Source: an uncultured bacterium (lineage in GTDB: Bacteria > Zhuqueibacterota > QNDG01 > JAGLOF01). Taken from it: a stretch of DNA of 64,000 bases. Numbering within the stretch: the stretch's first letter is position 1; each line of letters starts with the position of its first letter. The position numbers and the translations under genes were made by a program. The notes under the pieces were generated by a model. It ran no database searches, was not told the origin of the DNA, and was given only the letters and a program-made list of their open reading frames with translations. This document shows positions 1 to 64,000 of the stretch, in pieces. Where the stretch lies: the NCBI GenBank assembly GCA_964621645.1, contig CAZUMH010000006.1:5173-69172 (forward strand), given 5' to 3'.

Positions 1-2619
1 ACGCCGGGACACACCGGATTCGCCCACTTGTTTGAACATATGATGTTCCAGGAATCTGAGAATGTGGGACAGGATCAATTCTTTAGCAGGATCCAGAGCG
101 CCGGCGGAACCCTGAACGGCGGCACCGGGAAGGACGGCACCGTTTATTTCGAGGTCGTCCCCAAAAACGCCCTGGAGATGGTGCTCTGGATGGAATCCGA
201 TCGCATGGGGTATCTGCTGAGCAAGGTTACCAAGGAAGCCTTTATCAACCAGCAGAATGTGGTCCAGAACGAGAAGCGTCAGACCACAGACAACCGGCCT
301 TATGGATACACCAGTTACATGATCGACAAGCTGCTTTATCCCGCCGACCACCCCTATAGCTGGCAGGTCATCGGTTCCATGGAGGATCTTACCAACGCCA
401 CTCTGCAGGATGTGCACGATTTCCATGAGAAGTGGTATCTCCCCAATAACGCCACCCTGGTCGTGGCCGGTGATTTCGACGAGGTTCAGACCAAACAGTG
501 GATCAAGAAATATTTCGGCGATATTCCGTCCGGTCCCAAGGTTGAGGATATGGCTCCCCGTCCAGTGACTTTGTCAGAAACCAAACGGGCCTACTATGAA
601 GACAAATTCGCTAAATCACCCGAGTTGAATATGGTGTTTCCCACCGTGGAAGAGTATACAGATGATTCCTACGCCCTGGACATGATGGGCCAGCTTTTCG
701 CCAGAGGCAAGAAGGCCCCGCTTTACAAGGTAATCGTGGAGGAGAAGAAGCTGGCGCCCTACGCTTCGGCCTATAACAACAGTATGGAGCTGGCGGGGAC
801 CTTCAATATCCGGATCCGTACCTTTCCCGGTATATCCCTCAATGATGTCGAGAAGGCGGTGTTCGAAGCCTTCGGCCGTTTTGAAGAAGAAAAGTTTAGC
901 GAGGAAGATCTCTCCAGGATCAAAGCAGGCATCGAGACCAGCGTGTACAATTCCATCAGCAGTGTGCTCGGTAAGTCATTCCAGCTGGCCCGTTATAATG
1001 AATATGCCGGATCACCGGGGTATCTGACAGAAGACCTGCGCCGCACGCTGGCCGTGACCAGTGATGATGTCTGGCGGGTGTACAACAAGTACATCAAGGG
1101 CAAGAACTATGTACTTACCTGTGTGGTGCCCAAAGGGCAGGCTGACCTGGCGGCGGATAACTGCAAACTGTTCCCCATTAAAGAGGAATCGGCGGCCGAT
1201 CAGGTGGAAGTAACCAGCGCCAAGGGTGAGGATATCAAAGTGCAGCCACCTCCCTCCAGTTTCGACCGCAGCGTGGAGCCGACCATTGGCCCTGATCCCC
1301 TACTCACCCTGCCCGCGGTATGGACGAGCAAGCTGGCCAACAATATTGAATCGTTCGGCATCACCCATAACGAGCTGCCGCTCATCCAGTTCCGGATCAG
1401 CCTCAAAGGCGGCATGCTACTGGACGAACCGGGTAAGATCGGTACGGCGGCCCTGCTGGCGGACATGCTGACCGAAGGCACTGCCAACAAGACACCCGTG
1501 GAACTCGAGGAGGCCATTGATAATCTGGGTGCCAATATCACCGTCTACGGCGGAAGGGACCAGATTACGCTCGCCGCCAATTGCCTGGTTTCAAAACTCG
1601 ATGAGGTGTTCGCTCTGGCCCATGAAATTCTTTTTGAACCCCGCTGGGATGAGAAAGAATTCGCCCGCCTGAAGGATGAAACAATCGAATCCATCAAGCG
1701 GAGAGAGGCTGACCCGTCCTCGGTGGCATCCAGTGTCTTTTCCAAGCTTGTCTACGGCCCCGAGAGCAAACTTGCCCTCTCTACCAGCGGAACCCAGGAA
1801 TCGGTCCAATCCATCAGCATCGATGATCTGAAAGCCTATTATGAGAAAAATTTCTCTCCCGATATGACCCAGCTTATGATCGTGGGAGATATCACACAGG
1901 GCAAGGCCGAGAAACTCTTTAAGACACTGGAAGACTGGCAGGAAAAAGAGGTGCGATTCCCCCAGCTTCCCGACGCACCGGCCTATAAGCACCCCCAGCT
2001 GTATTTCATCGATTTTCCCGGTGCCAAACAGTCTCAGATTCGGGTGGGACACCTGGGATTGAAAGCCTCCGATCCGGATTACTACAAAGCAACGGTGATG
2101 AATTACAAACTGGGCGGCAGCTTCAACGGTGTGTTGAATATGATCCTGCGGGAAGAGAAGGGCTACACCTACGGCGCCCGCTCGGGTTTTTACGGTTCCG
2201 AATACGGCGGCCAATTCATGGCCTCATCAGGAGTGCGGTCCACCGCGACAGAGGAATCGGTGGATATTTTCAGAAATTCCATCACCGATTACCGCAAGGG
2301 TATCTCTGAAGAGGATCTGCAGTTTACCAAGGACGCCCTCCTTAAATCCAACGCCCGCCGTTTTGAGACTATCGGGGCTTTGCTCGGTATGCTCGACGAG
2401 ATCGCAACTTACGGAAAACCCGCAGACTACGTGAAGCAGGAAGAGACCGAAGTGCGGGAAATGACGCTGAATGAGCACAAGACTCTGGCACAGGAGTACC
2501 TCCATCCCGACCGGATGATCTATCTGGTCGCGGGTGACGCAGCCTCCCAGATGCGTGGGCTGCGTAAACTTGGATTGGGTGTTCCGGTCCTCCTGGACAA
2601 GGAAGGGAATCGACGCTAA
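1..2619 (+). CDS. M16 (pitrilysin/insulinase) family zinc peptidase, two-half fused form; 5' end lies outside the window
   Basis: Frame 1 is open from base 1 and reads TPGHTGFAHLFEHMMF, giving the inverted zincin motif HxxEH (HLFEH at 25-39). It is followed by GGTLNG and a downstream E in 'VLWMESDRM'; the C-terminal half carries LREEKGYTYG. Confidence 0.95.
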   Translation, partial: TPGHTGFAHLFEHMMFQESENVGQDQFFSRIQSAGGTLNGGTGKDGTVYFEVVPKNALEMVLWMESDRMGYLLSKVTKEAFINQQNVVQNEKRQTTDNRPYGYTSYMIDKLLYPADHPYSWQVIGSMEDLTNATLQDVHDFHEKWYLPNNATLVVAGDFDEVQTKQWIKKYFGDIPSGPKVEDMAPRPVTLSETKRAYYEDKFAKSPELNMVFPTVEEYTDDSYALDMMGQLFARGKKAPLYKVIVEEKKLAPYASAYNNSMELAGTFNIRIRTFPGISLNDVEKAVFEAFGRFEEEKFSEEDLSRIKAGIETSVYNSISSVLGKSFQLARYNEYAGSPGYLTEDLRRTLAVTSDDVWRVYNKYIKGKNYVLTCVVPKGQADLAADNCKLFPIKEESAADQVEVTSAKGEDIKVQPPPSSFDRSVEPTIGPDPLLTLPAVWTSKLANNIESFGITHNELPLIQFRISLKGGMLLDEPGKIGTAALLADMLTEGTANKTPVELEEAIDNLGANITVYGGRDQITLAANCLVSKLDEVFALAHEILFEPRWDEKEFARLKDETIESIKRREADPSSVASSVFSKLVYGPESKLALSTSGTQESVQSISIDDLKAYYEKNFSPDMTQLMIVGDITQGKAEKLFKTLEDWQEKEVRFPQLPDAPAYKHPQLYFIDFPGAKQSQIRVGHLGLKASDPDYYKATVMNYKLGGSFNGVLNMILREEKGYTYGARSGFYGSEYGGQFMASSGVRSTATEESVDIFRNSITDYRKGISEEDLQFTKDALLKSNARRFETIGALLGMLDEIATYGKPADYVKQEETEVREMTLNEHKTLAQEYLHPDRMIYLVAGDAASQMRGLRKLGLGVPVLLDKEGNRR

Positions 2620-2645
2620 ACGCCATTCCCCAGGATTATAATAAT

Positions 2646-2678
2646 AAAAAAAGCCGGACGAATCGTCCGGCTTTTTTT
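2646..2678. terminator. Bidirectional intrinsic terminator between convergent genes
   Basis: A7-GCCGGACG-AAT-CGTCCGGC-T7: a perfect 8-bp GC stem with A and T tracts on either side, located between the two stop codons. Confidence 0.9.
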
Positions 2679-2700
2679 ATCCGATCAGCGGCTGATATTA

Positions 2701-4200
2701 TCAGGCCGTCCGCTCCCGGCTGATCCGTTTAGCCTTGAGCATAATGACCAGACCTCCGATGCCGATCATCAGCATAATACCGGCCTGGATGGCGGTTTTG
2801 ATAGGGAGCTTTCCGGTTGTTGTGGTCACAAAGTAGAGCATGGCCACGGCTCCGGCGATAATAAGACAGTAGACAATGGTCATGACCGTATGGGCCCGGG
2901 CCCTGGTTTCCGCTGTATCCTGGCCGAAGATTTTATTGTAAATACCCAGGGCGCCCACGGTCGCTACACCGAGAACTGCGAAGGTGAGCCAGAAGGTGCG
3001 CAGAGTCCCGGCAACGCCCGCCTGATTTACCAGGGGAACCAGGATAGCATTGTATAATTCACCGCCGACATTGGACCCCACCAGAGAGCCGATGACTCCA
3101 TAGAGGAAGGCGTAGCCCATATAGGTAGCCTTACTCTCATGGGGGGCGATGAAGCCGACGTAACTGTAGTATTTCGGATGAGTAGTCATTTCCCCCAGGG
3201 AGAAAACCATAATACCGATAATGAATATCCAAATGCTCTGGGAAAGGCTGAGAAACAGGAATCCCATGGAGCCGATAAAGATACCGGCCATCATTGTGGG
3301 CAAAGCCTTGAGATTTTTTACAATCCGGCTTACAACAATCTGAAGCAGGACGATGGTGGCGGCATTGAGTACGGTGACATGCTGTGCGTCGAAATGAAAG
3401 GATATGCCGATTCTGGCGAATGCGTTATTGACGGGAGTAGCATCGATGAAGTCACGCAGGTACCAGAGGATGGACCCGAAGTTCTGGAAATAGAGAATCC
3501 AGAAGCAGGAATAGATGAAAATAAGCAGCATGAAACGGGCATCCGAGAGAACCATGGCCGCGTCGGAAAGCACCTGTTTCAGCTTTTTACTGGATTCGGG
3601 ACGGGGTGGATCCTTGTAAAGAAATATGGTCGGCAGCAGCATGAGGAAGCAGTAGAGAGAACTGGCCAGAAAGACGTAGCGCCAGGAAAAACCGCGCAGG
3701 TATCCGGCAACCAGAGGAGCGATGAGCGCGCCGAGATTGATCATCCAATAATACACCCCGAAACCGAATCCTGAATTTTTCTCATCGGTGGTGCGCGCCA
3801 CGGTCCCGGTGATGATCGGTTTGAAGAGCCCCGATCCTGTCGCCATGACCAAGAGAGCGGCGAAGATGATCCAGTAACTGGTAACATGTCCGGCTATGAA
3901 ATAACCCGTGGAAAGCATGGAGAAGGCAATCAACAGCTGGCGGCGGTATCCGTAGCGGTCGGCCAGGGCGCCTCCCAGGATCGGAACAACATAGGTAACG
4001 GCGTAGACGATGCCTTGCAGGAGACCGACTTCATCCTCGGCGAATCCCAGACCTCCGCCCACGGTATCAGTCAGATAGCGGGCCAGAAGGGCGTTCAGTC
4101 CGTAATAGGCGCCCCGCTCGAAAAGCTCCATAACATTGGCCAGCCAAAATGTTGAAGGAAGTGAAGCGAGCAGACCTTTTTTCTTTTCTCTTTTTGCCAT
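2701..4200 (-). CDS. MFS transporter, POT/PTR (proton-dependent oligopeptide) family
   Basis: N-terminal ELFERGAYYG matches the ExxERFxYY motif; GGALADRYG, GSGLFKP and GFGVYYWMINLG are typical; many hydrophobic helices. Confidence 0.85.
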   Translation of the reverse strand: MAKREKKKGLLASLPSTFWLANVMELFERGAYYGLNALLARYLTDTVGGGLGFAEDEVGLLQGIVYAVTYVVPILGGALADRYGYRRQLLIAFSMLSTGYFIAGHVTSYWIIFAALLVMATGSGLFKPIITGTVARTTDEKNSGFGFGVYYWMINLGALIAPLVAGYLRGFSWRYVFLASSLYCFLMLLPTIFLYKDPPRPESSKKLKQVLSDAAMVLSDARFMLLIFIYSCFWILYFQNFGSILWYLRDFIDATPVNNAFARIGISFHFDAQHVTVLNAATIVLLQIVVSRIVKNLKALPTMMAGIFIGSMGFLFLSLSQSIWIFIIGIMVFSLGEMTTHPKYYSYVGFIAPHESKATYMGYAFLYGVIGSLVGSNVGGELYNAILVPLVNQAGVAGTLRTFWLTFAVLGVATVGALGIYNKIFGQDTAETRARAHTVMTIVYCLIIAGAVAMLYFVTTTTGKLPIKTAIQAGIMLMIGIGGLVIMLKAKRISRERTA

Positions 4201-4419
4201 AATATCCCCTCATCAATTAATTAGTGATAACAGATATTATATTTATTGGTGTGTAGTGCAAGGTAAGAGAAATTGAGATTAATATCCAGTTTTATTTTTC
4301 ACTGTAATAGTGAAGGAAAGGTAATGCTCCTGTTATTTTTTTCTTGCATTTCTTCAAGTTTAAAAAGTATATTGATTAGCATTCGTATTCCAGTGTGATC
4401 ATTAAATGAGGGAAGAGAA

Positions 4420-5466
4420 ATGAGAATGACCCGTATTGTTTTGTTATTTATCGTTGTGGCGCTGTTGTGGATGTCCTGCGGTACGACTTCGACTATCGGC
4501 ATCAATGTACTGAAACCGGCGGCGGTGGACATGCCGGGAGTGAAAAAAATTGCGGTGGTGGATTTTAAAGGACCAGAAGGTTCAGGGAGCCAGATCGCGG
4601 CTATGGTACAGTCCATGCTGATGGAATCACAGCATTATGAAATTATGGAGCGGGACAAGATCAGCCGTCTCCTGGAAGAGCAGAATATGGGAATGGCCGG
4701 TATTGTCGATCCCACTACCGCGGCAAAGGTGGGAGCCATTCTCGGAGTAGACGCCATGGTCTTCGGGGAAATTTCTACCTATGAAGTCCCTCCCGATAAA
4801 AAGATCACCAACAAGGTGAAAGAACAGAAATTCACCGGAAAATACGAAACGGTGGAGGAAAAAGATTCCAAGACCGGTCAGGTAAAACAGGTACGCAAGA
4901 AGATCTATGAGGATGTCTGGGTCGACAAAGTGACCTGGGTGCGTCAGGGGTCGGTTGCTATCAATTTCCGGGTGGTGGACGTTAAAACCGGAAAACTGCT
5001 GGCGGCCCACAGCGACGCCGAAAGCTATGACAGCCAGAAAGAAAAAAAGTCTTGGTTCAGCCAGGAACAGAAGCTTAAACCACAGGGTGAGATATTATCG
5101 GATCTTTCACAGAATATCTGCCGCAGGTTTGTACATATGATCGCTCCTTATTATGAAACAGAAAACCGGATTATCGAAGGGGGCGAAGGGCAGATCGCGG
5201 TCGGTAAAAAATATGCTGATGTGGGGCTCTGGCCGGAGGCCATGGAAGCCTGGCAGCAGGCCGTTCAGGACCTGCCGCAGAATCCTTCCGGATATTATGA
5301 TTTGGGACTGGCATATGAAGTGCAGGGCGACCTGGCCAGAGCCGAGGCCGCTTACAAGAAAGCCGTGGAATTAAATACCAAGACCCTTTATATGGAAGCG
5401 CTGGCCCGCATTCGTGCAGCCCAGGAAGATCAGATCAAACTGCAGGAACAGTTGAAGGATCGTTAA
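4420..5466 (+). CDS. Lipoprotein with a CsgG/TolB-N-like domain and C-terminal TPRs
   Basis: Lipobox LWMSC; KIAVVDF...YEIMERDKISRLLEEQ...AAKVGAILGVDAMVFGEI is a CsgG-like signature; TPR pattern YYDLGLAYEVQGDLARAEAAYKKA. Confidence 0.75.
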   Translation: MRMTRIVLLFIVVALLWMSCGTTSTIGINVLKPAAVDMPGVKKIAVVDFKGPEGSGSQIAAMVQSMLMESQHYEIMERDKISRLLEEQNMGMAGIVDPTTAAKVGAILGVDAMVFGEISTYEVPPDKKITNKVKEQKFTGKYETVEEKDSKTGQVKQVRKKIYEDVWVDKVTWVRQGSVAINFRVVDVKTGKLLAAHSDAESYDSQKEKKSWFSQEQKLKPQGEILSDLSQNICRRFVHMIAPYYETENRIIEGGEGQIAVGKKYADVGLWPEAMEAWQQAVQDLPQNPSGYYDLGLAYEVQGDLARAEAAYKKAVELNTKTLYMEALARIRAAQEDQIKLQEQLKDR

Positions 5467-5549
5467 GGAATACAGTACAGGATAATTATATATAGATAAA
5501 ACGCCGCATCCTGATAAACGACTCTGATACAATTCAGAAGGTTGACTAT

Positions 5550-5580
5550 CCGCCTCTCACTTGCGAGAGGCGGTTTTTTT
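5550..5580 (+). terminator. Intrinsic terminator
   Basis: CCGCCTCTC-ACTTGC-GAGAGGCGG followed by T7. Confidence 0.85.
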
Positions 5581-5765
5581 AACCAGGGAATTATTACCCG
5601 AAATCAGTTATGATTTCCCTATCCTTGGTGCTACCGCTTTTTATGTCGCTCCTGCCATAAGACCATAATAACTAAGTTATTACACCCTGTTAAAAATATG
5701 CAGACGCCCAGGCATACTCTTTGGTATATAGTAACGGGAACGGCCATGTACCGGGAGACATAGTT

Positions 5766-5990
5766 TTGGCTGCTGAAAGGATAAAAAAATCATACGGAAT
5801 GATTTGAGCCTGACTCGGGATGATTTTGCATACTGTTTGGGTCTGACGTTGAGCACGGTGAACCCGCTGGGAAAACAACAGCAGCACTCCCGGTGAACTG
5901 GTTTTATTTCAGATTACGCGTATGGCCCGGCGGGGCCGGAAGAAAACAGGAAAAGGAACGGATTCCCTAATCAGGAGGAGAGACCGATGA
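5766..5990 (+). pseudogene. Frameshifted XRE-family helix-turn-helix regulator (pseudogene or assembly error)
   Basis: Three frames join into (L/M)AAERIKK / IRNDLSLTRDDFAYCLGLTLSTVN / RWENNSSTPGELVLFQITRMARRGRKK.... Breaks fall at the A7 run (5783-5789) and the C3 run (5863-5865). The final TGA overlaps the next ATG (ATGA, 5987-5990). Confidence 0.7.
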
Positions 5991-6385
5991 ATGATAAATC
6001 CATCCTTATCATCGAAGATGAGTTGAAGTTCGCCAAAATAGTAAAAATGCGTTTGGAAGCCAACGGCTATGAGGTGGATGTGGCCGGTGACGCCTACAAC
6101 GGCACCAAGAAGATCATCCAGGAAGATTACAACGTCATTATTCTGGATCTGGGGATGCCTGCCGGCGGCGGATTTTCCATACTGGACCGAATAAGAAAAA
6201 TACCCAGTAAAGCAGATATCCCGGTAATAATCCTCACCGGTCAGACGATCGATGATGATATGATGGAACGAGTTCGGGAATATGATGTGACGGCAGTGCT
6301 CAACAAACCTCTCGAAGACAATTTGCTGCTGGACCTTCTGCGGTCTACCCTGCAACGGGGAGAGCACATCAGTGTATTCGGATGA
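5987..6385 (+). CDS. Stand-alone response regulator receiver (CheY-like)
   Basis: ILIIEDE, IILDLGMP (phospho-Asp), ILTG and LNKP are all intact; AGGAGG Shine-Dalgarno upstream. Confidence 0.9.
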   Translation: MNDKSILIIEDELKFAKIVKMRLEANGYEVDVAGDAYNGTKKIIQEDYNVIILDLGMPAGGGFSILDRIRKIPSKADIPVIILTGQTIDDDMMERVREYDVTAVLNKPLEDNLLLDLLRSTLQRGEHISVFG

Positions 6386-6437
6386 AGAGTGTCACTCAGG
6401 GTAAATAGTAGATCAGGCATTACGATAACAGAAGAAA

Positions 6438-6941
6438 TCAATCCGGAAGAATACGTTTAATTCCCACCAGCCTTTTTCTGTAATAAGCCTCATTCAGACT
6501 TGAGATAATAACTCCCTGGGAAGCGGTGGCATGAATGAATGCATTACGCCTCAGATATAACGCCACATGGGAGATCCCCGCGGAATCCTCGTTTCTAAAA
6601 AAGAGCAGGTCTCCCAATTGCAGCGAGCGCAGACTGATCATCCTGCCCATTTGATAGAGGGCGGTGGATTGATGGGGCAGGGTGAGACCGGTGGCTTTAC
6701 GATAGATATAACACACCAGGCCGGAGCAATCGAATCCCCGCAGGTCCGCGCCGCCCCAGCGGTAGGGAGATCCCAGACAGGAATGAGCGGTACGCATTAT
6801 TCTGCCCGCAGCGGCCGGCTCCCTGCGAGAAAACTCCGGATAGGGAGCGCAGGATATCCTCGTGAGCAGGATAACCATCACGAGAGATGCCGTCAGAATA
6901 ATAGAAAATTTTCTTGATTTTTCCCTGGAAAATATCACCAA
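6438..6941 (-). CDS. NlpC/P60 (C40) peptidoglycan peptidase, probable lipoprotein; start uncertain
   Basis: LGSPYRWGG, GFDCSGLV (catalytic Cys), GDLLFF, HVALY and FIHA. Confidence 0.9.
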   Translation of the reverse strand: MVIFSREKSRKFSIILTASLVMVILLTRISCAPYPEFSRREPAAAGRIMRTAHSCLGSPYRWGGADLRGFDCSGLVCYIYRKATGLTLPHQSTALYQMGRMISLRSLQLGDLLFFRNEDSAGISHVALYLRRNAFIHATASQGVIISSLNEAYYRKRLVGIKRILPD

Positions 6942-7063
6942 TAAAGGTTATCTTTTTTATAGTAAATGTCAAGCCTGAAATCCCTTGTTTTTAATCCCTG
7001 CAACCTGGATCCTGTAATGACGTAATCTGAGTATACCCTTAAGGGCTAAACAGGAAGGAGGAA

Positions 7064-7420
7064 ATGATGGCGAATATTCCGGACAAGCAAGCGCGCCAAT
7101 GGGCCATGGCGGCGCATCTTTCAGCACTCTCACTTTTCATCGGCATCCCATTTGGGAATATACTGGGACCGCTGGTGATCTGGCTCCTGAAAAAAGACGA
7201 CCATGCCCTGATCGATAAGACGGGAAAAGAATCTCTCAATTTCCAGCTTTCTATGCTGGTATACAGCATCTGCGCCGGCATTCTGGTGCTTATTTTTATC
7301 GGCGTCCTCCTCCTCATTGCTGTCGCTGTCGTTGATGTTGTACTGGTGATTATCGCCTCGGTAAAAGTGAGCAACGGGGAGGATTATTCCTATCCGATTA
7401 CTATTCAGTTTATAAAGTAG
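7064..7420 (+). CDS. DUF4870 family membrane protein
   Basis: WAMAAHLS...NILGPLVIWLLKKD...GKESLNFQ...YSYPITIQFIK pattern; AGGAGG Shine-Dalgarno. Confidence 0.85.
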   Translation: MMANIPDKQARQWAMAAHLSALSLFIGIPFGNILGPLVIWLLKKDDHALIDKTGKESLNFQLSMLVYSICAGILVLIFIGVLLLIAVAVVDVVLVIIASVKVSNGEDYSYPITIQFIK

Positions 7421-7425
7421 CTATG

Positions 7426-7455
7426 AAAAAGGGCGGGATGATAATCATCCCGCCC
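7426..7455 (-). terminator. Intrinsic terminator downstream of the serpin gene
   Basis: 11-bp stem GGGCGGGATGA-TAA-TCATCCCGCCC with A5 on the plus strand, i.e. a U tract on the minus strand. Confidence 0.8.
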
Positions 7456-7475
7456 GGTAAGATCACTTTCCCGCC

Positions 7476-8702
7476 TTATTCCTGATAGACCGGATCGGCT
7501 GTGATACCCATAAAAAGCAGATTTCCGGCCTGGTGGTCGCGAATGAAGAAAATAAAGGGTCTGTCCATGATCATCATCGGCCCGACCGAGGTCAGCCGCA
7601 TTTCCACAGAAGTGACGGCCGCGGCTTCGGTTCCTTCTTCATTTACCTTCACGTAGGTCTTGTGTTTTACCTTGCTGATGAAGATTTGTTCGTCACTGAT
7701 GCCGCTGAAATCCGCCTGACCCGAAAAGGCGATCCCCATGCCCATGGCCATAAGAACGTCCTTCAGCTGGATCTCATACTCAATGACGAATTTCGGCAGC
7801 TGCAGGGTAATCTCCCGTTTCACCATCTGTCCGGTCCAGTTCTGCCAGTGTTCCTGGGAGAGCTCCTCAATAATATCACGTACTTTTTTCCCAGACTTTG
7901 GCAGGAGAATGGTCATGCTGTACCGTTCTTTGCTATAGGGCAGATCAACCGCTTGAAAAAGTTCATTTTCGTAGTAAGCAAACTCATTCTTCATGGCCAT
8001 GAAGGCGGCGTCTCTGTCTGAACCGTTCGGCAGGTGGAAGGCGGCCTGAACTGTTTTATCAGGATCGAACTGATAGGTCCAGTCTCCCTTGAAATAGAGC
8101 GCGTTGATCAGGAAAAGAACAGTGAGAGGATGGATTTGATCGATGATTCTCTCTATTTTCCCATTGGTATGCGTGCTGACCCAATTGTTGATGACATCGA
8201 CGCTGGCCGGATCTGAAAAATCCAGCTTCGCGATCTCCGCTCCAAAATAGGTTTCCAGGGTGCTGATATAATCATCCTTCACCGGAAAGTCTTCCCGAAT
8301 CCAGGCGGAATTGGCCACGGTGAAGATAACCCGGGAATCCAGATCGGAGAGAAAAGTCATAAGACTGAGATAGGTCTGGTTGATCTCTTCCCGGGTTAGG
8401 GTGCCATACCCAAGCACCTGGCCCATGGAATCGGCCGTGGCTCCGGCGGCACCGTCATATGCCATCCCCAGAGCAAAGGAGATGCTGAGGGGAGAAATAA
8501 AGAGATTGGAATCCGTTTTTGCTTCCGCAATCCTTCGGAAAATTTCGATACCGAATTGATTGGCCGCGGTGGATATTTCCTTTTCCAGAGTGGTGTTCGA
8601 ACGAACGGTGTCTTCGATCACCGGGGAAAAGTTTCTGGCGCAGCCGAAAATAATGGCAAGCATCGCCAGGATCAGGATGAAAAACACATTCTTGCTGTTC
8701 AT
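7476..8702 (-). CDS. Serpin (serine protease inhibitor), lipoprotein
   Basis: Lipobox IIFGC; NLFISPLSI, INALYFKGDW, VNEEGTEAAAVT hinge and DRPFIFFI signature. Confidence 0.97.
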   Translation of the reverse strand: MNSKNVFFILILAMLAIIFGCARNFSPVIEDTVRSNTTLEKEISTAANQFGIEIFRRIAEAKTDSNLFISPLSISFALGMAYDGAAGATADSMGQVLGYGTLTREEINQTYLSLMTFLSDLDSRVIFTVANSAWIREDFPVKDDYISTLETYFGAEIAKLDFSDPASVDVINNWVSTHTNGKIERIIDQIHPLTVLFLINALYFKGDWTYQFDPDKTVQAAFHLPNGSDRDAAFMAMKNEFAYYENELFQAVDLPYSKERYSMTILLPKSGKKVRDIIEELSQEHWQNWTGQMVKREITLQLPKFVIEYEIQLKDVLMAMGMGIAFSGQADFSGISDEQIFISKVKHKTYVKVNEEGTEAAAVTSVEMRLTSVGPMMIMDRPFIFFIRDHQAGNLLFMGITADPVYQE

Positions 8703-8716
8703 TGCTAACCTCCCTG

Positions 8717-9178
8717 TTATCTGAGGAAAGGAACTAATTCAGTCTTTAAGCACTTATAAGTACCGGTGGCCATGGGGCCGGCGAATCCGATGCTGGTCCA
8801 TGATCCCGTGAGCAAGCGGCCGTCAATTCTGCCGATGAGACTGAGATTGTTGTCTCTGTAATCAGGCCTGAGCTCAATCAAAAGACTGTCTCCGGTTCGG
8901 AATCCTGTAAGAGAGTCGCTCCCGATCATGGGACCGACATTCTGGGGAGATCCCACGGCTTCTATTTCCCAGGTACCCCGCACACTCCCGTCCGAATTAA
9001 TCTCCAGGCGTAACCAGCCTTTGGCAATTTCGGTACTTGTTGAGTCGAAGGCTGCGAAGCTGTATGTATCTCCGGGCTCCGGACAGATGAGTTCCTTGAG
9101 TGTATCGCAAGAAAGAAATAACAACCCCACGATGATTGGAACGAGGACTCTACTATCAATTTTCAATTTTTTATACAT
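8717..9178 (-). CDS. Hypothetical lipoprotein, beta-rich
   Basis: Lipobox LFLSC; alternating beta-strand pattern; co-directional between the outer-membrane protein and the serpin. Confidence 0.65.
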   Translation of the reverse strand: MYKKLKIDSRVLVPIIVGLLFLSCDTLKELICPEPGDTYSFAAFDSTSTEIAKGWLRLEINSDGSVRGTWEIEAVGSPQNVGPMIGSDSLTGFRTGDSLLIELRPDYRDNNLSLIGRIDGRLLTGSWTSIGFAGPMATGTYKCLKTELVPFLR

Positions 9179-9194
9179 ACATGAACACCGCTTT

Positions 9195-11000
9195 TTAGTT
9201 TATCAGTTCGAAATCAAGCCACCATTGAAACTGACTCAGGGTGGTGCCCTGCCAGGTATTGGTGAAACGGGGAACGGTGAGGAGCCGTATCCTGAGATGA
9301 TCAGATGGACTCACGGTCACCCCTGCCAGCACAGAGGTGGTCACATCGGTCTCAATTTGGTCGGGCTGGTGGTAACGTTCCCCGAAATCCGTCTTTTTAC
9401 TGTATATTCCATCCTCGGTCTGTTCGCGATAATCAAAAAGCGCCAGTGTCTCTTCCTCAACCTTCCAGCGGGACATATTGCGGTTGATACCGAAAGTCAA
9501 GAGAACCTTGGGCGAGATAGTGTACCGGATGAGCACCGGGATGTTAACGGTAGTGGCGTGTGAGATCATGGTCCAGTTGAGGGTCTTTTTTTCCAGGATT
9601 GAAAGGGAATACTCGTTCTTGTAATTGGTGCTTTCATAGTAGTACGTGGACAGCCGATCGGCCATTACCTCTTCCCGGGTAAGCGTTTCGGTGCTGGCGT
9701 CTTGCAGGTTGAGGCCGAAATGTATCCCGGCCCGTTCAGACAGGCGCCAGCGCAGGTAGATACCGGCCTGGTGCAGCCAGCCTTTTTTGCTTCCGTCACC
9801 GGTGCGGTCGTCATAGAGATGGTATGCGGAGGTGGAGGTGGACGTCCAATCCGTCGAGGAGTAGTAGTAATCACTGGAGGAAGAATCGGCTATCTGGGAA
9901 GCCAGATCGATGTCCACCGTTTGCCGGCCCAGACGATAGTAGAAAAAGAGGGTGCGTCCGCCGCTCATTTCCGTCGAAAGATTGAAGCCGCCGTATACAA
10001 AGCGTCCAGTATGTCCCCAGGATTGAATGGTGGAACCGGCCTGATCGTACCAGCTCCAGTCTGTTCCTGTCCCAACGATCCCATGCTGATACAGAGAAGA
10101 ATTGGTTTGCTCCAGATCCTGATCCGCCTGGCCTGAGACGATGCCTCCGGAAAAGCCCAGCCGAGTGGCCTTTGAGGCTATGACGTTGAGGCCGGCAGCC
10201 AGCTCCCAGTGGGAGTAGCCCTGATCCCTCGTTTCGCTTGACGAATAGCGGGACATTTCGTCGCTGCTCATCCCGTTGTCCCATTGGTAGCTGTTGCCGT
10301 AACCTCCGTCCCGGTTGAAGAGCACGGTACTTGCTTTTATCCCTACCATCATTTTATTACTCAGGGGCAGGCCGGAATAGAGGGTGATGAAGTGTCCGGC
10401 GTTGTGCATATCGTCCCGGCCGGTATACCGATCGGTGATGTCAGCATCCGCTACCTCGGCTGTCTTATTGCCGGCGAAGTCATATCCCGGGGAAGAGCGA
10501 TAAATGGACTGGGGCACTGAATAATACCCCTCATCCTTGAAAATCGCCTGATAAGTAAGACCGAGGGTAAGATAGTGCCGTCCTATTTTAAACGGACGGA
10601 AGAAGGTGGCCAGGGAGATGAGCGGCTCCAGTTCCTCTTTGGATTGATTCTGAAAATAGGGGGAAGGAAGGTAATAACAGCGATAATAGAGGGGATAGTA
10701 ATACTCATCCATTTTGACCGGAGCGGTGTTGCGGAAATTAAGATAGGTATAGCCGTCCAGCAAACTGTCGGAAGCCGCGAAGGCGGGATTTACCTGCAGA
10801 TCCAGGAGAGGATGAGAGAGCAGTCCGGGAGCGCTGGTCCCGAATCCGTCCAGTCCGTAGGGATTAATCCAGGAGGGCCGGAAGAAAAAACCGTTCTCCT
10901 CAAAGGTCCTTTCCAGTACCGTCTCATTAAAATACTGCGCCTGGACAAGGCCTGAGAAGAGGAAGAAGAAAAGCAGAAAAACAAAAAATATGCGTTTCAT
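9195..11000 (-). CDS. Hypothetical outer-membrane beta-barrel protein
   Basis: Signal peptide ending VQA-Q; amphipathic strands; Ser/Tyr/Thr-rich loops; aromatic-rich C-terminal strand QWWLDFELIN; AGGAAAGGA Shine-Dalgarno. Confidence 0.7.
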   Translation of the reverse strand: MKRIFFVFLLFFFLFSGLVQAQYFNETVLERTFEENGFFFRPSWINPYGLDGFGTSAPGLLSHPLLDLQVNPAFAASDSLLDGYTYLNFRNTAPVKMDEYYYPLYYRCYYLPSPYFQNQSKEELEPLISLATFFRPFKIGRHYLTLGLTYQAIFKDEGYYSVPQSIYRSSPGYDFAGNKTAEVADADITDRYTGRDDMHNAGHFITLYSGLPLSNKMMVGIKASTVLFNRDGGYGNSYQWDNGMSSDEMSRYSSSETRDQGYSHWELAAGLNVIASKATRLGFSGGIVSGQADQDLEQTNSSLYQHGIVGTGTDWSWYDQAGSTIQSWGHTGRFVYGGFNLSTEMSGGRTLFFYYRLGRQTVDIDLASQIADSSSSDYYYSSTDWTSTSTSAYHLYDDRTGDGSKKGWLHQAGIYLRWRLSERAGIHFGLNLQDASTETLTREEVMADRLSTYYYESTNYKNEYSLSILEKKTLNWTMISHATTVNIPVLIRYTISPKVLLTFGINRNMSRWKVEEETLALFDYREQTEDGIYSKKTDFGERYHQPDQIETDVTTSVLAGVTVSPSDHLRIRLLTVPRFTNTWQGTTLSQFQWWLDFELIN

Positions 11001-11044
11001 GAAGTATTCCTTTCCTCGTTCTTATTCTCACTGCATGATCCAGA

Positions 11045-11061
11045 TACAATGAACGTGCCAT
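11045..11061 (-). promoter_or_regulatory. Candidate sigma54 (-24/-12) promoter
   Basis: The minus strand reads ATGGCACGTTCATTGTA against consensus YTGGCACGNNNNTTGCW (GG-N10-GT, one deviation at -12). It lies about 45 nt upstream of the 11000 ATG and next to an NtrC-family activator gene. Confidence 0.6.
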
Positions 11062-11271
11062 TACCATCGGCGTTTCGCCCCGGCCCGTGACACGGTCGTG
11101 TCCAACATTTAGAAACCGGGCCTTGCGGAGTATGGCCGCCTCATTATGGTAAAAGGTATGAACTTTTACGATGAAGAAAAAAATATTTTTTTTTAAAAGA
11201 TGAATAACCAAACCGGGATAAACGGGGTGAAAATCCTCCAAAAATCGAGGATTCTTCGAATATTCGATGCT

Positions 11272-12327
11272 CTAGAAACGGAAGGAAAGACTGCTGGTTA
11301 TTATATTCTTATTATAATAACGGCCCGCCAGAGGGGATTCATCCTGATAACGCCCGCCGCGCACGTGCAGCGTAAGGCCGGAACGGATATCCCGGGAGAA
11401 ATCCAGGAGCAGGAAGGTGTTTTCTTCTGACTCGCCGCCGGGTCTAGTCAGCAGGGCCGGGTCGAGACGGTCATCGTAGTGGCGCGTCCTCAGGGAACCG
11501 TGCAGCATAAACACGACTCCCGCCCCCAGATCGACGGCTGTCTGCAGGGAGAGCAACGGCTGCCAGAAGCTGTACCCGAAACTGTTGGATGACTGTCTTC
11601 TGAATCCCAGGGCGAAGCGAAACAGCAGGGGGCCGCGCCATTCGCCGGTAACATTGAGGTCCATAAAGACATCCTGCTGTTTATCCGCTGCGATGGCCCA
11701 GAAGTCTGTCGTGTTATACTGCCAGGCGGGCCGGTCATACACTCTTAAGGAGAGCATCGTTTCCAGCGAGAACAGCAGGTTCCGATTGGGACGAAGATGA
11801 GCGGCCAGGCCTCCTCCCGTTTCACGATTATCATAATAGGTTGAACCGGAATAGTTCATGACCGCCAGCATTCCCAAAAAGGAAATACTCACGCCAGGGG
11901 TGAAAGAGCGATAAAGACCGGGGCTGATCTGCAGGCGGGTGTACCCCCACCTCAGCTGGGGATACCATTTGACTCTGGCTCCGGCCCGCGCGCTGCAGAT
12001 CCAGTTCTTTCCCGCGGGCAGCGTTCCCACAGCCGAGATGTCTTGTACGAGACGGGTCTCTTCTCTGTGATTTTGGTAGATTTCCGTGCCGCCTCGGTAG
12101 TCAAGGCGCAGACTGCTCTTGGCCTTGCGGTGAAAAAGCGAGAGGTACAGTGAAACCTGGGGGCCTCCCGCTCCTACCGAATCACCCTCGGATTCGAAGA
12201 TATTGGAATCGTGTTTCCAGCCCAGAGTAAGGCGTGATTCCCGCTGCCAGCGGTTCTGAGCCATACATGAAAGAGGCAGGATCACAACCAAACTAACGAT
12301 CAGGACCTGCCGCAACCGTATTGTCAT
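11272..12327 (-). CDS. Hypothetical outer-membrane beta-barrel protein
   Basis: Signal peptide (MTIRLRQVLIVSLVVILPLSCMAQ); WKHDSNIF start typical of barrels; C-terminal beta-signal SSLSFRF. Start moved from 12369 to the ATG at 12327. Confidence 0.7.
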   Translation of the reverse strand: MTIRLRQVLIVSLVVILPLSCMAQNRWQRESRLTLGWKHDSNIFESEGDSVGAGGPQVSLYLSLFHRKAKSSLRLDYRGGTEIYQNHREETRLVQDISAVGTLPAGKNWICSARAGARVKWYPQLRWGYTRLQISPGLYRSFTPGVSISFLGMLAVMNYSGSTYYDNRETGGGLAAHLRPNRNLLFSLETMLSLRVYDRPAWQYNTTDFWAIAADKQQDVFMDLNVTGEWRGPLLFRFALGFRRQSSNSFGYSFWQPLLSLQTAVDLGAGVVFMLHGSLRTRHYDDRLDPALLTRPGGESEENTFLLLDFSRDIRSGLTLHVRGGRYQDESPLAGRYYNKNIITSSLSFRF

Positions 12328-12329
12328 AA

Positions 12330-13325
12330 TTACTTTTTCGATTTTTCGTCCGCATGCTTGTAGAACCACTGGGCCCTGGTTCCAAGACTGTCGGCCGAAC
12401 GTTCCAGTGAAGTCTGATAGCGGGAGAGGAGATCAATCCATTTTTTTAGATCAGTAATATTGTCCGGATAGGGAGCGGTGAGCAGATAGCGCAGGGTTGT
12501 CAGATCGGAAGGATAGATGGGGGCTAACGTCTGAGAATAGGCTTTGCCGTCCAGGTTCAGGGTGGCATTAGATTCTCTCTGGTTGGAGCCGGGATCAGCG
12601 GCGGCCCGGCCGCTCAGTTCTTCCTCTTCATTGAAGAGAGCCATATCCTGACCCAACTCATCCAGACGGGAACGCAAACGTACCTCTGAGCGAAGTTTCC
12701 CGATGCGGTCTTTGGTAGCCCGGCCTTCCTGATGTAGCCAGTCTATTCTGTCCATGAGCAGATCCCCTTTAAGACGCAGGAGACGGGAAGAGTCATCCGG
12801 ATTGGCCTCGATGGCCGCGAATGAGATTTCGCCTGCGGCTGCGGGGGTGAGTTTTCCCTGCCAGTCCTTTTTATAGCCAAGCATCTCCACCAGTCTTCCC
12901 TGCAGGATCCGCTTCTCATCCGATCCAGTCTGTTCCAGTCTGGTTATCAGGCTGTCGATGGCGCTTTCCAGATCCGCCAGATCTTTTTGGAGCACACTCT
13001 CCCTCTCGAGATGTATGCGGGTCATCCGGTTCCGTTCGAGTCCGACGGTATAACTCAGGTGGTCTATCTGAAGCATCAGTTTTTCGAGGCGATTATGTTC
13101 GGAAGATGAGAGCTGTTCTTTTTCCTTGAGAAGATTAACCGCTAATGCCAGGGAACGTCCCTGGTCCTGCAGTGAGTCAAGCAGGGCCCGGGATGAATCG
13201 AGGCGCGCCTCAATGTGAGCCAGTTTTTCCGCTCTGGCCTCCCAGATGTCCTGTGCCTGTGTATGCTCCCCTAAAATAAATAGAAACAATATCAGGAAGC
13301 TGGCCGATGTGAGAAAATGTTTCAT
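12330..13325 (-). CDS. Hypothetical exported coiled-coil protein
   Basis: Signal peptide MKHFLTSASFLILFLFILGEHTQAQ; Leu heptad-rich helices; GGAGAGG Shine-Dalgarno before 13325. Confidence 0.65.
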   Translation of the reverse strand: MKHFLTSASFLILFLFILGEHTQAQDIWEARAEKLAHIEARLDSSRALLDSLQDQGRSLALAVNLLKEKEQLSSSEHNRLEKLMLQIDHLSYTVGLERNRMTRIHLERESVLQKDLADLESAIDSLITRLEQTGSDEKRILQGRLVEMLGYKKDWQGKLTPAAAGEISFAAIEANPDDSSRLLRLKGDLLMDRIDWLHQEGRATKDRIGKLRSEVRLRSRLDELGQDMALFNEEEELSGRAAADPGSNQRESNATLNLDGKAYSQTLAPIYPSDLTTLRYLLTAPYPDNITDLKKWIDLLSRYQTSLERSADSLGTRAQWFYKHADEKSKK

Positions 13326-13341
13326 TTCCTCTCCCATACTT

Positions 13342-14733
13342 TTAAACCAGCCCGTGTTTTTCCAGCTTATAATACAGCGTGCTTTCCTTAAGGCCCAGCA
13401 GCCGGGCGGCCCGTGCTTTTACACCGCCGCTGGCATTAAGGGCCTGCTCCAGAATTTTCTTCTCCAGAGCAGCCAGACGGGCTTCCAGATCGAGAGAGTC
13501 ATCAGCAACATCCGTGCCTTTTGGAGGATTGAGAAGGAATCGCAGGTCCGAGGCATCGATTTCGGAACCGCTGGCGAGCACCACCGCCCGCTCAAGAACG
13601 TTGCCCAATTCCCTGATGTTGCCGGGCCAGTGGTAGGCCGTGAGCGCGGCAACGGCGTCATCCGTAAGCTTCATGGGAGGGGCGGTGCGGTTTATGCTGA
13701 ACTGCCCCAGGAAATGAGCCGCCAGAAGCGGGATATCCTCTCTGCGCTCTCTCAGGGGAGACAGGTGCACCGGCAGAATAAAGAGGCGGTAAAAGAGATC
13801 TTCCCGGAATCCGCCTTCTTTGACTTCCCGGGCCAGGTCGCGATTGGTAGCGGCGATGACCCGGACATCCACCCGCAGGGTCTCTTCACCGCCCACCCGC
13901 TCGAACTCTTTCTCCTGCAGGACACGTAGCAATTTTACCTGGGTTGCCGGCGGGATATCTCCGATCTCGTCTAAAAACAAGGTGCCCTGATCTGCCAGTT
14001 CAAAACGGCCTTTCTTGGTCCTCAGGGCACCGGTGAAGGCTCCCTTTTCATGTCCAAAGAGCTCGCTTTCCAGCACGCCCTCGGCCAGTGCTCCGCAATT
14101 AACCCGAATAAAGGGCCCCTGGCGGCGAGGGCTGCTTTTATGAATTGCCCGTGCGACCAGTTCCTTGCCGGTGCCGCTTTCTCCGCTGATGAGAACCGAA
14201 GCTTCGCTTTGAGATATTTTGGCTATGGTGCCATAGAGGGTGCGCATGGGAGGAGATTCACCCACGATCTCACCGAAGTTGAAACGTACGTCGTCTTCCC
14301 GGCGTAAATAGGCGTTTTCTTCACTCAGACGGCTGACCTCTTTTTGCTGCTGCAGCAGCTCTGCCAGACGTTTCACCCGCATGATGAGTTCTTCTTTTGA
14401 GAAAGGCTTGCAGATAAAATCGTCGGCTCCTGCTTTCATCGCTTCGACAGCCAAGTCCACTGTGCCATAGGCGGTAATAATAATCACCCGAAGATTTTTC
14501 TGCAGTTCCCGGCTCCGCCCCAGCAGCTCCAATCCATTCATACCGGCCATTCGATGGTCCGTGATCAGAAGATCATGCGAGGTTTTCCTCAACTCCTTCA
14601 GCGCCGCTTCGCCGCTTTCTTTCGAGGTCACCGCATATCCGGACTGGTGTAAAATCTGGTGTATGCCGTCCCTCAGGGTTTCATCATCTTCGGCCACCAG
14701 TACTGAAAGAGACATTTTCGCGTCTTTTTCCAT
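13342..14733 (-). CDS. Sigma54-dependent response regulator (NtrC/ZraR/AtoC family)
   Basis: Receiver (VAEDD, LITDHRM, CKPF), Walker A GESGTGKE, GAFTGA loop, LFLDEIG, WPGNIREL and a Fis-type HTH at the C-terminus. Confidence 0.97.
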   Translation of the reverse strand: MEKDAKMSLSVLVAEDDETLRDGIHQILHQSGYAVTSKESGEAALKELRKTSHDLLITDHRMAGMNGLELLGRSRELQKNLRVIIITAYGTVDLAVEAMKAGADDFICKPFSKEELIMRVKRLAELLQQQKEVSRLSEENAYLRREDDVRFNFGEIVGESPPMRTLYGTIAKISQSEASVLISGESGTGKELVARAIHKSSPRRQGPFIRVNCGALAEGVLESELFGHEKGAFTGALRTKKGRFELADQGTLFLDEIGDIPPATQVKLLRVLQEKEFERVGGEETLRVDVRVIAATNRDLAREVKEGGFREDLFYRLFILPVHLSPLRERREDIPLLAAHFLGQFSINRTAPPMKLTDDAVAALTAYHWPGNIRELGNVLERAVVLASGSEIDASDLRFLLNPPKGTDVADDSLDLEARLAALEKKILEQALNASGGVKARAARLLGLKESTLYYKLEKHGLV

Positions 14734-14773
14734 CCAGTCCAGCTCCTTCCGCTTCTATCATGAGTTACCCGTG

Positions 14774-16189
14774 TTATCCGGCCAGGGGAAAACGGACACA
14801 GAACCGTGTCCCTTTCGGGTCTGACCGCACTATTTTCACTTCGCCTTTGTTGCTTTTTACTAGATTTTTTACGATGGAAAGCCCCAGACCGATCCCCTTT
14901 TCCCGGGTAGTATAAAAAGGCTGAAAGACCGTGTCTCTTACTTCCCGGGGAATGCCGGGGCCGCTGTCCTCTATGAAAAGCCGGCAGTCGCTATTTTCGG
15001 TTTCCCAGGATAACGATATGGTCCCTCCCTGAGGCATGGCCTGAATGCTGTTCTGCATCAGGTTCAACAGAATCCGTTTCAGATGGTCCGGGTCGACCAT
15101 GATCTTGGCGTCTTCCCGATTGCCGGGAACGCGTACCGTTACCGTTGCGCTCTGGAGCCTGTCTGTCAGCAGCTGGCGGCACTCTTCGATCGTTGCAGAG
15201 AGTGAGCAGGGCTGCCTGTTTGGTTCCCTGGGCCTGGCGAATTCCAGAAAATGATTAACAATACCACCCAGCTGCCGCACTTCCCTGACGATCCTTTCCA
15301 GCTGATCGAGGGCTTTGTCATTCTCAACGGGGATGGAGTCACGCAATAATCCGCAGAAAAGTTCGATCCCGCTCAGAGGAGTGCGAATTTCATGGGCGAT
15401 ACCGGATAGCATTGCCTTCAGCTCCCGTTCCCGTTCCAGCACGGCGGAGCGCATCGTCTCCATGGTTTCCGCCAGCTGGTGAGGTTCTCCGCCGCCGCCG
15501 ACTGTAATGGGGAGGCTGTAGTCACCCTTGGCAATACGCCGGGATAGCGCCGCCAGTTTCATAATGGGGCGGCTTATTGTCCCCCCTGTAATTACCGCTA
15601 TAATCATGGCGAGGACGACGGCGACGAGACCCGTCAGCAGCAGTTTACTTTTAAGGGCATCAAGCCCGGCCAGAAAAGCGGCACTGCCGTCCACCGCCAC
15701 GCCTCCCGCTATCTCCCCCGAGAAAGAAAGAGGAGCGAATCCCAGCATGCGGGGATTGCCGGCGGCGTCATGATAGAGGGGCGAGTGAGATGATTCTCCC
15801 TGATAGATCCGTCCCACTTCGCTGCGGTAGAACTGCAGCTGGAAGGAGGCATCGGGCCAGATACCGGCAGTATCCGTATCCAGAATAGGATGTGTATAGT
15901 CGCTGAAAAGATAAATACGCTCTACTTCGGTAACCTGCCGCAGCTTTTCCAGATTGCCTAAAAGACCGCTCCTGGCCCGGGGGCCGGGGGTTTGGCCGAG
16001 CAGGGTTAACTCTTCAGCCGAGTAGAGCACGCTGGCGGCGCGGGCCACGGCTTCCAATTTTCCGCCCAGTTCATTTTCCAGGCTGCTGCGCAGGGACCAG
16101 TAGACCAGTCTGCCGCTGAACAGAAGCGAGAGCACCACCAGAGAGACAGACATGACTACCAGTCGATTTCTGATGCGATGCAGGAACAT
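14774..16189 (-). CDS. Membrane sensor histidine kinase with HAMP domain
   Basis: Two TM segments, HAMP domain, H-box IAHEIRTPL, N-box NLMQNS, DSGPGIP, FYTT and GIGLGL. Confidence 0.95.
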   Translation of the reverse strand: MFLHRIRNRLVVMSVSLVVLSLLFSGRLVYWSLRSSLENELGGKLEAVARAASVLYSAEELTLLGQTPGPRARSGLLGNLEKLRQVTEVERIYLFSDYTHPILDTDTAGIWPDASFQLQFYRSEVGRIYQGESSHSPLYHDAAGNPRMLGFAPLSFSGEIAGGVAVDGSAAFLAGLDALKSKLLLTGLVAVVLAMIIAVITGGTISRPIMKLAALSRRIAKGDYSLPITVGGGGEPHQLAETMETMRSAVLERERELKAMLSGIAHEIRTPLSGIELFCGLLRDSIPVENDKALDQLERIVREVRQLGGIVNHFLEFARPREPNRQPCSLSATIEECRQLLTDRLQSATVTVRVPGNREDAKIMVDPDHLKRILLNLMQNSIQAMPQGGTISLSWETENSDCRLFIEDSGPGIPREVRDTVFQPFYTTREKGIGLGLSIVKNLVKSNKGEVKIVRSDPKGTRFCVRFPLAG

Positions 16190-16225
16190 ATACCAATCCC
16201 GGATTAATCCATCCCGCGATCAACC

Positions 16226-16963
16226 CTAAATAGGAGAAACCTCGCCGTCCTTCCAGACACGGAAACGGTAAAGAAGATATCCCGCGTTACTGTCCTTGCA
16301 AAAGAAGAAATCCCAGTAATTTTCCTTATAAGCCGCGTGGATATCGGTATTTTTCACCGTCCGGAGAGGACAGGCCTGACGGATTTTGGCAATATCCATG
16401 AAACAGAAAGAGAGCGCGAACGTGTTCAGCGGTTCTGCCAGCGTAAGAATGGCTCCCCGATCCGGTTCCCAGTTGTAGTAGACCGTCAGGGTCAGGTGGT
16501 ACCGCAGGATGAGCGAGTCCAGTTCCGCCTCGCCGGTCAGGATGTCCCCTTCGCGCCAGGCCTCGTCCCATGAGGCGCTGCTGTCATACGTTACGATAAT
16601 ATTATAGGGATCCGGTGCGGGAGAGGCATGGATGTGGTGGATGATCATGACGCTGTCCCGGGTGGCCAGGTGCCGGGCCTGATAGATGGTCAACAGACCG
16701 TTATAGATCGTCTCTTGCATTTCCTCGGACAGGGTAATGGACCAGTCCCCCCGGTTGGCCGCGAAACGCAGTGTGAGAATGGCGGCATCGATGCGGAGGA
16801 GACTGGTGATCGAGTCCGGGACGGCGGTTGCCGAAACCGAGGGCAGCCGGGGGAAGGAGGCATCCTTCTCGGGAGTCAAAAGGCTGCATCCCGCGATGAA
16901 CAGAATAAAAAGGACGAGTACCGGCAGTCCCCGCTGATATTTTCCTGTGAGCAATGCACCCAT
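16226..16963 (-). CDS. Hypothetical lipoprotein (start uncertain)
   Basis: Lipobox FIAGC; first gene of the co-directional run containing the two-component system. Confidence 0.6.
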   Translation of the reverse strand: MGALLTGKYQRGLPVLVLFILFIAGCSLLTPEKDASFPRLPSVSATAVPDSITSLLRIDAAILTLRFAANRGDWSITLSEEMQETIYNGLLTIYQARHLATRDSVMIIHHIHASPAPDPYNIIVTYDSSASWDEAWREGDILTGEAELDSLILRYHLTLTVYYNWEPDRGAILTLAEPLNTFALSFCFMDIAKIRQACPLRTVKNTDIHAAYKENYWDFFFCKDSNAGYLLYRFRVWKDGEVSPI

Positions 16964-16971
16964 ACCATGAT

Positions 16972-17000
16972 AAAGTACGTTTCCGCCGGTTTATTGTCAA
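16972..17000 (-). promoter_or_regulatory. Candidate sigma70 promoter for the lipoprotein-HK-RR run
   Basis: Minus strand TTGACA-N17-TACTTT. Confidence 0.5.
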
Positions 17001-17057
17001 GGTCTTTCCCGGCCCCCGCGTGAGGCATATATTTTCGGTGAAGGGCTGATAAAATAC

Positions 17058-17086
17058 TTGACTTTAAAGGCAATAAACCGTAAATT
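17058..17086 (+). promoter_or_regulatory. Sigma70 promoter for the tRNA/tilS unit
   Basis: TTGACT-N17-TAAATT, 12 nt before the tRNA. Confidence 0.65.
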
Positions 17087-17098
17087 TTCAACTCGGTT

Positions 17099-17172
17099 GG
17101 CGGTGTAGCTCAGCTGGTTAGAGCAGCGGAATCATAATCCGCGTGTCCGGGGTTCGAATCCCTGCACCGCTA
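17099..17172 (+). tRNA. tRNA with CAU anticodon (probably elongator tRNA-Met; Ile2 not excluded); CCA not encoded
   Basis: GGCGGTG/CACCGCT acceptor stem, TAGCTCAGCTGGTTAGAGC D arm, GCGGA-ATCATAA-TCCGC anticodon arm, GGTTCGAATCC T arm and A73. There is no 1:72 mismatch, so it is not the initiator. Confidence 0.93.
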
Positions 17173-17197
17173 CAAGAAGAGGGGGTATATATGAGGC

Positions 17198-17233
17198 GGC
17201 CTTTCTAGATCCGGTAGAAAGGCCTCTTTGTTT
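17198..17233 (+). terminator. Hairpin after the tRNA (weak terminator or processing signal)
   Basis: GGCCTTTCTA-N7-TAGAAAGGCC followed by an interrupted T tract, TCTTTGTTT. Confidence 0.45.
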
Positions 17234-17264
17234 ATCCGCCCTACTGCCGTTGGCGGAGGATCGA

Positions 17265-18650
17265 ATGGCTGATCTGGAAGCACGCTTCCTTGCCTACATT
17301 AAGCAGCATGATTTGCTTGCTCCGGGAGATGGAATCGTTCTCGCCGTATCAGGTGGAGTCGATTCCGTGGTGATGGCTGAACTCTTCCGGAGATTTTCTG
17401 AGACGTTCTCCCTTTCCTTGACGGTAGCCCACTTAAACCACTGTCTTCGCGGCAAAAGCGCTGATCGGGACGAAGATTTCGTACACCGCCTGGCTGGGAT
17501 TTGGTCCCTGCCTTGCTGTATAGAAAAGCGTCCGGTCGGCGATCTGGCCCGGGAACGAGGACTTTCCCTTGAAGAGGCCGGCAGAATCGTCCGTTTCGAA
17601 TTTCTGGAGGAGGTGAGACGATCCCTTGGATTCCACAAGGTGGCACTGGGGCACCAGGCGGATGATCAGGCAGAGACCGTGCTGATGCATCTGGCCCGGG
17701 GGTCGGGTCTGCGGGGAATGCGGGGGATGCAGCCTCAGCGGGGGAACATTATCCATCCACTGCTTTTTGCACGAAAAGAAGAGCTGTTGGATTACGCCGG
17801 GGCGGAAGGACTCGATTTCATTGAGGATGAAACCAACCGGCAGGATATGTTCCTGCGAAACCGGTTCAGGCATGTCGTTATACCGGCGCTGAGGGAGGCC
17901 GCCGGAGCGGGGGTGACGGACAGAATCTGCCGCAGTGCCGGGCATCTGGCGGAAGTGGAGGAGCTGCTCCTGGAAGAGGTGCAAGAAGCGGAGGGGGCGG
18001 TGTTGAGCCGGAGCCGGAACGGGGAGGTTTTGCTTGATATTTATCATTTTTCAGCGTATCTTAAAGCCGTGAAAAAAGGCATCTTGGTAGCTGTTCTGGA
18101 AAAGCTGGGACCGGATCGTGGAGCTCCCGGATTTCAGACTATCGAGAGGCTTTTACACCTGATTGAACAGGGGAGGAGCGGCACCTGTCTGGATCTCCCC
18201 GGAGCTGTCCACGTCTGGAAGAGCGGCGGCAGCGTGCTTTTTTCGCAGAGCCGCAAGAGGCTTCGGTCCTGTCGGGTTCATCCGGGAGATGAGGTGGACC
18301 TGCCTGAGAGCGGCCTGCGGCTGCGGCTGCGGCTTCTGGAAAGAGAGGCTCTCCCTCCCTTTAATGCCGGTCGCGACATTGAATACGTGGATTTTGACCG
18401 CCTGGAGGCACCCCTGAATCTGCGGAGCGTTAAACCGGGTGACTGGTTTGTTCCTTTGGGGATGAATCAAAAGAAAAAACTGCATGATTTTTTCATCGAC
18501 GAGAAGGTGCCGGCCTTTCAGCGAGGCCGCATCCCTCTGCTGACCGCCGGAGACGAAATTGTGGCTGTATTGGGCTTTCGTATCGATCATCGCTTCCGGA
18601 TCACGAAAGAGACACGGCGGGTGATGGAATTGAATATCATGACAGAGTAA
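17265..18650 (+). CDS. tilS: tRNA(Ile)-lysidine synthetase
   Basis: PP-loop AVSGGVDS, HLNHCLRG, GHQADDQAET, RNRFRH and C-terminal TilS-C (KKLHDFFIDEKVP). Start set at ATG 17265 after GGAGGA. Confidence 0.96.
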   Translation: MADLEARFLAYIKQHDLLAPGDGIVLAVSGGVDSVVMAELFRRFSETFSLSLTVAHLNHCLRGKSADRDEDFVHRLAGIWSLPCCIEKRPVGDLARERGLSLEEAGRIVRFEFLEEVRRSLGFHKVALGHQADDQAETVLMHLARGSGLRGMRGMQPQRGNIIHPLLFARKEELLDYAGAEGLDFIEDETNRQDMFLRNRFRHVVIPALREAAGAGVTDRICRSAGHLAEVEELLLEEVQEAEGAVLSRSRNGEVLLDIYHFSAYLKAVKKGILVAVLEKLGPDRGAPGFQTIERLLHLIEQGRSGTCLDLPGAVHVWKSGGSVLFSQSRKRLRSCRVHPGDEVDLPESGLRLRLRLLEREALPPFNAGRDIEYVDFDRLEAPLNLRSVKPGDWFVPLGMNQKKKLHDFFIDEKVPAFQRGRIPLLTAGDEIVAVLGFRIDHRFRITKETRRVMELNIMTE

Positions 18651-18675
18651 TAATGGTTAGCAAAAAGGAAGACTG

Positions 18676-20646
18676 ATGCCTGAAAAGAAATCGCCGGATG
18701 GTGATAAGTTTCAATGGAAGAAGATGTCCCGGGCTCTCTTTTTCTGGGTCCTGCTCTTCGTCGTGGTAATCTATGTTGTCAGTATTTTCAACGGTGGCAG
18801 GGAACGAGAGGTCGAGATAGACTATTATCCCAATTTCGAGCAGCTGGTGCAGGCAGGAGCGGTGGACCGGGTCACGGTGATCGACAATGTCCTGCACGGC
18901 CAACTCTCTTATGAAGAGACATTGGTGAAGAACGGAACGACAATCAAATATAAGAAATTCAAGACAAATCTGCCCCTCATCGACCGGGAAATGCTGCAGC
19001 AGTGGACGGAACAGGGAATCAAATACAGCTTTGAGAACAAATCCGCCGGCTGGTGGGGATTCATCCTCCCCATGCTGCCCTGGGTCTTTTTCATTTTTCT
19101 CTATTTCTTCTTCATTCGGCGTATGCAGGGAGGAGGAGGAGGAGCAAAAGGGATCTTCAGTTTCGGCAAGAGCCGGGCCAAGCTGCTCTCGGAAAATATC
19201 TCCCGGGTTACTTTCGACGATGTGGCCGGCGCCGATGAGGCCAAGATGGAGCTGAGTGAGATCATCGATTTTCTCAAAGAACCGGAGAAATTTCAGGCTC
19301 TGGGAGGGAGGATTCCCAAAGGGGTGTTGCTGCTGGGGCCTCCCGGTACCGGCAAGACATTGCTGGGCAAGGCAGTGGCAGGTGAGGCGGGGGTGCCTTT
19401 CTTCAGCATTTCAGGCGCTGATTTCGTGGAGATGTTTGTGGGTGTGGGGGCTTCCCGGGTGCGGGATCTCTTCGATCAGGGCAAAAAGAACGCGCCGTGC
19501 ATTATTTTCATCGATGAAATAGACGCGGTAGGGAGGCAGCGCGGCGCCGGACTGGGCGGAGGACATGATGAGCGGGAACAGACACTGAACCAGCTTTTGG
19601 TGGAGATGGACGGATTCGAGTCCAACGAGGGCGTCATCCTTCTGGCCGCCACCAACCGGCCCGATGTGCTTGATCAGGCCCTACTTCGTCCCGGACGTTT
19701 CGACCGGCAGGTAGTGGTGGATCGGCCCGATGTGCGGGGCCGTGAAGGCATTCTGAAAGTGCATACCCGCAAGATCCCTCTGTCCAAAGATGTGACGCTG
19801 TCCGTCCTGGCCAAGGGCACTCCCGGTTTTTCCGGAGCTGATCTGGCCAATCTGGTGAACGAGGCTGCGCTGCTCGCCGCCCGGCGAGACCGCAAGCAGG
19901 TACTCATGGTCGATCTGGAAGAGGCCAAGGATAAGGTAATGATGGGCGCGGAACGCCGCAGTCTGGTGATCACCGAAGATGAAAAGAAAAACACCGCATA
20001 TCATGAGTCCGGACACGTGCTTGTCTCCAAGCTTATCCCCGGATCAGATCCGGTGCATAAAGTTACCATCATCCCCCGCGGCAGGGCTCTGGGAGTGACC
20101 TCTTTTCTCCCCATCGACGAGAAGCATAATTATACCAAAACCTACTGCCAGGGCATCATGGCCCATATGCTGGGCGGCAGGGCCGCGGAGATGATTGTCT
20201 TCAACGAACAGAGCACCGGGGCGGGCAACGATCTGGAGAGAGCCACGGAGATGGCCCGCAAGATGGTCTGCGAGTGGGGCATGAGTGAAAAGCTTGGTCC
20301 GGTCACTTTCGGGAAGAAATCCGAAGAGATCTTTTTAGGACGGGAAATCAGCCAGCACCGGGATTACAGTGAAAATACGGCCGTACTCATCGATGAAGAG
20401 GTGAAACGGATGGTTGCCAAGGCGGATACATTGGCCCGTAAACTGATAAAAGAAAATTTGGACACGCTGCACCGGGTTGCCGAAGCACTGCTGGAACGGG
20501 AAATCCTGGACGGTGAAGAGCTGGACCGGCTGTTCAATGGAGAAAAGCTGCCCCGCAAGAAAGCCGTCAAAAAGGAGGAGACCGGGGAAAAGAAAACCAA
20601 ATCCGCCAGGAAACGCGGATCCGGAACAAAAAAAGAGAAGAAATAG
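18676..20646 (+). CDS. ftsH: ATP-dependent zinc metalloprotease FtsH
   Basis: Two TMs, [21 protein letters not shown] motif [20 protein letters not shown] and zinc motif HESGH. Confidence 0.98.
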
Positions 20647-20701
20647 GGTGATACGGAGCCGTCCGGTCCGTTTTTACTATACAGCTTTACGGGGGTAAGC
20701 A

Positions 20702-22213
20702 GTGAAGTCACTCGGAATTCTCTTTACAGGAGGAAGCCTGTTGAGGAGGTATCATCCTTCAATCATGATGAAGAGCATTCCCCGCCGTGTAACAGGAGTT
20801 GTCCTTATCTCCGCTGCAGTACTGTCCCTTTTCAATGTATCATGTCAGAGAGAAAGAACGGGGCATTTTACGGTCCTGCCTCTCCTCTCCGATAATAAAG
20901 ACCTGGCCTGTTCCGTTGCCTGGGCCGCAGGTCTCAGTTTGAGATCCGCTCCACCCAAACAGATCATTATCCGGCCCTTGCTGAGTCAAACAGGCATGGT
21001 GGTCGAAGATTCCCTGAGTACTGCCGCTGGTGCCAGACGCTATGCCGAACGATCCGGAGTAGATCAGCTGCTGCTGATACACGTCCGACAAACATTATCG
21101 GATAAGGCTGTCCTCGACTGGAGCCTTGTCCGGGTGAAAGGCGAAGAGACCATCCTCAACGCGAACGATACTTTGGTCTACCGGGATGCTGAAGCCTGCT
21201 TTCACCGTCTGGCGGATCGACTCTCCGCTGAACAGGTGCCGGTATCGGCGGCCGCGGATTCTCTTATCCCGGTTATCCCGGAAGGTGATGATTGGCACCG
21301 GTTGGGCCGGGGGCTGCACCGGGAACTCTTCGGAGATGTAACAGCGGCCGAGAGGGCCTACCGGGAGGAGCTCGCATCCTCTCCGGAATGCCGTCCCGCT
21401 TCCTTGGGATTGGCACGGGTTCTGGTGCGGCTGGGACTGCGCTCAAAAGGGACGGGCCGTCTTCCGGATGAACTCTATCAGGAAGCGGAGGAATCCCTGC
21501 GGAAATTACGCCGGGATGGTGCCTTCCGCGCTGAAGCACTGCGGCTGCTGGGAAGACTGTACATTCAGAAAGGCCGTTTCAATGAAGGTGAGCGATTCGT
21601 AAAGCAGGCCTATTCAATCAGGCCTGATGATCCCCGGGTACTGCTGGAGCTGAGCCGGTTGCACCCCTCCCGTTTCCGGGATCTGGGTTTTCGCAGCCGC
21701 CTCGCCATCCTGAACCGCTGCCTGAAACTGAATCCTGCTTTTCTGGAGGCCTCCCTGTCCGCGGCGGATATCTACTATTTCCGCAACCAAACGAAGAAAG
21801 CGGAAGATGTGTATGAGAAGATACTCAGGATAAATCCCGTCTCCCTGGACGCGCTCATGGCTCTGGGCAAGATCTATGTCCTGAAGGGTGATGTGTCCCG
21901 GATCATCACCACCTATCAGCGGGTGCTCGAGATTGATCCTCAATACCCTGAGGCCTACTACAATCTGGGGATCGCTTACTTCAACAGCGACAGGAGAGAG
22001 GAAGCGGCCCGTTTCTTTCACCGGGCGATTGAACTCGATGATCATGCCGACAGTTATTTCTACCTTGGCGTTATAGAAATGGAGGCCGGACATAAAGAGC
22101 AGGCCATACACTACTTCCGGGAACGGATAAAACGCCGCCAGGGTATGGATGATACCTACGCGAATGAGGCGGTGGATAATCTCTATCAGCTGCTGCACGG
22201 GGATGAACAATAA
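20702..22213 (+). CDS. TPR-containing exported or membrane-anchored protein (start uncertain)
   Basis: N-terminal hydrophobic segment with a possible lipobox (FNVSC); several TPRs, e.g. AYYNLGIAYFNSDRREEAARFFHRA. Its stop overlaps the folP start. Confidence 0.75.
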   Translation: MKSLGILFTGGSLLRRYHPSIMMKSIPRRVTGVVLISAAVLSLFNVSCQRERTGHFTVLPLLSDNKDLACSVAWAAGLSLRSAPPKQIIIRPLLSQTGMVVEDSLSTAAGARRYAERSGVDQLLLIHVRQTLSDKAVLDWSLVRVKGEETILNANDTLVYRDAEACFHRLADRLSAEQVPVSAAADSLIPVIPEGDDWHRLGRGLHRELFGDVTAAERAYREELASSPECRPASLGLARVLVRLGLRSKGTGRLPDELYQEAEESLRKLRRDGAFRAEALRLLGRLYIQKGRFNEGERFVKQAYSIRPDDPRVLLELSRLHPSRFRDLGFRSRLAILNRCLKLNPAFLEASLSAADIYYFRNQTKKAEDVYEKILRINPVSLDALMALGKIYVLKGDVSRIITTYQRVLEIDPQYPEAYYNLGIAYFNSDRREEAARFFHRAIELDDHADSYFYLGVIEMEAGHKEQAIHYFRERIKRRQGMDDTYANEAVDNLYQLLHGDEQ

Positions 22214-23388
22214 TGACGCTGCGCCTGTTCCATTATTGCGACACGGATGAGCTCGCGGAACGGCTGGCTGAAATGGAAGCGGGACCGGTCCCGGCAGCCA
22301 GCCCGGAGGAGGGATGGGTGCTCGTCGGAGAGGACATTGATGCAGACGTGCTCAGATCGATCCCGGCGATGGTTTCTGAGGAGATTCCCGCATTAGTGGT
22401 CCGTCCGGAGTCCCCGGCCTCCAGATCGTTCATTATCATCACGAACATGCTACAGTCACTGAGCCGCAGCGGTAAAGAAATCCTGCCGCCGGCCCTGGCA
22501 GCGTCATGTCTCCAACTGCTGGGATCCTATCGCACTGGCGCGCCCCCTACGCTGATGCTTGGCAATAGAGAAGTAGATCTTTCCCACAAGACCCATGTCA
22601 TGGGGATTCTCAATGTTACTCCAGACTCCTTCTACGACGGCGGCCGCTACCGGGATCACGATAAAGCCGTTGAGCGAGGTCTGGAGCTTGCTGCACAGGG
22701 AGCGGATTTTATCGACGTCGGGGGGGAGTCGTCCCGTCCCGGGGCAGAGCCCGTCGGTATCGAGGAAGAACTGGCACGGGTCATCCCGGTAATCGAACAG
22801 CTCCACGGGGCGACCAGTGTACCGCTTTCCATCGATACGAGGAAATCCGAAGTAGCCGAGGCCGCCCTAAAAGCGGGGGCCTCCGTCATCAACGACATCA
22901 GCGGATTGCGCAGTGATCCCCGCATGGCCGTTTTGGCCGCGAAGAGCGGCGCGGCTCTGATCCTGATGCACATGAAGGGCACACCGGGGACCATGCAGTC
23001 CGATCCCCTGGGGGGAGATATCATGGGAGCTATCTACCAGGGCCTGGCCTCCAGTATGGAAACGGCTCTGGATGCGGGTGTATCCCGGGATAGAATCATC
23101 CTTGATCCGGGGATCGGTTTCGGCAAGAAGCGGCCGGATAATTTCACCATTATCCGGCGCCTGGATGAATTGCGGGGATTGGGCCGTCCGCTTCTGATGG
23201 GAATTTCCCGAAAATCATGCCTGGGGTGGCTGCTTGACCTGCCCGAGGACGAACGTCTGGTGCCGTCTCTGGCGGCTGCGGTAGCCAGTTCCGTGAGGGG
23301 CGCGCAAATACTCCGGGTGCACGATGTCAAGGAAACGGTGCAGGCGCTGTGCGTGGCCGACCGGATCTCTAAACGGGAGACAGGATAA
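22213..23388 (+). CDS. folP: Dihydropteroate synthase with N-terminal extension
   Basis: MGILNVTPDSFYDGG, IDVGGESSRPG, SIDTRK, INDISG, LDPGIGFGK, GISRKS and RVHDV. Confidence 0.96.
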   Translation: MTLRLFHYCDTDELAERLAEMEAGPVPAASPEEGWVLVGEDIDADVLRSIPAMVSEEIPALVVRPESPASRSFIIITNMLQSLSRSGKEILPPALAASCLQLLGSYRTGAPPTLMLGNREVDLSHKTHVMGILNVTPDSFYDGGRYRDHDKAVERGLELAAQGADFIDVGGESSRPGAEPVGIEEELARVIPVIEQLHGATSVPLSIDTRKSEVAEAALKAGASVINDISGLRSDPRMAVLAAKSGAALILMHMKGTPGTMQSDPLGGDIMGAIYQGLASSMETALDAGVSRDRIILDPGIGFGKKRPDNFTIIRRLDELRGLGRPLLMGISRKSCLGWLLDLPEDERLVPSLAAAVASSVRGAQILRVHDVKETVQALCVADRISKRETG

Positions 23389-23391
23389 TCC

Positions 23392-24168
23392 ATGGATATT
23401 AACGTCATAATTTTCCACATTGGATTTTTACCGGTAGGTATCATCGATATTCTCGATATTCTGCTGGTCTCGTATGTACTCTACAAGACCTACTTTCTCA
23501 TGTACCGTACCCGGGCCGTGCAGATGTTTATCGGGCTGCTTATCATTCTGCTGGTTTCCTTTATCACCCAGGCGCTGCACATGCAGGGCATGTCCCTGAT
23601 TTTCCGCAGCCTGCAGACCATCTGGCTGCTGGCCTTCGTCATCCTCTTTCAGCCCGAACTGCGCCGGGTGCTCACCCTGTTGGGTCAAAACCGATTCATC
23701 CGCTTTTTTACCAAAGAACAGACCAGTGAAGTGATCAGTGAGATCGTGCGGGGGGCGGTGGAGCTCTCCCGCCGGGGCTACGGCGGACTCATCGTTTTGG
23801 TGCGGGACACGGGACTGAAAACGATTGTGGAAACAGGAATGAAAGTTCAATCCGTGGTGACGTCGGCTCTCATCGTGTCGATCTTCAATCCTCGTTCACC
23901 TCTGCATGACGGCGCTGTTATCATCCAGAACGATGTCATCGAGGCGGCAAAATGCATTCTGCCGCTTTCCAAAAATACCGGGCTGGAATACAAGTTCGGG
24001 ACCAGACACCGGGCGGCCATCGGCATGACCGAAGAGTCGGACGCCCTGGTAATCATTGTTTCTGAAGAGTCCGGCGCCATCTCTCTGGCCGAGAACGGGG
24101 AGATCGTGCGGGGGCTTGACTTCGATATGTTAAAAAGCGCCATTCAGGCCGGATTACGGCGCAGCTAG
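23392..24168 (+). CDS. cdaA: Diadenylate cyclase CdaA (c-di-AMP synthase)
   Basis: Three N-terminal TMs, ILFQPELRR, SPLHDGAV (DGA motif), GTRHRAA (RHR motif) and VSEESG. Confidence 0.95.
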   Translation: MDINVIIFHIGFLPVGIIDILDILLVSYVLYKTYFLMYRTRAVQMFIGLLIILLVSFITQALHMQGMSLIFRSLQTIWLLAFVILFQPELRRVLTLLGQNRFIRFFTKEQTSEVISEIVRGAVELSRRGYGGLIVLVRDTGLKTIVETGMKVQSVVTSALIVSIFNPRSPLHDGAVIIQNDVIEAAKCILPLSKNTGLEYKFGTRHRAAIGMTEESDALVIIVSEESGAISLAENGEIVRGLDFDMLKSAIQAGLRRS

Positions 24169-24208
24169 AGGAATTATCCAGAGCGGAGAATTTAATCAAA
24201 AAAAAATA

Positions 24209-27200
24209 ATGACTCAGCGGATATCACATACTGTTCGATTTTTATTATGTGCCGGCCTGCTTTCCATCCCCGGAACGGGTGTGACCCAGTCCGCTTCCCG
24301 GCACAATAAATCCTCGGCGCTATCTTTGGAAGTTGCCGTCCCCCTGCCTGAAGCGGCGGCGGTGGGAAACTCCGGTTCTCTCTTTCAGCCAATCCTTAGG
24401 CGCAACCTCTTTTTCACCGCTCGTGATACGGCGCTTTCAGTCTCCCTGCTCCGACTGGTCAAATCCGATCGGGCTGCCGCAGCCGGAATCGCGGCGCTGG
24501 AAGATATCCCGCTGGGTCTGGATGAACCGGTAAAACCGGATATCACTCCCTCCGGTCTGACCTGGAAAAAGGAACTGCTGGGACGGATATCGGGGGGATA
24601 CCTCTTCCAGGTGCGTTTGAGTTATGTCCCCGGCAAAAACGATAAACCTGTCACACGGATTGTCTTTCAGATCCGGGGCGCGGACAGCAAACAGATCCAT
24701 CCTCCGCTTCCGCCACTCCTGGAGAGCCGATTAGCGGCCGCTCCCGGTCGGACGGCCTCGGATCAATCCGGCACATTATCCAGCCTGTCCACAGCGGCCC
24801 CGCGCCTGAAAATATGGGTCTCCAAAGAAGGAATCGTGCGGATTCCCGCTCTGGTGATTAAAGCGGCCGGTCTGGCACCGGACGGATTCGATCCCCGCAG
24901 ACTGAGCGTCATCAGCCGGGGCCGGGAAATCCCCATCCAGGTGGCCGGAGAAGAGGACGGGGTGCTGGACACCCGGGATGCGGTGGAATTTTTTGCCGAG
25001 CCGCCCTGGGAGTGGGAAGACGCTTCCCAGGACAGGAAGCATCTCGATATTTACAGTAACTGCAACATATACTGGCTGGAAGCGGGAGAGGGGCCCGGTC
25101 TCCGTTTCGGGCAGGAATCGGCCTCGGAAGGCGAAGTGGATTGGTCGGAGCTGCGCTACCCCCGTTCGACTCCTTTCCCGCTCCATGTCGAACGAGACGG
25201 TGCCTTCCACCGGCTCAACTATACACAGGGAGTAGCACCGGCGGATCACTGGGTCTACAGCGGCGGTATCTCAGGGGGAGAGAAGAGGGAGTTCAGCTTT
25301 AAGCTTGCCGCTCCCGATGAGTACGCGCTCACGCCCTTCCGGGTCAGGCTCAAGCTTCGGGGCATCTCAGAAACCGGCACTCTGAACCGGGTGGATGTCT
25401 TTGTCAATGAGGTTCTGGTCGGTTCCGGTGAGTGGCGCAACAACCAGCAACTCTTCCTGGTCAGCGAAGAAGCCAGCGCCGCCTTCCTGAAAGAGGGAAC
25501 CAACCAGCTGACCATTGTCAACCATTCCAGTGACGGCGCTCTTTCCCAACTGTTCCTGGATTGGTTTGACGTGGAATATCCCCACCTGCTGGAAGCGGGA
25601 GACGACTATCTGGAGTTCCGTCCTCCCGCAAACAGCCTGGGAATGGTAAGCCGCTTTGAAATAGGCGGATTCAGCAATCCGGATATCGAGATTTTCAAAC
25701 TCTCGAGCAGCCGGATATTCAAACCGGATATCACTCCGGTAACCGACAGCACCAATACCACCACTTACACCGTACACTTTGACGATCGCATCACGAATGC
25801 CTGCGGCCGTTACCTGGCCTTTACATCAAAGGCTGTATTCGCCCCTGACACCATGGCCCTGGTCCCTCCTTCGGATCTCAGGCAGCGCTCCCTGGGAGCC
25901 GATTACATCGTTATTTACCCCTCAGACTCTCTCGGCGCCGAGCCGCTGGCTCCCCTGCTCGATCTGCGCCGCTCCCAGGGGCACCAAATCGTCCTGGCTC
26001 TGCTGGAGGATATTTACAATGAGTTCAATAACGGGCAGCCCAATCCCCGCGCCATCCGGGAGTATTTACGCTACTGCTATGAGCATCGCTCCGATACCCT
26101 GCAGTACGTCCTCCTGGTGGGAGACGGCACCATCAACCAGCGTCTTACGCCGGCAGAGGGGAACCAGATTCCCGTCTACTTCTACCAGACGGTGAAGTAC
26201 GGGGCCGCTCCTTCGGATCACTGGTACGTGCTCCTGGAGGGGGACGATTACAATCCCGACATGGCCATCGGCAGACTGCCGGTGAAAAACCGGGAAGATC
26301 TGGAGCTGATGGTGGGAAAGACAGTGTCCTACGAAACAGCTCCGCCGGCCGCCTGGAACAACCGCTGCCTGTTGATCGGGGCCGGCGGCTATAATTCGGC
26401 CTTCCAATCCCAAAGTGAAACGCTGATCAGGGAGGTGCTGCCGCCTCTGTTCCATCCGGAGCGGCTCTACCTTGCCGGCGATCCGTCGGATCCCAACGTT
26501 GGAGGCACCACAGATCTGCTGCGTCATCTGGAAGACGGGATGGCGCTAGTCAATTTTCGCGGCCACGGCGGCGGAGCCGTCTGGGCCGACGCCGGACTCC
26601 TTGACCTGGACGATGTGGGGCTGATCCAGAACCGGGACAGACTGCCGTTTATCACCAGTATGACCTGTTTCACCGGTGATTTCTCCGGCGGACGCACCTG
26701 TCTTGCCGAGGCGCTCCTTCTGGATTCACCCCACGGCGCGGTTGCCCTCTGGGGATCGACCGGCCTGGGCTGGGTGTATAATGATTATGTCCTCATCACC
26801 GAATTTTACCGTGAGCTCTCACGCAATCCCCGGGCTCCCCTGGGGGCCCTCCTGGCAGCGGCGAAACGGGACTATTTGAGCGAGACCTGGGGCGACCTGG
26901 CCTGGACAGATGTCCATCAGTATACACTGCTGGGAGATCCGGCTTTGCGACTGGCCCTCCCATCAGACACTCTGGATATCACGCTTGAGAAACGCTCTCT
27001 GGCGCAGGGAGACTCGCTCCGGATCGAAGTTCCTTCTTCCGCCAGTGGATCCAGTGCCCGGGCGGAGGTGTTCCGTCCCGACCGGCAGACAGTGAACAGC
27101 ACCGATTTTGAAAGTCTTCCCACTTCCGGAGACATTGATATCCCTCTCCCGGAGGATTTCGATCTGCAGCGTGCCGGGTTTCGGATACATGTCTGGAACC

Positions 27201-28873
27201 AAAACAGCGGTTATCAGGCTCACGGATTTTCACTATTCTCTTTGGGAGTGACTTTTTTCGATTCTGTCCGGACCATACCGGCCGAACCGCAGGGGGGCGA
27301 TTCTCTCCACTTTGCGGCAATTATCGAAAATGGAGCGGGGATCGACCGGGCCTGGTGCCGGCTGATTTCGCCGGTTCCGGACAGCCTGGAGATGGTCCCC
27401 GGCTCTGTGAGCGGCAGGTACAGAACCCTGAAGGCGGCCGGCCCCTTTAATCCCGGAGTGGAGATCGTCTATGCCATTGGGATCCTCGGCGGCCAGGGAG
27501 ACATAAGCAGTAGTGACACGCTGCGGCTGCATCTGCCGGGAGCGGCCGACCTGAGGATCAACGCTGTTTCCTTTGGAGGAATATCTGCTCCTCAGCTGGA
27601 AGCGGTGATTTATAATAGCGGCGAAGCACCGGCCGGGAAAGCTCTGGTCCTCTTTGCCGACAGCAGCGCTTCCTTGCTTGGCACTGATACGGTTAACGTC
27701 GCCGGTTACAGCCAGACAGTTTCGACGATACAATTGACGCCGCAGAGCCCGCAGCCATTGTCCCTGCGGGTAACGGTGAATCCTGATTCCAGCCTGACTG
27801 AGAGTAACTATGGCAACAACAGCTGGATTGGGATGCTGCAGCCGGATCACTTCCTTGTTACCCCGCAGGAAGGCAGCGGTCCGGCGGATAGAGCGGGTCT
27901 GCCTGGCCGGGTGATGATCCACATTCCCCCCGAAGCCGTTCCGCAGGCGACCGTCCTCAGGGTTCAACGGGGCAGGGGAGGGGATCTTGGTTTAGGCTCA
28001 GCCGTTGAAGCTGCGAATGACACCTTATTCTTCCTGGATCTGCCAGGACTTGATGATCCGGTTTCTCTGACGGAGGAAGCACAGCTTGCCTTCTCTCTTG
28101 ATCCCGGGGACTCCAGCACGGCGCTGCGGCTCTATCGCTGGGAGGCGGAGCGCAGAACCTGGCTGGCCCAGCCAGGTACCGGACAAGATGGACTGCTGAC
28201 GGTGAACAGCGCCATCCTGGGATATTTCCGCCTGGGCAGCAGTGACGACACAGCTCCGCCGGGAATTAATATCGAGGTGCGCCGTCAATCCTTCACCACG
28301 GGAAGTTTTACCTCCCTGCGGCCCGCCTTCCTTATCACTCTTTCCGATTCTTCCGGGCTGGACCTGAGTCCCGGCAGGCTGCGGCTCTTCCTCGATGAAA
28401 TTGAAGTGGCGGAAACCGATTATGCCGTCCCCGACAGCCTTACCGATCCCGAGCGGGTGACGGTCATCTATCAGCCTGAGCTTGAGGCGGGTCAGCATTC
28501 ACTCGAAGTCGAGGCGGCGGATGTGCATGGCAACAGCACGCGTTCTGACGCGATAACGTTCAGAGCCGGCGATACCCTTGAAATCCACTTTCTCGGAAAC
28601 CATCCCAATCCCTTCGTTACGACGACGATTTTCAGCTATATCCTCACCAGCGAAGCGCTGGAGACGACACTGAAAATATACACCGTCTCAGGGACCCTGA
28701 TACGGACCTTTGCGAATGTGGAGATGAACGGAGCCGACTACCACGAGATCTTCTGGGACGGCCGGGATGAATGGGGAGAAGACACTGCCAACGGGGTCTA
28801 TTTCTTCCAGCTCAGGGCCCGTTCCCGGGAAGGATGGCAGGAAGTGACCGGTAAACTAGCCAAACTGAGATAG
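24209..28873 (+). CDS. Large C25 (gingipain/PorU-like) cysteine peptidase with CARDB-like and C-terminal FlgD-Ig sorting-type domain
   Basis: YVLLVGD, SDHWY, DMAIGRLPV, NFRGHGG (catalytic His), SMTCFTG (catalytic Cys), YTLLGDPAL; C-terminus NHPNPF...TLKIYTVSGTLIRT...WDGRDEWGEDTANGVYFFQL. Confidence 0.9.
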   Translation: MTQRISHTVRFLLCAGLLSIPGTGVTQSASRHNKSSALSLEVAVPLPEAAAVGNSGSLFQPILRRNLFFTARDTALSVSLLRLVKSDRAAAAGIAALEDIPLGLDEPVKPDITPSGLTWKKELLGRISGGYLFQVRLSYVPGKNDKPVTRIVFQIRGADSKQIHPPLPPLLESRLAAAPGRTASDQSGTLSSLSTAAPRLKIWVSKEGIVRIPALVIKAAGLAPDGFDPRRLSVISRGREIPIQVAGEEDGVLDTRDAVEFFAEPPWEWEDASQDRKHLDIYSNCNIYWLEAGEGPGLRFGQESASEGEVDWSELRYPRSTPFPLHVERDGAFHRLNYTQGVAPADHWVYSGGISGGEKREFSFKLAAPDEYALTPFRVRLKLRGISETGTLNRVDVFVNEVLVGSGEWRNNQQLFLVSEEASAAFLKEGTNQLTIVNHSSDGALSQLFLDWFDVEYPHLLEAGDDYLEFRPPANSLGMVSRFEIGGFSNPDIEIFKLSSSRIFKPDITPVTDSTNTTTYTVHFDDRITNACGRYLAFTSKAVFAPDTMALVPPSDLRQRSLGADYIVIYPSDSLGAEPLAPLLDLRRSQGHQIVLALLEDIYNEFNNGQPNPRAIREYLRYCYEHRSDTLQYVLLVGDGTINQRLTPAEGNQIPVYFYQTVKYGAAPSDHWYVLLEGDDYNPDMAIGRLPVKNREDLELMVGKTVSYETAPPAAWNNRCLLIGAGGYNSAFQSQSETLIREVLPPLFHPERLYLAGDPSDPNVGGTTDLLRHLEDGMALVNFRGHGGGAVWADAGLLDLDDVGLIQNRDRLPFITSMTCFTGDFSGGRTCLAEALLLDSPHGAVALWGSTGLGWVYNDYVLITEFYRELSRNPRAPLGALLAAAKRDYLSETWGDLAWTDVHQYTLLGDPALRLALPSDTLDITLEKRSLAQGDSLRIEVPSSASGSSARAEVFRPDRQTVNSTDFESLPTSGDIDIPLPEDFDLQRAGFRIHVWNQNSGYQAHGFSLFSLGVTFFDSVRTIPAEPQGGDSLHFAAIIENGAGIDRAWCRLISPVPDSLEMVPGSVSGRYRTLKAAGPFNPGVEIVYAIGILGGQGDISSSDTLRLHLPGAADLRINAVSFGGISAPQLEAVIYNSGEAPAGKALVLFADSSASLLGTDTVNVAGYSQTVSTIQLTPQSPQPLSLRVTVNPDSSLTESNYGNNSWIGMLQPDHFLVTPQEGSGPADRAGLPGRVMIHIPPEAVPQATVLRVQRGRGGDLGLGSAVEAANDTLFFLDLPGLDDPVSLTEEAQLAFSLDPGDSSTALRLYRWEAERRTWLAQPGTGQDGLLTVNSAILGYFRLGSSDDTAPPGINIEVRRQSFTTGSFTSLRPAFLITLSDSSGLDLSPGRLRLFLDEIEVAETDYAVPDSLTDPERVTVIYQPELEAGQHSLEVEAADVHGNSTRSDAITFRAGDTLEIHFLGNHPNPFVTTTIFSYILTSEALETTLKIYTVSGTLIRTFANVEMNGADYHEIFWDGRDEWGEDTANGVYFFQLRARSREGWQEVTGKLAKLR

Positions 28874-28880
28874 AGATGGT

Positions 28881-29885
28881 ATGAAAAAGAAGATAGTGAT
28901 CGTAGCGCTGCTGCTCCCGATTTTGGCCCGGGCCGGGGATTATGGGGCCTCCTTTCTCTCCATCGGGCTGGGAGCCAGGCCGCTGGCCATGGGCGGAGCT
29001 TTTGTGGCCGTGGCAGACGGCGGCAGTGCCTTTTATTGGAATCCGGCCGGGCTGGCCCTGGTGCGCAGAGCCGGCCTGCAGGGTATGTACGGCCCCCAGT
29101 TCGGTTCCATATCGGAACCGCAGGGTCAGTTCCATCATCTGGGCCTGACCCTGCCGCTGAAGGGACAGGCCGTGATCGCAGTGAACTGGATCCGCCTGGC
29201 GGTGGACGAAATCCCCGTCTATTCAGAACTTCAGGGTGATTCCTACTGGGACCGGTTTCATGATCCATCCTTGCGGCCCACCGGATTGCCGGAAGGATAT
29301 ATCTCGGACGTGGAGGACGCCCTGTTCTTCTCCTTCGGCCTGCAGAACCAGACCCGGATAGATCTGGGCTGGGACCTGCAAAAGGTGCGGGTCGAATTCC
29401 CTCTTGGCTTCAGCCTCAAGTGGTTCAGGCAGGTACTGGGTGAGGGAGAAGCCACCGGGCTGGGACTGGATGTGGGCGGCATGTGCCGGATCTACCTGAA
29501 TGATTTTTTACAGAACGAACATTTCGGGATCTTCAGCCTGGCGTTAACCCTGCGGGATGTGGCTGGATCTACCCTGGGATGGAACACCAGTCACGAAGAT
29601 GTAATCCCGGCAAATCTTGTCTGGGGTGTCTCTTACCGGCAGCCGGTCAAAGCCCTCAAGGGAGCCGTCACTCTGGCTCACGACAGGGAAAAGCGCTACC
29701 ACGGCCGAAGCAGATGGGGCCTGGAATACAGCGGGTATAACCTGCTGGCTCTGCGTCTCGGTCTGGATGCTGGAAGGATCTGTGCCGGAGCAGGATTACA
29801 TTTCTGGCGGCTCAGCGTCGATTACGCCTTTATCAGTCATGAACTGGACAACCTGCACCGGCTCAGCTGCGGCGTTCGCTTGTAG
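28881..29885 (+). CDS. PorV/UPF0164 family outer-membrane barrel protein
   Basis: Signal peptide; FLSIGLGARPLAMGGAFVAVADGGSAFYWNPAGL motif; C-terminal VDYAF...HRLSCGVRL. Confidence 0.85.
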   Translation: MKKKIVIVALLLPILARAGDYGASFLSIGLGARPLAMGGAFVAVADGGSAFYWNPAGLALVRRAGLQGMYGPQFGSISEPQGQFHHLGLTLPLKGQAVIAVNWIRLAVDEIPVYSELQGDSYWDRFHDPSLRPTGLPEGYISDVEDALFFSFGLQNQTRIDLGWDLQKVRVEFPLGFSLKWFRQVLGEGEATGLGLDVGGMCRIYLNDFLQNEHFGIFSLALTLRDVAGSTLGWNTSHEDVIPANLVWGVSYRQPVKALKGAVTLAHDREKRYHGRSRWGLEYSGYNLLALRLGLDAGRICAGAGLHFWRLSVDYAFISHELDNLHRLSCGVRL

Positions 29886-29896
29886 GGAGGACGGTC

Positions 29897-30610
29897 ATGA
29901 AGAGGCTATCTTTTTTCTTGCTATTAGTAGTTACTTTCTTTATCTTTAGCTGTAATACAGGGACCGGCCCCGGAGGCAGGAAACCAGCCGCAGTTATCCT
30001 CATTCCCACAGCGTCTGACACGGCGGGAGTGGAAAGCGGGATTGATGCAGTGCCGGCCGGGAATGTCATACGGGTCGAATGGCGGCAGCACCCGGATGAG
30101 CTGGTGACGGCTTTTCGGGTCTACCGTTCCCAAGAAGAAGAGAATTTCACGTTAGCAGCGACGGTCACCGCACCGGATACAGCCTGGGAGGATGCGGGTG
30201 TGCAACCATACCAGCGCTATTATTACTACGCCCAGGCCCTGACAGCAGACGGCATCGGCAGCGATCCATCGGATACCCTCAGTTACCAGCTGCTGTACAA
30301 AGCCGACCATCTCCAAGTTGGAGGCGGTGACACCAGCCGGCCGGAATTCAGTTGGGAGGATCCAAACCAGCCGCAGGCAGGATTTTATTGTATTCGCGTC
30401 GTAGACGAGTCTTCCCAGGAACCTGTCTGGATCTGTATGGTTCAGTCCACCTACAGCGGCGGCAGGGAAAAGATTCAGTACAACAGCAACGGAACCGCAC
30501 GTCAGGCAGATCTCACTTCAGAAAAAGACTACAGATGGAGGATTGACGTAGTCGGTTCCGAAGCATATAGCGGATCGGAAAGTCTTTGGCAATCATTCAC
30601 CGTACAATGA
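29897..30610 (+). CDS. Lipoprotein with fibronectin type III-like domain(s)
   Basis: Lipobox FIFSC; VEW...FRVYRS...WEDAGVQPYQRYYYYAQA...SDPS is an FN3 pattern. Confidence 0.7.
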   Translation: MKRLSFFLLLVVTFFIFSCNTGTGPGGRKPAAVILIPTASDTAGVESGIDAVPAGNVIRVEWRQHPDELVTAFRVYRSQEEENFTLAATVTAPDTAWEDAGVQPYQRYYYYAQALTADGIGSDPSDTLSYQLLYKADHLQVGGGDTSRPEFSWEDPNQPQAGFYCIRVVDESSQEPVWICMVQSTYSGGREKIQYNSNGTARQADLTSEKDYRWRIDVVGSEAYSGSESLWQSFTVQ

Positions 30611-30617
30611 GGCAGGT

Positions 30618-31133
30618 ATGAGACAAAAACAGGTCACGCCCATCCTCTATATCCCTTTGATAATGCTTTTTTTTGGAGCAGAGGCCGGATTTTCCCAGGA
30701 ACAGCGTACCCAGATACCGGGCCAGCGACAGGCGGCCGTATATTATATGGGTTCAGAAGATGAGCTGCTGGTGCCGGTAAACATCTGGGGTTTCGTGCAG
30801 CGCCCCGGCCAGTACTGGATACCGAACAATACCGATCTGCTGTCATTGATATCCTTCGCCGGAGGCCCGCTTCAGGATGCGAAACTGGGAAATGTAAGGA
30901 TCGTACGCAGTGACAAGGAACTTGGAAATATTATCATCCCGGTTGATGTCAAGAAGTATCTGGAAACCGCGGACACCAGATTGATCCCGCTGCTCAGACC
31001 GGGTGATACGGTCGTCTTAAAAGGAACGACCTTTTACTGGATTAAATCCGCCTTTGATTTTCTCTCCCGGTTCACGGCTTTCGCTCAGATTATCTATTTC
31101 GTCGTCATCGCAGACGCCTATTTGAATAAGTGA
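30618..31133 (+). CDS. SLBB (beta-grasp) domain protein, Wza-like periplasmic module
   Basis: VNIWGFVQRPGQY...DLLSLISFAGG...VRIVR...LRPGDTVVL; signal peptide. Confidence 0.8.
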   Translation: MRQKQVTPILYIPLIMLFFGAEAGFSQEQRTQIPGQRQAAVYYMGSEDELLVPVNIWGFVQRPGQYWIPNNTDLLSLISFAGGPLQDAKLGNVRIVRSDKELGNIIIPVDVKKYLETADTRLIPLLRPGDTVVLKGTTFYWIKSAFDFLSRFTAFAQIIYFVVIADAYLNK

Positions 31134-31157
31134 CATATCATGGGGAGAAAGAAACAT

Positions 31158-31895
31158 ATGAAAGGTGTTGTTCTGGCCGGCGGGCTGGGCACCCGCCTGT
31201 TACCGTTGACGAAAGTGACAAACAAGCATCTGTTGCCCATCTACAACAAGCCGATGATATTTTATCCAATCGAGACGCTTGTCAAAGCCGGTATCGATGA
31301 AATCCTCATTGTCACCGGCGGTGAGAACGCGGGAGAATTCCTTCGCCTTCTGGGTAACGGCAAGACCTTCGGGCTGAAACACATCCATTATACCTATCAG
31401 GAAGGTGAAGGCGGCATCGCCGACGCCCTGGGGCTGGCCAGACATTTCGCGGATGAGGACCTTATCACTGTTATCCTGGGTGACAACATCATCGAGGACA
31501 ATATCACGGGAGCGGTGGAAGCCTTCAAACAACATGGAGAAGGAGCCAAAGTCCTCATCAAGGAAGTAGATGATCCAGAGCGTTTCGGTGTGGCTGAGTT
31601 GAAGAATTCAACCATTGTCAATATAGAGGAAAAACCAAAGAATCCCAAATCCAGATATGCCGTCACCGGTATTTATATGTACGACAAACGGGTCTTCGAC
31701 TTCATCGACCGGCTTACTCCTTCAGACAGGAATGAACTGGAGATCACGGATGTCAATAATTTTTATATCCGGGATGGCAAGATGACCTTCGATCTCCTGT
31801 CGGGATGGTGGACCGATGCGGGGACCTTTGATTCCCTTTTCCGGGCCAATTATCTGGTGGCCAAAAAGCACAAGAAGACTGTGGGGATGAGCTAA
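31158..31895 (+). CDS. Sugar-1-phosphate nucleotidyltransferase (glucose-1-phosphate thymidylyltransferase-like)
   Basis: KGVVLAGGLGTRLLPLT, NKHLLPIY, LGDN, EEKP, ELEITD and WWTDAGTFDSL. Confidence 0.92.
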   Translation: MKGVVLAGGLGTRLLPLTKVTNKHLLPIYNKPMIFYPIETLVKAGIDEILIVTGGENAGEFLRLLGNGKTFGLKHIHYTYQEGEGGIADALGLARHFADEDLITVILGDNIIEDNITGAVEAFKQHGEGAKVLIKEVDDPERFGVAELKNSTIVNIEEKPKNPKSRYAVTGIYMYDKRVFDFIDRLTPSDRNELEITDVNNFYIRDGKMTFDLLSGWWTDAGTFDSLFRANYLVAKKHKKTVGMS

Positions 31896-31909
31896 AAAGC
31901 CTTTGGAGG

Positions 31910-33088
31910 ATGATGATGTTTCGACGGAATAGTATAAAACTGCTGTTTACAGTATTTGTCGCGGGGCTGATGACACCTGCCCTGGCCCAGGACGGCGGGT
32001 ACGGACTCATCTATGTGCAGTCGGCCCGGGTGCTCCCCAAGGGACACCTGGAGATGTACAGCGGAACCCGCTTTTTCGGGAAGATCGCCCAGTTCGGCAG
32101 TGCCGGCAATGCCTATACGCTCTGGAACGTTCAGGAAAGAACCTCCTTCACCCTGGGGATTAATCCAAACCTGGAGATATACCTCTCTCCTATTCTCTAT
32201 CAGGATACCAACAATGAATCCGGAAACGTGCTGGACGGCCAGGGAAACAGTCCTGACGATATCTTTCTTGGATTCAAGGTGGGTTCTTTCGGAGCGCTCG
32301 AAAGCCCCTACCTTTTCGGCGGCCGTGTTTACGCCAGAATTCCCACCGCTTCAGTCCATAACATCATCTACGAACCATATTCAGCCGGAACGCTCGAGGT
32401 GGGGGTGACGCTGCTGGCATCCTATTACAGCAATGTCAGATTTCCCGATGCCGGCTGGTCCCTGCACGCCAATCTCGGATATCTGAATCATAACGATGTG
32501 GGGGCGGAGCTGACCGACAATCCCAACGATCCCAAGCCCATTACCATGAGCAGCGAAATACTTTTTGGAGCCGGTCTTCTCTATCCCGCCGGCACCTTCG
32601 ATTTCTCGGCCGAGCTGAATGCCCGAAGTTTCCTGGCCCGTCCTCCCGAGACGGCTTACAGCAGAGAGTTCGTTTCCTACTTGACGGCCGGAGTCTATTA
32701 CAAACCCTACCGCTGGCTGACCTTCAAGATGGGGATCGATCTGAGGATATTATCAGGTGAAGATATATCGAATTATCAGAATACCAGTCTGGATCCGCCT
32801 CCAGCTGCGGATTTCCCCAATTATCCCGCCTGGCGGGGAATCCTGGGCGTAAGACTGGGTATACTGCCGTTCAGCCAGTATTCCGCGACGGAAAAATCCG
32901 CCCTGGAAAGAAGAGCCGATGAACAGCAGAGAACGCTCGATAAGATCCTTTCGGGAGAGCAGGATGAGAAGAAGGCCGATTCGGAACTTTCCAGACTACG
33001 CTCGGAACGGGTGAAAATAGAGGATGAGCTAAAACGGCTGCGGCAGCTCCTGGAAGCCGAAAAGAAGAAAAAGAAAAAAGACGAATAG
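31910..33088 (+). CDS. Hypothetical outer-membrane barrel protein with C-terminal coiled coil
   Basis: Signal peptide ending ALA-Q; beta-strand body; charged coiled-coil tail ending EKKKKKKDE. Confidence 0.65.
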   Translation: MMMFRRNSIKLLFTVFVAGLMTPALAQDGGYGLIYVQSARVLPKGHLEMYSGTRFFGKIAQFGSAGNAYTLWNVQERTSFTLGINPNLEIYLSPILYQDTNNESGNVLDGQGNSPDDIFLGFKVGSFGALESPYLFGGRVYARIPTASVHNIIYEPYSAGTLEVGVTLLASYYSNVRFPDAGWSLHANLGYLNHNDVGAELTDNPNDPKPITMSSEILFGAGLLYPAGTFDFSAELNARSFLARPPETAYSREFVSYLTAGVYYKPYRWLTFKMGIDLRILSGEDISNYQNTSLDPPPAADFPNYPAWRGILGVRLGILPFSQYSATEKSALERRADEQQRTLDKILSGEQDEKKADSELSRLRSERVKIEDELKRLRQLLEAEKKKKKKDE

Positions 33089-33110
33089 CTGGACAAAGCT
33101 TTGGTTGAAC

Positions 33111-33147
33111 AACCCTGTCCTCCGCGGAAGACAGGGTTTGTTGTTTT
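33111..33147 (+). terminator. Probable intrinsic terminator
   Basis: AACCCTGTC...GACAGGGTT stem followed by TGTTGTTTT. Confidence 0.6.
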
Positions 33148-33180
33148 CTCCCTTTGGCGGCAAATACATGGTGGTGCAGC

Positions 33181-36100
33181 ATGCGATTGAATTCCTACCG
33201 TATAGGTATCATTATCATTCTTTCCGCCCTCCCGCTGTTGGCTCAGGTGGATGAGGAGCAGAAATCCTTCGATTTCGGAGAGAAGCTTTTTCAGGAAGGA
33301 CAGTACGATCTGGCCCTGATTCAGTATGAGAACATTCTGGCCGATTTCCCCTACAGCCACAAGCGTGACCAGGCAATGTACCTGGCCGGGGAGTGCCGCT
33401 TCAATTTGGGAGCCTATCCAGAGGCCAGAAAACTGTATCTGGAATTGGTGGCACACTATAGTGACTCGCCCCTGGCCGGGAAAGCCCAGCTGCGATTGGC
33501 TCAGTGCTTTGAGAAGGAGGGGAAGCCGGAACGGGCCGCTGATTCCTATTACCGGATGTATGCTTACTATACGGCCTCCCCCGAGGCGATTGAAGCCCTT
33601 CTTAAAGCCGCGGTTCTCTATGACCAGACAGGACATTTACTAAAATCCGCTTCTCTCTATACCACCATTCTGGAGAGTGAGGCGGAAGCGCAGTGTAAAT
33701 CAGACGCAGCCCGGGCTCTCATCCTGCTTTACCGAAAACAGGGGGAGCGGGAAAAGGCGGAAGCGGCCGCCCAGCATCTGCTGGAGGCTCCCTACCTGGA
33801 ATCCGACAGCCGGCAGGCTTTGCTGGATCTGGCCGCTGTCCATTCCGATGGAATGCTCTGGAGCAAGGCGGAGCAAGATTATCGGCGCATCCTCGATGCG
33901 GCTTCGAGCGGAGCGGAAGCCGGGAACGAGGCCGTGCTGGGCCTGTCCAGGCTGCTCGTCATGACAAACCGGAGCGCTGAGGCTGAGCGTCTCCTGAGAG
34001 AAAGAATAGCGGGGGAACGTCCCGCCGCAGGGGACCGGCTGCGCCTGCTCTTGGGCCGGATTCTTTTTCAGAACGGCAATGCTGCAGAGGCGTTCCAGCT
34101 GCTGCTTCAGGCCAGGGAGGAGACGTCGTCTCCCGATGTCAGAAACGAGGCCGCTTTATGGGCCGGTCGCGCGGCGCTGCTTATCTCTGAACCCGCCAGA
34201 GCTCTGGCCCTGTTATCGGATCTGGTGAGCGGCGACAGTATCGCTGTTAGCATTCGGAAACAGGGATTGCTCTATACCGCCGAAGCCGCGATTCAGGCGG
34301 GAGATTTTAAGCAGGCACGGATATTTCTCCGGGATTTTCTCTCCCGTTTCCCCCAAGATGCGCTGGCCGCACGGGTTGAGCTGCGTCTTGCCCGAATAAC
34401 CGGCGAGAATTTAGGATGGGAGGAAGAGGGGTTTCTCCTTTTACGGCGAATCATATCGAATTATCCCGATCAGGAGGCTGCCCGCGCCGCCCGGTTTACT
34501 CTGGCCAAAGGAATGGCCAGAGCGGGCCGCAACCGGGAGGCAGCGACGCTGTTTTCGGCTCTGGACGCGGAGGCCGGCTGGTCCCGCTGGGGTCAAAGAG
34601 CCGAGACGGAACTGCAACGACTCAATCCGTTGAATCCGACTGAAACGACCTCTCTGCTGGTGCGGCTTACCGTGTTAACCCAGCAATTTGCCGCCAAACC
34701 TGCAGATCCCCGTCCGCTTCTTGATATGGCCGGAATCTGCCAGGATTCCCTGCGGCAATACTCCGCGGCGGCGGAATACTACCGGCGCTTCCTCCCGACT
34801 GTTACAGATTCACTGCAGCGTGCCGAAATACTGTATCATCTCGGTCTTTGTACCTGGCGGCTGTCGGAAGCTGGCAAAGAGGATCGAGGAGCAGCAGGCC
34901 TTCTTTTTCAGCAGGCTTGCCAGGAAGCGCCGGGCAGCAATATCGCGGCTCTGGCTGAATGGCACTCAATGAGTATGTCCGATTCTGTCGTCACAGGGGA
35001 GCTGGCTGATTTCATGCACCGCTACCCTGACAGCCCTGTATCCAGTCAGGTCCGGCTCAATTTCGGTCTTGGTCTGATGAAAGAGCATTTATTGGACAGC
35101 GCCCGTGTGGAATTGCGTCTGATCTATCATGAGGATGCGGCAGGTGAAACAGCCGGGCAAGCGCTCTATCACGATTTTATCATCAGCAGGATGCTGGGGC
35201 TGGGGGCCGAGGCCGATTCCCTGGCCCGGCAGTACCTTGCCGCATACCCGGAAGGCAGGTATCATCCCCAGGTACGGAAGGCTCTGGCGATCGCCGCTCT
35301 TCCGGAAGATCCAGCGGTTCTCGAGGAGTGGCTGGATAGATATTTTGAGGCTCTGAACGGAGATACGACCGCGGCGCTTCTGGGACGCACCCTGCTGGAA
35401 AGAGGGGAGACGAAGAAAGCGATTCCTCTTCTCTGCCGGTATCTTGAGGCGGACAGTATTCAGGCTCTCGCGGTTCAGACCGGTTTGCGGGAAAACTGGG
35501 AATCCTCCCGAGCCCTTATTCTGGAGCAATTGGCCCGGGCCTATAGGATGTCAGGGGATACACATCGGGCCCGGTGGATGTATTTCAGGCTTTTACGTGT
35601 GGGGGCATCTGGACAACAAACGGGAGAGTATTATCTTTCTCTTGCAGATCTGGCCCGTCAGGAAGAAAACACCGCGGAGGCGGCCTCTTTTCTGCAGGAA
35701 GCGGCCGAAAGGATCGACTCGGACAGCCTGACTGCCCAGTTGGGCGGCTTACAGCTGAAACTGGGAAAAGCGGAGGACGCTGAAAAATCTTACAGGCGTG
35801 CGGAACAGCTCGCTGCCGATCCTGAAGATAAACTGCGTCATAGAGCCATGGCATTGACCTCAGTATACCGTCAGGGTACAATAGCCAGGGCTGACCAGGA
35901 AGCGGAGCGGCTGCCCGCGGCGTATAAGAAAATGCAGCTGTGGCCATGGGTACAGGCATCACTCAATCTGGAAAAAGCCCGGGCTTTAATGGAAGGCAAG
36001 AATTTCGATCAGGCTATCGAAATTCTGGAGAAATTACGTTCGGAATCCTTTAAGGATCTTCTTCCTGAAATAGAATTGGCACTGGGCAAGTCACTGCTGA

Positions 36101-36810
36101 TCACCAACCAGATCGGAGAGGCCCTGAAGATTCTTACCGCCATGCCTGAAAAGTATCCGGATAATCCTATTTTGATTAAAGTATATTACAATCTGGGCGA
36201 CCTTTACTACCGCAGTAATCAGAGAAGCAACGCCATATACGCCCTGCGCCGGGCCCTGCGGGTCCCGGGTGAAAAGACAGAGAAAAAAGATATTTTGAAA
36301 TACCTTATCCGGGTACTGACCGAGCAGGGTATGTATGACGGTGCTCTGGCCCAGGTGCGGGAATATATACACCTTTACCCTAGGGATGATCAAATCCTCA
36401 ACATGAAGGTGAAGATCGGTGATCTTTACCGCAGTCTTAATGACTACAAACGAGCTATCGAGATCTACCGCGATCTCAAACCATATGCCGACCCTCAGAC
36501 GGAGACAGAGATTCAGCTGGCCATCGGTCAGTGTTACGATGCCATGGGCCTCTTTACCGAAGCGGTATATGAATACCTGAAGGTAGTCTATCTTTCCAAA
36601 CCGACCAATCAACTGCCCTGGAAGACTACGGCTCTTTTCGCTGCCGGGCAGGCCTATGAAAAACTGGGTCAGCTGAGTGAGGCACGATCAATGTATGAGC
36701 AGGTTATCAAACGGGAAGGAGCCGGCAGTCGCTGGGGGCAATTCGCAACGGATAAAATACAGAACCTGAATGCTGAAACAAAAGAAAGTGAACGCCAAGG
36801 TAATCGTTAA
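33181..36810 (+). CDS. Very large exported TPR protein (BamD/CpoB-like repeats)
   Basis: Signal peptide MRLNSYRIGIIIILSALPLLAQ; repeated 'YPxS..A..A.Y..G..Y' TPR units across about 1200 aa. Confidence 0.85.
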   Translation: MRLNSYRIGIIIILSALPLLAQVDEEQKSFDFGEKLFQEGQYDLALIQYENILADFPYSHKRDQAMYLAGECRFNLGAYPEARKLYLELVAHYSDSPLAGKAQLRLAQCFEKEGKPERAADSYYRMYAYYTASPEAIEALLKAAVLYDQTGHLLKSASLYTTILESEAEAQCKSDAARALILLYRKQGEREKAEAAAQHLLEAPYLESDSRQALLDLAAVHSDGMLWSKAEQDYRRILDAASSGAEAGNEAVLGLSRLLVMTNRSAEAERLLRERIAGERPAAGDRLRLLLGRILFQNGNAAEAFQLLLQAREETSSPDVRNEAALWAGRAALLISEPARALALLSDLVSGDSIAVSIRKQGLLYTAEAAIQAGDFKQARIFLRDFLSRFPQDALAARVELRLARITGENLGWEEEGFLLLRRIISNYPDQEAARAARFTLAKGMARAGRNREAATLFSALDAEAGWSRWGQRAETELQRLNPLNPTETTSLLVRLTVLTQQFAAKPADPRPLLDMAGICQDSLRQYSAAAEYYRRFLPTVTDSLQRAEILYHLGLCTWRLSEAGKEDRGAAGLLFQQACQEAPGSNIAALAEWHSMSMSDSVVTGELADFMHRYPDSPVSSQVRLNFGLGLMKEHLLDSARVELRLIYHEDAAGETAGQALYHDFIISRMLGLGAEADSLARQYLAAYPEGRYHPQVRKALAIAALPEDPAVLEEWLDRYFEALNGDTTAALLGRTLLERGETKKAIPLLCRYLEADSIQALAVQTGLRENWESSRALILEQLARAYRMSGDTHRARWMYFRLLRVGASGQQTGEYYLSLADLARQEENTAEAASFLQEAAERIDSDSLTAQLGGLQLKLGKAEDAEKSYRRAEQLAADPEDKLRHRAMALTSVYRQGTIARADQEAERLPAAYKKMQLWPWVQASLNLEKARALMEGKNFDQAIEILEKLRSESFKDLLPEIELALGKSLLITNQIGEALKILTAMPEKYPDNPILIKVYYNLGDLYYRSNQRSNAIYALRRALRVPGEKTEKKDILKYLIRVLTEQGMYDGALAQVREYIHLYPRDDQILNMKVKIGDLYRSLNDYKRAIEIYRDLKPYADPQTETEIQLAIGQCYDAMGLFTEAVYEYLKVVYLSKPTNQLPWKTTALFAAGQAYEKLGQLSEARSMYEQVIKREGAGSRWGQFATDKIQNLNAETKESERQGNR

Positions 36811-37657
36811 TCGCGATACCCATCCCTGGATCGTAAGGAGCGCCCTGCGTTCGGCCCTGCTCATTCTTAAAAAGAATGGATTCACCCTTTCGGTAGTTTT
36901 TACCAAGCGGGCGGGACATGCCGAGCCACTGGCGCGTCAGGCGGTTGAAGAAGGATATGAGATAGTGATCGCCGCGGGAGGGGACGGCACCATAAATGAA
37001 ATTCTCAACAGCATCGTCGGCCACGATGTAATGCTGGGTATCCTGCCGATCGGAACAACCAACGTGCTGGCCCGGGAACTGGATATCCCCCTCAGTATCA
37101 ACAAGGCCGCCCGGTTGATCACTCAGCACCGGACTAGACAGATCGATTTGGGGTGCATAAACGGCCGTTATTTCTGTATGATGGCCAGCTGCGGCTATGA
37201 CGCATACACTATCAGCAGGATCAATTTGAAGATCAAACGGTTGATCCGCCGCTATGCCTATGTCTGGGCGGGGGTGAAGGATTTTATCGGTTACCGCCCC
37301 ACCAGAATAGAACTCTCCATCGATAACGGGCGGGTCAGGGAACAGGGAAGCTTTGTCGCTCTCAGTAACACTCACTTCTACGGAGGATCCTACCGGCTCA
37401 CGCCTTACGCCAAAGTGGATGACGGACTGCTGGATCTGCTTATCTATCAGGGCAAAAGCCAGATAGGACTGGTGCGGTTTGTATTTCAAATGTTCTGGGG
37501 CCTGCATATAAAGATGAAGAAGGTCAAGTATTACCGGGTGAAACGAGTGGATTTTTCTTCCGGCCGCAAAACTCTGGTTCAGGCTGACGGTGATCTGATC
37601 GGGGAGTTGCCCATGAGCGCCTGGGTGGTGCCCGGTGCGGTGAAAGTCTTCTGCTGA
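36770..37657 (+). CDS. Diacylglycerol/lipid kinase family protein (YegS/DagK); alternative GTG start at 36788
   Basis: TKRAGHA, AAGGDGTINE, ILPIGTTNVLAREL, DDGLLD and QADGD. Confidence 0.92.
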   Translation: MLKQKKVNAKVIVNRDTHPWIVRSALRSALLILKKNGFTLSVVFTKRAGHAEPLARQAVEEGYEIVIAAGGDGTINEILNSIVGHDVMLGILPIGTTNVLARELDIPLSINKAARLITQHRTRQIDLGCINGRYFCMMASCGYDAYTISRINLKIKRLIRRYAYVWAGVKDFIGYRPTRIELSIDNGRVREQGSFVALSNTHFYGGSYRLTPYAKVDDGLLDLLIYQGKSQIGLVRFVFQMFWGLHIKMKKVKYYRVKRVDFSSGRKTLVQADGDLIGELPMSAWVVPGAVKVFC

Positions 37658-37724
37658 ATGATACCCGAGATGCATCACAGCGGGCTTGGGGTGATATTCA
37701 ACGGAAAAATGAGAAAGAGGGGAT

Positions 37725-38714
37725 ATGCCCGCCAATCTTCCTCCCACGTATTATGCTGCTGAAGAACGATTGCGGCAAACCAGCGATCCCGGCAGGAAAG
37801 TGGAAATTCTCCGGGAAATGCTGGCTATCATGCCTAAACACAAAGGTACGGAACACCTCCAGGGTGATCTGAAACGTCGTATAGCCAAGCTGCAATCCCA
37901 GAGCAAAAAGAAGAGCGCTACCAGCCGTTCTTCGGGCTTGGATCATATCCCTCCGGAAGGGGCGGGGCAGGCGGTTTTAGTGGGCCGGCCCAACGCGGGG
38001 AAATCATCCATCCTATCCCAGCTTACCCATGCCGAATCATCCGTGGCGGAATACCCGTTCTCGACCTTTAAGCCGGTAGTGGGCATGATGCCCTTCCAGG
38101 ACATTCAGATACAGCTGGTGGATCTGCCCCCTGTATCAGCTGAATATCAAGAGCCCTGGCTTTTCAATATTATCAGGCTGGCAGACCTGGTCCTCTGCCT
38201 TATCGATCTTTCCAAAGATGCTCCCCTGGATCAGAAGACGGAACTGGATATGATCCTGGAAGAACACAAGATCGTCCTGAGAAAAGAAGGGGAAAAACGC
38301 CCCTTGGGGCCGGTAGCCTTCAAATCGACCATAGTGATCGGCAGTAAATGCGATACAATGAGAGCCGGGGGCCGCTTTGAAATGCTCCAGACAGGTTTGG
38401 AGGAAGAATTTCCGGTGCTGCCCCTGGCTCTTGACGATACCGAACAGGTGGAGCGGTTCAAAGAAATGGTGTTCAGCGGATTACAGGTCATCCGGATTTA
38501 TACAAAAACGCCTGGAGGCAGGGTGGATCTGGAGAAGCCGTACCTGCTGCCGCGGGGTGCGACCGTTCTGGACGCTGCAGCGGCTATCCACCATGATCTG
38601 GTTGAGAAACTTAACTACGCCCGTATCTGGGGCCACTGCCAATTTGACGGACAGCGGGTTGAACAGGAACATGAACTCCAGGATGGTGACATAATCGAAA
38701 TACACGCGAGGTGA
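37725..38714 (+). CDS. DRG/Rbg-like OBG-family GTPase with C-terminal TGS domain
   Basis: N-terminal PKHKGTEHLQGDLKRRIAKL, G1 GRPNAGKSS, YPFST, QLVDLP; TGS domain IYTK...GATVLD...ARIWG...ELQDGDIIEI. Confidence 0.88.
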   Translation: MPANLPPTYYAAEERLRQTSDPGRKVEILREMLAIMPKHKGTEHLQGDLKRRIAKLQSQSKKKSATSRSSGLDHIPPEGAGQAVLVGRPNAGKSSILSQLTHAESSVAEYPFSTFKPVVGMMPFQDIQIQLVDLPPVSAEYQEPWLFNIIRLADLVLCLIDLSKDAPLDQKTELDMILEEHKIVLRKEGEKRPLGPVAFKSTIVIGSKCDTMRAGGRFEMLQTGLEEEFPVLPLALDDTEQVERFKEMVFSGLQVIRIYTKTPGGRVDLEKPYLLPRGATVLDAAAAIHHDLVEKLNYARIWGHCQFDGQRVEQEHELQDGDIIEIHAR

Positions 38715-39544
38715 GAAACGTGTCAGGTAATATTCGTCCTTCGGCTCTGGCGGGAACCTGGTATCCGGCAGGGCAGCAGGAATTGCGGGATCTGGTGCGC
38801 GGATTCCTGGATGCAGTTCCGGAGCGGTCTTTTCCCGGACGGCCGCTGGGTCTTATCAGCCCTCACGCCGGCTATTACTATTCCGGCCAGACAGCGGCCT
38901 ACGGATACCGGATGGTGACAGGGGTGCCCTATGATCTTGTGGTCCTGCTCGCTCCCATGCACATGCTGTCTTTCGGACGCTTCCTGGCCAGCAGTGCTTC
39001 CTATTACAGCACTCCTCTGGGGAAGGTACAAGTGGACCGGGACGCGTTGAAAGAACTTGCCGGGAAGGTGGAGATCACGTTCCTTGATTCTGACGCGGAA
39101 CACTCTCTGGAGATTCAGCTGCCTTTTTTACAAACGGTGCTCGAGAAATTCATCATTCTTCCCATCATGATAGGCACGGTGGATCTGGGGGCGGCGGCTG
39201 ATCTCGCGAAGGCGCTCTTGCCTATTTGCAAGGGGCGCGAAACACTCATTGTTGCCAGCTCAGATATGCATCATATCAATGATTACCAAGAAGTGGAGCG
39301 TCGTGACAGTCGCATTGAAGATGCCTTGCGGAGATACGATCTGCCTGCCCTTCGGAAGGAGTTGCGGCCGGAAGAGTGCAGTGTTTGCGGCAAGGTTCCC
39401 ATCATGACGGCCCTCACCCTGGCCCGCGAGCTTGGTTCAAAAAGGTTGGAGATCCTGCACCGCACTCATTCCGGTGAAGTAACAGGAGAGCTGATACCCG
39501 GACAATATACGGTCGGATATCTATCGGCCGTCATGCTGCCTTAA
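38711..39544 (+). CDS. amrB: AmmeMemoRadiSam system protein B (MEMO1 family)
   Basis: RPSALAGTWYP, ISPHAGYYYSG, EHSLEIQLPFLQ, ASSDMHH, VCG and TVGYLS. Confidence 0.92.
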   Translation: MRNVSGNIRPSALAGTWYPAGQQELRDLVRGFLDAVPERSFPGRPLGLISPHAGYYYSGQTAAYGYRMVTGVPYDLVVLLAPMHMLSFGRFLASSASYYSTPLGKVQVDRDALKELAGKVEITFLDSDAEHSLEIQLPFLQTVLEKFIILPIMIGTVDLGAAADLAKALLPICKGRETLIVASSDMHHINDYQEVERRDSRIEDALRRYDLPALRKELRPEECSVCGKVPIMTALTLARELGSKRLEILHRTHSGEVTGELIPGQYTVGYLSAVMLP

Positions 39545-39596
39545 GTATGCGGTTGTATAAATTCCTGACCTTGTGAGGGGAAGGTCAGCGGTCGGA

Positions 39597-40715
39597 TCAC
39601 TTCTGCGTCAGTATTTGGGGCAGTTTTGACTTGTGCGGGAAATTAATGGTATACACGGTTCCCCCTTCCCTGGAGATCTCAAGTTTTCCATTCAACTGGT
39701 CACGGGCGAAAATGGTCACCAGCTGCAATCCCAGAGAATCGGGATAATCGACGTCCACTCCCACCGGCAGCCCCACACCGGTGTCACCCACCATGAGATT
39801 GTAATTGTCGAATTTATCGGTTTTCAATTCCACCCGAATCAGGCACCGGCCCACATGTTCAGGGGGAAAAGCGTATTTGAGAGAATTGGAAACGAGTTCA
39901 TTGACGATCAGACCACAGACGATGTAGGTCTCCAGATCGAACTCAACTTCCTGAATGTCCACTGTATATGAGATCCGCCTGGGATCGATACTGTAGGACC
40001 AGAAGAGCCCCTGGATGAGGTCCTCCATGTAGGTTTGCAGATCGATGGTGATCAGATTTTCAGACTGGTAAAGACGTTCGTGGATGAGAGCCATGGCCCG
40101 CACCCGGTCCTGACATTGCTGGAACATGGCCCGCATCCGTTCGTCACTGATATGCTGTGACTGCAGACTGAGAATGCTGCAGACGGTTTGAAAATTATTC
40201 TTCACCCGGTGATAGATTTCCTTAAGCAGCGTCTCCTTTTTTCGCAGACTTTCCCAGAGAGCCATTTCGCGGGCAGGGATGTTTTTCTCCAGCCGGAAAA
40301 GCCGGTGAGCCCGTCGCATAACATACTCGAGTTCCTGAAGATAGCCGTCATGAACAATAAGGTAGTCCACGATAGTATCGCTGATAAGATCCTGTGCCTG
40401 TCTCATTTCCCGGGGCTCCGCTAGGAGCAGGACCGGAATTTCATCGCCGTCATCCATAACATGGGGCAGTTCCGAGACGGGGCCGTCCTCCAGCGTAAGC
40501 GGAGCCAGAACCAGCGTTGGTTTAAAGAGTTTGGATTGCACCGCGGCTTCGATGAGGTTCTCCGAGAGCGCAATGACGTAAGAATCCGGATCCTGCTTGA
40601 GACGGTTAGCGATCAGATCCTTGCGTTCCCCTGGTCTGTCAACAAGAAGAACGCGCAAGATTTTTTTCCCCGCTGACTGCTCTTTATTGGATGGCACCGG
40701 ATGTTGTCCTTTCAC
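39597..40715 (-). CDS. Cytoplasmic histidine kinase (HisKA_2/PdtaS type) with degenerate N-terminal receiver
   Basis: EIYHRVKNNFQ, MALIHERLY, LIVNELVSNSLKYAF, DTGVGLP and SLGLQLV. Confidence 0.88.
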   Translation of the reverse strand: MKGQHPVPSNKEQSAGKKILRVLLVDRPGERKDLIANRLKQDPDSYVIALSENLIEAAVQSKLFKPTLVLAPLTLEDGPVSELPHVMDDGDEIPVLLLAEPREMRQAQDLISDTIVDYLIVHDGYLQELEYVMRRAHRLFRLEKNIPAREMALWESLRKKETLLKEIYHRVKNNFQTVCSILSLQSQHISDERMRAMFQQCQDRVRAMALIHERLYQSENLITIDLQTYMEDLIQGLFWSYSIDPRRISYTVDIQEVEFDLETYIVCGLIVNELVSNSLKYAFPPEHVGRCLIRVELKTDKFDNYNLMVGDTGVGLPVGVDVDYPDSLGLQLVTIFARDQLNGKLEISREGGTVYTINFPHKSKLPQILTQK

Positions 40716-40747
40716 GGTTTTTTCTTGATGCAGGAATCCTGCGGCAT

Positions 40748-41587
40748 TTATCTTTTCCAGAAGTTCAGCGCGATTTCCTTCTTTCTCTTCTTTTTATCGG
40801 ATCGCTTCAGAAGTTCGGCCAACTCCTTCCGGAAGGCCGCAATATCCCCTGAAACGCTTTCAATTATTTCCTTCTCATGGTGAAAATCCAGGATCTGAAA
40901 GTTTTTCAAGGCCGGTTTCAGATAGATCTCCGGATTAAGCCTTTGGCGCTCGAGGTAGTTTATTTTATTTTCCATTATTTGGAAGGATGTCATTATCGTA
41001 TTGAACATGGTGGGAGACGGACTGCGGGCAGGGGGTTCCGAGGAGCCCGAAACATCGATGGCGATCAAAATGTCACACTCGTCACGAATGATACTCATCG
41101 GCAGGGGATTGACGATGCCTCCGTCTACCAAGATGCGGCTGTTAATCTTTATGGGCTGGAAAACTCCCGGAATGGAAATGCTGGCCCGGACGGCCGGGAT
41201 GATCTCGCCCTTTTCAAAGACGACTTCCTCTCTTTTCCAGAAATCGGTGGCCACGATCTTCAGTTGTATGGGAAGGTCTTCGAACCATTTGACAGGCAAA
41301 TGTTCATTTAAAAAATCGGTAACACCCTCTCCCTTAACCATGCCGGACATCGGGAACAGGGAAAAATCGATCATATGGGTCATCTCTTTCAGGCCGATGC
41401 TCTGGTAGAGATCTTTGATCTGGGATGCGGACATTCCTGCGGCATAAAAGGCGCCGATGATGGAGCCGATACTCGTTCCTGAGATGAGTGTCGGTTTAAC
41501 GCCCATCTCATCCAAAACCTGCAGGAACTCCATGTGACAGAGACCGCGGGCACCTCCCCCTCCCAGGGCGAGACCGAACCGTTTCAC
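40748..41587 (-). CDS. Patatin-like phospholipase
   Basis: LALGGGGARG, GTSIG (catalytic Ser) and LVDGG (catalytic Asp). Confidence 0.93.
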   Translation of the reverse strand: MKRFGLALGGGGARGLCHMEFLQVLDEMGVKPTLISGTSIGSIIGAFYAAGMSASQIKDLYQSIGLKEMTHMIDFSLFPMSGMVKGEGVTDFLNEHLPVKWFEDLPIQLKIVATDFWKREEVVFEKGEIIPAVRASISIPGVFQPIKINSRILVDGGIVNPLPMSIIRDECDILIAIDVSGSSEPPARSPSPTMFNTIMTSFQIMENKINYLERQRLNPEIYLKPALKNFQILDFHHEKEIIESVSGDIAAFRKELAELLKRSDKKKRKKEIALNFWKR

Positions 41588-41737
41588 CTCTTGCTCCCTG
41601 AAAATACAATAGTATAAATAAAATAAGCTCTGGGAGGATGAAAGTCAAGCTCTTTGCCTGATTCCCCGCCAGTTGCTTCTCCTCTTCTGATTTCGTATCT
41701 TACAGGGTGTTCAAGGCGTAAAAAAAAGGAGGCCGGG

Positions 41738-42472
41738 ATGAAGCGGAGCCTGTTTATTATTCTGTTAGGGATATGTGTCTCTTCGACCATACTGGCGCAG
41801 GTTTCGCGACAGGAGGTGAAGCCGACCACAGAGGAAGAAGCGCGGATAATCGCCCGCATCAAGGCGTTGCGGTTTTCCATTGACAGTCTCATGCTGCAGC
41901 TGTCTCCTGAAACCAGGGATATGCTGCGCCGTCAGTTGGCCCTGCCGACGGGAAATATCACTATCTCAGTCCCGGTGAGAAGAGAGACAACCCCTGAAAT
42001 CAATACGCCGCAGGTCTTCACTCCCGATCCTAAATATGAGGCCTTGACCCAATTCGATCGTAACGGTGACGGGAAACTGGGCAGCGGTGATGATCTTTTT
42101 ATTGACGCCTTTCAGATCTGGCACGATAAGAACCGGGATAAACGAGTGAGTACCAGCGAACGTTCCGGAATCCAGGAATACCTCAAGGAAATACGATTGA
42201 ATGATGGGACGGCCCTGATTCCGGATGGTACGATTATCTCTTTTTGGATGGTGGATTATGTCATTTTCGACCTGAATCATGATGGAACCAACGATTATGA
42301 AACCGGGACCGGAACTGATGACGGTATCCTGGTTATCGATACAGGGACACTGAATAACCGGGGATATGAGTTACTCTCTCCCTGGGGCAGCAAACTTGAA
42401 GGTGTCGTCCCCATGGAATCAGGGCAGATACTGGTCAGGCCCGATGGCACCAGAAAAACGCTTCTCTGGTAA
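41738..42472 (+). CDS. Exported protein with Dx[DN]xDG calcium-binding loops
   Basis: AGGAGG Shine-Dalgarno and signal peptide from ATG 41738; FDRNGDGKLG, WHDKNRDK and FDLNHDG motifs. Confidence 0.6.
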   Translation: MKRSLFIILLGICVSSTILAQVSRQEVKPTTEEEARIIARIKALRFSIDSLMLQLSPETRDMLRRQLALPTGNITISVPVRRETTPEINTPQVFTPDPKYEALTQFDRNGDGKLGSGDDLFIDAFQIWHDKNRDKRVSTSERSGIQEYLKEIRLNDGTALIPDGTIISFWMVDYVIFDLNHDGTNDYETGTGTDDGILVIDTGTLNNRGYELLSPWGSKLEGVVPMESGQILVRPDGTRKTLLW

Positions 42473-42506
42473 CCCCTCAGTCCGAGAGCCCGTCATCTCT
42501 CCTCTG

Positions 42507-43661
42507 TTAACGGAAGCCTGTCTCCGGTGCGTGGGGCAGCCGTTCCAGAGGCCTGGTCAGCTGGAAACGGCCCTCGGCAATCCAGGATTTGAGGATATTG
42601 GAGATGCGTCGCGCTTTTTCCAGACTGGAAAGAAGATAGGCGGGCACATCCTCTCCGCATACCCGCACGCTTCCGTTCATGATCTCTTCCACGGTGGTCT
42701 CGTCCAACACTATCCCGGTCTTCTGGGGATAATCACAGCTGTAATCGACTATGGGCACCCGGATATCACGATTCCGCACTGATACGAACCGCAGCATCTC
42801 CTCATCCAGGATCGGAATGGGAACTCCCAATCCCACCATCATACTGGTACCGTAATTTTTTAAATATACGCCGCGCAGCCATTGGGCGGACATCTGTTTC
42901 AGATCACCGGTAACGGCCATCGTTCCAGCTGGCTTACAGGGGATTCCTCTTTCATTTCTGGGAGCTGCGGGAGCGTGCTGGGTTCCGGGGCCGGTCACGT
43001 ATCCTATTCCCCCGCCTAAAAAAATACGGGTGCCCACTCCTATGGTACGGAAATATGGATCGTTCATGAGAGGACTGAGCTCCCCGGCCCCGCTGTAGGT
43101 GGCATTGCCGTAGCGCGGTTTTAAAACACCCATGTAGGTATGAATCGTACGGGTGGAACCGTTTACAGCGCAGTTGTAATTTTGATAGGCGTTGCGGGGA
43201 CAAAACAGAAAGGCATCCGGAAGATCGGCCAGAGAGATTTCTTTCTCCAAGATCAGGCCGGGGTAGCAGTCGGTACCTGTTCCTTCAGCGCTCAGTGTTA
43301 TCTTCCCTCCGGAAAGTAAATCCTGGATGACATGACCGCCGCCGTAGCGTGCCGGTCCATCCGTCCCGTTTTCCCGCGGCTGAGTGGCTCCGAGGTAGCA
43401 ATCCACCGCAGCCAGTCCGGCGTAAGCTTCGACTCCGTTAAGCCTGATCCGGCGCAGTTTCATACGGGGGGTGGGGTGGCCGATGTTGAAAAAGGCGCCG
43501 GAGGAGCACATGACACCGAAGGTTCCGGTGGTGACCACATCGACCTGCCTGGCAGTGCGTTCCACGCCGTGACGGTCGATACAGCGCAGGACTTCCTCGG
43601 CCGTGACCACCACCGCCTGCCGGCGGCGGATTTTCTCGTTTATTTTTTCGTAAGTCCTCAT
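42507..43661 (-). CDS. Homocysteine biosynthesis protein (DUF39/COG1900; aspartate-semialdehyde sulfurtransferase-like), no CBS domains
   Basis: RTYEKINEKI...AVVVTAEE, VDVVTTGTFGVMCSSGA, GTDCYP, NAYQNY and GIGVGTRIFLGG-like segments characteristic of the family. Confidence 0.9.
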   Translation of the reverse strand: MRTYEKINEKIRRRQAVVVTAEEVLRCIDRHGVERTARQVDVVTTGTFGVMCSSGAFFNIGHPTPRMKLRRIRLNGVEAYAGLAAVDCYLGATQPRENGTDGPARYGGGHVIQDLLSGGKITLSAEGTGTDCYPGLILEKEISLADLPDAFLFCPRNAYQNYNCAVNGSTRTIHTYMGVLKPRYGNATYSGAGELSPLMNDPYFRTIGVGTRIFLGGGIGYVTGPGTQHAPAAPRNERGIPCKPAGTMAVTGDLKQMSAQWLRGVYLKNYGTSMMVGLGVPIPILDEEMLRFVSVRNRDIRVPIVDYSCDYPQKTGIVLDETTVEEIMNGSVRVCGEDVPAYLLSSLEKARRISNILKSWIAEGRFQLTRPLERLPHAPETGFR

Positions 43662-43685
43662 GCTTTCCTCCCTATGCTGATACGA

Positions 43686-45065
43686 TCAGTCATTTCCATT
43701 GAGAAAAAGACGGTGCACTGCCTGTACGCTTGCGTTGACGCACTGGCGGGGTACAATGAAATAGGCGGCCACCCGGGAGGCACCGGAAACAACCAGGTGT
43801 ACGTGACTGCCGCTTTTATTAATTGTTCCGATCACATCGGTCAGACAGCCTTCCGATTCCGCCAGTCCCTGTCCGACCACGGCCACCAGACCGATGCTGT
43901 CCACCGGCTCGATTTGATCGATACCGGATGGCACGATCCGTCTCAGCGTCTTTTCGGCCGGATCGAGATCGGATCGGTCCAGCAGGATGTTGATGCAGGT
44001 CTGGCTGGTCATGACCGAGCGGATGTTCACACCGCTTTGCCCCAAGGCCGAAACCAGAATTCCCAGAAGGCCGGTTGCATAACCGACATCCGCGCCATGT
44101 ACCCGTAAGAGAGCGATGTCTTCCTTGTAGGTGACGCTTTTTATCACGCCTTTCTGTACCGGGCTGTTTTTGGTTATGATGGTTCCAGGATTGTCCGGGT
44201 GAAAGGTATTGCGGATATAAATTGGAATAGCAGTATCCAGCAGGGGCTCGACGGTGCGGGGGTGGAGGATGCCGGCACCAAAATAGGCGAGTTCGGCGGC
44301 TTCGTCATAGGAGAGAGAGGGGATGATACGGCTGGAGGTAACTACCTGGGGGGCCGCGCTGAGAAATCCATCCACATCCTTCCACATCTCCAAACGGTCG
44401 GCTTCCAGGCAGGCAGCCAGAACGGCGGCGACATAATCGGATCCGCCCCTGCCGAAAGTAAGGGGAACGCCTGGAGACCTCTGTCCGAAAAAGCCGGTGA
44501 CCAACGGCAGCTTTCCTTCCCGGAGGACGGCATGAATGTGCCGCGGCAGGAGTTCTCTGGTCCACTTCAGATCGGCGCTGGCGTTGCCCCAGGGACCGCG
44601 GCCCACCAGATCGATCCCGTCGCCCTCCAGCAGGGCGCAGGTCCTGCCCCGGGCCTCAAGAATGCCTGCCATTACCGTGACGGCCAGCCGTTCACCCATG
44701 GAGAGGATGTGGTCCTGCAGGCGGGGAGTGACCTCGCCTGTGTAGGATATCCCGGTACAGAGACGCTGCAGTCTTATTGTCAGCTGGTCGATCCCGGCAA
44801 AGGTCTTGTTGCGGATCAGGCTGTCCGGAATGCATTCCCGTGCCACCCGATGATGCCGGTCGCTGAGATCGCTCAATTGGGCCTGAAGGCTGTTTTCAGA
44901 CTCGAGCGCTACCCGCATGGTTTCCAGGAGCGTATCGGTGACTCCGTCAAAGGCGGAGAGAACAGCAACTATCCGTTTCCCTGAAGCTGAGGCGATGCGG
45001 AGGGCCGCTTCAAAAATGGAATCGCTTGCTTGCAGGGTCGATCCGCCGAATTTCATCACAATCAT
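43686..45065 (-). CDS. lysC: Monofunctional aspartate kinase with ACT domains
   Basis: MIVMKFGGS, VLSAFDGVTD, SMGER, TFGRGGSDY, WKDVDG, SYDEAAELAYFGA and two ACT repeats. The start overlaps the upstream stop (ATGA at 45062-45065). Confidence 0.93.
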   Translation of the reverse strand: MIVMKFGGSTLQASDSIFEAALRIASASGKRIVAVLSAFDGVTDTLLETMRVALESENSLQAQLSDLSDRHHRVARECIPDSLIRNKTFAGIDQLTIRLQRLCTGISYTGEVTPRLQDHILSMGERLAVTVMAGILEARGRTCALLEGDGIDLVGRGPWGNASADLKWTRELLPRHIHAVLREGKLPLVTGFFGQRSPGVPLTFGRGGSDYVAAVLAACLEADRLEMWKDVDGFLSAAPQVVTSSRIIPSLSYDEAAELAYFGAGILHPRTVEPLLDTAIPIYIRNTFHPDNPGTIITKNSPVQKGVIKSVTYKEDIALLRVHGADVGYATGLLGILVSALGQSGVNIRSVMTSQTCINILLDRSDLDPAEKTLRRIVPSGIDQIEPVDSIGLVAVVGQGLAESEGCLTDVIGTINKSGSHVHLVVSGASRVAAYFIVPRQCVNASVQAVHRLFLNGND

Positions 45066-45829
45066 TCTTTTTCCCCTTTCACAGGTAATACAGTCGTTCT
45101 GCGACCCGGCAGACATCCCCGGGTAATGAGACCGGTATCGTATGGAATTCTTTTCAGAGCAGGGAGGCTCCCCCACAGAGCTATGTCTCGTCCCAGCACG
45201 GCCAGGCCGCCTTCGATCTCGGGTATATCAGCCAGAACGTCGAAACAGTTAGTCAGGTCTTTTTTACTCAGCACCCGATTGCCAAGGGCGGTAGCCGCTG
45301 CGTCCGCTGTCACCAGATCAAAGGAGACAACCAGGGCCGCGTCCGCCTTTCCATAGCTGTGCGAATGTCCCACGGTTCCGGAAGAGGTGGCGATTCCAAA
45401 GGGTCGCGGGCGAGGGAGAGCTTCCAGCGCCAATTCCACGGGAAACCCGGGGCCGCAGTAGAGGCCCACCAGTACGGGCGAGGTGACGAACAGCGCGATA
45501 TCGCCGCCGTTGTCCACCACGGCTTCCGGTGCCCCGGCTTTGAGCAGAGAGTCCAGACATTCCCAAGCCACCATCCCCGCAACCGCGGCCATGGGGCCGA
45601 CTCCGCTTTTTTCCGCGGAGAGATACATCCTTTTAATCGATTCAGGGACTCGATCGGGAATATCCAGGGGGTCGTGTGAGGCGGCGAATTCCGGATGCAG
45701 GCTGATCCACTGCCGCAGAAGGCCGCGGGTTCTGCGTACAGAATCCACGGCAGCGGGAAAGAATTTCTTCTCTACCAGAACCGTCAGGATGCTCTCTCCG
45801 ATTTCAATATGATGTCTTTGCCAGCGCAT
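45062..45829 (-). CDS. UPF0280 (ApbE-like, COG2122) protein
   Basis: HPEFAASHDP, GVGPMAAVAG, VVDNGGDIA, GIATSSGTVGHSHSYGKADA and ADAAATALGN. Confidence 0.9.
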   Translation of the reverse strand: MRWQRHHIEIGESILTVLVEKKFFPAAVDSVRRTRGLLRQWISLHPEFAASHDPLDIPDRVPESIKRMYLSAEKSGVGPMAAVAGMVAWECLDSLLKAGAPEAVVDNGGDIALFVTSPVLVGLYCGPGFPVELALEALPRPRPFGIATSSGTVGHSHSYGKADAALVVSFDLVTADAAATALGNRVLSKKDLTNCFDVLADIPEIEGGLAVLGRDIALWGSLPALKRIPYDTGLITRGCLPGRRTTVLPVKGEKE

Positions 45830-45838
45830 AATTCACAT

Positions 45839-45873
45839 AAAAAAAGCCCGCGGCTTTGGAAGCCGCGGGCTTT
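45839..45873 (-). terminator. Attenuator terminator
   Basis: RNA: AAAGCCCGCGGCUU-CCA-AAGCCGCGGGCUUUUUUU. A perfect 14-bp inverted repeat plus U7, ending 10 nt before the UPF0280 ATG on the same strand. Confidence 0.88.
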
Positions 45874-45899
45874 GTATCCTTGTCCAATGCTATGACTAC

Positions 45900-45998
45900 C
45901 TAGACATGTCCCACGGCCTCCCTATAAGCGCTGCGCATGCCCATAAAGGTGACACTCATGTTCATGATGGCGGGAATTGTCCGGCGTGTGTTATTCAT
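45900..45998 (-). CDS. Putative Met-rich leader peptide (32 aa): MNNTRRTIPAIMNMSVTFMGMRSAYREAVGHV
   Basis: Translated by hand; below the ORF-track size cut-off. Met codons at positions 12, 14, 19 and 21, plus three Thr and two Ile codons. Lies between a sigma70 promoter and the terminator; purine-rich upstream region. Confidence 0.78.
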   Translation of the reverse strand: MNNTRRTIPAIMNMSVTFMGMRSAYREAVGHV

Positions 45999-46043
45999 TT
46001 TACCTGTTTTACTTCCTTGCGATACTTTTTATTGATGGGGATA

Positions 46044-46072
46044 AATATACGATCCGTGGATATCAGTGTCAA
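46044..46072 (-). promoter_or_regulatory. Sigma70 promoter of the leader/homocysteine operon
   Basis: Minus strand TTGACA-N17-TATATT (consensus -35, near-consensus -10). Confidence 0.8.
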
Positions 46073-46148
46073 GGAAAAAATCCCCGTATAATTATTTTTT
46101 TAACAATAATTGCTGACAAGTTCCGGGCGGACAGTCATCTGTGCGGGA

Positions 46149-47117
46149 TTAATTCGGCAGACTGTCGCGGTAACGCAGCAATCTTTCCCTAACCATTCCG
46201 GGGTCCGTCATCTGGAAGAGCTCTTGCCTCAGCCGGGTGCTCCCCGGCATTCCCCGGGTGTACCAGCCCAGATGTTTGCGCATTTCTTTTACCGCCGTTT
46301 CTTCCCGTTCTAGGGTGAGGGCGAGCCGGTAGTGATCCAGGCAGATGGCGATTCTTTCCTGAAAGGACGGGTCGGGAGGAACCTCACCCTTCTCTAAAAG
46401 CTGGGCCACCTGCCGGAAGATCCAGGGGCGGCCCAGGGCGCCCCTTCCGATCATGACGGCGTTGCAGCCGGTCAGGGTCAGCATGTTTTGGGCATCGCCG
46501 GCACTCTGAATGTCTCCGTTTCCGATAACCGGGATGGTGACGGATTCCTTTACCTGCTTGATCAAATCCCAATCCGCCTTGCCTTTGAAGGCCATGTCGC
46601 GGGTGCGGGGATGCAGAATGACCGCCGCGGCGCCTTCTTCCTGGAGGATCCGGGCCGCCTGCAGGGCCACGATATTTTTCTCGTTCCAGCCGGAGCGAAT
46701 CTTCCCCGTCACCGGCAGACTGGTGGCCGCGATAACCTCTCTGATTACGGCCCGCAGTTTCTTCAAATCCCGCAGCAGGGCGGAACCGGACCCGTTTTTC
46801 ACCACTTTTTTTGCTGGACAGCCGAAATTGAGGTCGATCCAGTCGGGAGAGGCCTCCTCGGCTGACAGGGCCGCCCGGGCCATCGTCTGGGGATCCTTAC
46901 CGAATATCTGGACCGCGAAGGGGCGTTCGCTGGCTCCGGCTTCTATCATTCCCCGGGTGCGCTGGTTTTCCCGCACAAGACCGTCGGCGCTTACCAGTTC
47001 CGAGCAGGTGGCGGCCGCACCGAAGGAACGGCAGATGCGCCGGAAAGAGGCATCTGCCACACCCGCCATGGGAGCCAGCAGGGCTCCAGCATCAAGTTCC
47101 AGGCTGCCTATCCTCAT
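46149..47117 (-). CDS. dusB: tRNA-dihydrouridine synthase B
   Basis: LLAPMAGV, VQIFG, IDLNFGCPAKKV, GKIRSG, HPRTR, IGNGDI and VMIGRG. Confidence 0.95.
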   Translation of the reverse strand: MRIGSLELDAGALLAPMAGVADASFRRICRSFGAAATCSELVSADGLVRENQRTRGMIEAGASERPFAVQIFGKDPQTMARAALSAEEASPDWIDLNFGCPAKKVVKNGSGSALLRDLKKLRAVIREVIAATSLPVTGKIRSGWNEKNIVALQAARILQEEGAAAVILHPRTRDMAFKGKADWDLIKQVKESVTIPVIGNGDIQSAGDAQNMLTLTGCNAVMIGRGALGRPWIFRQVAQLLEKGEVPPDPSFQERIAICLDHYRLALTLEREETAVKEMRKHLGWYTRGMPGSTRLRQELFQMTDPGMVRERLLRYRDSLPN

Positions 47118-47812
47118 GATTCCGCCTTCTGATCCTGCTCCCTATTCCAGGGCCGGCCCGCCAGTTCATCGGCCCGGGTCAGCTGATCCAGCAGGATTCT
47201 CTCGAGCCTGGCCGCTTCTTTTTCCATCACATCGTGGGAATCATCCCGGGAGAGGCGGACAGGCGATCCCAGGAATGCGAAGACTTTTGTAAAGGGCGCC
47301 GGGAGAAGGTAGCGGTCCCAGGCTTTCATGACGAGACCGCGGCGGACGGAGAAAGTGAAGGGAACGATTACGGCATTCAGTTTTTTTGCCAGGAAGAGAA
47401 CACCGGGTTTGACGCGGTAGAGCGGGCCCCGGGGGCCGTCCACGGCGATAATGCTGTCTGATCCTTCCTGCATGTATTTCACCATTCCGATGAGGGCGCG
47501 TACCGGTGACTTGGCGCTGCTGCCAAAGCTGATCCTGAAGCCGAATCGCTGCAGAATGGCGGCCTGCAGGCGACCGTCCTGACTCAGCGAGGACATGACG
47601 CAGATGTTTTTCCGGCCAAACAAGCGGTAGACCATAAATTGGCGGCCGTGCATCAGGGCGTAGACGATCCTGGTCCCCTGGCTCCGCAGTCTCTCGATCT
47701 CTTCACCGCCCTCGATCCGCAAGCGAAGAGTCCGGGAGTAGATCCGTATCGCCGCTGCGCCCAGGGAGGGATAGATATGGGTGTAGATCCACTCTTTAAG
47801 CGAGGCGTTCAT
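47114..47812 (-). CDS. DUF374 / lysophospholipid acyltransferase family protein
   Basis: MHGR, SSLSQDG, FGSS and IAVDGPRGP. Confidence 0.85.
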   Translation of the reverse strand: MNASLKEWIYTHIYPSLGAAAIRIYSRTLRLRIEGGEEIERLRSQGTRIVYALMHGRQFMVYRLFGRKNICVMSSLSQDGRLQAAILQRFGFRISFGSSAKSPVRALIGMVKYMQEGSDSIIAVDGPRGPLYRVKPGVLFLAKKLNAVIVPFTFSVRRGLVMKAWDRYLLPAPFTKVFAFLGSPVRLSRDDSHDVMEKEAARLERILLDQLTRADELAGRPWNREQDQKAES

Positions 47813-47837
47813 GGTTCTCCATTATTATCACCCGCTA

Positions 47838-47866
47838 AATGTAGGACTATCAGAAAGAAATGTCAA
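47838..47866 (-). promoter_or_regulatory. Candidate sigma70 promoter for DUF374-dusB
   Basis: Minus strand TTGACA-N17-TACATT. Confidence 0.6.
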
Positions 47867-48029
47867 CAGGAAAAGAGACGGGATATACATGTCTGTTTAC
47901 ATCTATTCCGAAAATGTGAAAATGAAGGGAAGAGAGCCCTGATCCCTCGTTTATCCCCTTGACTTTTATATATGATTTTTCGATATTAACAAACGATTCA
48001 GAAGCCGAAGAAAATACGACGGGAGACAG

Positions 48030-48578
48030 GTGGCCTTAATCAGAGAACCCGACGCGGTAAAACCCGTCTGCGCGGTTACTTTCTCGCAAGATGTGGCTCT
48101 CGAGGAGGTTCTGTCCCGACTGGAAGAGGTAATGGGCCATCACCAACGCCGTTCCAGTGTCTTTAATTTTTCCTTTACCTCCTACTATAGCCGGGAGATG
48201 GGAGATTCCCTTCAAAAAATTTTCTGCAGTTTCCATCGTTTAATTTCTCCCGCGGATCTGGCTGCATTGAAAGTCGCTACAAACGCTCTGGAGGAAACCT
48301 GGGCCAGGGCGGGTCGGCGCCGGGTGAATCTCGACCCCGGGTATATTGCCAAATCGAAGCTGGTGGTCGCCTCGGCCAAGAATTTTGCCCACCGTATCTA
48401 TATGAGTCAGGGGATCTACGGCGATTTACAGCTGCAGTTCCGGGAGAACAGGTATCATCCGGAGTTCTGGACTTTTCCTGACTATCAGACGGAAGAGGCC
48501 CTGGATTTCTTCAAACAGGTACGCAATGACCTGATCAGGCAAGATGAAAAGAGAGGGAATGAAGAAGATAAGCTATAA
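48030..48578 (+). CDS. DUF4416 family protein
   Basis: GTG start after GGGAG; RRVNLDPGYI, KLVVASAKNFAHRIY and WTFPDY. Confidence 0.85.
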   Translation: MALIREPDAVKPVCAVTFSQDVALEEVLSRLEEVMGHHQRRSSVFNFSFTSYYSREMGDSLQKIFCSFHRLISPADLAALKVATNALEETWARAGRRRVNLDPGYIAKSKLVVASAKNFAHRIYMSQGIYGDLQLQFRENRYHPEFWTFPDYQTEEALDFFKQVRNDLIRQDEKRGNEEDKL

Positions 48579-49569
48579 AGAAGCCGGTGTCGATATCGAT
48601 GCGGGAAAAGAGGCGGTGACAAGAATCAAGACACTGGCGCGGCAAACATTCGGTCCCGAGGTCATTACCGACCTGGGAAAGTTCGGCGGTTTCTTCGCCC
48701 TGGATACGAAAGCATACAAAGATCCCGTGCTGGTCTCATCCGTGGATGGAGTGGGGACGAAACTGAAAGTGGCCTTTCTCTGCGGAGTGCATGATACGGT
48801 GGGTGAGGATCTGGTCAACCATTGTGTCAACGATATCCTGGTGGGGGGCGCCCGGCCTCTGTTCTTCCTGGATTACATCGGCATCGGGCATCTGCAGCCG
48901 GAGGTGATCGAGGAGATCGTGAGGGGAATGGCCCGGGGCTGCCGTCAGGCAGGCTGTGCTCTCATCGGCGGCGAGATGGCCGAGATGCCGGGATTCTATC
49001 AGTCCGGGGAGTACGATCTGGTCGGGTCCATCACCGGTCTGGTAGAGCGGGATAAGGTGATTACCGGGGAGAACATCCATCAAGGCGATGTCCTGGTGGC
49101 CCTGCCGTCCAGCGGCTTGCACACCAACGGCTACTCCCTGGCCCGCAAGGTCCTTTTCGAACAGGCCGGATACCGGGTGAACACCCGGCTGGCCGATCTG
49201 GAAAAGCCTCTGGGCGAGGAATTGCTGCGGGTGCATCGCTGCTACCTGCCGGCGGTGCTCCCCCTTTTGGAAGTATTTGACATCCGCGGAATGTCTCATA
49301 TTACCGGCGGCGGCATCGAGGGCAACACCAGCCGGATCCTGCCCGAAGGGACCGGTCTGCGCATCGACTGGCGGAGCTGGGAGATTCCACCGCTTTTCCG
49401 GATCATCCAGCGGGAAGGCGGCGTGCCGGATGATGAAATGCGGCGGGCGTTCAACCTCGGAGTCGGGTTTGTCTTTATTATAGCTCCGGCGGAGGCGAAT
49501 TTCTTTCTCGATCAGTTGAAAGAAAAGGGCGAGACGCCCTTTTTAATCGGAGAAGTCATCCATTCTTGA
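48559..49569 (+). CDS. purM: Phosphoribosylformylglycinamidine cyclo-ligase (AIR synthetase)
   Basis: SYKEAGVDI, DGVGTK, VNDIL, GGEMAEMPG, SSGLHTNGYSL, HITGGG and FNLGVG. Confidence 0.97.
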   Translation: MKKISYKEAGVDIDAGKEAVTRIKTLARQTFGPEVITDLGKFGGFFALDTKAYKDPVLVSSVDGVGTKLKVAFLCGVHDTVGEDLVNHCVNDILVGGARPLFFLDYIGIGHLQPEVIEEIVRGMARGCRQAGCALIGGEMAEMPGFYQSGEYDLVGSITGLVERDKVITGENIHQGDVLVALPSSGLHTNGYSLARKVLFEQAGYRVNTRLADLEKPLGEELLRVHRCYLPAVLPLLEVFDIRGMSHITGGGIEGNTSRILPEGTGLRIDWRSWEIPPLFRIIQREGGVPDDEMRRAFNLGVGFVFIIAPAEANFFLDQLKEKGETPFLIGEVIHS

Positions 49570-49584
49570 AAGGATACAGGGACT

Positions 49585-50211
49585 ATGATTTTTATTGTCC
49601 TCATAGTACTTGCCAGCTATCTTGCGGGTTCCATTCCCACGGCGATCATCGCCTCACGTCTGATCATCAAGGATGACATACGCAACCACGGCAGCGGCAA
49701 TGCCGGAGCGACTAATGTCTTCCGCGTTCTGGGCTGGAAACCCGCTCTTGTCGTTTTTCTCGTCGACGCAGGCAAGGGAGCAGCGGCAGTGCTGCTTTTC
49801 AGCCGTATCGGAACGGTCCCTCTGTCACCGGTTCAGATACAGATTCTGGCGGGGCTGGCTGCCATCGCTGGTCATATCTGGACCATCTTCGCCGGATTTA
49901 AAGGCGGCAAAGGGGTGGGAACCGCTTTTGGGGTCCTGGTCTCGCTGGCCCCGCTGGCCTCAATTATCACCCTGGTCTTCTGGATTCTGGTCCTGCTCAT
50001 CTCCAGGATCGTCTCCCTGGCCTCCTTGACGGCCTGTCTGCTTTTCCCGATCATCTTGCTCATTCAGAAATATTGTTTCACCCCCGGCCTGCCCCGGGAA
50101 TTGCTGGCTTTGGCCTTTTTACTGGCCCTGCTTATCATTGTGACGCACCGCTCCAACATCAAACGGCTGCTGAAAGGGGAGGAGCCTGCTTTCGGTAAAG
50201 GGGAAAAGTGA
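49585..50211 (+). CDS. plsY: Glycerol-3-phosphate acyltransferase PlsY
   Basis: YLAGSIP, GSGNAGATNVFR, GHIW, FKGGKGV and HRSNIKRL. Confidence 0.96.
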   Translation: MIFIVLIVLASYLAGSIPTAIIASRLIIKDDIRNHGSGNAGATNVFRVLGWKPALVVFLVDAGKGAAAVLLFSRIGTVPLSPVQIQILAGLAAIAGHIWTIFAGFKGGKGVGTAFGVLVSLAPLASIITLVFWILVLLISRIVSLASLTACLLFPIILLIQKYCFTPGLPRELLALAFLLALLIIVTHRSNIKRLLKGEEPAFGKGEK

Positions 50212-50272
50212 TCGCTTCGGCAGCCTGAAGCGCCGCTGTCGGCATAAAAAGGTTTTGGCAATTACAAAAACA

Positions 50273-51319
50273 ATGACGGAAGAAGAGAAAAAACCTAAAA
50301 AGATCGGCGTTCTTGGCGGAGGCAGCTGGGGCACGGCGCTGGCGGTACTGCTGGCGGGAAACGGCCATGCCGTGACCGTCGGGGAAATTAACCACGATAT
50401 TGTTTCCCGGGTCACTGCCACCAGAGAGAATCCCGATTTTTTGCCCGGAGTGAAAATTTCGCCCCAGATAGAGTTCAGCGGCCGGCTGGAAGCTGCGGCG
50501 GAGGGCAAAGATATGATTTTTATCGTGGTCCCCTCCCAGGCAGTGAGGCCGGTTGTCAGCAAGATTAAAGAATGGGTTACTCCACAAACCATTCTGGTAA
50601 GCTGCAGCAAGGGTATCGAGAGCGGCACCCTGCTGCGCATGTCCCAGGTGATCGGTGAAACGGTTTCCACGGTCAACGAGGATATGATCGCGGTGCTTTC
50701 GGGACCCAGCCATGCCGAAGAGGTGGGACGGGGCATGCCGACGGTAGTAACGGTTGCCTCCACCAGTCCGGACACAGCGGAGCTGGTGCAGGAGACATGT
50801 ATGAATCCTGCCTTCCGGGTGTACAGCAGCCGGGATGTTGCCGGTGTGGAGCTGGGGGGAGCGCTGAAAAATATCATCGCCCTGGCCGCCGGCATCGTGG
50901 ACGGATTGGGGTACGGCGACAACACCAAGGCCGCCCTGATGACGCGGGGGATTGTGGAGATGACAAGGCTGGGAACGGCCATGGGAGCCGACCCTCAGAC
51001 CTTCGCGGGACTGTCGGGCATCGGCGACTTGATCGTCACCTGCATGAGCCGGCACAGCCGCAACAGACATTTAGGCGAGCTTATCGGCAAGGGGAAATCT
51101 CTTGACGACGCGCTTGCCTCCATGGTGCAGGTGGCAGAGGGAGTGACAACGGCGGTATCCGCTTATACGCTTTCCAGAAAATTCAGAGTCTCGATGCCGA
51201 TCACAGCGGAAGTCAACCGGGTTCTCTACGACAGCAAGCCGGCGCGACAGGCCATCCGTGATTTAATGACCAGAGATGCCAAGGAGGAGGATTGGGGAGC
51301 ACCGCAAGAGGTGGATTAA
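50273..51319 (+). CDS. gpsA: NAD(P)H-dependent glycerol-3-phosphate dehydrogenase
   Basis: VLGGGSWGTALA, SKGIE, LSGPSHA, ALKNIIA, GIGDLIVTC, SRNR and AEGV. Confidence 0.97.
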   Translation: MTEEEKKPKKIGVLGGGSWGTALAVLLAGNGHAVTVGEINHDIVSRVTATRENPDFLPGVKISPQIEFSGRLEAAAEGKDMIFIVVPSQAVRPVVSKIKEWVTPQTILVSCSKGIESGTLLRMSQVIGETVSTVNEDMIAVLSGPSHAEEVGRGMPTVVTVASTSPDTAELVQETCMNPAFRVYSSRDVAGVELGGALKNIIALAAGIVDGLGYGDNTKAALMTRGIVEMTRLGTAMGADPQTFAGLSGIGDLIVTCMSRHSRNRHLGELIGKGKSLDDALASMVQVAEGVTTAVSAYTLSRKFRVSMPITAEVNRVLYDSKPARQAIRDLMTRDAKEEDWGAPQEVD

Positions 51320-51375
51320 CGATAGGATGAGAGGAACTTTGCAAGAACTAATTAAGCAGCAGAAAAGGAGTATGG

Positions 51376-52668
51376 ATGAAACGGGTGTACATATCTGATA
51401 TCGCCGCCTATGAAGGCAAGGAAATCACGCTGAAAGGATGGTTGTATAACAAGCGGTCCAGCGGCAAACTCTGGTTTCTCCTGGTCCGGGACGGAACAGG
51501 CCTGATTCAGGGTGTCGTCTCCCAGGCCGATGTGGATGAAGATTCTTTTGAGGGTTGTGCTGATCTGACCCAGGAATCCTCCCTGGAAATAACCGGTACG
51601 GTGAGCCCTGATAAACGAGCCCCCGGCGGCTTCGAACTGCAGGTAACCCATGTGAAACCTGTCCAGATCGCCCAGGATTATCCCATTTCTCCCAAAGAGC
51701 ACGGTACTGCTTTTCTGATGGACCATCGCCATCTCTGGCTGCGTTCAGCCCGCCAGACGGCGATTCTCAAGGTCCGCCACGAGATCATCAAGGCCTGCCG
51801 CGATTACTTCGACAGCAACGGGTTTACTCTGGTGGATACGCCCATCTTCACCCCGGCCGCCTGTGAAGGCACCACCACCCTTTTCGAGACGGATTATTTC
51901 GGCGAGAAAGCCTATCTTACCCAGAGCGGACAGCTCTACAGTGAAGCTTCCATCGGGGCCCTGGGAAAGGTCTACTGTTTCGGCCCCACCTTCAGGGCCG
52001 AAAAATCCAAGACGCGCCGACATCTCACCGAGTTCTGGATGGTGGAGCCGGAGGTAGCCTTCGCTGACCTTGACGACAACATGGGTCTGGCCGAAGATTT
52101 TATTTCTTTCGTCGTCGGCCGGGTGCTGACCAACCGCCGGGCGGAACTGGAGAAACTGGAGCGCGATCCCGCTCCGCTGGAACGGGTGGTACCGCCCTTT
52201 CCCCGAATCACCTATGACGAAGCGGTTCAGATCCTGCGGAACCATAAGGTGGCATTTAAAGACGGTGATGATTTCGGCGGCGGAGACGAGACCGTTATCT
52301 CGGAACAGTTCGACCGTCCGGTCATGGTGCATCGCTATCCGGCTGCGGTCAAGGCCTTTTATATGAAACGAGATCCCCAGGATGACAGCAAGGCTCTGGG
52401 AGTGGATGTATTGGCTCCGGAAGGATACGGCGAGATCATCGGGGGCGGCCAGCGGGAAGACGACTATGATGTCCTGGTGTCCCGCATCAAGGAACACGGC
52501 CTGCCCCCGGAAGCCTTCGACTGGTATCTGGATCTGCGGCGGTATGGGACCATGCCCCATTCCGGATTCGGCATGGGGATCGAGCGCACTGTGGCCTGGA
52601 TCTGTAAACTTCCGCATGTGCGCGAGACCATCCCCTTTCCGCGGCTGATGCACCGCCTTACTCCCTGA
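51376..52668 (+). CDS. asnS: Asparagine--tRNA ligase
   Basis: OB-fold start [48 protein letters not shown] and GFGMGIER. Confidence 0.97.
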
Positions 52669-52689
52669 GAAGATGAAGCGGATGATCCA

Positions 52690-53205
52690 TTGCAAAAAAA
52701 TGAGAGTTGTTCCATGTCCCTTGCGAGTGGACCGGGAAGAATCCAGATCGCGGTGATCGGCGGGCGGGAAGCCGATCCGCGGCTGCTCCGCTTTGCCGAA
52801 GAGGTTGGGCAGCTGCTGGCCCGCAGGGGAGCGGTTTTGATCTGCGGCGGCATGAGCGGCATCATGGAGGCCGCCTGCCGCGGGGCCGGAGAAGCCGGCG
52901 GAACCACCGTGGGAATCCTCCCGGGGGAGCGGGCAGATGAGGGGAATCCCTATCTCGACATCGTTCTTCCCACCGGCTTGGGATTGGCCCGCAACGTACT
53001 GGTGGTGCGTGCCGCGGATGGGGTGATCGCGGTGGGCGGCAGGTACGGCACCCTTTCCGAGATCGCCTGCGCCGCGCAATTGGGGATCCCGCTGGTCCTG
53101 CTGGAAAGCTGGCACGTGGATGACAGCATCCCCACGGCCGCCACCCCGGAAGAGGCGGTGCAGCTGCTCTTCTCACTGCTGCCGCCCTCAGCAGGGGAGA
53201 AATAA
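52690..53205 (+). CDS. TIGR00725 family protein (LOG/DprA-like Rossmann fold); possible start at 52714
   Basis: IAVIGG, CGGMSGIMEAACRGA, GILPG, PTGLGLARN and GTLSEI. Confidence 0.88.
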   Translation: MQKNESCSMSLASGPGRIQIAVIGGREADPRLLRFAEEVGQLLARRGAVLICGGMSGIMEAACRGAGEAGGTTVGILPGERADEGNPYLDIVLPTGLGLARNVLVVRAADGVIAVGGRYGTLSEIACAAQLGIPLVLLESWHVDDSIPTAATPEEAVQLLFSLLPPSAGEK

Positions 53206-53210
53206 AGAGT

Positions 53211-53492
53211 ATGAGCGGCCAGGCCAGAGCCCATGTTATCGTATCCGGTATGGTGCAGGGTGTGGGCTACCGTTACTTCGTCAAGCGCGCGGCCGCAAAG
53301 TACGGTCTCACCGGGTGGGTGAAAAACCTGCCCCATGGTGAAGTGGAACTGGAAGCGGAAGGTGAGAGGGGCCGGGTCGAAGCGCTCCTGGCCGAGCTTT
53401 GGACCGGGAGCAGCTATGCCAGCGTACGGAATATAGAGACCGCGTGGCTGCCGCCCAGCGGCACATGGCAGAATTTTGATATCGTATTTTAA
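53211..53492 (+). CDS. acyP: Acylphosphatase
   Basis: SGMVQGVGYR and GWVKNLPHGEVE. Confidence 0.95.
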   Translation: MSGQARAHVIVSGMVQGVGYRYFVKRAAAKYGLTGWVKNLPHGEVELEAEGERGRVEALLAELWTGSSYASVRNIETAWLPPSGTWQNFDIVF

Positions 53493-53508
53493 CCGTTACC
53501 GGAGGCAT

Positions 53509-54030
53509 ATGGATCTCAGAGAATATATTCGCACCATCCCGGACTTTCCGAAAAAAGGGATACGCTTCAAGGATATCACCACCCTATGCCGGGACAGGGA
53601 CGCATTCAAGGAGGCCGTCTCTCTCATGTGTGACCCCTTCCGGGATGCTGAAATCGATGCGGTGGTGGGTATCGAGTCACGAGGATTCATTTTCGGAGCG
53701 GCGATGGCGCTGGAGCTGGGTTCCGCATTTGTGCCCATCCGCAAACCGGGAAAACTTCCCGGTGAAACCTTCAGCTGCAGTTATGAACTGGAATACGGCA
53801 GTGACAGTATCGAGATCCACTGTGACGGATTGCAGCCGGAGCAGCGGGTGCTGCTGGTGGATGATCTGCTGGCCACGGGCGGAACCATGAAAGCAGCGGC
53901 CGAACTGGTGCATAAATGCGGCGCCGAGGTCGTCTCCGCTGTATTTTTAATTGAACTTTCCTTTCTTTCCGGGCGTGAAAGACTGGATGGGATGCCCATC
54001 CACGTTCTGATAAGCTACGATAAAGAGTGA
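53509..54030 (+). CDS. apt: Adenine phosphoribosyltransferase
   Basis: IPDFPKKGIRFKDIT, ESRGF, RKPGKLP, LEYG and LVDDLLATGGT; GGAGG Shine-Dalgarno. Confidence 0.97.
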   Translation: MDLREYIRTIPDFPKKGIRFKDITTLCRDRDAFKEAVSLMCDPFRDAEIDAVVGIESRGFIFGAAMALELGSAFVPIRKPGKLPGETFSCSYELEYGSDSIEIHCDGLQPEQRVLLVDDLLATGGTMKAAAELVHKCGAEVVSAVFLIELSFLSGRERLDGMPIHVLISYDKE

Positions 54031-54095
54031 AAGAACGAACCCGGGCACGTAAAAGTGCCGGTCCAATCCATCTTCCTTTATGGGAGGTATGTGAA

Positions 54096-54848
54096 ATGAG
54101 CATGAGAAAATACATAAGCCTTTCCATCATTGCCTTGACGCTGCTTCTGACCGCCGCGGCATCAGGACAGAATGTGATTACCCTGCAGGCAAATTTTTGG
54201 CAGGCAGGCCCGAGCCTGAAAGGAGAGGGATTCGAAGGGATTACAGTCGATGCCTCTCCAACAGTGGGACCGTTCCTGGAAGTACGTTTGGGGCGTCTGA
54301 TGCTGGGGTCATCCATCTATTTCGGCAGGCATGACTGGCATTTCAATGAAACATCCGAGACCATGTCCATGCGACGCAACGATTTTCATTTCCGGCTGGG
54401 CTACGGCTTCTCCCCTCAGGTATACGCCTTCGCCGCCGTAAAATGGCTGCGTTTCTACGGGACGGCGCCGGAACTGACCCTCTATGATGAGTTCGATACT
54501 CCGTTTACGGGAGAGTACCAGCTGGACTACGGCGGAACCCTGGCGGGCGGCGGGCTGACGGCCATGATGAACTTTCCGGATTCCCCCATATTTCTGCACT
54601 GGATGGCCATGTATCTGGGCGGCACCGTGAACATGAAGACAACCGTCACCGAGCCTGGATTCGCTTCCGTGGAGACCAATGACAAGATTCAGGACGGCAT
54701 TACAGAGATCGAGATCGCCCTGGGATACAGACTGGAATCGGGACTGCGGTTTATGGCCGGGTATCGGGCCGCTTTTTCCGGACAGGTCAGGGGAGAGGAG
54801 AGTGTGCAGGGAATCTTTGCCTCGGTTGGATTCTCGGCGGGTGAGTGA
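54096..54848 (+). CDS. Hypothetical outer-membrane beta-barrel protein
   Basis: GGAGG Shine-Dalgarno and signal peptide (MSMRKYISLSIIALTLLLTAAASGQ); about 10 amphipathic strands; ends ASVGFSAGE. Confidence 0.65.
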   Translation: MSMRKYISLSIIALTLLLTAAASGQNVITLQANFWQAGPSLKGEGFEGITVDASPTVGPFLEVRLGRLMLGSSIYFGRHDWHFNETSETMSMRRNDFHFRLGYGFSPQVYAFAAVKWLRFYGTAPELTLYDEFDTPFTGEYQLDYGGTLAGGGLTAMMNFPDSPIFLHWMAMYLGGTVNMKTTVTEPGFASVETNDKIQDGITEIEIALGYRLESGLRFMAGYRAAFSGQVRGEESVQGIFASVGFSAGE

Positions 54849-55169
54849 GCTCAATTGGAGAATCCGCTCAACCAGACGTTCGGCGAATCACTGCAATAAA
54901 ACGCGGAGGATCAGCACGGACACGCTTCTCTGATATCCGGAAGACAGGCGAGGGCTGCCGCTTGCAATAATGAAGCGAGGATACGACCGGAGGCGGCAGT
55001 CTGGGAAAGGGTGCTGTCCCGGCAATAATTATTAGTATCATAGAATTGCCCGATGAGTTGATTCTCCCGGGGAACTCCCAAGGCGGGGCCGGGGGCGATT
55101 CTGAAGCTGAGGAAGGTTCGCAGAAGTCCTGTCTCGCAGTGCCGTATTCGTGCAGCGGAAGGAGGGATA

Positions 55170-55976
55170 ATGAATTATGCGTATCCAGTCATGAGAAAAA
55201 AGGCCGTCACTTTCCGCGTGTCCTGCCTCATCCTGATGCTGCTCGGGGCCGCAGGCCCGGTCTTGGCTCAGGAGGACGCTCTGCAACTGGAGCTGACGGT
55301 ACCCTGCTCTCGCTGGAATTCAACTCAGGGATTTCTGGAAAACGGCGGCGCCTCATACGCTCCCAGTATACTGCCCCGGATTACAGTGGTGAAGAGAAAG
55401 ATATTTCTGGGCGCGGAGATGCATCTCGGATCATATCGCACCGATTTTGGAACTTACAACGATACATTTACCGGCTCTGATGACAAAGAGTATCTGCATA
55501 AGTATGAAGATCTCTCACTCCCGGTGGTTCGGCGGGATATCGGGTTCTTCCTGGGAATCCAAACATCCAGGAATATCACCTGGGCTCTTGTCTATAAAGG
55601 CATCCATGTCAGGGCAGATGAATCACATCCCTATACAATGTATGAGTTTAATGAAACATCAGGAGGATGGCACGAGATCGGTCAGGCCGATGGCAGTCCG
55701 GATTTTCGTGAGTCCTGGGATTATATGGGAGTGGGCTGTTTCTTCATTCTGCCGATCTACTTCCACCGCTTCAGCCTGAGCGGGCAGCTGCGCTACTACC
55801 TCTGGTCCGGAAAGGAGCAGCACAACATCATCCAGGGAGAAGCCCTTTTCAATTTTCCTTTGGCCGGATCCCTTTCTTTCGCGGTAGGGGGCGGATTCGA
55901 AATGGTCACCAGTTCAGAGCTGTTGGGCTCGATCTGGTCGGTGACCGGCGGCCTGAAATACCGCATTCCGTTGTGA
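55170..55976 (+). CDS. Hypothetical outer-membrane beta-barrel protein
   Basis: GGAGG Shine-Dalgarno; signal peptide ending VLA-Q; strands ending VTGGLKYRIPL. Confidence 0.65.
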   Translation: MNYAYPVMRKKAVTFRVSCLILMLLGAAGPVLAQEDALQLELTVPCSRWNSTQGFLENGGASYAPSILPRITVVKRKIFLGAEMHLGSYRTDFGTYNDTFTGSDDKEYLHKYEDLSLPVVRRDIGFFLGIQTSRNITWALVYKGIHVRADESHPYTMYEFNETSGGWHEIGQADGSPDFRESWDYMGVGCFFILPIYFHRFSLSGQLRYYLWSGKEQHNIIQGEALFNFPLAGSLSFAVGGGFEMVTSSELLGSIWSVTGGLKYRIPL

Positions 55977-56048
55977 CCGCAGTGAAAAATCTCTTGATTT
56001 TTTCCCAAAAACAATTAAGTTAATACAACACCACCCAAACGTCATAAC

Positions 56049-56121
56049 GCGAATGTAGCTCAGTTGGTAGAGCGCCAGCTTCCCAAGCTGGATGTCGCGG
56101 GTTCGAATCCCGTCATTCGCT
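56049..56121 (+). tRNA. tRNA-Gly(CCC); CCA not encoded
   Basis: GCGAATG/CATTCGC acceptor stem, CCAGC-TTCCCAA-GCTGG anticodon arm, GGTTCGAATCC T arm and U73 discriminator. Confidence 0.96.
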
Positions 56122-56163
56122 CTTATTTTTTTGCACGAATTTAATAAGAAGAAGGAGAATGAC

Positions 56164-57078
56164 ATGAAGTGCAATCATTATATGAAGGTGGGCGGCTGGA
56201 TAATCTTGATTCTCATCCTGCCGGTCCTGGTCTCCGGTCAGGAATACAGTCAGCAGATCGAACAGAACGGAAAAGTCAACTGGACGCGGCACATGATCAC
56301 CTGCACCGGGATCGGCGCGCCCAATCCCAATCTGCCCATGGCCGCTCAGAGAGCGGCGGCCCTGCGGGTAGCCAAGCAGGATGCCCTCCGCAACATACTG
56401 GAAACCGTGAAGGGAATTCAGCTGACGTCCGAAACGACCGTTGAAAACGCTCTGCTCGTCAGTGATGTGATCACTACCAGAGTGGAGGGAGCCCTGCGCG
56501 GTTTTCGGGTGGTGGACACACGCTATATGTCCAGCGGTGATGTGGAGATCGACGTGGAAATCCCACTGACAGGCATCGTCATGGACGCTCTGCTGCCCGA
56601 TAATTTCGGCGGCGGCACCCTGATGACGGGAGGCCAGCTGCTCTGCCCCACCTGCGGTCAGCCCTGGCCCGAGGGCAAGAGCGTTCCCCCCGGAGTCACC
56701 CTGATTCAGGCCGGAAGCGGAAATGCTTCCCGGGGAGGTGTTTACACGGGTCTGATCATTGACGCCCGGGGTCTGGGAATGCGGCCGGCCATGGCGCCGA
56801 AAATTCTAGATCAGGACGGTGATGAGGTATACGGCACCCGGTTCGTGAGCCGGGAATACGCAGTGGATATCGGCATGGTGGGCTATGACAAGGATGTGAA
56901 CCAGGCCCGGATTAATGAACGGGTTACTGACAATCCCCTCATAGTTAAAGCCGTAGATGCCAGCGGTCCTAATAAGACCGACGCGGTCATCTCAGACGCC
57001 GACGCCCACATGATCCATAACGCGGCTGCCAATTTAAACTTTTTAAAGCATTGTAAGGTGATGTTCATTCTGGATTAA
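56164..57078 (+). CDS. LPP20-family-like exported protein
   Basis: AGGAG Shine-Dalgarno; GKVNWT...GIGAP...ALRVAKQDALRNILETV...TVEN and YTGLIIDARGLG.RPAMAP.ILD pattern; internal CPTCG. Confidence 0.7.
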   Translation: MKCNHYMKVGGWIILILILPVLVSGQEYSQQIEQNGKVNWTRHMITCTGIGAPNPNLPMAAQRAAALRVAKQDALRNILETVKGIQLTSETTVENALLVSDVITTRVEGALRGFRVVDTRYMSSGDVEIDVEIPLTGIVMDALLPDNFGGGTLMTGGQLLCPTCGQPWPEGKSVPPGVTLIQAGSGNASRGGVYTGLIIDARGLGMRPAMAPKILDQDGDEVYGTRFVSREYAVDIGMVGYDKDVNQARINERVTDNPLIVKAVDASGPNKTDAVISDADAHMIHNAAANLNFLKHCKVMFILD

Positions 57079-57152
57079 CTAAGGTCGAGCGTGCTCCGGT
57101 GTGTCCGGAACGCGCTCTTTTTGTCTTCATCCACAGTTCAAGGAGGATTCTT

Positions 57153-58310
57153 ATGAGCGCGGTAAAAAAAATAACAATCTGCGCCCTTGTTCTGCAGATC
57201 CCGGTTCTGTTCTTCCTGGGAGGGTGCGGCCCCAAACCGCTGGAGCAGCAGTCTCTGTTTGATACACCCGAAAATCACTACAACCAGGGAATGCGGGAAT
57301 TCGAAGCAGGACGTTTGGATCAGGCCACCGAAGAGTTCGAGAGAGCCACCGGACTGGACAAAGATTATCCGGGCGGGTATATCGGCATGGGATTGGTATT
57401 GGCCGAACAGGGCTCGTATCAGGAGGCGCTGAAATCAGTGGATAAGGGTATCGGCAAGGACGATCGGTTTATCGACGGGTATGTGGCCAAAGGGCGTATT
57501 ATCACCGCCTGGAAAAAAGATGACAACTGGCTCAAGGAGGCTCTCAAGCCCTTCGAGAAAGCCCTGAAGATCGTTCCCGAGTCGGAGAAGGTACTCTTTT
57601 ATATGGGCGAGGCCTATAAGGAGGCGTACCAGTTCGCCGATGCGGCCTCTATCTTCAGCCGGGTCATTTCACAGAAAGGGGATTTCGCCGGCCGTGCCAA
57701 CATGGAGTGGGAACTGGTTCAGAAAATCCAGCGGGCGGCGCCGGGGACAAGAATCGGTATGAAGATCGCCCTCATCCCTGAAATCGATCGTTCCGACCTG
57801 GCGGTACTCTTCGTGGAAGAGCTGAAGCTGCTGGATCTGCTCAAACGATACCAGCCCCGCACCTATGATACCAAATTCAGACCTCCGGCCGATCCCACCC
57901 AGCCGCCGCCGGAAGAACAGGCCGCGGCCCAATCCGATTATGCCGACCACTGGGCCAAGAACTGGATTATCAGTGTGATAAAAACCGGTGTCATGGATCT
58001 CTTTCCGGACGGCGACTTCCATCCCGATGATCTGATCACCCGGGCCAATTACGCCCAGTTTTTGCAGAACATCCTGGTGGCGGTAACAGGCGACCAGTCC
58101 CTGGCAACCAAATACGTGGGATCGGTCTCCCGTTTCCCGGATGTGAATCCTTCCCATTATGCCTACAACGCCATCTGTCTGGCTGTGGACCGTGGCATCA
58201 TGAAGGCCGACACCATGACCGGCGCATTCGGAATGTCCGAGCCGGTGTCCGGAGCCGATGCGCTGCTGATCATTCGTGAATTCCAGAATGCCCTGCGGAT
58301 GACTTTTTAA
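57153..58310 (+). CDS. Lipoprotein with TPRs and two C-terminal SLH-like domains
   Basis: AGGAGG Shine-Dalgarno; lipobox LGGC; TPRs; SLH-like segments DYADHWAKNWI...GDFHPDDLITRA and FPDVNPSHYAYNAI...GIM...FGMSEPVSGADA. Confidence 0.8.
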   Translation: MSAVKKITICALVLQIPVLFFLGGCGPKPLEQQSLFDTPENHYNQGMREFEAGRLDQATEEFERATGLDKDYPGGYIGMGLVLAEQGSYQEALKSVDKGIGKDDRFIDGYVAKGRIITAWKKDDNWLKEALKPFEKALKIVPESEKVLFYMGEAYKEAYQFADAASIFSRVISQKGDFAGRANMEWELVQKIQRAAPGTRIGMKIALIPEIDRSDLAVLFVEELKLLDLLKRYQPRTYDTKFRPPADPTQPPPEEQAAAQSDYADHWAKNWIISVIKTGVMDLFPDGDFHPDDLITRANYAQFLQNILVAVTGDQSLATKYVGSVSRFPDVNPSHYAYNAICLAVDRGIMKADTMTGAFGMSEPVSGADALLIIREFQNALRMTF

Positions 58311-58324
58311 AGAGCGGAGGGATC

Positions 58325-59527
58325 ATGAAACCTCTGAAATTTTATTGTGTGTTTTCTCTGGCCGCTGTCTTTGTCCTGAGCGGATTATGTCCGGCCCAGG
58401 TGGCCGACAGCCTCGATCAGGGGCAGGTGGTGGTGGCCACCGGTATCGGAAGCATTGTCGCCGGAGATGTGGCCCATGCCAGGGATGACGCCATCAATGA
58501 CGCCTTGCGAACGGGGCTGGAGCAGGCCCTGGGGATGCTGCTGGAATCCGAAACCCTGGTAGAGAACTACCAGCTCATCGAAGACAATATTTTCAGCAAG
58601 ACCCGGGGATATGTGCAGAGCTATGAAGTGATACGGGAACGCAAGCGTGATGAACAGCTCTACGAGGTAACCGTACGAGCAGTGGTTAAAATCGCCAATC
58701 TGAAAAATGATCTGGACGGTATCGCCACCCTAATGCGGCGCAAGAATATGCCCCGTACCATGGTGATGATCAAGGAACGCAACGTGGGCGAGGCGCCGGG
58801 CATGTTTCATTACTTTGATGTCGATCTGAATATATCTGAAAATGCCCTCACATCCGCTATGATGGAGAAGGGCTTCAAATTCGTTGATCGTTCCACCGTG
58901 ATGGCCAAGATGGAGCGGGACCAGGCGTCCGCCATCTTGGCCGGGAACAATGATTTGGCCGCTTCCATCGGACGTTCGGTGGGGGCCGAAATAGTGATCA
59001 CCGGGCAGGCCGTAGCCAGCGCCACGCAAGTGGAAGTATTCGGGGCCCAACAGCGTTCCCAGCAGGCCGTGGTTACCATCCGGGCCATTCGGAGCGATAC
59101 CGGCGAAATCATCGCCGTGGCTGACGGTCAGGGAGCCTACCCCCATATTAACGACATCGTGGGAGGCACCAAAGCGATCCAAAAGGCCAGCACCGCTGCG
59201 GCTGAAACCCTGATCGACAAGATCCTGGCCCGCTGGCAGAGCGATGTGGGCAGCAGTGCCACCATTACCCTGAATATCTACGGTATCAGCGGCTACCAGA
59301 TGCTTTCAGGCTTCAAGACCAATCTTCCCTACTATGTGCGCGGCATTGAATCCCTAAATCAGCGCTCCTGGAACGGCGGTTACGCGGTGCTTGATATCCA
59401 GATACAGGGGAGCAGCGACGATCTGGCCCAGCGTCTTTCGGGCAAGACCATCGGCGGCTCCCTGGTAAAGGTGACCGGCATGACCCAGAACAGCGTCACC
59501 ATTGAACTCTCTGCACAAGAAGAGTGA
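58325..59527 (+). CDS. Exported protein with FlgT-N-like domain and CsgG/TolB-N-like middle domain
   Basis: VVATGIG...ARDDAINDALR...ETLVENYQLIED.I.SKTRGYV...YEVTVRAVV; later FKFVD...A...GAEIVITG...R.IRSDTGEI. Confidence 0.65.
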   Translation: MKPLKFYCVFSLAAVFVLSGLCPAQVADSLDQGQVVVATGIGSIVAGDVAHARDDAINDALRTGLEQALGMLLESETLVENYQLIEDNIFSKTRGYVQSYEVIRERKRDEQLYEVTVRAVVKIANLKNDLDGIATLMRRKNMPRTMVMIKERNVGEAPGMFHYFDVDLNISENALTSAMMEKGFKFVDRSTVMAKMERDQASAILAGNNDLAASIGRSVGAEIVITGQAVASATQVEVFGAQQRSQQAVVTIRAIRSDTGEIIAVADGQGAYPHINDIVGGTKAIQKASTAAAETLIDKILARWQSDVGSSATITLNIYGISGYQMLSGFKTNLPYYVRGIESLNQRSWNGGYAVLDIQIQGSSDDLAQRLSGKTIGGSLVKVTGMTQNSVTIELSAQEE

Positions 59528-59563
59528 GGCAACAGTTATCATGCAGGAAGGAGTGATACCAAA

Positions 59564-60466
59564 ATGAAGAAAACGATTGTTTTTGTCAGTTTACTGGCCC
59601 TGCTGCTGGCGGGGGTCACCGCTCAGGCTCAGCTGAAAAAAAGAGTGGCGGTCTTTACCTTCGAGGATAAATCAGAGCAGGGATGGCATTGGTGGTCCGG
59701 CGGGTCGCCCGGAGAGGGGATGGCCGACATGCTCACCACAGAGCTGGTCAAATCCGGCAAGTACATCGTCGTCGAACGATCCGAGATCTCCAAGATCATG
59801 CAGGAGCAGGATCTGGGGCAGACCGGCAGAGTGACGGAACAAAGCGCCGCCAAGATGGGCCAGCTCCTTGGTGTTGAACTTGCCATTATGGGATCCGTGA
59901 CAGAATTCGGCGTTACCAAAGGCGGCGGCGGTGTACGGGTAAAAGGCATCGGCCTCGGGTCCAACAAACAGAGCGCCAGAGTCGGCATCGACGTGCGCCT
60001 GGTGAACACCAACACGGGTGAAATCCTGGCGGCGGATCATATCGCCAAGGAGGAGAGCTCCGGCGGCATCCGGGTGAGCACCCCCAAGTTCGGGTTCAAC
60101 AACCGCACCGATTTTGACAATTCCCTGGCCGGCAAGGCTACCCGAGCGGCCATCGAGGATATCATGGGGCTCATCGAAAATCAGATGCAGGCACTGCCCT
60201 GGGAAGGCAAGATCATTCTGGTCAAGGGCGCCACTATTTACATTAAACCCGGTTCCGACGCGGGAGTCAATGTCGGAGATGTCTTTACGGTCTACAGCAA
60301 GGGCGAAGATCTTATCGATCCCGATACGGGGATTTCACTGGGATCGCAGGAAAGCAAAATTGGAACAATAAAGGTAACCTCCATGGTGAGCGGGGGCAAA
60401 GCCGCCATGGCAGCGGCCGTGAGCGGCAGCGGATTTGCCAAGGACAATATCATCCGCCAGCAGTAA
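59564..60466 (+). CDS. CsgG/HfaB family protein with FlgT-C-like C-terminal domain
   Basis: KKRVAVFTFED, GMADMLTTELVKSGKYIVVERSEI..IMQEQDL, RLVNTNTGEI; C-terminal G...GVNVGDVFTVY..GE.LIDPDTG..LG. Confidence 0.82.
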   Translation: MKKTIVFVSLLALLLAGVTAQAQLKKRVAVFTFEDKSEQGWHWWSGGSPGEGMADMLTTELVKSGKYIVVERSEISKIMQEQDLGQTGRVTEQSAAKMGQLLGVELAIMGSVTEFGVTKGGGGVRVKGIGLGSNKQSARVGIDVRLVNTNTGEILAADHIAKEESSGGIRVSTPKFGFNNRTDFDNSLAGKATRAAIEDIMGLIENQMQALPWEGKIILVKGATIYIKPGSDAGVNVGDVFTVYSKGEDLIDPDTGISLGSQESKIGTIKVTSMVSGGKAAMAAAVSGSGFAKDNIIRQQ

Positions 60467-60489
60467 GTTACTACGAGAGAAATAGGAAG

Positions 60490-60525
60490 GAAGGAGGGGA
60501 GGCGACTGACTTCCCTCCTTCTTTT
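60490..60525 (+). terminator. Intrinsic terminator closing the envelope cluster
   Basis: GAAGGAGGGGA...TTCCCTCCTTC stem (one G-U pair) followed by TTTT. Confidence 0.65.
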
Positions 60526-60631
60526 ATAATACGGGAGGTCCGTGAAGATTACTGTTGCGTCTTGCTTTCAATAATTGTATTTTTGGGCGGAACCGTAGGA
60601 GATAGGGCCGTCAGGGGGACGAGAGCATATC

Positions 60632-61882
60632 ATGAGTGAGAGAACGCGTCAGTCCAGTAAAAGAAATCCAGTGCCGGAAACACGGGAAGAGCCGGCTGCG
60701 GCCACGCGGGATGTCGTTGCCGCTGTCACTATTCTGATACTGCTGGCCGCCTTCCTCTATTCCACCAGCTCCATTCTCTCTCCCTTCGTCAGCGGCGGAC
60801 TGCTGATCTTCATCCTTGCCGCCGGCCGGGGACAGGACCTGAGGCGAAGGCTTCTGAGCGGGACCATCTTCATCCTGGCCCTCTGGATTTTTCTCCAGGC
60901 CCGGCTGGTGTTTTTCCCCTTTATCATTTCACTGGTGCTGGCCTTTCTGCTGAATCCCGTGGTTGACTGGCTGGAAGGCAAGGGGTTGCCCCGGCTGCCG
61001 GTGGTCCTTATCGTCCTGCTGGTCCTTCTGGCCCTGGCAGTGGCGGGCGGCATAATTCTGCTGCCGGGTTTGATCCATGAGATCCAGACGTTGATCGAGA
61101 AGATCCCCGATCTGGCTGCGGAGCTGGTGCGGCAGGTGAAGGTCAATCTCAAGGCGGTGCTCGATTTTCTGCGGGTCGACTCCACCCGGCTGCAGCAGGA
61201 ACTGGCCGGTGAGATACCGGCCCGGGCCGAGGCGGTGCTTTCCAATCTGCTGCGCAGTATCTCCGGAGTGGGGGCTTTGTTTGGGAAACTCATCTATCTT
61301 ATTCTCATCCCCATTCTCACGTTTTATTTCCTCAAGGATTACCACCGGGTGGCGGACTGGTTCCTGGAATTGATACCCCGCAAGAAACGCTCCCTGGTCA
61401 CCTTTTACCAGTGGCGCCTCAACCGCATCCTGGGCGGTTACATCCGGGGGCAGGTGATTGTCTCTTCCCTGGTGGGGCTGCTTACTGGAGTGGGTCTGAC
61501 ACTTTTTCACATTCCTTTCGCCATCATCATCGGGCTGATGGCGGGAGTGCTGAATTTTATTCCCTTTGTGGGTCTCTACGTCAGCCTGGGTCTGGCGCTG
61601 CTCACGGCCTTTTTCACTCCGGCGCCGCTGGTTGCTCTGTTAAAAATAGGATTCGTCTTTTTGGTTGTTCAGGGACTGGAAAGCTATATCATCTCTCCCA
61701 AAATTGTGGGAGACAGAGTGGGACTGCATCCCATCGCGGTCATCCTCTCTGTGCTGATCTTCGCTTATTTCCTGGGATTCTGGGGATTGCTGGTGGGAGT
61801 GCCCACGGCCGCTCTTTTAAAATTCCTTCTGGATGAATGGAGGCGTCATCTCAAGTGGAGGGAGCTCCGTGCCGCGGAGTGA
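60632..61882 (+). CDS. AI-2E (UPF0118/PerM) family transporter
   Basis: AFLLNPVV, ILTFYFLKD, GYIRGQ, LNFIPFVG, PKIVGDRVGLHP and GLLVGVP. Confidence 0.92.
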   Translation: MSERTRQSSKRNPVPETREEPAAATRDVVAAVTILILLAAFLYSTSSILSPFVSGGLLIFILAAGRGQDLRRRLLSGTIFILALWIFLQARLVFFPFIISLVLAFLLNPVVDWLEGKGLPRLPVVLIVLLVLLALAVAGGIILLPGLIHEIQTLIEKIPDLAAELVRQVKVNLKAVLDFLRVDSTRLQQELAGEIPARAEAVLSNLLRSISGVGALFGKLIYLILIPILTFYFLKDYHRVADWFLELIPRKKRSLVTFYQWRLNRILGGYIRGQVIVSSLVGLLTGVGLTLFHIPFAIIIGLMAGVLNFIPFVGLYVSLGLALLTAFFTPAPLVALLKIGFVFLVVQGLESYIISPKIVGDRVGLHPIAVILSVLIFAYFLGFWGLLVGVPTAALLKFLLDEWRRHLKWRELRAAE

Positions 61883-63161
61883 GGGCCTGCCCGTTATCGG
61901 GATTGAACGGGGGAGTCCGGCGCAGCGGGCCGGTTTACGGGAAGGTGATTTTCTTCTCGAGGCCAACGGCCGGGCGTTGCGGGATCAGCTGGATTTTTAC
62001 TTCTACACCCAGGATGAAGAAACGGACATCCGTTTTCGACGCGGGGACCACGTAAAAAACATCACCCTTCCCAACAGTGAAGGGGAGCCTCTGGGACTGA
62101 ATCTGGCGCCGCTGCAGTACCGGGCCTGCGGCAACAATTGTGTTTTCTGTTTTATCGATCAGAATCCCCCCGGCCTGCGACCCTCCCTCTACTTCAAGGA
62201 TGAAGATTACCGGCTCAGCTTTCTGCAGGGCAACTACGTGACGCTTACTTTGGTGAGTGACGAGGATCTCGAACGCATCGTGGAGCAGCATCTTTCACCC
62301 CTCTATGTTTCGATTCATGCTGTCCAATCCCGGGTGCGCCGGGAGATGCTGGGCCTGCGGCGGGATGACCGGCTTCCGGAGAAGCTGGATTTTATCACCG
62401 ACAATGGGATCGAGGTGCACGGCCAGATCGTTCTCTGCCCGGGAATCAACGACGGCGAGGTGCTCTGGTCAGGACTGGAGCAGCTGAGCCGCTTCCATCC
62501 GGGGCTGCGCTCCCTGGCAGTGGTGCCGGTGGGGCTCACCGCTCACCGTTACGGACTGCCCTCCCTGAATCCGGTAACGGAGGATACGGCCCGGGAGATA
62601 CTGAAAACGGGAAGGAAGCATCAGCAGCGCTTCCGGAAGCGTTTGGGAGAATCATTCCTCTACTTTGCCGATGAGTTCTATCTGCTGGCCGGGGAGGAAC
62701 TGCCCGGGACGAAGGAGTACGGGGATTTCTGGCAAACAGGCAACGGTGTAGGGCTGGTGCGGGAGTTTCTGGACCTCTTCCAGGAGGCGGAAAGGGAATT
62801 TCCGGAACGTATCGCCCCTTCAAGACGTTTAGTATTGATTACCGGCACTCTGGCCGAGCCGGTGCTGCGGAGCCGGGTGCTGCCCGGGCTCAACAAAGTC
62901 AGGGGAGTAGAGGCGCGGCTGGCAGCGGTGGAGAACAGCCTCTTCGGCAGGACGGTGACGGTCTCCGGACTGCTCTGCGGCGGAGATATCCTGGAACGGC
63001 TTAAGGCGGAAGAGGGCGATTACGAGGTGCTGCTGCCCTCCAACTGCCTCAACAGCGAGGACCTCTTTTTAGATGATATCACCTTGGAGGGCATGCGGGA
63101 GCGGTTGGGAAAGCCGGTGCAGGTAATAGATGATTTCCATGAGATATGGGAGAAGGCGTGA
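61869..63161 (+). CDS. DUF512 family PDZ plus radical-SAM-like Fe-S protein
   Basis: GTG start after GGAGGGAG; PDZ (GSPAQRAGLREGD); CGNNCVFC (CxxxCxxC); YFKDEDYRLSFLQGNY and QIVLCPGINDG. Confidence 0.88.
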   Translation: MPRSEGLPVIGIERGSPAQRAGLREGDFLLEANGRALRDQLDFYFYTQDEETDIRFRRGDHVKNITLPNSEGEPLGLNLAPLQYRACGNNCVFCFIDQNPPGLRPSLYFKDEDYRLSFLQGNYVTLTLVSDEDLERIVEQHLSPLYVSIHAVQSRVRREMLGLRRDDRLPEKLDFITDNGIEVHGQIVLCPGINDGEVLWSGLEQLSRFHPGLRSLAVVPVGLTAHRYGLPSLNPVTEDTAREILKTGRKHQQRFRKRLGESFLYFADEFYLLAGEELPGTKEYGDFWQTGNGVGLVREFLDLFQEAEREFPERIAPSRRLVLITGTLAEPVLRSRVLPGLNKVRGVEARLAAVENSLFGRTVTVSGLLCGGDILERLKAEEGDYEVLLPSNCLNSEDLFLDDITLEGMRERLGKPVQVIDDFHEIWEKA

Positions 63162-64000
63162 CACTGCCGATTATTTCCATCGTGGGCCGGCCCAATGTGG
63201 GCAAGTCCACGCTTTTTAACCGCATTATTGGACGGCGGGAAGCCATCGTTGACGACGCGCCCGGCATCACCCGGGACCGCAAGTCAGCCGACACCGACTG
63301 GGAAGGAATCCCTTTCCGACTGGTGGACACGGGCGGATTCATCCCCAAAGGGAGCAATGCCATCGAAAAGGGGGTAAGCCGGCAGGTGTTGCAGGCTATC
63401 GAAGAATCGGATGTGATCATCCATGTGGTGGACTGCCACAGCGGCATCACCGATATCGACGGCGAGGTGGCCCGCAGCCTGCGCAAATGCGGCAAACCGC
63501 TCCTCCTGGCCGTAAACAAGGTGGACAATGACACCCGGGAACTGGAGGCGGCCCAGTTTATCCGTCTGGGGCTGGGAGAGCCTCAAACCGTCTCGGCTCA
63601 GGCCGGACGGGGTGTGGGCGACCTGCTTTCCGCGGCCGTGGCTCTGCTGGGACCGGGGGCAACACCCGGTGAAGAAGACCCTGATGACCGTCTGCGCCTG
63701 GCCATAGTCGGCAAGCCCAACGTGGGCAAATCAACCTTTATCAACCGCATCCTGGGCCAGGAACGAATGCTGGTCACCGACATACCGGGCACCACCCGTG
63801 ATTCGGTGGATGTGGATGTTACCTGGAAGGGCAGGATCATCTCGCTGGTGGACACCGCCGGCCTGCGGCGCCGCTCCCGGGTGGACGGGGAGGTGGAATA
63901 TTACAGCGGCCTGCGCGCCCGCCGGGCCATCAATGACTGTGATGTGGCCTGCGTTTTCGTGGACGCTTCCGAGAAAATCACCCAGCAGGACATGCACGTA
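63158..64000 (+). CDS. der: Ribosome biogenesis GTPase Der (EngA); runs off the window end
   Basis: Not in the ORF track because there is no stop in the window. GTG start; GRPNVGKSTLFNR, PGITRD, DTGG and NKVD, then a second G domain GKPNVGKS, PGTTRD and DTAG. Confidence 0.96.
   Translation, partial: MTLPIISIVGRPNVGKSTLFNRIIGRREAIVDDAPGITRDRKSADTDWEGIPFRLVDTGGFIPKGSNAIEKGVSRQVLQAIEESDVIIHVVDCHSGITDIDGEVARSLRKCGKPLLLAVNKVDNDTRELEAAQFIRLGLGEPQTVSAQAGRGVGDLLSAAVALLGPGATPGEEDPDDRLRLAIVGKPNVGKSTFINRILGQERMLVTDIPGTTRDSVDVDVTWKGRIISLVDTAGLRRRSRVDGEVEYYSGLRARRAINDCDVACVFVDASEKITQQDMHV

Follow-up and report, generated by a model that had tools for sequence, protein, structure and literature searches.

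A probable methionine-regulated operon for sulfide-dependent homocysteine synthesis in an uncultured bacterium

Sulfide-dependent homocysteine synthesis has been studied genetically in Desulfovibrio and Methanosarcina, where a DUF39 protein, a NIL-ferredoxin and a COG2122 protein are needed and homoserine is not an intermediate (PMC5764234, PMC4045070, PMC12068725). In Desulfovibrio, the branch point is aspartate semialdehyde instead of homoserine, and the ferredoxin partner may be unlinked. [quoted passage not shown] An initial annotation of this DNA described the route as methanogen-type. The background that it cited is accurate (PMC5764234, PMC12068725) and the route itself is supported, but the label is no longer specific, since Desulfovibrio genetics demonstrated the route in 2014 and 2018. 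Because of these genetic studies, and because relatives of the present DUF39 protein at 58-65% identity already carry the names "homocysteine biosynthesis protein" and "L-aspartate semialdehyde sulfurtransferase", the novelty of the pathway is reduced; it is already known, and less novel than the initial annotation implied.

The DNA analyzed here, referred to as the window, is a 64-kb stretch from a salt-marsh metagenome; the sediment is assumed to be sulfidic. Its minus strand encodes, in order of transcription, an ApbE-like UPF0280/COG2122 protein of 255 aa (45062..45829), a monofunctional aspartate kinase (AK) of 459 aa (43686..45065) and a DUF39/HcyBio protein of the COG1900a type of 384 aa (42507..43661). 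The TGA stop codon of UPF0280 (45064..45062) and the ATG start codon of AK (45065..45063) form an ATGA overlap, upstream of which lies the Shine-Dalgarno-like AAAGGGGA, and a 24-nt gap containing GGGAGG separates the end of AK (43686) from the start of DUF39 (43661). The three co-directional genes, the overlap and the gap reported earlier are all borne out by the open reading frames and the junction sequences.

The locus is, in our judgment, quite probably a methionine-regulated operon for the sulfide-dependent (DUF39/L-ASST) route to homocysteine. In this pathway AK would form aspartyl-4-phosphate, an Asd encoded elsewhere would convert it to aspartate semialdehyde, and DUF39 would produce homocysteine from aspartate semialdehyde and sulfide. 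UPF0280/COG2122 would serve as the accessory factor that is genetically required for the homocysteine step, and electrons would come from a ferredoxin encoded outside the window.

The DUF39 protein matches PF01837 (HcyBio) with an E-value of 2e-146 and 487.7 bits (gathering cut-off, 26.2), its residues 16-368 of 384 covering profile positions 1-349 of 349. Cys52 (VMCSSG) is the equivalent of Cys54 in MA1821 (GxMCSSG), and Cys132 (GTDCYPG) is that of Cys131 (TDCYP). The Cys52 column, numbered Cys54 in the Methanosarcinales homologues, is occupied by Cys in 20/20 homologues of the alignment, both bacterial and archaeal, and in 120/120 database matches; for Cys132 the values are 20/20 and 119/120. 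The MCSSG cysteine, on which the initial annotation had made its reading depend, is thus retained, and Cys52, the counterpart of the essential persulfide-carrying Cys54 of MA1821, would be the catalytic residue. The same annotation had described this DUF39 as lacking CBS domains, and the Pfam scan agrees: no CBS domain was found in the protein, which ends 16 residues past HcyBio, and it contains no Fer4 domain or motif. A C-terminal CBS pair belongs to the archaeal form and is not universal; Dde_3007 is also devoid of CBS (PMC4045070), so that the missing domain does not bar DUF39 from the family of L-ASST catalytic subunits. From family membership, the two cysteines and the literature, we infer that DUF39 is the catalytic subunit of an L-aspartate-semialdehyde sulfurtransferase. 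Family membership and both diagnostic cysteines likewise support the earlier proposal that homocysteine is made here by the DUF39/COG2122 route, with a monofunctional AK under common regulation.

COG1900 also takes in the CoM synthase MMP16, which L-ASST may partly replace (PMC12068725), and TIGR03287 (CoM synthase) partially matches DUF39; another aldehyde-to-thiol conversion, for example of the CoM or CoB type as in MMP16/ComF, can therefore be imagined for this protein. Such a function is nevertheless highly improbable. The MMP16/ComF (COG1900d) identity was rejected on the TIGR03287 score, 152.5 bits against a cut-off of 363.95, and on the missing inserted ferredoxin domain. The cysteines are at COG1900a and not COG1900d positions, and the window ORFs scanned with Pfam gave no sign of CoM metabolism. 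Furthermore, the aspartate-to-methionine branch is what the Met codons of the leader, the presence of the kinase and the linkage to Asd point to.

Within the window, no ORF of at least 30 aa matched an HMM derived from the NIL-ferredoxins of related loci (41 sequences), and none has the CxxCxxCxxxC motif, as expected from the initial annotation, which had seen no NIL-ferredoxin gene here. In the 10 clade loci searched, no ferredoxin/NIL partner was found, versus 83 matches in other loci. In D. vulgaris there is no linkage among the DUF39, NIL-ferredoxin and COG2122 genes (PMC5764234), and the result for the window is for this reason uninformative alone. Among the ~23 of ~54 window ORFs that were scanned with Pfam, there was no asd, metE, metH or metK. 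The DUF39 route, which the initial annotation had taken to replace MetA/MetB/MetC, could be auxiliary if the genome also encodes direct sulfhydrylation or trans-sulfhydrylation in full; the operon would then be a supplement for sulfidic conditions. A possible minor alternative route was noted even in D. vulgaris (Price et al.). This is a less probable arrangement, but one that deserves to be taken seriously. Against it, the studied organisms with DUF39, NIL-ferredoxin and COG2122 have no canonical genes (PMC5764234, PMC4045070), and the tight Met-specific control would suggest a main biosynthetic role.

UPF0280 is matched over its full length by the PRK04334 sub-models (E-values of 2e-64 to 3e-19), all of them under their equivalog cut-offs (217 vs 275 bits). 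It is also assigned to PF27030 (precomputed) and has 7617 database relatives, those at 47-52% identity bearing the name "UPF0280 family protein"; PDB 2o34 matches with an E-value of 1.7e-26. AK consists of an AA_kinase domain (1-286) and two ACT domains, ACT_7 (314-376, under the gathering score) and ACT_9 (394-454), and scores 298.6 bits with TIGR00657 (cut-off, 208.7). Among solved structures, those of M. jannaschii AK (3c1m/2hmf, E-value of 4e-76) and A. thaliana AK (2cdq) come closest to it. No homoserine dehydrogenase domain is present, which fits a route bypassing homoserine. A longer AK starting at GTG 45176 is unlikely because the homologues in L082, L167 and L171 (457-467 aa) begin immediately after UPF0280.

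The gene order UPF0280-AK-DUF39 recurs in six related loci (L082, L086, L167, L171, L172 and L173), where AK has 45-52% identity to that of the window; counting the window itself, 7 loci thus have AK at this place in the operon. In L168 of the same clade Asd takes the place of AK (UPF0280-Asd-DUF39), and L169 and L170 have an otherwise equivalent operon without AK (UPF0280-DUF39). UPF0280 served as the anchor for 80 genome loci; a DUF39 gene is found within 10 kb of it in 48 of them, and an AK gene in 10. A cluster of the form DUF39::ferredoxin-UPF0280-Asd-AK was read completely in L003, L009, L016 and L021, and the gene spacing of L015 and L029 is the same. AK and/or Asd have been recruited independently in clusters of Aminicenantes, Eubacteriales, Planctomycetota, Thorarchaeota and Thermoplasmata. 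The linkage of DUF39 and UPF0280 to AK and Asd argues that aspartate semialdehyde supply is co-selected with the DUF39 enzyme.

AK is best read as a Met-branch isozyme, comparable in role to the kinase half of E. coli MetL, which would keep aspartate semialdehyde flowing while Lys- or Thr-inhibited kinases are shut. Its absence from L169 and L170 and its replacement by Asd in L168 indicate that it is not obligatory for the module, and it might instead be the general or only aspartate kinase of the cell, located here by chance or for co-expression. We consider this unlikely: a sole kinase behind a Met-responsive terminator would be expected to starve Lys, Thr and diaminopimelate synthesis when Met is plentiful, and both the operon position kept in 7 loci and the independent recruitment of AK and/or Asd in five lineages speak against it.

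Upstream of the operon, the dus gene ends with a stop codon at 46149; between this and a leader ORF lies a candidate promoter on the minus strand (TTGACA, 17-nt spacer, TATATT; 46044..46072), which agrees with the consensus at 11/12 positions. The leader ORF, of 32 codons plus TAG, MNNTRRTIPAIMNMSVTFMGMRSAYREAVGHV (45900..45998, minus strand), has a weak Shine-Dalgarno site, and gene calling on an independently assembled copy of the sequence also reported it (L001 1968-2066). The Met-rich leader of the initial annotation is therefore present at 45998..45900. Its four internal Met codons are clustered at 45936..45965 on the same strand: M12 (45965..45963), M14 (45959..45957), M19 (45944..45942) and M21 (45938..45936). 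Internal Met accounts for 12.1% of the codons (30/248) in nine complete leaders, a count that leaves out L172 as near-identical to L082, versus 1.5-2.9% in the three operon proteins.

Downstream of the leader ORF is an intrinsic terminator (45839..45873, minus strand), with a 14-bp stem formed by AAAGCCCGCGGCTT and AAGCCGCGGGCTTT (9/14 pairs are G-C), a 3-nt loop and a T7 run that ends 9 nt upstream of the UPF0280 ATG; the hairpin has a predicted energy of about -25.7 kcal/mol. The 3' end of the leader ORF contains a candidate antiterminator strand, segment 2 (GAGGCCGTGGGA; 45909..45920, minus strand), which starts 18 nt past the final Met codon and extends to 10 nt short of the stop-codon end, a geometry that fits an antiterminator role. 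Its duplex with the terminator 5' arm is calculated at -19.4 kcal/mol, versus a shuffle mean of -11.6 (sd 2.3), and was equalled by 0.2% of 500 shuffles. Co-transcriptional folding pairs segment 2 with the 5' arm in the window, and this pairing appears in 7/9 loci. The duplex is marginally better than shuffles in 5/9 loci and shows no gain over them in L082/L172, L167 and L171, and the cognate specificity of the pairing across loci is not significant (swap permutation p = 0.09).

On this anatomy, the operon appears to be switched by the Met-rich leader peptide and the terminator, probably through ribosome-mediated attenuation that would read Met-tRNA charging. When Met is plentiful, the ribosome would reach the leader stop codon and cover segment 2, the terminator (45873..45839) would form, and transcription would halt 9 nt before UPF0280. 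When Met is scarce, the ribosome would stall at AUG12/14 or AUG19/21, segment 2 (45920..45909) would pair with the 5' arm of the terminator, and polymerase would enter UPF0280-AK-DUF39. UPF0280, the first gene of the operon, lacks a Shine-Dalgarno site, and its start codon follows the T-run by 9 nt, so the hairpin may gate its translation as well.

A leader ORF with an M-x-M core followed by a terminator precedes UPF0280 in 11/11 readable clade loci including the window, yet the clade proteins are only 45-65% identical to those of the window. This conservation supports the tie to methionine synthesis that the initial annotation had drawn from the leader. In the loci not cut by a contig end, the start codon, frame and stop codon are all kept, and the stop codon lies 45-66 nt upstream of the T-run. 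A scan of 3.9 Mb on both strands gave 162 strong terminators; an M-x-M or MM ORF lies upstream of 12 of them, and 9 of these 12 are UPF0280 leaders.

The upstream element could alternatively be a structured RNA, such as an uncatalogued SAM or Met riboswitch or a protein-binding site, with ATGGGCATGCG as an RNA or DNA motif and the small ORF incidental. ATGGGCATGCG is near-invariant at the nucleotide level in most leaders, beyond the need of the Met codons, and contains the palindrome GCATGC; the covariation of the cognate antiterminator pairing is not significant, and the DUF39 operon of a Thermovenabulum MAG (L081) does use a SAM-I riboswitch (96 bits) at the equal regulatory position. We nevertheless regard a structured RNA as quite unlikely. 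The leader of L168 differs in nucleotide sequence (ATGTATATGATGATG...ATGAGA) and yet retains clustered Met codons, in a similarly long ORF, that of L170 carries ATGGACATGCGG, and the Arg codon that follows M-G-M shows synonymous variation (CGC, CGG, CGT), in addition to the retention of start, frame and stop. In stability, the fold of the whole leader exceeds shuffles by a small margin only (z = -2.1). SAM riboswitch classes of Rfam gave no match in the window at gathering score, and no Rfam riboswitch was found at E <= 10 in 45700..46250; the sole Rfam matches are sub-threshold and fall on leader models (Thr, His, Leu and Trp). Attenuation through the leader ORF thus remains the preferred reading. 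Known control of methionine genes otherwise runs through SAM riboswitches, T-boxes or protein regulators (see PMC1262725). No family for a methionine-codon attenuator was found in Rfam 15, and a full-text literature search found no description of one. The putative leader-peptide control is therefore probably a new regulatory variant on a known pathway.

Compared with L-ASST of M. acetivorans, the window has in common the full-length PF01837 domain and a COG2122/UPF0280 partner in addition to the two cysteines. MA1821 has a C-terminal CBS pair (a SAM sensor) that the window DUF39 lacks, and neither the window nor the clade loci searched gave a counterpart of MA1822, the NIL-ferredoxin that acts as Met sensor and electron donor. 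In addition, the window operon begins with UPF0280 and has the kinase inserted, and the DUF39 proteins of the clade carry extra conserved cysteines at 88, 154 and 164. As in Desulfovibrio and Dehalococcoides, the DUF39 protein is bacterial, has no CBS and is accompanied by a COG2122 protein; D. vulgaris, however, has dispersed genes without a linked kinase, whereas the window combines them in one operon with AK and a putative leader-peptide attenuator.

E. coli MetL, aspartokinase II-homoserine dehydrogenase II, is the methionine-repressed kinase isozyme; for the window AK, too, expression of an aspartate kinase would be tied to methionine supply. The window AK is monofunctional, in contrast to MetL, and is under putative attenuation where MetL is under MetJ. 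The classical attenuators (trpL, hisL, thrL, leuL, pheL and ilv; RF00513, RF00514, RF00506, RF00512) have end-product codons clustered in a short ORF, as here, and antiterminator/terminator alternatives directly upstream of the biosynthetic operon, as proposed here. The window differs from them in its putative regulatory codon, AUG (Met), and in its host, an FCB-group-like uncultured bacterium. The Thermovenabulum operon (DUF39-NIL-ferredoxin-UPF0280) shares with the window the enzymes and the position of a termination switch in the 5' leader. It senses SAM by an RNA aptamer, whereas the window clade is proposed to sense Met-tRNA charging via translation of the leader ORF.

[quoted passage not shown] The TGA stop codon of UPF0280 and the ATG start codon of AK overlap as ATGA, and a 24-nt spacer containing GGGAGG separates AK from DUF39; the co-directional genes, the overlap and the gap described in the initial annotation are all present in the sequence. 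The ATG at 45065 is the best start for AK, rather than a GTG further upstream, because it has the ribosome-binding site AAAGGGGA and because homologues at syntenic loci start directly after UPF0280. The AK and DUF39 genes both have clear GGAG-type Shine-Dalgarno sites. At 0.575, the operon differs little in GC content from the window (0.548).

The DUF39 protein matches the full Pfam HcyBio profile (PF01837, E 2e-146) and, as had been stated from the sequence, has no CBS domain in Pfam. Its relatives at 58-65% identity are publicly named "homocysteine biosynthesis protein" or "L-aspartate semialdehyde sulfurtransferase". An exact-sequence look-up of this protein returned no record, and a metagenome scan gave relatives only at ≤48% identity among the matches listed. 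AK contains the Pfam AA_kinase domain and two ACT domains, scores above the cut-off of the NCBIfam aspartate kinase model TIGR00657, and has the M. jannaschii and A. thaliana enzymes as its nearest solved structures. UPF0280 matches the NCBIfam PRK04334/UPF0280 models and PDB entry 2o34, and thousands of its relatives bear the names UPF0280 or ApbE-like.

The homocysteine-forming enzyme is an L-aspartate semialdehyde sulfurtransferase composed of the COG1900a subunit MA1821 and the NIL-ferredoxin subunit MA1822; Cys54 of MA1821 is essential and Cys131 is conserved, methionine is bound by the NIL domain, and SAM is sensed by the CBS pair of MA1821 (PMC12068725). Each of DUF39, NIL/ferredoxin and COG2122 is needed in Desulfovibrio, where their genes are unlinked and homoserine is not an intermediate of the route (PMC5764234; PMC4045070). 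By alignment, Cys52 (VMCSSG) and Cys132 (TDCYPG) of the window protein correspond to Cys54 and Cys131 of the Methanosarcinales homologues, and both positions are Cys in 20/20 sequences. Among database matches, the Cys52 column is Cys in 120/120 and the Cys132 column in 119/120. The MCSSG cysteine, to which the initial annotation had tied its reading, is therefore kept. An identity as coenzyme M (CoM) synthase was rejected, since the score against TIGR03287 (152 bits) is far under the cut-off of 364 and the cysteines lie at COG1900a positions; no ferredoxin domain is inserted in the protein. Together, the protein families and Cys52/Cys132 support, at the level of sequence, the proposed function of the cluster as a DUF39/COG2122 homocysteine route with an aspartate kinase.

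The 320-nt spacer between UPF0280 and dus begins with a promoter-like site, TTGACA-17-TATATT (46072..46044, minus strand). It is followed by a leader ORF (45998..45900, minus strand), which encodes MNNTRRTIPAIMNMSVTFMGMRSAYREAVGHV, and by a 14-bp G+C-rich hairpin and T7 (45873..45839, minus strand), with 9 nt between the end of the T-run and the UPF0280 ATG. The terminator is unlikely to be merely the end of dus: it lies 276 nt beyond the dus stop codon, with the promoter-like site and the leader ORF between them. No riboswitch, for SAM or otherwise, was found in the leader with Rfam at the gathering score or at E ≤ 10, and among sub-threshold matches the Thr, His, Leu and Trp operon leaders ranked highest.

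The same arrangement is observed in all 11 readable loci of the clade, including the window, each with a terminator after the leader; in most of them the T-run lies 2-13 nt from the UPF0280 start codon. The leader ORF, its Met codons and the terminator are seen directly in these sequences. Among the related genome loci, the peptides are MKIIQSIFSYTDWALMPMGMRKTQPQALGGVRP (L082), MNTACFTSTYTFWALMPMGMRKTQPQALGGVRP (L172, near-identical to L082), MKVSAKHFYFGYSIMGMRNSRSIVGFRQGPY (L086, GTG start), MIQFGFTITQTTWGMMSMGMRITTQQVMGKEYLR (L167), MVYLHKKYMYMMMFYFMRKSGLAAGLPD (L168), MRYLEHGRSIMGMWMHLANAGVR (L169, GTG start), MIHRGNGQNSMDMRNSCGFVGGFR (L170), MIPVRVHIPAEMFMGMPCSHRGYGISP (L171), MIHLTSRQNIMGMRRSAVFIVGFMP (L173) and ...LMMGMQISRFAGFR (L087, 5'-truncated). 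Over nine complete leaders, internal Met accounts for 12.1% of codons, vs 1.5-2.9% for the proteins of the operon. A blind scan covered both strands of 3.9 Mb and 162 strong terminators; only 12 of these had an upstream M-x-M/MM ORF whose end falls 25-90 nt ahead of the T-run, and 9 of the 12 were UPF0280 leaders. The L168 leader, which has the richest Met run (MYMMMFYFM), differs in nucleotide sequence and still keeps its Met codons; across leaders, the Arg codon following M-G-M varies synonymously. Both features argue for translation over an RNA motif. The Met-rich leader had been put forward as independent evidence for a link to methionine, and the conserved leader and terminator are independent evidence, from regulation, for the membership of COG2122, DUF39 and the linked kinase or aspartate-semialdehyde dehydrogenase (Asd) in the methionine regulon.

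As a separate observation, the 11-mer ATGGGCATGCG (M-G-M-R/Q; window 45936-45946, minus strand) is near-invariant at the nucleotide level in 7/11 leaders (window, L082, L086, L087, L167, L172 and L173) and one base off in L169 and L171. It holds the palindrome GCATGC and is conserved beyond what Met codons alone require.

The 3' end of the leader ORF contains a candidate antiterminator strand, segment 2 (GAGGCCGTGGGA, 45920..45909), which starts 18 nt past the last Met codon and finishes 10 nt short of where the stop codon ends. Its duplex with the 5' arm of the terminator hairpin has a predicted energy of -19.4 kcal/mol vs a shuffle mean of -11.6, a value equalled by 0.2% of 500 shuffles. A ribosome stalled at the last Met codon would leave segment 2, just beyond it, free, and a terminating ribosome at the leader stop codon would cover its end. 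When the leader is folded as untranslated RNA, the partner of segment 2 is a CCCGCC segment immediately ahead of the first Met pair, and the classical 1:2 / 2:3 / 3:4 layout results. When the leaders were folded with a ribosome on the last Met codon, before synthesis of the 3' arm, segment 2 paired with the 5' arm in 7/9 loci. The mean arm-paired probability was 0.50-0.86; for a ribosome placed at the stop codon it was 0.28-0.39, the window being an exception (0.65). Five of the nine duplexes are marginally better than shuffles, and the cross-locus statistics are weak. A covariation test in which terminator arms were swapped between loci was not significant (p = 0.09), since the arms of all loci are alike, being G+C-rich sequences of the GCCC type. 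The antiterminator thus has good support in the window and is plausible in the other loci, and we infer that the attenuator responds to the charging of Met-tRNA. In the window (45827-45845, minus strand) and in L167, L168, L169, L170 and L171, UPF0280 starts without a Shine-Dalgarno sequence 2-13 nt past the T-run. Because the first gene starts in this way right after the hairpin, the terminator hairpin may also control the initiation of UPF0280 translation.

Across 80 UPF0280-anchored loci (one genome per species), DUF39 is found within 10 kb of UPF0280 in 48 and aspartate kinase in 10, and the commonest gene order is DUF39 - NIL-ferredoxin - UPF0280. Operons of the order DUF39::ferredoxin fusion - UPF0280 - Asd - AK, with a C-terminal 2x[4Fe-4S] ferredoxin on DUF39, occur in Aminicenantes, Eubacteriales, Thorarchaeota and an uncultured archaeon (L003 6460-11024; L009 8644-13201; L016 8644-13177; L021 8634-13166), and hold the whole aspartate-to-homocysteine path in one transcription unit. 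The order UPF0280 - AK - DUF39, with a short DUF39 (378-390 aa), also occurs in L082, L086, L167, L171, L172 and L173. In L168 (5851-8968) Asd, not AK, lies between UPF0280 and DUF39, and L169 and L170 have UPF0280 - DUF39 alone. Identity to the window proteins within the clade is 47-55% for UPF0280, 45-52% for AK and 53-65% for DUF39. L082 and L167 also share the patatin and HisKA_2 genes that lie downstream, and inheritance of the operon within the clade is therefore vertical. The repeated recruitment of AK and/or Asd supports aspartate semialdehyde as the branch point, and also accounts for a flux protected from lysine and threonine feedback.

A NIL-ferredoxin gene is missing from the window, in agreement with the initial annotation: a profile HMM trained on 41 NIL-ferredoxins from related loci matched no window ORF, and the CxxCxxCxxxC motif occurs in none of them. 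No 2x[4Fe-4S] gene was found in the window or the clade loci, and NIL-ferredoxin was found in 0/10 clade loci, vs 83 matches in the remaining loci. Cys88, Cys154 (sometimes Ser) and Cys164 are present in the window DUF39 and most of its ~40 closest database relatives, and more distant DUF39s mostly have Ala, Asn and Val at these positions. The set coincides with the clade without a linked ferredoxin, although some DUF39s with an adjacent NIL-ferredoxin likewise have Cys88 and Cys164. It is conceivable, if rather unlikely, that these proteins form a distinct bacterial subclass that lost the CBS and NIL domains and the fused or adjacent ferredoxin, gained Cys88/154/164, and has its feedback provided wholly by an undescribed Met-codon attenuator. 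Given the loss of the known allosteric and electron-donor modules and the gain of cysteines, such a subclass may use a different source of electrons or sulfur, either its own metal or disulfide site or COG2122. In L086, a divergent gene for a Fer4_19 and zf-CDGSH iron-sulfur protein (4772-5437, minus strand) adjoins the leader and UPF0280; it is a possible redox-partner candidate, unconserved and present in this clade locus alone. The ferredoxin-unlinked clade provides a defined sequence set for asking what gives L-ASST its electrons.

The neighbours of the operon are housekeeping genes (dus, DUF374, DUF4416, purM, plsY, gpsA, tilS, ftsH, cdaA, a folP-like gene for a pterin-binding protein, and genes for a patatin-like protein and a HisKA_2 kinase); no further methionine or sulfur genes were found among the window ORFs scanned. 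The pterin-binding (PF00809) protein (22213-23388, plus strand) has an N-terminal extension of ~130 residues, is encoded in a tilS-ftsH-TPR-folP-cdaA cluster, and is probably a dihydropteroate synthase, not a methionine synthase module. A 456-aa ORF without a Pfam match (51745..53115, minus strand), the longest there, was rejected as spurious, being antisense to plus-strand genes; the plus strand carries a class-II aminoacyl-tRNA synthetase-like gene (51376..52668; asnS/aspS-like by motifs alone) and a 171-aa gene (52690..53205). The window sequence occurs in salt-marsh metagenomes, and a search for it among RNA runs gave no match. The nearest named relatives of FtsH are from Calditrichaeota, LCP-89 and Bacteroidetes (66-73% identity), and the host is therefore taken to be an uncultured FCB-group-like bacterium.

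The pathway is already known and annotated, and the three protein families are known as well; as to the enzymes, the window adds one more bacterial lineage, FCB-group-like and from salt-marsh sediment, to a pathway already recognised by annotation pipelines. The window AK presumably has a role resembling that of MetL, the methionine-repressed isozyme of E. coli, and differs from it in being monofunctional, in line with a route that avoids homoserine. In a Thermovenabulum MAG (L081), a SAM-I riboswitch (8129-8242, plus strand; 96 bits) lies directly upstream of DUF39 - NIL-ferredoxin - UPF0280. It is the only SAM riboswitch in the 18 bacterial loci scanned, and its equivalent position independently puts this operon type in the methionine regulon. 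A c-di-GMP-I riboswitch in a Dehalococcoidia locus (L051 3889-3976, plus strand) is unrelated to the homocysteine genes. To our knowledge, textbook control of methionine genes is by riboswitch, T-box or protein only. In a comparative study, methionine genes were under S-box riboswitches where RNA control was known (PMC1262725). A methionine leader-peptide attenuator was found in neither Rfam 15 nor the searchable full-text literature. What is added to the known pathway is a conserved Met-codon attenuator and an operon variant that has no linked ferredoxin and carries a kinase of its own. Control by leader-peptide attenuation is itself well established; the Met-codon attenuator would extend classical attenuation to another amino acid, methionine.

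Follow-up and report, generated by a model that had tools for sequence, protein, structure and literature searches.

Background

Classical attenuation is known for Trp, His, Phe, Leu, Thr and Ile/Val, and variants with Cys codons occur in Actinobacteria. In trpL of E. coli and the related his, thr, leu, phe and ilv leaders (RF00513, RF00514, RF00506 etc.), a short promoter-proximal ORF contains a cluster of codons for the end product, of which there may be as few as two, as in trpL. The RNA of these leaders comprises four regions that form mutually exclusive 1:2, 2:3 and 3:4 pairings, and the 3:4 pairing is an intrinsic terminator located before the first biosynthetic gene. The Bacteroid-trp leader (RF01692) is a reported leader-peptide attenuator of Bacteroidota, in the FCB superphylum, with Trp codons and trp genes.

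The known control of methionine genes is by SAM riboswitches, T-boxes and protein regulators. SAM-I riboswitches (S-boxes) usually act through a terminator, and presumably do so in L081, a Thermovenabulum locus in which such a riboswitch occupies the same regulatory position as the element described below, before genes of the same pathway. Unlike that element, however, the L081 riboswitch senses SAM directly through an aptamer of ~110 nt and independently of translation, and the window that we analysed has no such aptamer. Our literature searches found no description of a Met-codon leader-peptide attenuator.

Leader ORFs with Cys codons are found in cys/cbs operons of Mycobacterium, Propionibacterium and Bifidobacterium (PMC1262725; polycysteine sORFs, bioRxiv 10.1101/834739). 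Like the leader described below, these are short upstream ORFs that are rich in codons for a sulfur amino acid, that precede the biosynthetic operon for that amino acid, and that were discovered by comparative genomics outside Proteobacteria. However, they carry runs of Cys codons, lack an intrinsic terminator and have been proposed to act in a Rho-dependent or translational manner, whereas the present leader combines Met codons with a canonical terminator and antiterminator.

Here we describe what is probably a ribosome-mediated transcription attenuator with Met regulatory codons that controls a homocysteine operon in uncultured bacteria of the FCB group (Fibrobacterota–Chlorobiota–Bacteroidota), a reading based on comparative sequence analysis. 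It shares with the trpL-type leaders the promoter-proximal ORF with its end-product codons, the small number of these codons, the four regions and the position of the terminator. Unlike those leaders, which belong to Proteobacteria and with which it has no sequence homology, it uses Met (AUG) as the regulatory codon, it has region 2 inside the ORF rather than after the stop codon, and its hosts are uncultured FCB-group bacteria. If this reading is correct, the element would fill the methionine gap among attenuators, would add uncultured FCB-group bacteria to the hosts of leader-peptide control, and would provide a compact Met-responsive genetic part of ~160 nt.

Results and discussion

Organization of the leader region

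The leader is on the minus strand of a 64,000-nucleotide stretch of DNA from an uncultured bacterium, and this whole stretch is called the window (Table 1). The source contig derives from run SRR8556602. A sequence-only reading of this DNA had described a promoter (TTGACA-N17-TATATT), a 32-codon ORF with Met at codons 12, 14, 19 and 21 and a 14-bp terminator with a T7 run, and all three were located at the same positions. The promoter hexamers together match 11 of 12 consensus positions. The leader ORF, which is likewise predicted as a gene on the source contig, begins with a Met codon (codon 1) in addition to the four internal ones. Its Shine-Dalgarno sequence consists only of AGGU, 3 nt 5' of the AUG, and none of the internal AUGs is preceded by a separate ribosome-binding signal.

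Table 1. Positions of the leader elements and operon genes in the window
Feature	Position	Strand	Remarks
-35 hexamer	46067..46072	minus	TTGACA; 17-nt spacer to -10
-10 hexamer	46044..46049	minus	TATATT
Leader ORF	45900..45998	minus	32 codons + stop; MNNTRRTIPAIMNMSVTFMGMRSAYREAVGHV*
Region 1	45969..45976	minus	UUCCCGCC, codons 8-10; predicted pairs 45974-45970 with 45914-45910
Met codon pair 1	45957..45965	minus	Codons 12 + 14 (ATG AAC ATG); immediately 3' of region 1
Met codon pair 2	45936..45944	minus	Codons 19 + 21 (ATG GGC ATG); conserved M-G-M motif
Region 2 (antiterminator 5' strand)	45910..45921	minus	GGAGGCCGUGGG, codons 26-30; resembles terminator 3' arm
Region 3 (terminator 5' arm)	45860..45873	minus	AAAGCCCGCGGCUU
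Region 4 (terminator 3' arm)	45843..45856	minus	AAGCCGCGGGCUUU
Terminator U7 tract	45839..45845	minus	First three U inside stem
UPF0280 / COG2122 (ApbE-like)	45062..45829	minus	First gene; NF003324, E 2.4e-64; PF27030 precomputed
Aspartate kinase with ACT domains	43686..45065	minus	Start overlaps UPF0280 stop (ATGA)
HcyBio (DUF39 / COG1900)	42507..43661	minus	Homocysteine biosynthesis sulfur-incorporation enzyme; last operon gene; PF01837, 487.7 bits

The terminator is intrinsic, and no promoter intervenes between it and the first gene downstream. Its stem of 14 pairs (9 G-C) has a CCA loop and a dG of -25.4 kcal/mol, and its U run ends at 45839, which leaves 9 nt before the ATG of the first gene at 45829. 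The sequence-only reading had also proposed a mutually exclusive antiterminator of 9 bp, and the pairing of GGCCGUGGG (45918-45910) with CCCGCGGCU is indeed present, but the predicted helix is longer, with 12 bp between GGAGGCCGUGGG (45921-45910) and CCCGCGGCUUCC. The partner of region 2 consists of the terminator 5' arm and loop. At a predicted -26.6 kcal/mol the antiterminator competes energetically with the terminator, with which it also covaries, and pairing as good as this occurred in only 0.2% of 500 shuffles of the ORF segment that contains region 2.

Ahead of transcription of the terminator, region 1 is predicted to pair with region 2, which is thus first sequestered in a predicted 1:2-type structure that involves codons 9-10 and 15-17. 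The leader of the window would therefore be a four-region attenuator.

The arrangement is rare within the window. Clusters of at least four in-frame ATGs per 10 codons occur only four times in the six frames of the 64 kb, and the other three are antisense within plus-strand ORFs of at least 220 aa, one of which was confirmed as Memo-like. Only five strong terminators were found on both strands, and the leader terminator is the only one of these between a promoter and a gene start.

Conservation in related loci

Nine other loci have the same layout, in which a promoter, an ORF of 24–34 codons and a terminator are followed by UPF0280. These relatives were retrieved by means of the downstream protein alone, so that their leaders had no influence on the selection. 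Identity of their UPF0280 proteins to that of the window is only 47–55%. The ten instances are related by descent, and statistics on them overstate their independence. The leader ORF and its Met codons, whose conservation in relatives the sequence-only reading had set as a check, were found in 10/10 loci.

An identical TATATT occurs 25-82 nt 5' of the leader start codon in 10/10 loci, always separated by 17 nt from a -35 counterpart, which is TTGAC(A/T), TTGGCT or TTGTCA (10/10). Shine-Dalgarno signals before the leader ORFs are weak or absent. The start codon is ATG except in L089, which has GTG at the site homologous to the ATG of L108. The dG of the terminator ranges from -15 to -25 kcal/mol across the ten loci, and in nine of them the U tract ends 0-13 nt before a first gene that lacks a Shine-Dalgarno sequence. 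The L111 locus retains the promoter and terminator and is without a Met-rich ORF.

In a broader sample, none of 80 GTDB species loci with UPF0280 homologues (33-52% identity) has ATGGGCATGCGC together with the second motif, and none has a terminator preceded by an M-x-M ORF. A pattern scan of metagenomes (TATGGNNATGCG…KTDGGA…TTTTTTATG) gave 18 matches, three of which are real and correspond to one new locus, L108, and two duplicates. The remaining matches have no terminator or UPF0280 gene, as chance predicts, and the pattern was too strict, for it missed L109, L112, L113 and L115. Within the sequences searched, the element is confined to the nearest clade of the window.

Part of the leader peptide is also conserved. 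ATGG(G/A)CATG is present in 9/10 leaders, and 8/10 retain both the Gly or Asp that separates the two Met codons and the Arg that follows. A C-terminal GG(F)R or VGFR recurs among the leaders. Met sensing alone does not account for the G and R conserved next to the Met codons, nor for the C-terminal (V/A)GG(F)R, which falls on region 2 and the adjoining bases. The leader of L115 (MNICMKNMNPAPAMGKTRITAGFR) lacks MGMR and retains three internal Met codons, and that of L112 has MGMP in place of MGMR; the common denominator is therefore the Met codons and not one fixed sequence.

It is conceivable, if unlikely, that a nascent arrest peptide of the form M-G-M-R ... (V/A)-G-G-F-R brings the ribosome to a halt on sensing a small molecule (methionine, SAM or homocysteine), in the manner of TnaC, SpeFL or the SAM-responsive plant CGS1 MTO1, with no stalling at hungry codons. 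The residues conserved around the Met codons and at the C terminus could be read in this way, as could the sequence HFYFGYSI, which is conserved between L089 and L108 with synonymous changes only. However, L115 and L112 depart from MGMR while both keep several Met codons, and the N-terminal halves of the leaders are unrelated between subgroups. Moreover, the coding bases of the conserved C-terminal residues are exactly those engaged in pairing to the terminator arm (G(U/C)GGGA, UUYCG), so that a constraint at the RNA level explains these residues.

Methionine codons and reading frame

Met accounts for 29 of the 279 internal codons of the ten leaders (10.4%), compared with 1.9% in the long ORFs of the window, which is a 5.4-fold enrichment with a nominal binomial p of 3.5e-13 that overstates independence, the ten leaders being related. 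Each leader has 2-5 internal Met codons, and several have only two. No residue besides Met exceeds 1.7-fold enrichment in the ten leaders. The suggestion that Thr and Ile codons add a second, aspartate-family signal did not hold up, with Thr enriched 1.5-fold (p 0.048) and Ile at 0.9-fold in the ten leaders and no consistent clusters of either.

Several observations suggest that the ORF is read in codons. Among the ATGs inside the leader ORFs, 38 of 42 are in the leader frame, and the other two frames have two each. The leader frame is without a stop codon in 10/10 loci, whereas the +1 frame has stops in 9/10. The distance from the Met motif to region 2 (18, 18, 12, 15 and 15 nt) varies only by multiples of three.

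These patterns bear on a further alternative, slightly less probable than an arrest peptide, in which an RNA-only element (a small unknown riboswitch, or a protein or sRNA site) is formed around UAUGGGCAUGCG and GUGGGA, with an open frame that has no function of its own. Loci with proteins that share ~50% identity do not differ at any nucleotide of the 12-nt motif ATGGGCATGCGC, even at wobble positions, and this would be consistent with such an element, as would the poor Shine-Dalgarno sequences. However, the single codon of Met by itself fixes six of the nine positions in ATG-NNN-ATG, the motif is missing from L115, and in-frame ATGs prevail beyond the motif as well (38 versus 4). The open frame, the indels in multiples of three and the maintenance of the start codon through the ATG-to-GTG change also argue against an RNA-only element. 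In addition, RNAalifold recovered no conserved structure in the family besides the terminator, and no Rfam family matches. A conserved aptamer-like fold was accordingly set aside.

Pairing and geometry across the ten leaders

The family consensus terminator has 11 pairs, four of which show compensatory changes. MAFFT misregistered region 2, and covariation of the antiterminator was therefore assessed from an anchored table and by permutation. For region 2 and the terminator 5' arm, cognate pairs average -16.5 kcal/mol, compared with -13.9 kcal/mol for non-cognate pairs, and 1,727 of 200,000 permutations were as good. Compensatory changes occur at positions 1, 4, 5 and 6 of the antiterminator helix.

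When the full leader was folded at equilibrium with a modelled ribosome, the terminator was always favoured. Because the terminator always wins, such folding is uninformative, and it was replaced by folding of the nascent RNA before the terminator 3' arm is made. Since the complete transcript favours the terminator at equilibrium, the model requires the pairings to form in a particular order during transcription. When a ribosome was placed on the Met codons clustered upstream of region 2, the terminator 5' arm paired with the 3' portion of the ORF in 10/10 leaders, for at least one such codon in each. In nascent RNA without a ribosome, the antiterminator is favoured at equilibrium in 8/10 leaders.

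The last Met codon is 12-19 nt before region 2 in 9/10 loci, which would place region 2 just past the 3' edge of a ribosome stalled there. Region 2 ends 7 nt before the stop codon in the window and in L115, where a ribosome that reaches the stop would be expected to keep the antiterminator from forming. In L089, L108, L086 and L085 it is 10-19 nt 5' of the stop codon and would be covered only partly by a terminating ribosome, so that termination in these leaders would have to rely on a 1:2 hairpin.

The element might instead reflect general coupling of translation and transcription, or a constitutive partial terminator, which sets a basal level or reads translation capacity or initiator tRNA, with the in-frame AUGs as redundant starts; we give this about the same small chance as an RNA-only element. 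Because the antiterminator is favoured without a ribosome in 8/10 leaders, read-through should follow whenever the 3' end of the ORF goes untranslated, which fits such coupling, as does the L111 promoter and terminator without a Met-rich ORF. However, a 5.4-fold, Met-specific enrichment before an operon dedicated to a Met precursor is the prediction of specific attenuation, the internal AUGs lack ribosome-binding signals, and the Met codons are at a constant 12-19 nt from region 2.

Comparison with known RNA families

At the gathering threshold, Rfam detected only two tRNAs in the whole window. At E <= 10, a 551-nt region gave only weak, terminator-driven matches to Thr, His and Leu leaders; those to Thr_leader (RF00506; 27.7 bits, threshold 55) and His_leader (RF00514; 27.1 bits, threshold 49) are both below threshold. 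No match was obtained at E <= 0.5 in nine homologous loci, and the Bacteroid-trp leader was not matched in the scans of the window, the region or the homologous loci. The SAM-I riboswitch of L081, detected at 96.3 bits, served as a positive control for these scans. A SAM riboswitch (SAM-I to SAM-VI, SAM/SAH) or a Met T-box, which the sequence-only reading had named as something that could explain the region, was looked for and dismissed, there being no match in the window, the region or the homologous loci.

Proposed mechanism

The sequence-only reading had suggested a Met-codon leader attenuator of the trp/his/thr type before a methanogen-type homocysteine pathway, and the parts, their conservation in ten loci, the Met enrichment and the covariation all support it. 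From these features we infer that the leader ORF is translated, that ribosomes stall specifically for want of Met, and that the stall affects read-through.

Transcription would start at the sigma-70-type promoter, and a ribosome would translate the 32-codon leader. When charged elongator Met-tRNA is plentiful, the ribosome should reach the end of the ORF, where it would either cover region 2 (45921-45910) or leave region 2 paired with region 1. The terminator arms (45873-45843) would then pair, and RNA polymerase would stop at the U tract. When Met-tRNA is scarce, the ribosome is expected to stall with the AUG of codon 12, 14, 19 or 21 in the A site, which would break the 1:2 structure yet leave region 2 free, because 17 nt separate the first base of codon 21 from the start of region 2. 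Pairing of region 2 with the emerging terminator 5' arm would then prevent the terminator from forming, and the operon would be transcribed. A difficulty for this mechanism is that severe Met starvation should impair leader initiation too. The weak or absent Shine-Dalgarno signals, the leaders with only two internal Met codons and the partial cover of region 2 in L089, L108, L086 and L085 likewise speak against it.

A bolder and rather doubtful proposal is that this is the first class of Met-codon attenuator, and one that is perhaps suited to an amino acid used in both initiation and elongation. Region 2 is inside the ORF and at equilibrium is paired with the 5' arm except where a ribosome has crossed it (8/10), and so a stall at an internal AUG and a failure of leader initiation through scarcity of fMet-tRNA might both switch the operon on. 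Any Met-codon attenuator, if real, would be informative on how attenuation can work with an amino acid on which the start of the leader peptide itself depends. Since the first gene is 0-13 nt from the U tract and lacks a Shine-Dalgarno sequence in 9/10 loci, the same refolding could perhaps gate its translation as well.

The downstream operon

The three genes COG2122/UPF0280, aspartate kinase and DUF39/HcyBio form an operon that, as judged from its gene content, produces the methionine precursor homocysteine, and this product fits Met as the signal. Genetic evidence shows that homocysteine synthesis needs both DUF39 and COG2122 (PMC5764234). Control by a Met-codon attenuator would, if true, constitute independent regulatory evidence that COG2122 – aspartokinase – DUF39 is a dedicated methionine-branch operon. 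In the L081 locus, the order of genes behind the SAM-I riboswitch is HcyBio – NIL/ferredoxin – UPF0280 – metH.

The aspartokinase and HcyBio genes have good Shine-Dalgarno sequences, and the UPF0280 gene has none. The N terminus of the UPF0280 protein, MRWxRHH, is conserved among homologues. If the attenuator is real, it would also correct mis-annotated UPF0280 starts, which gene callers have extended across the terminator. Two small minus-strand ORFs between HcyBio and a patatin gene were considered as NIL/ferredoxin candidates and rejected, as they have no Pfam match and the space is occupied by a convergent ORF. This ORF is on the plus strand, 3' of HcyBio.

Leader and operon organization

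The leader preceding the homocysteine operon in the window probably acts as a ribosome-mediated attenuator using Met codons, as judged by computation. A sequence-only reading had proposed a promoter, a Met-rich ORF and a terminator here, and all three are present. It also proposed that nine base pairs form between a segment in the ORF and the terminator 5' arm; these strands are predicted to pair, but over 12 bp, and only 0.2% of shuffles of the ORF segment pair as well. Clusters of at least four in-frame ATGs per 10 codons occur only four times in the six frames of the 64 kb, once in the leader ORF and otherwise antisense within plus-strand ORFs of at least 220 amino acids. Of the only five strong terminators in the same 64 kb, none but the leader's has a promoter on one side and a gene start on the other. 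The rarity of such ATG clusters and this unique placement argue against chance.

Features of the window
Feature	Position	Strand	Details
Promoter TTGACA-N17-TATATT	46072-46044	minus	11/12 consensus positions
Leader ORF, 32 codons	45998-45900	minus	MNNTRRTIPAIMNMSVTFMGMRSAYREAVGHV, then stop; Met codons 12, 14, 19, 21
Antiterminator 5' strand (region 2)	45921-45910	minus	GGAGGCCGUGGG, with CCCGCGGCUUCC: 12 bp, -26.6 kcal/mol
Terminator arms	45873-45860, 45856-45843	minus	14 pairs, dG -25.4 kcal/mol
Terminator T7 run	end at 45839	minus
U tract to first-gene start	45839-45829	minus	ATG at 45829, nine bases past T7 run
AUG-UGA start-stop	45838-45833	minus
UPF0280/COG2122 ApbE-like protein	45829-45062	minus	NF003324, E 2.4e-64; PF27030 in precomputed annotation
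Aspartate kinase with ACT domains	45065-43686	minus	start overlaps preceding stop (ATGA)
HcyBio/DUF39	43661-42507	minus	PF01837, 487.7 bits
Convergent ORF	41654-42472	plus	signal-peptide-like N-terminus, weak EF-hand matches
Patatin-like phospholipase, histidine kinase	40748-39597	minus
Type IX secretion-related proteins	24209-28873, 33154-36810	plus	large proteins
FtsH	18676-20646

Since a convergent ORF follows HcyBio, the operon comprises three genes. Genetics in Desulfovibrio shows that the conversion of aspartate semialdehyde to homocysteine needs DUF39, COG2122 and a NIL/ferredoxin protein; for Methanosarcina, DUF39 and NIL/ferredoxin have likewise been implicated (PMC5764234). Given these roles, and aspartate kinase as the pathway's input, the operon is dedicated to the methionine branch. 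It contains no NIL/ferredoxin gene, the one required with DUF39 in other organisms, and the space after HcyBio (42507-41587) is taken up by the convergent ORF; the gene for the ferredoxin partner must lie in another part of the genome. Beyond the operon, on the same strand, lie genes for a patatin-like phospholipase and a HisKA_2/HWE-type histidine kinase, which in the related locus L082 (7423-8744) directly follow the homocysteine operon; this synteny is kept at ~50% protein identity.

Leaders in related loci

The nearest UPF0280 homologue among 5.8 billion proteins searched is only 56% identical, and thus no close relatives are available for comparison. Contigs encoding twelve of the best UPF0280 matches were retrieved, and eight carry the leader. 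Scanning metagenomes with a DNA pattern added a ninth relative, L108, so that ten leaders, including that of the window, could be compared. Their parts follow an identical order in all ten: a TTGAC(A/T)-like -35 element, 17 nucleotides, an invariant TATATT -10 element, 25 to 82 nucleotides, an ORF of 24 to 34 codons, 19 to 37 nucleotides, a terminator (-15 to -25 kcal/mol) and a U tract. The leader ORF and its Met codons, whose conservation the sequence-only reading called for, are kept in the relatives, each of the ten leaders having internal Met codons.

Leader peptides and their downstream genes
Locus	Genes	Leader peptide
Window	UPF0280, aspartokinase, HcyBio	MNNTRRTIPAIMNMSVTFMGMRSAYREAVGHV
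L082	as window	MKIIQSIFSYTDWALMPMGMRKTQPQALGGVRP
L113	as window	MIQFGFTITQTTWGMMSMGMRITTQQVMGKEYLR
L085	short contig	MELRKTLHIYTSDTTMGMREHRAVGGFR
L109	short contig	MEVQKTYTVFTDGSTMGMRESNRAGGFL
L086	UPF0280, HcyBio	MIHRGNGQNSMDMRNSCGFVGGFR
L089	same three genes	KVSAKHFYFGYSIMGMRNSRSIVGFRQGPY (GTG start)
L108		MKNSMAHFYFGYSIMGMRGSLCFVGFRKPLY
L112	same three genes	MGHLIQGHFRMGMPGAARFSMRFR
L115	UPF0280, aspartokinase	MNICMKNMNPAPAMGKTRITAGFR

The leader is absent from L002 and L084, where UPF0280 stands alone. L111 retains the promoter and terminator without the Met-rich ORF. Its UPF0280 gene is also solitary, with neither aspartokinase nor HcyBio after it. The stretch before it (1770-1885) has TTGACT…TACATT as promoter, then a terminator (GUCUACGA…UCGUGGGC, U6) immediately 5' of the start; the sole ORF between them is ATG ATA TAA. 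This region looks like a decayed attenuator.

Translation and Met specificity

Of the 279 internal leader codons, 29 (10.4%) are Met; the figure for the long ORFs of the window is 1.9%, so that Met is enriched 5.4-fold in the leaders (nominal p 3.5e-13, for leaders that are related by descent). The next most enriched residues, F, R, G and T, reach ~1.5-fold, and a wider aspartate-family sensing through Thr and Ile codons, also suggested from the sequence, is unsupported, as neither residue is consistently enriched in the ten leaders. ATG trinucleotides inside the ORFs number 38 in the leader frame and two in each of the other frames. The leader frame is free of stops at all ten loci, whereas the +1 frame has stops in nine. 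Spacers between the Met motif and region 2, the antiterminator 5' strand inside the ORF, are 18, 18, 12, 15 and 15 nucleotides in five leaders, all multiples of three, and the start codon is GTG in L089 where its relative L108 has ATG.

That Met has only one codon accounts for most of the nucleotide identity of the ATGGGCATGCGC motif. L115 has lost the motif entirely while retaining three internal Met codons, and L112 has MGMP in its place. Sequence comparison thus indicates that Met codons persist, rather than any one sequence. In several leaders the regulatory Met codons number just two; trpL likewise has only two regulatory codons. Shine-Dalgarno sequences are weak before the leader ORFs and good before the second and third operon genes. 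The L113 leader has a mini-ORF of four codons (2826-2841; ATG AGA AAA TAA) just upstream; its stop and the leader start overlap (TAATG), and termination-reinitiation could possibly load ribosomes onto the leader.

Alternative structures

Region 2, in the 3' part of the ORF, resembles the terminator 3' arm in all ten leaders, sharing G(U/C)GGG and matching flanking bases, and is predicted to pair with the terminator 5' arm in every one. Cognate duplexes average -16.5 kcal/mol versus -13.9 for non-cognate ones, and only 1,727 of 200,000 random re-pairings equal them. Five leaders share a register; in these, both strands vary outside the GGG:CCC core at positions 1, 4, 5 and 6, with compensatory changes such as C-G or U-A at position 4 and G-C, A-U or U·G at position 5.

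To model stalling, nascent RNA was folded before the 3' arm is made, with the ribosomal A site on one of the Met codons clustered upstream of region 2. In each of the ten leaders, at least one such codon lets the terminator 5' arm pair with region 2. Nine of the ten have their last Met codon 12 to 19 nucleotides 5' of region 2, placing region 2 just beyond the 3' edge of a stalled ribosome. In the predicted pre-terminator fold of the window, codons 9-10 (45974-45970) and 15-17 (45955-45949) pair with region 2 to form a long, imperfect hairpin. All four Met codons fall on its 5' strand or inside it, and ribosome stalling at any one would therefore open the hairpin.

Region 2 ends 10 to 19 nucleotides before the stop in L085, L086, L089 and L108, and a terminating ribosome would cover only part of it. 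Termination there must therefore depend on a local hairpin between regions 1 and 2 of the ORF, which is clearly predicted in L086 and L089. The full transcript at equilibrium always prefers the terminator, and thus the attenuation model rests on folding order. In nascent RNA without a ribosome, equilibrium favours the antiterminator in eight of ten leaders; with this default, failed initiation would also induce, which could suit a Met sensor. In the window, however, the hairpin between regions 1 and 2 may form first, and induction by failed initiation is accordingly the less likely reading.

Relationship to known regulatory RNAs

The leader has a short ORF, a Met-codon cluster, a terminator before the first gene and a predicted, mutually exclusive antiterminator. 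In anatomy and modelled mechanism it is a member of the ribosome-mediated attenuator class, and its four-region logic resembles that of the trp attenuator. A SAM riboswitch or T-box could also have explained the region, and neither was found in the window or the nine homologous loci. The latter have no Rfam match at E <= 0.5, and the window has only sub-threshold matches to Thr and His leaders, driven by the terminator. We therefore place the leader in none of the Rfam leader families or SAM riboswitch classes, nor among the T-boxes. RNAalifold on the ten sequences finds no aptamer-like fold; the terminator is the sole conserved structure (11 pairs, four with compensatory changes).

A SAM-I riboswitch (96.3 bits) precedes the same gene set plus metH in a Thermovenabulum metagenome-assembled genome (L081:2129-7126). 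The order there is HcyBio, NIL/4Fe-4S ferredoxin, UPF0280 and cobalamin-dependent methionine synthase (metH), making up a methionine operon with the entire DUF39 pathway, controlled by SAM. This position is thus Met-regulatory, and lineages have swapped sensors, as has already been reported in other pathways (PMC2965389). In Actinobacteria, a comparative study stated explicitly that it had detected no RNA element at methionine operons (PMC1262725). No account of a Met-codon leader peptide came up in the literature, of which coverage was incomplete, and an earlier one may exist.

Start of the first gene

UPF0280 starts 0 to 13 nucleotides past the U tract, without a Shine-Dalgarno sequence, at nine of ten loci (the window, L085, L086, L089, L108, L109, L112, L113 and L115); in the exception, L082, it starts 71 nucleotides past, with AAGGAG. 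At six of ten loci the U tract continues directly into an ATG (TTTTTTATG), which in the window forms a minimal start-stop. Given these close starts and U-tract ATGs, the terminator or antiterminator state might also gate first-gene translation.

Several UPF0280 database entries (P0016, P0019, P0025, P0039, P0053, P0057 and P0062) have N-terminal extensions that are translated terminator and U tract, for example …IDRGLFLCA-MRW and …TIAGFFYA-MRW. The database start of P0025 lies within the MGMR region in another frame, such that the leader itself is translated. Gene callers mis-start these UPF0280 genes across the attenuator.

Host

The window encodes large relatives of type IX secretion components, one with a PorU-like sortase domain and one a TPR lipoprotein similar to PorW/SprE; both score below NCBIfam cut-offs. 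The closest FtsH matches, the highest in the database at 77%, are unclassified "bacterium" proteins, and identity to Calditrichaeota and LCP-89 proteins is 66-67%. From the PorU/PorW-related genes and FtsH similarities, we infer that the host is an uncultured member of the bacterial Fibrobacterota–Chlorobiota–Bacteroidota (FCB) group.
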